This document shows positions 1 to 15,630 of a stretch of DNA of 15,630 bases, piece by piece. The stretch is from positions 1-15,630 of the forward strand of contig NZ_JBMFJI010000020.1 in the NCBI RefSeq assembly GCF_049973875.1, written 5' to 3'. This DNA comes from Acidilobus sp. (GTDB lineage Archaea; Thermoproteota; Thermoprotei_A; Sulfolobales; Acidilobaceae). Every line of letters begins with the position of its first letter. Positions within the stretch are counted from its first letter, which is position 1. Position numbers and translations under genes: made by a program. Under the pieces are notes generated by a model. It had not been told where the DNA came from. It did not search any database and saw nothing but the letters and a program-made list of their open reading frames with translations.

Positions 1-72
1 GTATGCAGCAGGGGCGTGGGGACACGCAGGCGCAGCAGAGCCCCTCTCGGGGCATCCCCACGCCCAGCAACC

Positions 73-454
73 ATGACCTTCCAGGGCTTAAAAGGCCTCA
101 CCCCGCCCCTGGAAGGGGCGAGGCTTGTCGTTCCTTTTGTCAGAGCAGGCGAGGATACAGGCCATACAGAGGATGGTGGAGCACGCCAAGAGCATGGGCG
201 CCAACGCGGTCATAGCCTTCAGGCTGGACTCCAACGAGATAGGCGAGACCATAGACGAGATAATAGCCTACGGCACCGCCGTGGTTGTCGAGCCCCCTGA
301 CGTATTTGCCTTTGCTGTCTCATATAGTCACCAAGCCAAACGTTTTAAAAGTAGGAGCACCTCTACAGCCGAGGCCTTTCTTGGCCTGGCATTAGCCCAC
401 ACGACGAGAGACGCCCTTACGGCCTCAAAGGGTGTCCTTTTTAAGACTCTGTGA
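73..454 (+). pseudogene. UPF0145/YbjQ-family protein remnant with an internal deletion, a frame change and a lost stop
   Basis: Frame 1 from ATG 73 reads MTFQGLKGLTPPLEGARLVVPFVRAGED, matching the YbjQ N-terminus ([20 protein letters not shown]-like). Frame 2 (ORF 125-454) reads EQARIQAIQRMVEHAKSMGANAVIAFRLDSNEIGETIDEIIAYGTAVVVE, matching the YbjQ middle and C-terminus. About 30 codons between them are absent and the two parts overlap in different frames on the same DNA (125-165). After AVVVE the ORF runs about 50 aa into AT-richer, non-homologous sequence. Confidence 0.5.
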
Positions 455-480
455 TTCCCCCCTTCAAGCGGTGAAATTTC

Positions 481-1625
481 GTGGTAGACGAGCACCTGCC
501 CCTGAAGGGTGTCAGGGTCCTGGACCTCTCCCACACCCTGGCAGGGCCCTTCGCGACCCTCATAATGGCTGACCTTGGGGCTGAGGTAATCAAGGTCGAG
601 CCGCCTGAGGGAGACGAGTCAAGGGGCTTCTCGCCCATAGTCAACGGCGTCAGCGCCTACTTCCTTGCCATAAACAGGGGAAGAGGAGCGTCGTGCTGAA
701 CCTGAAGGACGAGCGCGACAGGGAGGTCCTCTACAGCCTTGTCAAGAGAAGCCACGTGGTCATTGAGAACTTCAGGCCTGGCGTGAGGGAGAGGCTCGGC
801 GTCGACCCCGAGTCCCTCTTCAAGGTCAACAGGGACCTGGTGTACGTCAGCGTAAAGGGCTTCAGGCCCGAGAGCCCCTACAACGACAGGCCCGCGTACG
901 ACCTGATAATCCAGGGCATGAGCGGGCTCATGATGACTACGGGGAGGGAGGGGGACCCGCCGGTCAGGATCCCCTTCGCCCTCTTTGACATAATCACTGG
1001 CGAGATGGCCGCCATCTACGCCATATCTGGGCTTTACTCCAAGGTAAGGCCCTACTACGCTGAGGTCTACCTCTACGACAGCGCCGTCTTCGCTATGTCC
1101 TACATACCAATGATGTACCTCGTCGCGAAGCAGAGGCCGAGGAGGCTTGGCTCAGCCCACCCAAGCATGGCGCCCCATCAGGCCTACGTGGGCTCGGACG
1201 GCAGGTGGTTCATAGTGGCTGTCGGGAACGACAGGCAGTGGACCAGGCTCTGTGACGCCTTGGGGCTGAAGGAGCTTAAGGATGACCCTAGGTTCAGGAC
1301 TAATGACGATAGGGTCAGGAACAGGGATGAGCTGGCCAGGCTGCTCCAGCAGGTCTTCTCTACGAGGCCGAGGGACGAGTGGGTATCAGCGCTTGAGAGG
1401 GCCGGGGTCCCGGTCTCGCCCGTCTACGAGGTCGAGGAGGTCTTCAAGGACCAGTACGGGCGCCTGCTAGTCTTTGAGATGGAGCACGAGGTACTGGGCA
1501 AGATACCCCAGCTGAAGGAGCCCGGGAAGATCAACGGGAAGGAGCCCCTCGCCACCATACCTCCTCCCCTCCTTGGGGAGGACAACGACTACGTGAGGAG
1601 GCTAGCGTCAGGTGAGGGGCAGTGA
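481..1625 (+). CDS. Family III CoA-transferase (CaiB/BaiF/Frc-like), interrupted by a 1-nt frameshift near 679-684; possible pseudogene or homopolymer sequencing error
   Basis: N-terminal ORF 481-699 has LKGVRVLDLSHTLAGPFATLIMADLGAEVIKVEPPEGDESRG, the family-III CoA-transferase signature. ORF 693-1625 continues with RSVVLNLKDERDREVL...VIENFRPGV...RLG and the rest of the fold. Joining them restores AINRG|KRSVVLNLKD, which aligns with Frc FNCNKRSIELDMK. Confidence 0.8.
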
Positions 1626-2386
1626 GCGGTGCTGTGGGAGACCACATAAGGGTTGAGAGAGAGTATCCCCTTATATGGATCGTAATCGACAGAGAAAGAA
1701 ACGCCAACGCCCTCGGCAGCAGGGAAATGTTCGACCTCAGGGATGCCATAGAGGGCTCCTGCAGGGATGAGAACGCGAGCGCGGTCGCCATCACCGGGGC
1801 TGGCGAGAAGTACTTCTCGGCTGGTATGGACCTTGACGAGATATCCTCAATAGATGACGTAGAGAAGGCCTGGAGGTACCTCTACCTCGGGCTCGGCGGC
1901 GTGATCAAGGCGATCCTTGACTGCAGGGTCCCCGTCATAGCCGCCATAAACGGCTACGCCATAGGCGCGGGCTTCGACCTGATCTACGCCTCAGACGTCG
2001 CATACGCCGTAAGGTCGGCGAGGCTTGGCTTGACCGCGGTCAAGTGGGGCTTAATACCGCCAGTCAGCTCGACGATTGGGCCGGCGCTGGCGGACTCCAA
2101 GGGAGTGGCCTATCTGGCTCTCACGGGCGACCTGATAACTGCCGAGGAGGCCCTCAGGCTCGGCCTGATAAACGACGTAGTTAATAACCTCCAGGAGCTC
2201 AAAGCTAAGGTGAGGGAGGTCGCCGACAAGTTCAACAAGAACGACCCGCTCGCTGTCCAGCAGATCAAGATGTTAATATCAGCTTACAAGAACGACCCCT
2301 ACATGTACGCGGGCCACTCGACCCTCGCCGCCTTTGCCGCGAGGGGGCGGACGAGGGAGAGGATAAGGTCGCTCTTCAAGAAGTAG
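1622..2386 (+). CDS. Enoyl-CoA hydratase/isomerase (crotonase) family protein
   Basis: 254 aa with crotonase-fold motifs (AITGAGEKYFSAGMDL, INGYAIGAGFDL). GTG start overlaps the upstream stop (GTGA), indicating an operon with the CoA-transferase. Confidence 0.85.
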   Translation: MSGAVGDHIRVEREYPLIWIVIDRERNANALGSREMFDLRDAIEGSCRDENASAVAITGAGEKYFSAGMDLDEISSIDDVEKAWRYLYLGLGGVIKAILDCRVPVIAAINGYAIGAGFDLIYASDVAYAVRSARLGLTAVKWGLIPPVSSTIGPALADSKGVAYLALTGDLITAEEALRLGLINDVVNNLQELKAKVREVADKFNKNDPLAVQQIKMLISAYKNDPYMYAGHSTLAAFAARGRTRERIRSLFKK

Positions 2387-2499
2387 GTTTATAATTAAAA
2401 TATCTCCCACGAACTTTAGTTCATCGTTTTCCCTGGTGCTGAAGAGGCGAAAGGGTAAAAGTAAGTCTACAATTTCTAATACAAATAGGCGTACACGAG
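2387..2499 (+). promoter_or_regulatory. Intergenic promoter region for the DUF3311-like/SSS symporter operon
   Basis: TTTATAATTAAAATAT directly after the hydratase stop, and a weaker TTTCTAATACA about 25 nt before GTG 2500. Contains a small dyad GAACTTTAGTTC. Confidence 0.3.
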
Positions 2500-2712
2500 G
2501 TGGGATCGCCCAAGAGGGCGCGTAGCTGGGCGATAGTTGGAATAGTCGCTCTCTTGATATTTGCCGTCTACGTGTGGCCGTGGTACAGCCTCGTCCACCC
2601 AACCCTGGCGGGTCTGCCGTTCTTCTACTGGTGGGTCATAGTCTGGTACGTCATCTCGTCCGTCCTCCTCTACTCTATAGTCAAGTACAGGGTTAAGGGG
2701 GATGCATCATGA
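2500..2712 (+). CDS. Small 2-TM membrane protein, DUF3311-like accessory subunit of SSS transporters
   Basis: 70 aa, two hydrophobic helices rich in W/Y/P (WPWYSLVHPTLAGLPFFYWWVIVWY). Stop overlaps the symporter start (ATGA at 2709-2712). Confidence 0.6.
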   Translation: MGSPKRARSWAIVGIVALLIFAVYVWPWYSLVHPTLAGLPFFYWWVIVWYVISSVLLYSIVKYRVKGDAS

Positions 2713-4202
2713 TGACTCCTGATGGCCTGCAGCTTCTGGCGGTATTCCTGGCCCTGTTCGCGGTGTTCGCAGTAATCGGGTTCCTGGGCAGGTACTACAG
2801 GAGGGCCGACCTATCGCAGCTCCACGAGTGGGGCCTTGCCGGCAGGAAGCTCGGGACCGCCCTTCAGTTCTTCCTCCAGGGCGCGGACTTGTTTACGGCG
2901 TACGCAATACTGGCCATACCCTCGGCCGTCTTCGCCCTAGGAGCCTTCGGCTTCTTCGGCGTCGCCTGCGAGGCGATGGTGCTCGCCTTCGTAAGCCTCT
3001 ACATGCCGAGGCTGTGGAGGCTTTCTAGGGACAAGGGCTACATAACCATAGCTGACTACGCCAGGGGCGAGTTCAACAGCACGCTCCTCTCCCTCACCAT
3101 AGTAATACTTGGCATATTTGCTACGCTCTTCTACATAGCCCTGCAGGTCGACGGGCTCTACACGATCCTCGGCACCCTGATGCTCAAGGCGTTCCAGATC
3201 TCCCCGACCTCGCCTGCATTCAAGGAGTACAGCGTTGTGATGCTGTTCGTGACGTTCGCCATTATCGCCGCCTTCTCGTTCACCAGCGGGATAAGGGGCG
3301 TGTCGCTAGGCGCCATATTCAAGGACGTCCTCGTGTGGACTGGCCTGCTGACGGTCATAGTCGTTACCCTAGCAGCCCTGAAGGGCTTCTCTAACCTCTT
3401 CGCTGGCATGCCTTCATATTACCTCTCGCTCCCGAGCGCCAAGGCCCTCGCTTTCACTTCGAGCATGCTTGGCATGGTCTTCTCGGCCTACCTATGGCCC
3501 CACAACATAACTGGCTCCTGGGCGGCCCAGAGCGAAGAGAAGCTCCTGAAGGGGTACGCCCTGACCGTACTCTACGCCATACCGCTTGCCCTGGCCGACG
3601 TGCTCGCCATAGCAGTCTACAAGCTACCCACAGTCTACAGCTTCATAAAGCCGCTCCCACCTGACTCGAGGGGACTTTATGTAATACCGGCTCTCCTCGT
3701 TAGCCTCGTCCCCGGCTGGCTGGCAGGGATAGCACTGCTTGGCATCTTCGTTGGCGGCCTGGTGCCGGCAGCCCTGATGGCCGTGACCGTCGGCAACATG
3801 ACCGGCAGGGACCTGGCGAGGATCGTCAAGCCAGGCATATCTCCCAGGGGCCAGACGACGATAGCTAAGTGGGCAGCTGTTGCATTCGCCTTCCTGTCAC
3901 TGGCGCTCCTCCAGGTCATACCTATGACCTACGCGTTCCAGTTCTACCTGGTCGGCGCTGAGATAGTCCTCCAGTTCCTGCCCATCGTCGTCATACACCC
4001 GTTCTTCAGGTTCATAAGGAAGGAGCTCGCGATCGCCGGCATCTGGGTAGGTTCAATAGTGTCGATCCTACTGACCCTCTACGCTAACCACTTCGGCACG
4101 ATTAAGACGACGCTGTACCATGACATATACACCGGCTTCTTTGGCCTCGCCGTCAACCTAGTCATCGTCTTCCTTAGCCTCGCCTTCCCCAAGGGGCAGT
4201 GA
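2709..4202 (+). CDS. Sodium:solute symporter (SSS/SSF) family transporter
   Basis: 497 aa, about 13 TM helices. N-terminal GLAGRKLG...GADLFTAYAILAIPSAVFALG and the following PRLWRLSR...YITIADYARGEF stretch are typical SSF motifs. Confidence 0.85.
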   Translation: MMTPDGLQLLAVFLALFAVFAVIGFLGRYYRRADLSQLHEWGLAGRKLGTALQFFLQGADLFTAYAILAIPSAVFALGAFGFFGVACEAMVLAFVSLYMPRLWRLSRDKGYITIADYARGEFNSTLLSLTIVILGIFATLFYIALQVDGLYTILGTLMLKAFQISPTSPAFKEYSVVMLFVTFAIIAAFSFTSGIRGVSLGAIFKDVLVWTGLLTVIVVTLAALKGFSNLFAGMPSYYLSLPSAKALAFTSSMLGMVFSAYLWPHNITGSWAAQSEEKLLKGYALTVLYAIPLALADVLAIAVYKLPTVYSFIKPLPPDSRGLYVIPALLVSLVPGWLAGIALLGIFVGGLVPAALMAVTVGNMTGRDLARIVKPGISPRGQTTIAKWAAVAFAFLSLALLQVIPMTYAFQFYLVGAEIVLQFLPIVVIHPFFRFIRKELAIAGIWVGSIVSILLTLYANHFGTIKTTLYHDIYTGFFGLAVNLVIVFLSLAFPKGQ

Positions 4203-4490
4203 CCTGCCCACCCTTCAAGTGACCCAGACCTTTTTACGAGACTCCTTACGACGTCTTTCTCGCACAAACCTGTCGTCGACCAGTCAACTGGCTAGGCCAA
4301 GAGCTCGGTGAGTCGACCCCGCCTCGCTCTGCCTGAAGCTGTGCCGTTGGAGATCATGGTCAGCCCTTCAGTTCGAAAAGGGTAGGCCACTCCAGCGGGA
4401 CCCCAGCCGAAGACCTGGGGGAGTAGGGTGGGAGCATTGACTACCTTAAGGAGGCTTTAATAACCGATCCCTCTAGAGCTGGGGGTCTCC

Positions 4491-4951
4491 TTGGCCTGGA
4501 GGGACTCTTTCAGGAGGTGGGCGGAAGAGGAGCTCGTCCACTCGAGGTCGTTCCGAGAGATAGCCAAGGAGGTCAGGAGCCCGCTAGTGAAGGCGATCAT
4601 CTTAGCGGCCCCCGTTGACCCCCAGAAGCGCAGCGAGCTTTACAGGTTTGCGCTCGAGCTCCTGCGGGGACCCACCATAGATGAGGGGGCTTCGAGTCCT
4701 CAATAGCTGCCCTCAGGAGGCGCGTCGAGATCGAGGGGGAGGCCTTGAGGTTCCTAGAGGAGAGGCAAATCAACGACGAACGCGTGAAATCAAACCCGCA
4801 GCTTGCCTTCGTGCTCAGGCTCCTGCTGAGGGACGAGAAGTTCCACCACGTAGTCCTTCATGACCTCTACCAGGCCCTGGTGAGAAGCAGGATAATTGGG
4901 CAGGGCGAGGAGTGGGAGGAGCTCTACAGGGAGCTCGACAGGTACCTGTAG
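4491..4951 (+). CDS. Hypothetical alpha-helical protein (two ExxH motifs), apparently split by a 1-nt frameshift at G-run 4683-4689 (ORFs 4491-4706 and 4745-4951)
   Basis: Two adjacent ORFs with host-like codon usage (AGG, ATA). Frame 2 is open from 4685 and reads GGFESSIAALRRRVEIEGEALRFLEERQ..., continuing the upstream helix pattern. TTG start 4491 lies about 30 nt downstream of TATA-like CTTTAATAA (4455-4463). I do not recognise the family. Confidence 0.4.
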
Positions 4952-4990
4952 CTTAAAGCTTAGCCCTGCCCAGGACCTTGGGGCGGGCCC

Positions 4991-5356
4991 TTGGACAGGG
5001 GCTCGAGGCTGCTGTGGGCCAGCTGGACCTTCAGCGTAGCCAACGGCCTCTCGTCGCCCGTGCTCGGCCTCTACCTCTTCACCGGGGGCTCCATGGAGGT
5101 CTCCGTGGAGTTCTACATAGTCAGCGCGGCCTTCATACTGGCGACCTACATAGCAGTCGGCATGTCAAGCGGCAGGCTGAGGTCAACTGCCTCCCTCTAC
5201 AGGCCGGGCCTCGCCCTGCTGGCGGCCTTCTACTTCACCCTCCTGGTCCCGGCCGTGGTGAACCTCCTGGGCCCCTTCACCTCCCCCCTGGTGCCGGGGG
5301 CCTTCGCCCTGGCCGGGGGGTCGTACTTCAAGGTCATCAGGAGGGACAAGCCTTAA
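4991..5356 (+). CDS. Hypothetical small membrane protein (3-4 TM)
   Basis: 121 aa, hydrophobic helices (LGLYLFTGG..., FYIVSAAFILATYIAVGM, LALLAAFYFTLLVPAVVNLLGPF). TTG start about 30 nt downstream of CTTAAAGCTT (4952-4961). Host-like codon usage. Confidence 0.5.
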   Translation: MDRGSRLLWASWTFSVANGLSSPVLGLYLFTGGSMEVSVEFYIVSAAFILATYIAVGMSSGRLRSTASLYRPGLALLAAFYFTLLVPAVVNLLGPFTSPLVPGAFALAGGSYFKVIRRDKP

Positions 5357-5358
5357 GC

Positions 5359-5367
5359 TTATATTTT
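5359..5367 (+). promoter_or_regulatory. TATA box TTATATTTT for the amidohydrolase gene
   Basis: AT-rich element directly after the upstream TAA, about 30 nt before GTG 5399. Confidence 0.45.
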
Positions 5368-5398
5368 GGCCCGGCCTCCCCAGGCCAGGTGCCTGACG

Positions 5399-6661
5399 GT
5401 GGGCACTCTAGTTATAGAGGACGCGCTTATCTTCGACTCGTCCGGGAGGCAGCCCTTCAGGGGCACTGTAGTAGTAAAGGATAACGTGATAGAGGACGTG
5501 GGGACCAGGGGCGAGGTCAGCCCCCCTGAGGGGGCCAGGGTCATAGAGGCCAGGGGCATGTTCCTGATGCCTGGCCTCATAGACGCCCACCTCCACCTCA
5601 CGGGCTCAAGGAGCGGGAGGATAGAGGAGGACCTGGTGACCCCCATAGGAGTCTTCTTCGCCAGGGCCGTGAGGGACCTGGAGGCCCTGGCTGACGCGGG
5701 CTTCACCACGGTGGTTGACGCCGGCAGCATAGTGGGGCTTCACCTGAGGGACGCCGTGGCCGAGGGCACGGTGAGGGGGCCCAGGGTGGTCGCCGCCGGC
5801 CCCGTGCTCTCGCAGACCTTCGGCCACGCCGACACCCACTACCTGCCGGTTGAGTGGGTAGACTACAGGACGACCAAGAAGCTCACCCCGTTCGCGTCGC
5901 TGATATGCGACGGTGAGGCCGAGTGCAGGAAGGCCGCCAGGCACGCCATGAGGGAGGGGGCCGACTTCATAAAGGTCATGGCGTCGGGAGGGGTGCTCAG
6001 CCAGAGGGACAGGCCGGAGTACAGGCAGTTCACCCTCGAGGAGCTGAGGGCCATCGTTGACGAGGCCAGGGCCGCCAACAGGTGGGTCCACGCCCACGCG
6101 GAGGGCAAGGCGGGCATAGTGAACGCCGCCAGGGCAGGGGTCAAGATAGTGGCCCACTGCGACATGATGGACGAGGAGGCCGCCGAGGAGGTCCTGAAGG
6201 CCGGGGCCACGTGCGTGCCCACCTTCGCCATTGACTACAGGCTGCTGGAGGAGGGCCAGAAGCTTGGGGTGCCAGAGTGGGGCATGAGGAAGATAGCCGA
6301 GCTGGCGGACATACACCTAGAGAACATAAGGAGGGCCTACAGGATGGGCGTCAGGCTGGCCACGGGCACTGACTTCTCGGGCGGCGTGGGCAGGCACGGC
6401 GAGAACGCAGAGGAGGTAGCAATATTCGTCGAGAGGGTGGGCATGACCCCGCAGGAGGCATTAATAGCCGCCACCAGGAACGCCGCCTACGCCGCGGGCC
6501 TGGAGGGCAGGGCGGGCATAGTAGCCAAGGGGGCCCTGGCGGACCTCATACTGGTCGACGGCAACCCGCTCGATAACGTCAGGGTACTCACGGACAGGTC
6601 AAAGGTGAGGCTGGTGGTCAGGGGAGGGGAGGTAATTAAGGACTCGCTCTCCAAGGCCTGA
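5399..6661 (+). CDS. Amidohydrolase-family metal-dependent hydrolase (COG1228-like)
   Basis: LVIEDALIFD...GMFLMPGLIDAHLHL (HxH metal site) and C-terminal GALADLILVDGNPL motif. The ORF track starts at TTG 5366, but that codon lies inside the TATA box TTATATTTT (5359-5367). GTG 5399 is the more plausible start. Confidence 0.85.
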   Translation: MGTLVIEDALIFDSSGRQPFRGTVVVKDNVIEDVGTRGEVSPPEGARVIEARGMFLMPGLIDAHLHLTGSRSGRIEEDLVTPIGVFFARAVRDLEALADAGFTTVVDAGSIVGLHLRDAVAEGTVRGPRVVAAGPVLSQTFGHADTHYLPVEWVDYRTTKKLTPFASLICDGEAECRKAARHAMREGADFIKVMASGGVLSQRDRPEYRQFTLEELRAIVDEARAANRWVHAHAEGKAGIVNAARAGVKIVAHCDMMDEEAAEEVLKAGATCVPTFAIDYRLLEEGQKLGVPEWGMRKIAELADIHLENIRRAYRMGVRLATGTDFSGGVGRHGENAEEVAIFVERVGMTPQEALIAATRNAAYAAGLEGRAGIVAKGALADLILVDGNPLDNVRVLTDRSKVRLVVRGGEVIKDSLSKA

Positions 6662-6710
6662 CCTTTCACCTGTTAAAAGTTACCTCAACCCGTAAATGTG
6701 CCCCTTTCAC

Positions 6711-6722
6711 CCCCTTAAGGGG
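6711..6722. promoter_or_regulatory. Perfect 12-bp palindrome CCCCTTAAGGGG with imperfect flanking arms, between a TATA-like box and the ABC exporter start; candidate operator
   Basis: GTTAAAAGTTACC at 6672-6684 is TATA-like. The palindrome lies about 30-40 nt downstream, around the expected TSS. Flanks CCCTTT (6702-6707) and AAAGGG (6724-6729) extend the dyad. Confidence 0.35.
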
Positions 6723-6738
6723 AAAAGGGAGCTGGGAG

Positions 6739-9300
6739 TTGAGAGCATGCGCCGACCTGGGCCCTGACCTGACGCCCACCTGCATAAACGTTGAGCTCAC
6801 AGACGAGGCCCTGCTGGCGGACGGCAAGGTAATAGCCAGGCTCAGCGACGTCAGGAGGGCCTTCGTGGAGCCGGGGGTTAACGTCAGCAGGCTGGTCCTC
6901 GAGCTGAACGACGGGAGGCAGGTGGAGGCCCTCTACTTCACCAGGCCGAGGGAGGACGACTTCAGGAGGATGGCTGAGGCCATAAACAGGAGGCTCAGCG
7001 TTGGGGGCGAGGGCAGGGGCGAGGGCCGCGGGGGAAGGGAGAGGAGGGCGAGCACGGTAAGGTGGCTCTACACCTTCGCTAGGCCCTACAGGAGGAGGCT
7101 CATAATAGGCACCTCCCTGGCGCTTGCGGCGACGGCCCTCAACCTGGTGCCCCCGTACCTGCTGAAGGTGCTCATAGACAGCGTACTTGAGAGCCCGGCC
7201 CACCCGCGCGGCCTCTTCTTGGAGCTCATAGCCACCCTCCTGGGCTCCTACGTGGCGCTGACCATAGTGTCCGCCGTTCAGAACTACGTGCTGAACTCCA
7301 CGGGCTCCATGATAATAAACCACATAAGGCACGAGCTCTACAGGCACGTAGTAAACAACGTCGAGGCGTCGTTCATAGACAGGGTGACGCCGTCAAGGAT
7401 ACTCTCAAGGCTCACCACGGACGCCGGGAACACGAACTGGCTCATGGTCTGGGGGCTGCCTACCGTGCTGACCAACGTGCTCACGGTGATAGGCATAGGC
7501 GTCATACTGTTCACCATGGACGCCAGGCTGGCCATCTACCTGGTCATACCGGTGCCCCTGGTGGCCTACATGATATACAGCTACAGGAGGAAGTCGCACA
7601 GGCTCTACCACAGGAACTGGAGGAACAGCGCCGACGTCACGTCGCTAATAAACGACACCGTGCCCAACTACGTGGTGATAAGGTCCTTCGGCAAGGAGGA
7701 GGCCGTCAGCTCAAGGCTTGAGTCGGGCCTCAGGAGGCTCCTCAGGTCAAGCATAGACATAACAATCATGAACCAGACCTACTGGCCCCTCCTGGGCTTC
7801 CTGCTCTCCCTGGCCACGGTGGTCATATGGTGGGTCGGCGGCACGGAGGTCATAAGCGGCGCGGTTAAGCTGGGCGTCCTGGTGGCCTTTGTAGCCTACG
7901 CGAGCCAGTTCTACGCGCCAATAAACAACCTGGGCAACGTGCTCCCCTTCGTCCAGCAGTCCCTGACCTCGGCGGACAGGCTCAGGGAGCTGCTCGAGGC
8001 CCCCGCCTCAGGCCAGGGAGGCAGTGAGAGGCCCAACATGAGGGGCGACGTGGAGTTCAAGGACGTGATCTTCGGCTACGACCCGCTGGTCCCCGTGGTC
8101 AAGGGAGTGAACATAAGGGTCAGGGGAGGCTCGAGGGTAGCAATAGTGGGCCGCTCCGGCTCCGGCAAGAGCACCCTGGTCAAGCTCCTCCTCGGCCTCT
8201 ACAGGCCCCAGGAGGGCTCAATAACCGTTGACGGCGTCGACGTGAGCAGGATTGACAGGAGGTACTTCATGTCGAGGGTCGCCTACGTGCCCCAGGACGT
8301 CACACTGTTCTACGACACCATTGGGAACAACATAGCCTTCGGGGCGGAGAGGCCCGTGGGTCCCAGGGAGGTAATAGAGGCCGCCAGGGCCGCCATGATA
8401 CACGGCGAGATAGTCCAGTTCCCGCTGGCATACGACACAATAGCAGGCGAGAGGGGCACGTACCTCTCGGGCGGGCAGAGGCAGAGGGTCGGGATAGCGA
8501 GGGCCCTCATAAAGGACCCAGACCTCGTCATACTTGATGAGGCCACGTCAAACCTTGACGTTGAGAGCGAGACGCTGGTGTACCAGGCCATAACTAACCT
8601 GACAAGGGGGAGGACCACCATAATGATAACTCACAACCCGGTGGAGATCATGGGGGCCGAGCAGGTTGTGGTTATGGAGGACGGCAGGGTTGTTGAGGTA
8701 GGCACGCCGAGGGAGCTCATGGAGTCCCGCGGCAAGCTCTACGAGCTCATGTCGTCCTACGGCTACAGCAAGTACGTCCCACCCCCGCCCCCCAGGCCCA
8801 TGAGGGAGGCCCCGATAATAGAGGACCCGTCGGCGGTCAAGGTCATGCCCTCGGGCAGGGGGAGCCTGGTGGACGTAAGCATAGACGGGGTCGCGCACAG
8901 GGGCCTGAGGCCCAAGCTGCTCTTCCCGATCACTCACCCCGAGGTGGTTGGCCTCTACGACGGCGAGGGCAACGAGGTGGCCATAATACTTGACATGAAC
9001 AGGCTGGACGAGGCCTCCAGGAGGGCCTTAACCGACGCCATAAGGAGGGGCCTGGTGAAGTACAGGGTCTCCAGAATCAAGGACATAGTTGCCACGGGCG
9101 ACGGGCTCTCGTGGAGGGTGATAGCAGTGGACGGCTCCAGGAGCTTCGAGGCCTCCGTGCTGTCCCAGAGCAGGGGCGACGTCCTGCTGCTGAACAACAG
9201 GATAGCCGTGATAGACAGCAGGAGCGGCGTGATATACGAGGTCTACCCTGACCAGCTCGACGGCAGGAGCCTTAAGCTGCTCAGGGAGACCGTCGGCTAA
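6739..9300 (+). CDS. ABC exporter half-transporter (6-TM TMD plus NBD) with an extra N-terminal and two C-terminal PH-like modules
   Basis: TMD begins at LYTFARPYRRRLIIGTSLALAATALNLVPPYLLKVLID. NBD has Walker A GRSGSGKST, signature LSGGQRQR, Walker B LVILDEATS and H-loop ITHN. The N-terminal 105 aa, and the roughly 165 C-terminal aa after a PPPPPRP linker, are mutually similar modules (...DGRQVEALYFTRPREDDFRRMAEAINRRL vs ...EGNEVAIILDMNRLDEASRRALTDAIRRGL). GGGAG lies 7 nt before TTG 6739. Confidence 0.9.
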   Translation: MRACADLGPDLTPTCINVELTDEALLADGKVIARLSDVRRAFVEPGVNVSRLVLELNDGRQVEALYFTRPREDDFRRMAEAINRRLSVGGEGRGEGRGGRERRASTVRWLYTFARPYRRRLIIGTSLALAATALNLVPPYLLKVLIDSVLESPAHPRGLFLELIATLLGSYVALTIVSAVQNYVLNSTGSMIINHIRHELYRHVVNNVEASFIDRVTPSRILSRLTTDAGNTNWLMVWGLPTVLTNVLTVIGIGVILFTMDARLAIYLVIPVPLVAYMIYSYRRKSHRLYHRNWRNSADVTSLINDTVPNYVVIRSFGKEEAVSSRLESGLRRLLRSSIDITIMNQTYWPLLGFLLSLATVVIWWVGGTEVISGAVKLGVLVAFVAYASQFYAPINNLGNVLPFVQQSLTSADRLRELLEAPASGQGGSERPNMRGDVEFKDVIFGYDPLVPVVKGVNIRVRGGSRVAIVGRSGSGKSTLVKLLLGLYRPQEGSITVDGVDVSRIDRRYFMSRVAYVPQDVTLFYDTIGNNIAFGAERPVGPREVIEAARAAMIHGEIVQFPLAYDTIAGERGTYLSGGQRQRVGIARALIKDPDLVILDEATSNLDVESETLVYQAITNLTRGRTTIMITHNPVEIMGAEQVVVMEDGRVVEVGTPRELMESRGKLYELMSSYGYSKYVPPPPPRPMREAPIIEDPSAVKVMPSGRGSLVDVSIDGVAHRGLRPKLLFPITHPEVVGLYDGEGNEVAIILDMNRLDEASRRALTDAIRRGLVKYRVSRIKDIVATGDGLSWRVIAVDGSRSFEASVLSQSRGDVLLLNNRIAVIDSRSGVIYEVYPDQLDGRSLKLLRETVG

Positions 9301-9313
9301 GCCCAAAAGTCCT

Positions 9314-9340
9314 CCCTGCCCAGGGCCCCTGGGGGCAGGG
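9314..9340. repeat. GC-rich inverted repeat/hairpin (CCCTGCCC ... GGGCAGGG) abutting the TTG start of the B3/4 gene
   Basis: Arms 9314-9321 and 9333-9340 are exact reverse complements. The loop AGGGCCCCTGG is itself near-palindromic. Lies 14 nt after the ABC stop. Confidence 0.5.
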
Positions 9341-10012
9341 TTGAGCTGCGACCTGGTCAAGGTCTCCGAGGAGGCCAGGGGAAGGGGCGTCTTTGTGGTC
9401 TACACCACTGTTGAGCTCAGGGGGAGGGCTGAGGGCGACCCCCTGGGCGGCGTCGTCTCAGACTACGTGGCCCACGCGAGGTCCTCCATCACCCTTGAAG
9501 GGCTCAAGCATCACCCGGTGGTCAGGGCCTACAGGGACTTCTTCTGGAGGCTCGGCATAGACCCCACCAAGGTGAGGCCCAGCTCCGAGGCGCTTGCCAG
9601 GAGGGCCCTTAGGGGCGAGTTCCCCAGGGTGAGCCCTCTGGTTGACGCGGGAAACCTCGCCTCCCTGAGGACCCTCGTGCCCATAGGCATCTACGACCTC
9701 GACCTCGCCTCCCCTCCCTTCACGGTGACGCTGTCGAGGGGCAGGGTCAGGTTCTACCCCATAGGGGGCAGGGAGCAGGAGCTGCCCGAAGGGTACCCAA
9801 TAATGGTTGACTCCAGGGGCGTGGTGGTGCACCTCTACGCCCACAGGGACTCCTCGCTGACCTCGGTGAGGGAGTCCACCAGGAGGGCGCTGATAGTAGG
9901 CACCGGCGTCCCAGGGGTTGAGAGGGGGCTGGTGGGTCAGGCCGTTGAGCTCACAGTTAAGCTGTCCTCAGCGGTGGGCTGGGCCCAGGAGGGCCCCACC
10001 TGCGAGGCCTAA
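9341..10012 (+). CDS. Free-standing B3/B4 tRNA-binding domain protein (PheRS beta-subunit B3/4-like, COG3382-like)
   Basis: HPVVRAYRDFFWRLGIDPTKVRPSSEALARRAL matches the B3_4 domain core (AY...LG.DP.K.RPS.EAL.RR). 223 aa. Confidence 0.65.
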   Translation: MSCDLVKVSEEARGRGVFVVYTTVELRGRAEGDPLGGVVSDYVAHARSSITLEGLKHHPVVRAYRDFFWRLGIDPTKVRPSSEALARRALRGEFPRVSPLVDAGNLASLRTLVPIGIYDLDLASPPFTVTLSRGRVRFYPIGGREQELPEGYPIMVDSRGVVVHLYAHRDSSLTSVRESTRRALIVGTGVPGVERGLVGQAVELTVKLSSAVGWAQEGPTCEA

Positions 10013-10070
10013 GTGCTGAGCTGATCAACTTATAACCTTTGTCAAGGCTTTCCTCCCGGGTGGGGAAACG

Positions 10071-10421
10071 GTGAACATGTTCCAGGCCCTGGGGGTCAGC
10101 CTCTCGTCGCCGACGGGCATAGCCATCACCATAATAGAGTTCCTGCTTGGCTTTGGCGCTGGGTACGTGCTGTTCAAGGGGCTTAAGTACATAATTGCGT
10201 TCTTCCTTATACTGATAGTGGGCGACCTCCTGAGCGTGTGGAAGATCAGCGCGCTGAACTTCAAGTCCCTGGCCGCCGGCGTGGCCTCGGGCAACACCAC
10301 GGAGCTGGCGGAGGGGCTCAGATCTCTCGCGCCCTTCCTGGGCATCATAGAGCCCCTGTTCACGTCAATCATAATATTCGTGGGGTTCCTGATAGGGGCC
10401 GCGGTGGCCTTCTTCAAGTAA
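10071..10421 (+). CDS. Hypothetical membrane protein (about 4 TM)
   Basis: 116 aa with hydrophobic helices. GTG 10071 or ATG 10077 start, preceded by TATA-like CTTATAACC (10029-10037). Oligo-T terminator after the stop. Confidence 0.55.
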   Translation: MNMFQALGVSLSSPTGIAITIIEFLLGFGAGYVLFKGLKYIIAFFLILIVGDLLSVWKISALNFKSLAAGVASGNTTELAEGLRSLAPFLGIIEPLFTSIIIFVGFLIGAAVAFFK

Positions 10422-10478
10422 AAAGAAAAAGGGGAGAAAACAGAGGGGAAATGTGGGGCCTTTTTACGGGCTAGCGGC
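10422..10478. terminator. Bidirectional terminator region between convergent genes
   Basis: + strand GGGGCC then TTTTTAC (10455-10467). Minus-strand reading of 10421-10430 gives TTTTTCTTTT after the DsrE-like stop. Also four G-runs (10431-10470). Confidence 0.45.
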
Positions 10479-10901
10479 TCATATGTAGAGGACCACATCG
10501 GATGAGGCGGCCTCGCTGAGGAAGGTGGCGACCCCGGCTACGTCGTCTACTAGGCCTGGGTCGAAGTCCTCCTTTCTAAGGCCGAGCATGTCAGCCACGA
10601 GGCTGCACGCCACGACCCTCACCTTGCCCTCCCTCTTGGCGTCCCTCAGCATCGAGTGCCAGCTCACGTTCTTCTGCGACAGGTACTTCATGGCCGCGTC
10701 CCTGTACTCCTCGTAGTCCTTGCCGAGCTTCGAGAACCTCTCGACCTCGCCCCTCCTGAAGGCCACCTGGGCGAAGCTGAGGAAGATGAAGACCTCCATG
10801 CCCTCAGCAACCGCGCCCTGGGCTATCACCGCGGCCGAGAGGAGCTTCTCGTAGGTCGGGGATATGAGGAATATCGAGACCTTCCCCGCCAAGCCCCGCA
10901 C
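10479..10901 (-). CDS. DsrE/DsrF-like family protein (putative sulfur-relay or peroxiredoxin-like fold), single Cys
   Basis: N-terminal GKVSIFLISPTYEKLLSAAVIAQGAVAEGMEVFIFLSFAQVAF fits the DsrE-family start (KVAIIVSSGPY...AL.FA.AA...GHEV.VFF). One conserved-looking Cys (VVACSLVAD). GTG start, with T-tracts after the stop. Confidence 0.55.
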   Translation of the reverse strand: MRGLAGKVSIFLISPTYEKLLSAAVIAQGAVAEGMEVFIFLSFAQVAFRRGEVERFSKLGKDYEEYRDAAMKYLSQKNVSWHSMLRDAKREGKVRVVACSLVADMLGLRKEDFDPGLVDDVAGVATFLSEAASSDVVLYI

Positions 10902-10954
10902 CCACTTTCTATAAATAGAGAGGGTCCATTTATTTTTTCTATTTAGAGAAAAAC
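10902..10954. promoter_or_regulatory. 53-bp AT-rich divergent promoter region shared by the DsrE-like gene (-) and the Flp-encapsulin gene (+)
   Basis: CTTTCTATAAATAGAG and TTTATTTTTTCTATTTAG lie between the two GTG starts (10901 minus, 10955 plus). TATA-like elements on both strands sit about 25-30 nt from each start, consistent with leaderless transcripts. Confidence 0.5.
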
Positions 10955-12097
10955 GTGCAGCTCACGGCTTGGCCCCTTCACCTCCCACGACGGTATACCA
11001 ATATTAACCTGCAGCTCCACAAAGTCGCGGTGCGCCGCTTGCTCTCAAGGAATCCAACGGAGCCCTCTCAGAAGATTGAGGGCTCAGGGGTGGCCCAGGC
11101 GGTGAGGCTTGCCATAATAGCCGAGCTCGACGCCATAAACCTCTACCAGCAGCTCGCCGACGCCGTGAGCGACGAGTCCGTGAGGAAGGTCCTCCTTGAC
11201 GTGGCCGGCGAGGAGAAGACCCACTTCGGCGAGTTCCTCGAGCTCCTCAGGAGGCTCGACCCGGAGCAGGTCAAGGAGCTCGAGGCCGGGTCCAAGGAGG
11301 TGGCTTCGCTGGTCAGCAGCCAGGGGAAGGGACAGGGAGGCAGCCCGGGGGACCCCCAGCCCCTTGGGCCCCTGAGCGGCGACGAGGCCGAGTCCCTCAG
11401 GTCGGCCATAGCCGAGGCCCTGGGCAGGGCCAGGGCCCTGAGGTCGTCCCTGCCAGTGGCGGTGCTGGGAGACGGCTCCCTCGTGGCCCCATCAGAGGCC
11501 ATAACTGAGGGGGACGTGATTAAGGCCTCCTCCCAGCCAGTGCAGCTCTCAAGGCTCATAACCTACTTCGACGTGGAGCAGGACCTCATAGACTACTCCC
11601 GCAGGCTCTCCGCCCCCCTCAGGCCCGCCTCCGCCATCAGGGCGGCCGAGCTCCTCGGCCTCGAGGAGGACGCGCTCATAGCCAGCTCGCTGGCCTCCTC
11701 GGCCTCAGTTAAGGAGAGCGGCAGCTGGTCGTCCCCAGGCTCGTTCACCTCCCTCCTGGCCAAGGCCCTGGAGGACCTGAAGGTCAGGTACCCCTCCTAC
11801 CTGCTGATAATTTCCCCCTCGACGAGGGCCAGGCTGGCCTCGGTTGTTGACCCAGCCGGGGTTGACGAGCTGAGCAGGGCCTCGAGGCTGGTCGACAGGG
11901 TCGTCGTCTCCCCCGGCGTGGGCGACGGCGTGGCAATACTGGTCCCGCCCTACCCTGACGTAGCTGACGTGGTGGTGGGCTCGGACCTGAGGCTTGACTA
12001 CCTTGGCCCCAGCGGAAGCTCCCACAGGTTCGCCGTCTGGGAGACCGTAGCCGTGAGGGTCAAGTCGCCCCAGGCCATAGCCGTAATTACGGGCTGA
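10955..12097 (+). CDS. Encapsulin (family 1 nanocompartment shell) with N-terminal fused ferritin-like protein (Flp) domain; PfV-type
   Basis: The N-terminal region VRLAIIAELDAINLYQQLADAVSDESVRKVLLDVAGEEKTHFGEFLELLRRLDPEQ is a ferritin-like half-bundle with an ExxH motif, closely resembling the Pyrococcus PfV N-domain. The C-terminal region (VVVGSDLRLDYLGPSGSSHRFAVWETVAVRVKSPQAIAVI) matches the encapsulin C-terminus (GQDLSIGY...[21 protein letters not shown] in T. maritima). A Gly/Pro/Ser linker joins the domains. The start is leaderless, after an AT-rich divergent promoter. Confidence 0.85.
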   Translation: MQLTAWPLHLPRRYTNINLQLHKVAVRRLLSRNPTEPSQKIEGSGVAQAVRLAIIAELDAINLYQQLADAVSDESVRKVLLDVAGEEKTHFGEFLELLRRLDPEQVKELEAGSKEVASLVSSQGKGQGGSPGDPQPLGPLSGDEAESLRSAIAEALGRARALRSSLPVAVLGDGSLVAPSEAITEGDVIKASSQPVQLSRLITYFDVEQDLIDYSRRLSAPLRPASAIRAAELLGLEEDALIASSLASSASVKESGSWSSPGSFTSLLAKALEDLKVRYPSYLLIISPSTRARLASVVDPAGVDELSRASRLVDRVVVSPGVGDGVAILVPPYPDVADVVVGSDLRLDYLGPSGSSHRFAVWETVAVRVKSPQAIAVITG

Positions 12098-12131
12098 TTT
12101 TTATTTATAATTATTTTTATTTATAATTATT
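12098..12131 (+). repeat. Perfect 16-bp direct tandem duplication (TTTTTATTTATAATTA x2 plus TT): oligo-T terminator plus duplicated TATA boxes between the encapsulin and aglB genes
   Basis: 12098-12113 and 12114-12129 are identical. Begins immediately after the encapsulin TGA (12095-12097). Each unit contains TTTATAA. aglB starts at 12176. Confidence 0.85.
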
Positions 12132-12175
12132 CACAAAGTATTTTAAGTTGGCCCCCATAATTTTCGTGAGACGAC

Positions 12176-14491
12176 TTGATGAGGATGAAGAACTTCAAAG
12201 GCGCCCTGGAGTACGTCCTGCTTGCCCTGGTCGCGGCCCTCACGGCAGCCCTGAGGCTCGTGCCGTACCTGAGGTACGGGCCAACGCTCAGCGAGGTAGA
12301 CCCATATGAGTACCTCTGGCTTGCTAACTACTTCTACTCCCACGGCCTCGGCGGCCTCCATGGCCTTGCCCACTCGGCCCTCTGGTGGTACCCGTGGGGC
12401 AGGGACTTCCTGAGCAGCGAGTACCTCGGGCTCCCGTGGCTCTCGGCCCTGGCCTCAAGGCTCACGGGGGCCAGCGTCGAGGTCGCCCTCTCGCTGTCCC
12501 CGGCGGCTTTTGCGGTGCTCGGCGTGGTCGGCGTCTACCTGGCCGTGAAGGAGGCCGGGGGCAGCTCCGTGGCTGCCCTGACGGCCGCGGCCGGCTTCGC
12601 CTTCCTGCCGATAACTGTGCTGAACCACGGCTTTGCCACCGACCCGGCCAAGGTCTTTGACGGCATAGCCCTGCTCCCCTACCCGCTCTACTTCATAGCC
12701 AGGTCGTACAGGGCGCCGAAAGCGACCACGTCAATAGCGATGGCGGCCGCTGCCGGGGCGTCGGGGGGACTCATAGCTTGGTTCTGGGGAGGCTACCAGT
12801 ACATGGCCCTCGTCGTGGCCCTGTTAGCGGTAACTGAGCCGTTCCTGAACGAGCCCTCCCTGCAGGGCCTCCTGAGGCTGCTCGCCGCCTGGGCGGCCTT
12901 CGCTGCCGTGGCCCTGACCTCGCCGGCGGTGAGCCTCCACCTCTTCACCAGGGGGGTCGGGCTGGCGGCCGAGGCGTCGCTGCTCGCCTACGCCTTTGAG
13001 TACCTCGCGCTTACCAGGCTCACGGGCCTCAGCAGGCTCAGGGTGCACGCGTGGACCCTGGCAGTGTTGGCCGGCCTCGCGGCGGTCGCCGTGGCCTCAG
13101 GCATGGTGAGCCTCCCCTCCAGGGTCCTCATGGGCCTCGGCGTGACCCCGCCGCCCGGGGCTGTGGTGCCCCTGACCGTGCAGGAGTACATGGGCGTCCC
13201 GCCGCAGCAGGTGATATCATCGTATGCGCCCTTCTTCGTCCTGTCGCTGATAGGCGTGGTGATCATGATAGCGGGCAGGGCGACCGGGAGGCTGACCCCC
13301 TCCCCCACCGACGCCATAGCCGCGGTGTCGCTGGAGCTCATGATAGTCTTCACCTACGCCTCCGTCAACCAGGCCTACTACCTGCCGTCGGCGGCCCTCT
13401 ACGCGATAATAGCTGGGGGCGTCTCAATAGCCCTGGTCGGGTCGCTCAGGCCAGCTTATGCCGCCGCGAGGCGCCGCAGGCCCCAGCAGGCCACCGCCGG
13501 CAGGGGCGCGGCGATAGGGGCCGCCCTGCTGGCGGCCATGGTGTTGGCGTCCATGGCCTACTACGCCTACGTTGACTACAGCGCTCTACAGCTCGAGGCG
13601 CCCTCGATAGAGACCGGCTGGCTCGGGGCCCTGAGGTCCCCCGACGGGAAGGTGATAGTTCCAGTCAACAACGCCTGGCCCCTCGCCCTCAGCTACGTCA
13701 GGAACGAGACGCCCCCGGGCTCGGTGGTGGTGACCTGGTGGGACTACGGCTACTGGGTGGGCGTCCTGGCCAACAGGGCGTCGGTTGTCGACGGCTCAAC
13801 TATAAACGGCACCCAGATAGAGCTCGTCGCCGACGCCCTCACGGCCCCCGTTGAGCAGTCAGGGGCCTACCTGAGGATGCTGAGGCTCCCGACAAACGAG
13901 ACGTACGTCATGGTATATGACGTCTTCCTCGGCATATACGACAACTCCACGGGCTCCGTGACCATAATGCCCTTCCCCAACGTGGTCAGCGTGGGCCCAG
14001 GGGTCTACGCCGTGACCTACGGCCTGGGCGACATGGCCAAGTCATACCAGATGCTCAGGATAGCCGGCAGGGTCAACCCTTACTCGGGCCAGGCGCTGTT
14101 CACCGGCTACTCCTCCGTCAGCTACCAGTCCAACGTAGAGGTCCTCCAGTTCCCCGGCCTCGCGGGCAGCCCGGCCAAGAACGTGAGCAACACGCTCAAC
14201 ACCACCATATACGACCTCATCATGTACGGCCTCTCGCAGCTGGGCAGGTACGGCGTCCTGGGCCAGGGGGCCTCGTGGCTCAGGAGCGCCTCCTCGTTCA
14301 CCCCGGCGGCCGTGGCCTACGTGGACCCCACGGGCAGCATGGCCCCGGCCCCAGTCAGCGCCCCGAGCCCTGAGCCCTACTACGTGCCCGTGGCGTTCTT
14401 CGTCTCTGTGCCCTACTCGTGGCAGGGGCCCGGGGTCACGTACTTCTACGCGGTCATAGTGTTCCTCTACAGGTGGGGAGGACTGCCTTAA
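12176..14491 (+). CDS. aglB: AglB, archaeal oligosaccharyltransferase (STT3 family)
   Basis: 771 aa with a multi-TM N-terminal domain containing a DPYEY (EL1 Asp) motif. WWDYGYW catalytic motif in VVVTWWDYGYWVGVL. Large C-terminal extracytoplasmic domain with several N-x-S/T sequons. Confidence 0.9.
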   Translation: MMRMKNFKGALEYVLLALVAALTAALRLVPYLRYGPTLSEVDPYEYLWLANYFYSHGLGGLHGLAHSALWWYPWGRDFLSSEYLGLPWLSALASRLTGASVEVALSLSPAAFAVLGVVGVYLAVKEAGGSSVAALTAAAGFAFLPITVLNHGFATDPAKVFDGIALLPYPLYFIARSYRAPKATTSIAMAAAAGASGGLIAWFWGGYQYMALVVALLAVTEPFLNEPSLQGLLRLLAAWAAFAAVALTSPAVSLHLFTRGVGLAAEASLLAYAFEYLALTRLTGLSRLRVHAWTLAVLAGLAAVAVASGMVSLPSRVLMGLGVTPPPGAVVPLTVQEYMGVPPQQVISSYAPFFVLSLIGVVIMIAGRATGRLTPSPTDAIAAVSLELMIVFTYASVNQAYYLPSAALYAIIAGGVSIALVGSLRPAYAAARRRRPQQATAGRGAAIGAALLAAMVLASMAYYAYVDYSALQLEAPSIETGWLGALRSPDGKVIVPVNNAWPLALSYVRNETPPGSVVVTWWDYGYWVGVLANRASVVDGSTINGTQIELVADALTAPVEQSGAYLRMLRLPTNETYVMVYDVFLGIYDNSTGSVTIMPFPNVVSVGPGVYAVTYGLGDMAKSYQMLRIAGRVNPYSGQALFTGYSSVSYQSNVEVLQFPGLAGSPAKNVSNTLNTTIYDLIMYGLSQLGRYGVLGQGASWLRSASSFTPAAVAYVDPTGSMAPAPVSAPSPEPYYVPVAFFVSVPYSWQGPGVTYFYAVIVFLYRWGGLP

Positions 14492-14524
14492 AGCTGGGGC
14501 CGCGAGAGGGCTCAGGGGAACGCC

Positions 14525-15217
14525 TTGGACTCCCCCTCAAGGCTAGCCAGGGAGCTCGCTAAGGAGCTGGAGTCGGAGCCGTCGGCAGAGGAGTTCGCCA
14601 AGAGGTGCCTTAACTCCATGAGGTGGGGAGGCAGCGCGGTCCTCATGGTTGTTGACGCCTCCTTCACGTCGGCGGGGCTCAGCTACTTCACCGCCGTGGT
14701 CCCCAGGGTGCTCAGGTTCAAGGAGGAGCTCGTGGACTCTGGCATGATAAGGGGGCTGGAGGACCTGGCCTCGGCCGACGAGGGCCTCCTGCTGAGGTAC
14801 TGGAGGAACAGGAGGTCGTGGTCAGTGGCCAAGGGGGTCGCCTCCTCGCTGCTCAGGTTCGGGGACGACGACAGGTCAAGGCTCAGGTCCTGGGCGGCCC
14901 AGTCAAGGCTTGACGGCTGGAGGTCGGACCCCGTGGGCTCGGTCAAGGGGGTGGGGCTCATAACTTACCAGTACCTCAGGATGATGGGGGGCGTGGACAC
15001 CGCCATGCCTGACAGGATAGTCAAGAAGTACGTTCAGGCCGTGGGGGAGAGGGCCGGGGTGCCGGTGCCGCGGGGCGACGTGGAGTTCGTGAAGTTCCTC
15101 GAGTCCCTGAGGCAGTACGGAGTCAGCCCCGTCGCGGTCACCTGGCTCTCGTGGCTTAAGCTTTCAGAGGGCGAGGAGGTGCTGAGAAGGTACGGGAACC
15201 TGGTTAACCTGCTTTAG
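14525..15217 (+). CDS. HhH-GPD superfamily DNA glycosylase-like protein (no Fe-S cysteines, no hairpin Lys)
   Basis: VKGVGLITYQYLRMMGGVDTAMPDRIVKKY resembles the EndoIII helix-hairpin-helix LPGVGRKTA...VDTHVFRV, with Asp at the corresponding spacing. N-terminal SAVLMVVDASFTSAG resembles EndoIII ELLIAVLLSAQATD. About 230 aa. No C-terminal Cys cluster. Confidence 0.45.
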   Translation: MDSPSRLARELAKELESEPSAEEFAKRCLNSMRWGGSAVLMVVDASFTSAGLSYFTAVVPRVLRFKEELVDSGMIRGLEDLASADEGLLLRYWRNRRSWSVAKGVASSLLRFGDDDRSRLRSWAAQSRLDGWRSDPVGSVKGVGLITYQYLRMMGGVDTAMPDRIVKKYVQAVGERAGVPVPRGDVEFVKFLESLRQYGVSPVAVTWLSWLKLSEGEEVLRRYGNLVNLL

Positions 15218-15435
15218 GGAGGCACTGCTATGCCAGTTAATGTCCTTGATATTAGCAGGTTTGAGGGCCCGCTGGACGTGACAGGCCCCCTGGGGCCGGC
15301 GCGGCCAGCTGCATGAATTACGTGGACTACCCTGAGCAGGTGAACCAGGAGCAGGCCGTGGCCGAGGGTCGCGTGCGCGGCTATGTCGAGCCCTCCGGCG
15401 GCCGCGAGGAGGACAATTAAGAGCAGCAGCCTCAA
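15214..15435 (-). CDS. Alternative 73-aa ORF with a hydrophobic N-terminus, antisense to the two tiny ORFs; uncertain
   Basis: MRLLLLIVLLAAAGGLDIAAHATLGHG... Codon usage is more host-like (AGG, ATA), but it occupies the same triplet phase as the antisense acidic ORF, so either could be a GC-frame shadow of the other. Confidence 0.15.
   Translation of the reverse strand: MRLLLLIVLLAAAGGLDIAAHATLGHGLLLVHLLRVVHVIHAAGRAGPRGPVTSSGPSNLLISRTLTGIAVPP
15230..15316 (+). CDS. Tiny ORF (28 aa) preceded by GGAGG; uncertain
   Basis: GGGAGG at 15217-15222, then a 7-nt spacer, then ATG 15230. Encodes MPVNVLDISRFEGPLDVTGPLGPARPAA. Stop overlaps the next ATG (ATGA). Uses AT-ending codons atypical for the locus. 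Confidence 0.15.
   Translation: MPVNVLDISRFEGPLDVTGPLGPARPAA
15313..15420 (+). CDS. Tiny acidic ORF (35 aa), translationally coupled to the preceding tiny ORF; uncertain
   Basis: MNYVDYPEQVNQEQAVAEGRVRGYVEPSGGREEDN. Mostly GC3 codons, but uses CGC for Arg rather than the locus-typical AGG. Confidence 0.15.
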   Translation: MNYVDYPEQVNQEQAVAEGRVRGYVEPSGGREEDN

Positions 15436-15484
15436 GTCCCTTCCCCGGCCTAAGGGCTGAACCCTTCTTCACATTAACAGAAAC

Positions 15485-15514
15485 CTTTTATATGTTTCTC
15501 TATATATAGAATAT
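15485..15514. promoter_or_regulatory. AT-rich promoter block with two TATA-like boxes (CTTTTATATG and CTCTATATATAGAATAT); orientation ambiguous
   Basis: Sharp AT-rich island in a GC-rich context at the window edge. Could serve a + gene beyond the window or the minus 73-aa ORF. Confidence 0.35.
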
Positions 15515-15630
15515 CCGAGGGTCTTCCATATAACGAGGTGTGTAAGAAGGACGCCTAACGGCTTCGTCCAAAAGCGCGCTGGCTGCTGACGTCCGTGAGG
15601 GTCTCGTCAACTTGACCTGTTCAGTCCATC

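Follow-up and report, generated by a model that had tools for sequence, protein, structure and literature searches.

Gene and domain organization

The window, a stretch of 15,630 nucleotides from an Acidilobus sp. contig (NZ_JBMFJI010000020.1), carries on its + strand a gene at 6739..9300 (stop codon included) that encodes a bPH-ABC exporter-DUF1854 fusion; the parts of this gene described below lie on the same strand. The ORF list and translation showed a real open reading frame of 853 aa with a TTG start, and an annotated ABC transporter of A. saccharovorans 345-15 (P0001) matched it at 97% identity over 100% of its length with the same annotated start. A downstream start that would remove the N-terminal domain was rejected because about 70 homologues retain this domain from the first strand onward. 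Immediately upstream, also on the + strand, lies an amidohydrolase-family gene related to dipeptidases (5366-6661), and the B3/4 neighbor described in the original prediction was found at 9341-10012 (PF03483, E 6.6e-25). No tRNA or Rfam elements were found in the window.

The sequence elements on which the original prediction was built were all present: an N-terminal soluble domain, a Gly/Arg linker, a core of six transmembrane helices and a nucleotide-binding domain, a Pro-rich linker, and a C-terminal region. The core had been described as a half-transporter, and it has the organization of one, with a six-helix ABC_membrane domain N-terminal to an ATPase domain in which all catalytic motifs are intact. 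The transmembrane domain spans residues 121-394 (7099..7920), as indicated by hydropathy peaks and by a match to PF00664 covering profile positions 1-273 of 274 (E 2.5e-41). The nucleotide-binding domain extends over residues ~438-672 (8050..8754), with the ABC_tran match (PF00005, E 1.7e-33) at residues 455-604. Read directly from the sequence, its motifs are the Walker A GRSGSGKST (8149-8175), the signature LSGGQRQR (8464-8487), the Walker B and catalytic Glu LVILDEATS (8524-8550), and the H-loop ITHN (8626-8637).

Two linkers separate the core from the flanking domains. The first, residues 92-108 (7012..7062), is a Gly/Arg-rich basic segment before TM1 that appeared disordered (pLDDT <50) and varied in both length and sequence among the aligned homologues; the stretch GGEGRGEGRGGRERR falls in this region, at residues 89-103 (7003-7047). 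This linker is presumably cytoplasmic, and its basic character agrees with the positive-inside rule. The second joins the nucleotide-binding domain to DUF1854 (8755..8829) and contains the motif PPPPPRP at residues 681-687 (8779-8799), a little before the originally drawn start of the C-terminal region. In the family alignment, the Pro run was restricted to the query and P0001, with a partial run in P0002, and the linker was otherwise variable in length and sequence, so that the poly-Pro linker singled out earlier marks only the Acidilobus relatives.

The N-terminal domain is of the bPH type

Residues 1-91 (6739..7011) form a presumably cytoplasmic domain. In its AF2 model, seven beta-strands build a sandwich that is closed by a C-terminal helix (residues 69-91), and the fold resembles that of solved PH domains. 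The domain had no Pfam match in the window protein, even at E<=10. Its relatives gave weak matches to the Pfam bPH models: 8 of 38 matched bPH_2 (PF03703, best E 1.3e-4) and 8 of 38 matched bPH_3 (PF14470, best E 7.5e-4). Searched against 1.84 billion proteins, the N-domain profile matched the N-termini of proteins that themselves align to the NF052233 model (CphA_assoc_ABC) from about model position 20. One of them is P0145 (E 7e-7), whose N-terminus scored above the Pfam bPH_3 cutoff (24.5 vs 23 bits). Together, these data support the earlier assignment of the N-terminal domain as PH-like and bPH-type. Searches of PDB sequences with the N- and C-terminal regions, in both single-sequence and profile form, returned only chance-level matches to CDK7, aspartokinase, and the DnaB intein.

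The C-terminal extension is a two-lobed DUF1854 domain

The C-terminal region of ~155 aa is one full-length DUF1854 domain, as had been suspected. PF08909 matched residues 720-850 over profile positions 1-129 of 130 (E 7e-27), with a score of 94.3-98.8 bits against a gathering cutoff of 26.8. The AF2 model (pLDDT 92.5) predicted that the domain consists of two beta-rich lobes, each closed by a helix. Lobe 1 (residues 698-772, 8830..9054) would comprise five beta-strands and a helix and contains a PFPI(S/T)xP motif and a hairpin followed by an 'LDxxS' helix; lobe 2 (residues 773-853, 9055..9297) would comprise six beta-strands and a terminal helix and contains the family motifs GDxLxW and (G)RRNV together with a second hairpin and 'LDxxS' helix unit. 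The hairpin and helix repeat aligned between the lobes over 31 columns (hhalign probability 79-87%, E 1.5e-5 to 4e-6), and the lobe-lobe profile score of 25.5 was well above chance, as the maximum over 60 column shuffles was 13.6.

The original prediction went further and proposed that all three modules, one N-terminal and two C-terminal, are homologous PH/GRAM-like domains, which would make them duplicates of one bPH-type domain. Some of what motivated this idea was borne out: in the AF2 models, the three quoted helices (residues 75-86, 760-772, and 843-853) are each terminal and each follow a beta-hairpin with a 'DG'-type tight turn, and the two C-terminal lobes do share a repeat. Homology of the N-terminal module is, however, not supported. 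When compared with either lobe or with the whole of DUF1854, it reached an hhalign probability of only 0.4-7%; the profile scores of 14.2 and 10.7 against the two lobes were marginal, since 2 and 1 of 60 shuffles, respectively, scored as high, and the alignments covered only 11-15 hairpin columns. The DUF1854 lobes likewise showed no specific resemblance, in structure or in profile comparison, to PH, GRAM, or bPH domains or to the N domain of the same protein. A triplicated bPH domain therefore seems to us very improbable, and the protein is an ordinary member of a catalogued but poorly understood and uncharacterized family rather than a new design with three PH modules.

The nearest solved families to DUF1854 were the RFTS domains of DNMT1-type methyltransferases, followed by DUF1285 (PF06938; PDB 2ra9, 2re3). 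Only ~70-80 of 178 residues aligned, sequence similarity to either family was undetectable, and Foldseek returned nothing significant; the domain is therefore without a close solved representative. A word-indexed homologue search with residues 698-853 alone gave zero matches and missed even the 97%-identical protein, an outcome that we attribute to candidate retrieval and do not count as evidence.

Relationship to the bacterial two-gene system and gene neighborhood

The best NCBIfam matches of the protein were NF052233 for the core and NF052234 for the C-terminal domain, and both families occur at a Ralstonia wenshanensis locus with the order cphA, cphA, ABC (768 aa), DUF1854 (156 aa) (KOL96_03340, KOL96_03345). 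In both systems the ABC protein carries a PH-type domain in its N-terminal part and is linked to DUF1854. The archaeal DUF1854 profile matched the free-standing Ralstonia DUF1854 with a probability of 97.9% (E 3e-13), and the archaeal N-domain profile aligned collinearly with residues 37-125 of the Ralstonia ABC protein over 87 columns, including the DLDxxL motif; this direct N-domain match is weak (E 0.0023, probability 12.5%), and the link rests on intermediates. A separate DUF1854 gene also lies downstream of P0145. The DUF1854, ABC transporter, and two cphA-like genes are reported to show cofitness, and DUF1854 has been proposed as a transporter subunit, with fused versions noted (Price et al., bioRxiv 10.1101/072470).

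These similarities could mean that the Acidilobus protein and the cyanophycin-metabolism-associated exporter of bacteria are true functional orthologues, with a cyanophycin-like amino-acid polymer as the cargo exported in Acidilobus. The identity of the best NCBIfam models, the three-part module shared with the cphA-linked Ralstonia locus, and the dipeptidase-related amidohydrolase gene directly upstream are all in keeping with this reading. However, the scores were less than half of the equivalog cutoffs in both cases (393.8 vs 880 bits for NF052233; 40.9 vs 150 bits for NF052234), which argues that the archaeal protein is a distant relative, not an orthologue.

The neighborhood also speaks against such a role. 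We compared the 15.6-kb window with seven other archaeal loci, with 4-7 kb of flanking sequence per side wherever the contig was long enough. Whereas cphA genes accompany the Ralstonia pair, neither cphA nor any other conserved partner was found in the window or in the flanks retrieved. The upstream amidohydrolase, a candidate link to cyanophycin dipeptides, and the B3/4 protein, put forward originally as an odd partner, were both rejected as partners because they are absent at all seven other loci (7/7 for B3/4). We thus give the orthologue reading little credence, and since no synthetase lies nearby, the Acidilobus cargo is probably not a cyanophycin-like polymer made by a neighboring enzyme.

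A second alternative is that the protein is an MsbA-type general lipid or drug exporter whose accessory domains are merely cytosolic sensors that tune the ATPase to a small ligand. MsbA and MsbA-related models scored 385 and 379 bits, compared with 394 for the CphA-associated model, and the gene occurs on its own in diverse surroundings, as housekeeping exporters do. A nucleotide-type ligand has moreover been proposed for DUF1285 (PMC2954208). We consider the MsbA-type alternative unlikely.

Proposed role

Given the combined domain and locus evidence, we consider it likely that the protein is a homodimeric ABC exporter that carries cytoplasmic bPH and DUF1854 domains in one chain, as the fused archaeal form of a conserved bacterial module. 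With six transmembrane helices and a catalytically intact ATPase domain, the half-transporter would form a homodimer. The bPH domain would be tethered to TM1 via the basic disordered linker and DUF1854 would hang from the ATPase domain, placing both on the cytoplasmic side. In bacteria the module is split between a bPH-ABC exporter gene and a DUF1854 gene that follows it, and in beta-proteobacteria the pair lies beside two cyanophycin-synthetase-like genes. Because fusion or adjacency persists across domains of life, the accessory domains presumably work with the transporter and not as independent proteins. Other ABC ATPases bear C-terminal regulatory domains, and by analogy DUF1854 would most likely dock below the ATPase dimer, where it would serve as a subunit for regulation or substrate handling. 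Similarly, HlyB-type exporters possess N-terminal cargo-binding domains, a precedent that suggests that the juxtamembrane bPH domain most likely recruits cargo or a partner.

A bolder and rather doubtful extension of this proposal is that bPH and DUF1854 together form an obligatory cytoplasmic device of ancient origin for cargo loading or gating, maintained from beta-proteobacteria to Crenarchaeota, in which the DUF1854 fold without a solved relative arose via internal duplication and which in archaea serves another housekeeping cargo, such as a peptide or an amino-acid-derived polymer. If this were true, work on the thermostable single-chain archaeal form would uncover a new way in which ABC exporters are regulated or receive their substrates.

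The family is widespread, with about 75 archaeal protein clusters of the fused form in addition to the cphA-linked bacterial systems, and is biochemically and structurally uncharacterized. The thermostable single-chain form is a convenient cryo-EM target that could show how bPH and DUF1854 act on an ABC exporter, and a structure would be relevant to the suggested export of an amino-acid polymer by the bacterial system. For annotation the gain is modest: the gene can be named 'bPH/DUF1854 domain-containing ABC exporter', and its B3/4 neighbor need not be treated as a partner. Beyond this, our analysis adds that the N-terminal region, which carries no annotation, is a bPH domain shared with the bacterial system, that DUF1854 is two-lobed, internally repeated, and lacks a close solved relative, and that the bacterial two-gene module occurs in the archaeal proteins as a natural single-chain fusion.

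Comparison with known systems

Compared with the bacterial PH domains of the bPH_2 and bPH_3 families, the N domain of the window protein has its own conserved motifs (TDLDxxL, VEEGIGIxKL, and AYFTK) and sits N-terminal to an ABC exporter, whereas in typical bPH_2 proteins the domain is placed after two transmembrane helices.

The closest parallel is the bacterial pair of an NF052233 ABC protein and an NF052234 DUF1854 protein, in which an N-terminal bPH-type domain, a core of six transmembrane helices and a nucleotide-binding domain, and DUF1854 follow one another in the order seen here. In the bacterial pair DUF1854 is encoded by a gene of its own, while the window protein is one fused chain. 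In the Ralstonia protein, a zinc-ribbon-like segment, seen as a weak Pfam match below threshold, lies between the PH domain and TM1; the window protein lacks it. Some bacterial-type loci contain two tandem ABC genes, suggesting a heterodimer, in contrast to the single gene of the window, which implies a homodimer.

The architecture had been called unusual in the original prediction, yet it is the norm among archaeal ABC transporters annotated as 'DUF1854 domain-containing protein', which occur in Sulfolobales, Thermoproteales, Nitrososphaerales, Methanomassiliicoccales, and Nanobdella. These proteins of about 830-890 aa share the full architecture at 39-50% identity to the window protein, conserve the same N-domain and DUF1854 motifs, and differ only in their linkers, the Gly/Arg-rich and poly-Pro linkers being peculiar to Acidilobus. 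In Vulcanisaeta thermophila the system is instead split, with ABC and DUF1854 genes that overlap by 14 nt.

A single gene for an ABC exporter with additional domains at both termini

The ORF at 6739-9300 (+) in the window, from an Acidilobus species, begins with TTG and encodes 853 aa; an 'ABC transporter, ATP binding protein' of Acidilobus saccharovorans 345-15 was 97% identical to its product over the full length and had the same start. Pfam placed ABC_membrane at residues 121-394 (E 2.5e-41), ABC_tran at residues 455-604 (E 1.7e-33) and a single full-length DUF1854 domain at residues 720-850 (profile positions 1-129 of 130, E 7e-27), the last as suggested in the original prediction. The ATPase motifs (Walker A, the LSGGQ signature, Walker B with the catalytic Glu, and the H-loop) were all intact. 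A Gly/Arg linker (residues 89-103), a PPPPPRP run (residues 681-687) and three helices had been placed correctly to within a few residues, and the earlier description of the sequence was correct. The family alignment indicated that the poly-Pro run occurs in Acidilobus relatives only and that the linker of other homologues varies in length and sequence. About 60 bp 5' of the TTG start, within the 78-bp gap that follows an amidohydrolase gene, a TTAAAAGTTA motif (6673-6682) looks like an archaeal TATA box, with which the ABC gene would have a promoter of its own.

When residues 1-108 were searched alone, they had no match in Pfam, NCBIfam or the PDB sequences. Nevertheless, this N domain was strongly conserved in about 70 homologues, which validates the TTG start, and carried the family motifs TDLDxxL, VEEGIGIxKL and AYFTKxKxxxFRxLAxAIN. 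Pfam bPH_2 matched 8 of 38 family members (best E 1.3e-4) and bPH_3 likewise 8/38 (best E 7.5e-4), bearing out the view of this module as a PH-like domain of the bPH type. The gene product is a catalytically competent exporter half-transporter, made from a single gene, in which a PH fold precedes TM1 and DUF1854 follows the ATPase domain. That the bPH domain has no Pfam or NCBIfam annotation in these archaeal proteins adds modest interest.

Similarity within and between the terminal domains

The AF2 model of the DUF1854 region (pLDDT 92.5) showed two beta-rich lobes, of five strands and a helix (lobe 1, about residues 698-772) and of six strands and a helix (lobe 2, residues 773-853). Using lobe profiles from an 80-sequence family alignment, profile-profile comparison detected a 31-column repeat (probability 79-87%, E 1.5e-5 to 4e-6) that pairs VGLYDGEGNEVAIILDMNRLDEASRRALTDAI with IAVIDSRSGVIYEV-YPDQLDGRSLKLLRETV; the score was 25.5, compared with a maximum of 13.6 among 60 column-shuffled controls. 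The repeat was confined to the final hairpin and helix unit, and it is for this unit, not for the remaining parts of the lobes, which did not align, that the proposed pair of related C-terminal modules with similar end helices held.

The further claim, that the N-terminal module and both C-terminal modules are homologous PH domains, was not supported. In hhalign, the N profile matched lobe 1, lobe 2 or the whole of DUF1854 with probabilities of just 0.4-7%, over alignments limited to 11-15 beta-hairpin columns. The N-versus-lobe scores of 14.2 and 10.7 were reached by 2/60 and 1/60 shuffles, respectively, a level of similarity compatible with a generic amphipathic hairpin that turns on a Gly. 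None of 34 DUF1854 sequences matched bPH models at meaningful E-values, the DUF1854 profile had no match among PDB sequences, and Foldseek with the DUF1854 model searched whole, lobes together, found no PDB match at E <= 0.001. DUF1285 has been described as a two-domain fold of repeated beta-meander and helix units with merely 'superficial' PH similarity (PMC2954208), a description that fits DUF1854 too. Being a domain without a close solved relative, DUF1854 is of modest interest.

Recurrence in archaea and genomic context

ABC_membrane, ABC_tran and DUF1854 occurred together in essentially all of the best 77 protein clusters from the homologue search, most of them 830-890 aa long and with 39-75% identity, from Sulfolobales, Thermoproteales, Acidilobales, Ignisphaera, Nitrososphaerales, Methanomassiliicoccales and Nanobdella, and the N domain was common to these archaeal DUF1854-ABC homologues. 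The layout had been called unusual; its presence in essentially all of these clusters contradicts this, and the gene belongs, as an ordinary member, to an already catalogued family.

Upstream of the ABC gene lies an amidohydrolase (5366-6661 (+), 431 aa) related to Xaa-Pro dipeptidases, with a Caulobacter-type Xaa-Pro dipeptidase model as its top NCBIfam match (294 bits vs a cutoff of 500); downstream, 41 bp past the stop, begins the gene for a free-standing B3/4-domain protein (9341-10012 (+), 223 aa; PF03483, E 6.6e-25). At seven other archaeal loci (Saccharolobus, Caldivirga, Thermoproteus, a 75%-identical relative, a Nitrososphaerales contig, Vulcanisaeta and Methanomassiliicoccales), neither of these nor any other gene recurred beside the ABC homologue, and no cphA-type gene was seen. 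The B3/4 gene had been offered as a partner; absent from all seven loci, it is best read as a chance adjacency. It is suggestive that a dipeptidase-like gene should adjoin a relative of a cyanophycin-linked exporter, though the pairing was not kept at other loci. Overall, the PH-like N domain, the C-terminal DUF1854 and the internal repeat stood from the original prediction, while its central claims (the homology of three PH modules, the rarity of the layout and the B3/4 partnership) were not supported.

Elsewhere in the window, a 380-aa ORF (10955-12097 (+)) encodes an encapsulated-ferritin-like (EncFtn/EncB) domain (about residues 36-129) and, after it, an encapsulin shell domain of family 1 (about 181-377), and is, from its sequence, a predicted fused cargo-shell encapsulin; similar fusions are known in Pyrococcus furiosus and other archaea. 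A 771-aa ORF (12176-14491 (+)) had a weak STT3/AglB core match (E 2.6e-7) and scored 40 bits against the archaeal STT3 NCBIfam model, whose cutoff is 450; it is a putative divergent oligosaccharyltransferase. The CoA-transferase III ORF (693-1625 (+)) fits its Pfam model from profile position 67 onward only, and upstream of it (125-454 (+)) only the C-terminal half of YbjQ_1 was matched (profile positions 55-103); the true starts or frames around 125-1625 may not be those called mechanically. Pfam gave no match for the ORFs at 2709-4202 (+), 10025-10498 (-) and 14525-15217 (+) (497, 157 and 230 aa), the first of which lies within a stretch of reversed GC and AT skew.

Split counterparts and a proposed working

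The top NCBIfam matches of the ABC protein were NF052233, 'cyanophycin metabolism-associated ABC transporter', and NF052234, 'cyanophycin metabolism-associated DUF1854 family protein', both far under the equivalog cutoffs. Searched against 1.84 billion representative proteins, the archaeal N-domain profile found just 55 at E <= 0.001, and its weaker matches were N-termini of proteins that fit NF052233 from about model position 20 on. One of these, the bacterial-type homologue P0145 (729 aa), was matched at E 7e-7 and has an N-terminus above the Pfam bPH_3 cutoff. Its locus (L004 3-3027, a JGI metagenome contig) carries two tandem CphA-associated-type ABC exporter genes, P0145 being the second, followed by a separate DUF1854 gene. 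The transporter of that lineage may thus be a heterodimer, in contrast to the archaeal form with its single ABC gene.

The Ralstonia wenshanensis megaplasmid p56D2 (L007 7884-10683) carries two cphA genes in succession, then divergent genes for an ABC protein (768 aa) and DUF1854 (156 aa). The latter matched the archaeal DUF1854 profile from one end to the other (probability 97.9%, E 3e-13), and the archaeal N profile aligned collinearly, if weakly (E 0.0023), with ABC residues 37-125, DLDxxL among them. In this ABC protein a weak zinc-ribbon-like match (about residues 134-162; DZR, E 3e-4, below Pfam's cutoff) falls between the PH-type N domain and TM1, in a segment that the archaeal proteins do not have. 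In Vulcanisaeta thermophila (BCLI01000001.1, L008 4001-6599), ABC (701 aa) and DUF1854 (168 aa) were called separately with a 14-nt overlap, either a natural archaeal split or a frameshift or sequencing error. By these comparisons the window protein is the fused form of a conserved bPH-ABC plus DUF1854 module, and in bacteria and archaea alike both domains have been inherited together with the ABC lineage that carries them.

Confidence in this structural and evolutionary identification is high; what each accessory domain does is proposed far more tentatively. The protein would work as a homodimer, and both bPH and DUF1854 would be cytoplasmic, given that the linker ahead of TM1 is basic and that the exporter fold is known to have an N-in topology. 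DUF1854 may sit on the ATPase dimer as an obligatory subunit with an accessory or regulatory role, and the juxtamembrane bPH domain may recruit cargo or a partner. The archaeal cargo probably does not come from a cphA-type enzyme. The fused, thermophilic single-chain form would make a good structural target. In Acidovorax and Cupriavidus, DUF1854, the ABC transporter and two cphA-like genes are cofit, and Price et al., who already mentioned fused forms, proposed that an amino-acid polymer is exported, with DUF1854 as a transporter subunit (bioRxiv 10.1101/072470).

Follow-up and report, generated by a model that had tools for sequence, protein, structure and literature searches.

The window analysed here, a 15.6-kb stretch of DNA, contains a 380-codon open reading frame at 10955..12097 of the forward strand which begins with GTG and comprises no internal stop codon, exactly as claimed in the original prediction. 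The sequence elements quoted there were likewise all found, namely the helix AIIAELDAINLY, the motif EEKTHFGEF, a Gly/Pro/Ser-rich stretch and the C-terminus ...FAVWETVAVRVKSPQAIAVITG. Judged by its sequence and its predicted structure, the gene is a Family 1 'Flp-fusion' encapsulin of the archaeal PfV type, in which an N-terminal EncFtn (Flp) domain is connected by a flexible tether to a shell domain (Table 1). It is adjoined by a DsrE-like gene and by aglB, and both of these neighbours, which had been named before, were matched in the profile searches. Further identifiable genes of the window encode a CoA-transferase, an enoyl-CoA hydratase, an MctP-like permease, an amidohydrolase, an ABC transporter and a B3_4 protein; like the two direct neighbours, these are cellular genes.

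Table 1. Features of the encapsulin locus. Coordinates are those of the window, residue numbers those of the 352-aa protein; L001 is the syntenic locus of a 95%-identical relative.
Feature	Coordinates	Strand	Basis and remarks
DsrE/DsrE2-like gene, 140 aa	10479..10901	-	Pfam DrsE_2 1.9e-14; NCBIfam DsrE2 2.8e-09, below cut-off
AT-rich core (72% AT) of the divergent intergenic region between DsrE-like and encapsulin gene	10902..10954		Sequence; putative promoter
First 28 codons of the maximal open reading frame	10955..11038	+	Codon substitutions compared to L001, gene calls, homologue starts
Flp(EncFtn)-fusion Family 1 encapsulin gene	11039..12097	+	352 codons plus TGA stop; most likely start TTG 11039
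EncFtn/Flp domain	11084..11326	+	Residues 16-96; Pfam, NCBIfam, 5N5E, AF2
Putative di-iron ferroxidase-centre span	11123..11224	+	Invariant residues; ligand roles from literature
Flexible tether SSQGKGQGGSPGDPQ	11315..11359	+	Residues ~93-107; AF2 pLDDT <50 for residues 93-105
HK97-fold encapsulin shell domain	11360..12094	+	Residues 108-352; Linocin_M18, encap_f1, Foldseek
T-rich intergenic tract, 77% AT	12098..12175		Directly 3' of the encapsulin stop
AglB/STT3-type oligosaccharyltransferase gene, 771 aa	12176..14491	+	Pfam STT3-PglB_core 2.6e-07; TIGR04154 archaeo_STT3 1.5e-10

Residues 44-378 of the 380-aa reading frame matched the virus-like particle protein of P. furiosus (PDB 2E0Z) with an E-value of 8.4e-44; for PDB 5N5E, the EncFtn domain from the same species, the E-value was 7.6e-23. 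The Pfam model PF04454 Linocin_M18 reached 53.2 bits (cut-off 24.3, E = 3.3e-14) over residues 181-366 of the same frame and profile positions 60-253 of 253, while PF22277 EncFtn-like gave 36.9 bits (cut-off 27) and PF02915 Rubrerythrin 30.2 bits (cut-off 22.8). All three matches lie above the Pfam thresholds, and both a C-terminal part that matches encapsulin models and a helical hairpin carrying the ExxH motif are present, as had been proposed. The curated cut-off was reached by none of the three NCBIfam models: NF041155 encap_f1 gave 61.9 bits (E = 5.8e-17) over positions 61-260 only, below its equivalog cut-off of 100 bits, EncB_fam gave 84 bits (E = 7.2e-24, cut-off 90) and ferrit_encaps 69 bits (cut-off 125). 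This shortfall is due to the divergence of the fused archaeal branch from the bacterial models and not to a different fold. RefSeq applies the encap_f1 name to fused homologues with an identity of 36-41%.

In total, 89 homologues were found, nearly all of them with 335-388 aa and the same two-domain architecture, and the fused arrangement recurred in more than 60 homologues including that of L001. The source name 'family 1 encapsulin nanocompartment shell protein' is carried by homologues from Pyrobaculum, Vulcanisaeta, Caldivirga, Pyrofollis, Thermosphaera, Acidilobus and Caldisphaera. The identity to proteins of named genomes amounted to 35-52%, and the only closer relatives (62-100%) were the metagenome proteins P0001-P0004. 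For the encapsulin gene as well as for a neighbouring 230-aa gene (14525..15217), the nearest named relatives are Acidilobus (Thermoproteota, Acidilobales) and Caldisphaera MAGs. A near-identical JGI protein is annotated only as 'rubrerythrin'. This label illustrates that automatic annotation can err. The NCBIfam equivalog cut-offs miss the fused archaeal branch.

The AF2 model (pLDDT 90.7) starts with three helices, which a disordered linker connects to an HK97 fold. In the Foldseek search the best match was 2e0z_A with an E-value of 2.9e-20, a target-normalised TM of 0.85 and an rmsd of 2.7 Å, and each of the top 50 PDB matches was either an encapsulin shell or an engineered encapsulin cage, in agreement with the expected HK97 fold. 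The rmsd of the monomer model was 2.6-3.8 Å to T=3/T=4 conformers compared to 5.5-6.2 Å to T=1 conformers, which speaks indirectly for a T=3 shell. The shell domain opens with an N-arm (PLGPLS) and an N-terminal helix (residues 114-131), followed by E-loop, P-domain and A-domain. PLGPLS was also considered as a vestigial targeting peptide, but, compared to the FAPLT/LAPIS with which unfused encapsulins begin, it was judged more likely to be the shell's own N-arm. Altogether, the profile matches, the fused homologues, the structure prediction and the fold search support the predicted PfV-type architecture in a crenarchaeon.

In the monomer model, the EncFtn domain is formed by the helices a1 (residues 16-42), a2 (46-73) and a3 (75-96) with a pLDDT of 93-97. 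Across 66 fused homologues of the Thermoproteota, no variation was found at Glu29 (codon 11123-11125), Tyr36 (11144-11146), Glu59 (11213-11215) and His62 (11222-11224), and the same holds true for Glu58, Ala28 and Asp31. The spacing of the first four residues is identical to that in the aligned PfV and Pfc_EncFtn sequence. As described for EncFtn proteins, the ferroxidase ligands are a Glu in helix 1 and the Glu and His of the ExxH motif in helix 2, along with a conserved Tyr (10.1101/431494, PMC11202242). Ala28 and Asp31 represent the PfV-type reduced 'entry site', for which Pfc_EncFtn shows the variant Ala31/Asp34 with the metal coordinated by Glu/His (10.1101/431494). Furthermore, the DxxxEExA(T)H signature of archaeal fusion FLPs (PMC11202242) is present as D54-xxx-E58-E59-x-T61-H62.

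By analogy with characterised systems, the 352-aa protein very probably acts as a self-assembling shell with tethered lumenal EncFtn domains, serving Fe(II) oxidation and mineralisation. The C-terminal ~245 residues with the HK97 fold would, by homology with PfV, form a T=3 shell of 180 subunits and ~30 nm. Each subunit carries its EncFtn domain on the lumenal N-terminus via a disordered tether of ~15-20 residues, and since both parts are fused, the cargo is loaded covalently without a targeting peptide. Paired EncFtn domains may build up a symmetric di-iron ferroxidase centre across the dimer interface from Glu29, Glu59 and His62, with Tyr36 nearby. Fe(II) entering through the shell pores would be oxidised at this centre and the resulting Fe(III) would mineralise in the lumen, which would both store iron and protect from Fenton chemistry. 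This iron chemistry is proposed because of the invariant residues and the biochemistry of the systems from P. furiosus, R. rubrum and M. xanthus.

Another explanation, although a rather unlikely one, would be that the main role is a rubrerythrin-like detoxification of O2, H2O2 or Fe(II) in an anaerobic/microaerophilic hyperthermophile and not bulk storage. The match of the domain to Pfam Rubrerythrin and the JGI label of the near-identical protein point in this direction, as does the reduced Ala/Asp entry site, which goes along with the lowest ferroxidase turnover among the tested EncFtns; the EncFtn domain of Pfc forms a decamer with ferroxidase activity, yet this activity was the lowest of those tested (10.1101/431494). 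However, lumenal iron mineralisation was found in every characterised EncFtn-encapsulin system (10.1101/431494, PMC11202242), and neither a peroxidase-type partner nor a rubredoxin-like domain occurs in the protein or in the adjoining genes. Detoxification and iron storage are, moreover, not mutually exclusive.

Turning from the proposed iron chemistry to the attachment of the EncFtn domain, the hypervariable linker segment comprises 20 aa; in the family its length varies between 12 and 35 aa, with a median of 18. While the Gly/Pro/Ser-rich stretch of the original prediction is present, its length and composition are typical for the family and not unusual. Within the tether lies Asp105-Pro106 (11351-11356), and an Asp-Pro was found in the tether of 47 out of 66 family sequences, where about nine would be expected. 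Among peptide bonds, Asp-Pro is known as the one of highest chemical lability. It might be speculated, with a low probability, that the Asp-Pro(-Pro) of the tether is a built-in heat-/acid-labile scission site and the fusion a loading device instead of a permanent tether. In that case the bond would break spontaneously at high temperature once the shell is assembled, and the freed EncFtn domains could form D5 decamers in the lumen, unconstrained by icosahedral symmetry. If true, such a release would resolve the mismatch between 180 tethered domains and 18 decamers; how these fit into a T=3 shell has been recognised as a problem (PMC8346489, PMC11202242). In the literature collection searched, no paper mentioned encapsulin together with Asp-Pro. 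The motif is the sole item here that could bear on the arrangement or release of 180 Flp domains in a T=3 shell.

The translation start most likely is TTG 11039, corresponding to residue 29 of the 380-aa reading frame and preceded by GGTG at a distance of 7-10 nt; GTG 11030 is a possible alternative. The relative carrying L001 served as reference for counting substitutions. In 11039..12097, these were distributed over the codon positions as 9/8/39, i.e. 39 out of 56 at the third position, and 35 synonymous compared to 14 non-synonymous codons were counted; on this comparison the encapsulin gene is under purifying selection. For 10955..11038, the eight substitutions in 84 nt showed a distribution of 2/5/1, and the six changed codons were all non-synonymous (synonymous 0). 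Independent gene calls put the start at residue 29, among them the JGI call for the near-identical protein P0001, and the N-terminal motif MLS(R/K)NPxEP opens homologues from at least 10 genera, none of which has an extension. A start at 11039 leaves ~15 residues ahead of helix 1, the same as in PfV. Because of the substitution pattern of the first 28 codons and the starts of the homologues, the gene is assigned to 11039..12097, and the preceding 84 nt, in which a TATA-like AATATTAA is located at ~11001-11008, most likely represent an untranslated 5' region or promoter and no N-terminal extension.

A start at GTG 10955, by which all 380 aa including a lineage-specific N-terminal extension of ~28-40 residues would be translated, is very unlikely. 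The frame is indeed open from 10955 in the window and in L001, and the TATA-like TTTATTTTTT, located ~25 nt ahead of 10955, would be suitably placed for a leaderless mRNA, but this element can equally belong to the divergent DsrE-like gene, and a single third-position change among the eight substitutions, exclusively non-synonymous codon changes, gene calls from residue 29 and homologues without extension all speak against translation. The 40-aa extension highlighted in the original prediction thus has to be dropped; it results from reading the longest possible open reading frame, and the gene model is to be corrected from 380 aa to 352 aa.

Upstream of this region, the AT-rich core between the divergent genes contains the TATA-like boxes TATAAATA (10910-10917), TTTATTTTTT and TATTTAGA and is 100% identical to L001 (0 substitutions in 53 nt). 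The T-rich tract behind the stop codon begins with a tandem duplication of 16 nt, TTTTTATTTATAATTA x2, at 12098-12129, whereas L001 comprises a single copy of this 16-mer. The tract is probably an archaeal terminator of the T-run type, the TATA region of aglB, or both. Since AT-rich TATA-like elements precede the gene and a T-rich tract follows its stop, the encapsulin gene seems to be transcribed as a unit of its own.

To assess how far the neighbourhood is conserved, 13 fused-encapsulin loci (L001-L013) were searched by tblastn with every neighbour from the window. The adjacency of the DsrE-like gene was observed in L001 only and in 0 of L002-L013, while aglB does not lie between the encapsulin and the next gene in L002 and is absent from L003-L013. 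As these adjacencies are confined to L001, the DsrE-like gene and AglB were rejected as functional partners and attributed to local synteny. The family of the 230-aa reading frame adjoins an encapsulin or EncFtn gene in L001, L002, L004 and the Bathyarchaeia locus L036; with more than 1,100 members in unrelated neighbourhoods it was not accepted as a dedicated partner, and at a further locus of this family (L052) no encapsulin was found within 4 kb. A link to defence systems was discarded as well, PADLOC giving no defence-system match among the neighbours. No ferritin or rubrerythrin gene lies beside the encapsulin gene as an iron-related neighbour, in contrast to the crenarchaeal Flp-fusion class, where ferritin-like or rubrerythrin genes reportedly adjoin many loci and are frequent neighbours (PMC8346489).

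Alternatively, the gene might encode the major capsid protein left over from an HK97-like provirus in decay, or a virus-like particle that was domesticated and has no metabolic function. PfV and its Sulfolobus counterpart were first interpreted in this way; with regard to the S. solfataricus protein, PMC8346489 cites a work under the title 'Fossil record of an archaeal HK97-like provirus'. This reading agrees with the viral HK97 fold of the shell and the deposition of 2E0Z as 'Virus-like particle', but it is hardly tenable here, since no terminase, portal, protease or integrase occurs among the identifiable genes of the window, all of which are cellular, no tRNA that could serve as integration target and no Rfam match were found in the window, the synteny of cellular genes is kept in L001, the encapsulin gene is under purifying selection and a decaying provirus would not maintain an EncFtn catalytic site that is invariant in 66 sequences.

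For the Flp-fusion encapsulin, known systems of different degrees of similarity are available for comparison. Stand-alone 's-FLP' EncFtn proteins of 92-116 aa (e.g. PDB 3K6C, NE0167), which occur in Bathyarchaeia, Nitrososphaeria, Asgard archaea, Aminicenantes and others, are 46-64% identical to the EncFtn domain described here, but stop right after helix a3, with no tether, shell or Asp-Pro in 31 out of 31 cases. The two-component systems of EncFtn and encapsulin (R. rubrum, H. ochraceum, M. xanthus EncA/B/C, T. maritima) comprise the same folds, the same di-iron site and presumably the same chemistry. In these, however, the cargo is a separate protein loaded sub-stoichiometrically by a C-terminal targeting peptide, whereas here it is fused 1:1 and such a peptide is missing. 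The secondary metal sites differ too, with HxxxEExEH in the two-component systems compared to DxxxEExTH in this protein (PMC11202242).

A much closer resemblance was found to PfV (PF1192, PFC_05175) of P. furiosus, represented by 2E0Z and 5N5E, which shows the same domain order with 345 aa compared to 352 aa. The two proteins can be aligned from end to end, the helix AIIAELDAINLY is identical, and the Ala/Asp entry variant and the Glu/Glu/His ligands are shared. PfV is also the best structural match of the shell domain, although the identity of the shells is only ~25%. The hosts differ (Euryarchaeota for PfV, Thermoproteota here), and so do the tethers: that of PfV is charged (...TGIEAHINDNKKEESNVEY...) and without Asp-Pro, while the unrelated linker of the present protein is Gly/Ser/Pro-rich and contains Asp-Pro.

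Flp-fusion encapsulins are known to be archaeal and mostly crenarchaeal, with T=3 shells in P. furiosus and S. solfataricus (PMC8346489). Since earlier work has already described this architecture (PMC8346489), its occurrence here is expected rather than notable, and the gene alone matters little, adding one further lineage, that of an uncultured archaeon resembling Acidilobales, to a catalogued and partly structurally characterised class of fused ferritin-encapsulins. Compared to the Family 1 encapsulins of the crenarchaeal Flp-fusion type (Andreas & Giessen 2021, PMC8346489), examples of which are RefSeq proteins from Pyrobaculum, Vulcanisaeta and Caldivirga as well as proteins of Acidilobus and Caldisphaera MAGs, the protein shows the same fusion, the same invariant residues, the N-terminal MLS(K/R)NP and a variable linker.

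In a sequence search of all PDB chains, the virus-like particle protein of Pyrococcus furiosus (PfV, 2E0Z) was the best match (E = 8.4e-44) to the 380-codon open reading frame, which was present with GTG as first codon and contained all strings quoted in the original prediction (AIIAELDAINLY, EEKTHFGEF, a Gly/Pro/Ser-rich stretch and the C-terminus FAVWETVAVRVKSPQAIAVITG). The alignment ran end to end (residues 44-378 of the frame, 18-344 of the chain), and the next matches were 5N5E, the excised P. furiosus EncFtn domain (7.6e-23), EncC of M. xanthus and many Family 1 encapsulin shells. The profile searches proposed with the prediction placed both domains above the Pfam cut-offs: in the 380-residue frame, residues 181-366 matched Linocin_M18 (53.2 bits, cut-off 24.3), and residues 51-110 matched EncFtn-like (36.9 bits, cut-off 27) as well as Rubrerythrin (30.2 bits, cut-off 22.8). 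The NCBIfam models EncB_fam, ferrit_encaps and encap_f1 were matched with E of 7e-24 to 6e-17, each under its curated cut-off, which indicates that the fused archaeal proteins have diverged from seed sets made up mostly of bacterial sequences. Among the sequence- and fold-level tests, the gene fell short only of this equivalog bit-score cut-off, which is evidently not applied to the relatives named in RefSeq.

A search of 5.8 billion proteins yielded 89 relatives, nearly all of 335-388 aa with both domains. Those with a name are called 'family 1 encapsulin nanocompartment shell protein' or 'encapsulin' and originate from Pyrobaculum, Vulcanisaeta, Caldivirga, Pyrofollis, Thermosphaera, Thermofilaceae, Acidilobus and Caldisphaera; the near-identical metagenome protein P0001 carries only the JGI label 'rubrerythrin'. 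In one fused homologue of 388 aa (P0007), about 37 residues are repeated exactly within the chain (FLRALQDARRLRAVIPLVSLGPGAIAAPRGSVTDDDVVRS x2); this repeat covers the shell N-helix and E-loop region and could be either a genuine tandem duplication or an artefact of assembly. The encapsulin protein of the window comprises no Cys, no internal Met and two residues each of His, Trp and Asn, while Ser, Leu, Ala and Val account for 48% of its residues; this composition probably reflects a mix of high-GC and thermophile bias.

The AlphaFold2 model, calculated from an alignment of 66 fused proteins, had a mean pLDDT of 90.7 and a pTM of 0.70, and its N-terminal part was modelled as three helices. When the model was compared with the PDB by Foldseek, 2e0z_A ranked first (E = 2.9e-20, rmsd 2.7 A, target-normalised TM of 0.85), and the rest of the top 50 were without exception encapsulin shells or engineered encapsulin cages of the HK97 fold. 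Altogether, 2E0Z, 5N5E, the Pfam matches and the fold search support the claimed PfV-type fusion of a ferritin-like domain with a Family 1 shell. By rmsd, the model lay nearer to the T=3/T=4 conformers of PfV, M. xanthus (T=3) and Q. thermotolerans (2.6-3.8 A) than to the T=1 shells of T. maritima, M. tuberculosis and H. ochraceum (5.5-6.2 A), which slightly favours a T=3 assembly as in PfV.

The 40-aa N-terminal extension, which had been regarded as worth documenting, was not upheld. The gene calls for P0001 (JGI) and the 95%-identical protein P0002 both begin at residue 29 of the frame (TTG 11039), and a common start motif is found across many genera (MLSRNPLEP, MLSKNPLDP, MSRNPVEP, MVFSKNPVD, MFARHPLE). 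Compared to L001, the syntenic 95%-identical relative from Logan DRR667212, the stretch 10955-11038 (84 nt) showed eight substitutions, distributed 2/5/1 over codon positions 1/2/3, and all six changed codons were non-synonymous. From 11039 onward (351 aligned codons), the distribution was 9/8/39, and of the changed codons 35 were synonymous and 14 non-synonymous. Accordingly, the first 84 nt evolve as non-coding DNA and the gene comprises 352 aa, with about 15 residues preceding helix 1; GTG 11030 may be an alternative start.

Features of the encapsulin locus and its surroundings (residues in 352-aa numbering)
Feature	Position	Strand	Remarks
MctP-like ORF	2709-4202	+	497 aa
ABC transporter	6739-9300	+	853 aa
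DsrE-like ORF	10479-10901	-	140 aa, divergent; Pfam DrsE_2 1.9e-14
AT-rich intergenic region	DsrE-like start to 10955		53 nt, 72% AT, TATA-like boxes; 100% identical in L001
Predicted frame	10955-12097	+	380 codons
Encapsulin gene	11039-12097	+	352 aa, encoded by 11039-12094
Three helices, AlphaFold2	residues 16-42, 46-73, 75-96		
Disordered segment, AlphaFold2	residues 93-105		pLDDT below 50; alpha/beta domain follows
Asp105-Pro106	11351-11356	+	family Asp-Pro motif
T-rich tract			78 nt directly 3' of encapsulin stop, 77% AT
Perfect tandem duplication	12098-12129		16 nt, TTTTTATTTATAATTA x2, directly after encapsulin stop; single copy in L001
aglB	12176-14491		771 aa; STT3/PglB/AglB core 2.6e-07, TIGR04154 archaeo_STT3 1.5e-10
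Glycosylase-like ORF	14525-15217	+	230 aa
Glycosylase-like gene, L002	1142-1828		adjoins fused encapsulin
Glycosylase-like gene, L004	5448-6149		adjoins fused encapsulin
Glycosylase-like gene, L036 (Bathyarchaeia)	754-1494		adjoins stand-alone 98-aa EncFtn
Repeat, L036	41-680		one frame reads SNRTKVELK repeated

The AT-rich region would be a shared divergent promoter region and the T-rich tract plausibly a terminator together with the aglB promoter. With a putative promoter upstream and a putative terminator downstream, the encapsulin gene looks like its own transcription unit.

Both neighbours named in the original prediction, the DsrE-like gene and aglB, were recovered. Since they lie beside the encapsulin in none of the 12 fused loci beyond L001, their adjacency carries no functional message. 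Elsewhere, the window carries genes for a family III CoA-transferase, an enoyl-CoA hydratase and an MctP-like permease, along with those for an amidohydrolase, an ABC transporter ending in DUF1854, a B3_4-domain protein and a small membrane protein; no phage genes, tRNA or Rfam family were found in it. The MctP-like protein had no Pfam match at E <= 0.01; in NCBIfam, it matched the monocarboxylate uptake permease model MctP at 7.7e-86, under the equivalog cut-off. Its gene adjoins those of the CoA-transferase and the enoyl-CoA hydratase, which suggests an organic-acid utilisation cluster. The ABC transporter, a fusion of transmembrane domain and ATPase with DUF1854 at the C-terminus, is kept in L001, which is collinear with the whole region at protein identities of 94-99%. 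The closest proteins among GTDB species representatives reached 50-52% (Caldisphaera and Acidilobus MAGs), and the 230-aa neighbour shares 66-76% identity with proteins of Acidilobus MAGs; these relatives point to an uncultured, Acidilobales-like member of the Thermoproteota, in agreement with the crenarchaeal host proposed.

This 230-aa protein had no match in Pfam, NCBIfam, PADLOC or PDB sequences. Its family gave more than 1,150 matches to proteins of about 229 aa, none of them named, with about 50% identity across Thermoprotei, Bathyarchaeia, Thaumarchaeota, Korarchaeum, Verstraetearchaeota and Freyarchaeota. For the AlphaFold2 model (pLDDT 94, pTM 0.91), all top 20 Foldseek matches in the PDB were HhH-GPD DNA glycosylases (Ogg2 TM1821/MjOgg, AlkA, Mag1/2, MutY), although the scores were weak (E = 6e-3 at best, TM 0.56-0.61). 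The G142-V143-G144 hairpin and Asp158 are invariant. The family probably represents HhH-type DNA glycosylases of archaea that are so far uncharacterised. The gene also adjoins fused encapsulins or a stand-alone EncFtn in three other loci. A functional module was considered and rejected, since in four other lineages the neighbours are unrelated (VIT1 and HTH; V-ATPase A and ribosomal S8; EVE/DUF365; VTT/HMP), and the arrangement looks like local synteny. The regularly spaced repeat beside the two genes in L036 looks like a CRISPR array.

The predicted Gly/Pro/Ser-rich linker is present, but its noteworthiness was not borne out, as both its length and its low-complexity composition are ordinary for the family: the hypervariable segment from helix a3 to the shell N-arm (PLGPLS) comprises 20 residues, within a family range of 12-35 (median 18). 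Inside this tether (columns 100-145 of the homologue alignment), 47 of the 66 fused proteins contain an Asp-Pro dipeptide, compared to 9.1 +/- 2.6 expected from composition-preserving shuffles (maximum 19 in 2000), and Asp-Pro-Pro occurs in 25/66 (0.9 expected). Of 30 clusters formed at 60% identity, 19 contain the dipeptide; its flanking residues vary freely, and several fused proteins lacking it carry Asn-Pro at a similar position. A mundane explanation would be a helix-stop or a polyproline spacer. Because Asp-Pro bonds are chemically labile at high temperature and low pH, a self-scission site freeing the cargo after assembly was also considered, which we regard as improbable. Our literature search found no paper pairing 'encapsulin' with 'Asp-Pro'.

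The closest stand-alone relatives of the EncFtn domain (31 loci within L014-L047) comprise 92-116 aa and end right after helix a3, and all 31 are devoid of Asp-Pro, a linker or a recognisable targeting peptide. Their hosts belong to Bathyarchaeia, Nitrososphaeria, Asgard archaea, Thermoplasmata, Aminicenantes, Planctomycetota and Zixibacteria, and the proteins are of the 's-FLP' type, whose encapsulation status is unsettled in the literature (PMC11202242).

In the iron site, Glu29, Tyr36, Glu58, Glu59 and His62, as well as Ala28 and Asp31, are invariant in the 66 fused proteins; His62 is one of the only two His of the protein. The ExxH motif of the original prediction lies, with Glu59 and His62, within DVAGEEKTH, which matches the archaeal fusion-FLP signature DxxxEExA(T)H (PMC11202242). 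As its architecture shows, the protein loads its cargo covalently and 1:1, with EncFtn at the N-terminus that faces the lumen and without a targeting peptide. By analogy with homologues, the shell would assemble to a T=3 180-mer, EncFtn dimerisation would create a symmetric di-iron ferroxidase centre, and Fe(II) entering via shell pores would be oxidised and deposited as ferric mineral in the lumen. How 180 tethered domains fit with D5 decamers is stated as open in both reviews (PMC8346489, PMC11202242).

As defined by Andreas and Giessen (2021), 'Flp-fusion encapsulins' form a subclass of Family 1 that is confined to Archaea, chiefly Crenarchaeota, and those of P. furiosus and S. solfataricus build T=3 shells (PMC8346489). 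Apart from the NCBIfam cut-off, the gene agrees with this class in everything tested at sequence and fold level; it adds an ordinary member to a class described before, and its occurrence in a crenarchaeon is expected. In P. furiosus EncFtn, the di-iron centre is held by the equivalent Glu and His, and the acidic 'entry site' is replaced by Ala/Asp, which the authors linked to the lowest ferroxidase turnover among three EncFtns tested (10.1101/431494); the same replacement is seen here as Ala28/Asp31. PfV likewise has about 15 residues ahead of helix 1; its linker, as aligned in the PDB sequence search, lacks the Asp-Pro present in the window gene.
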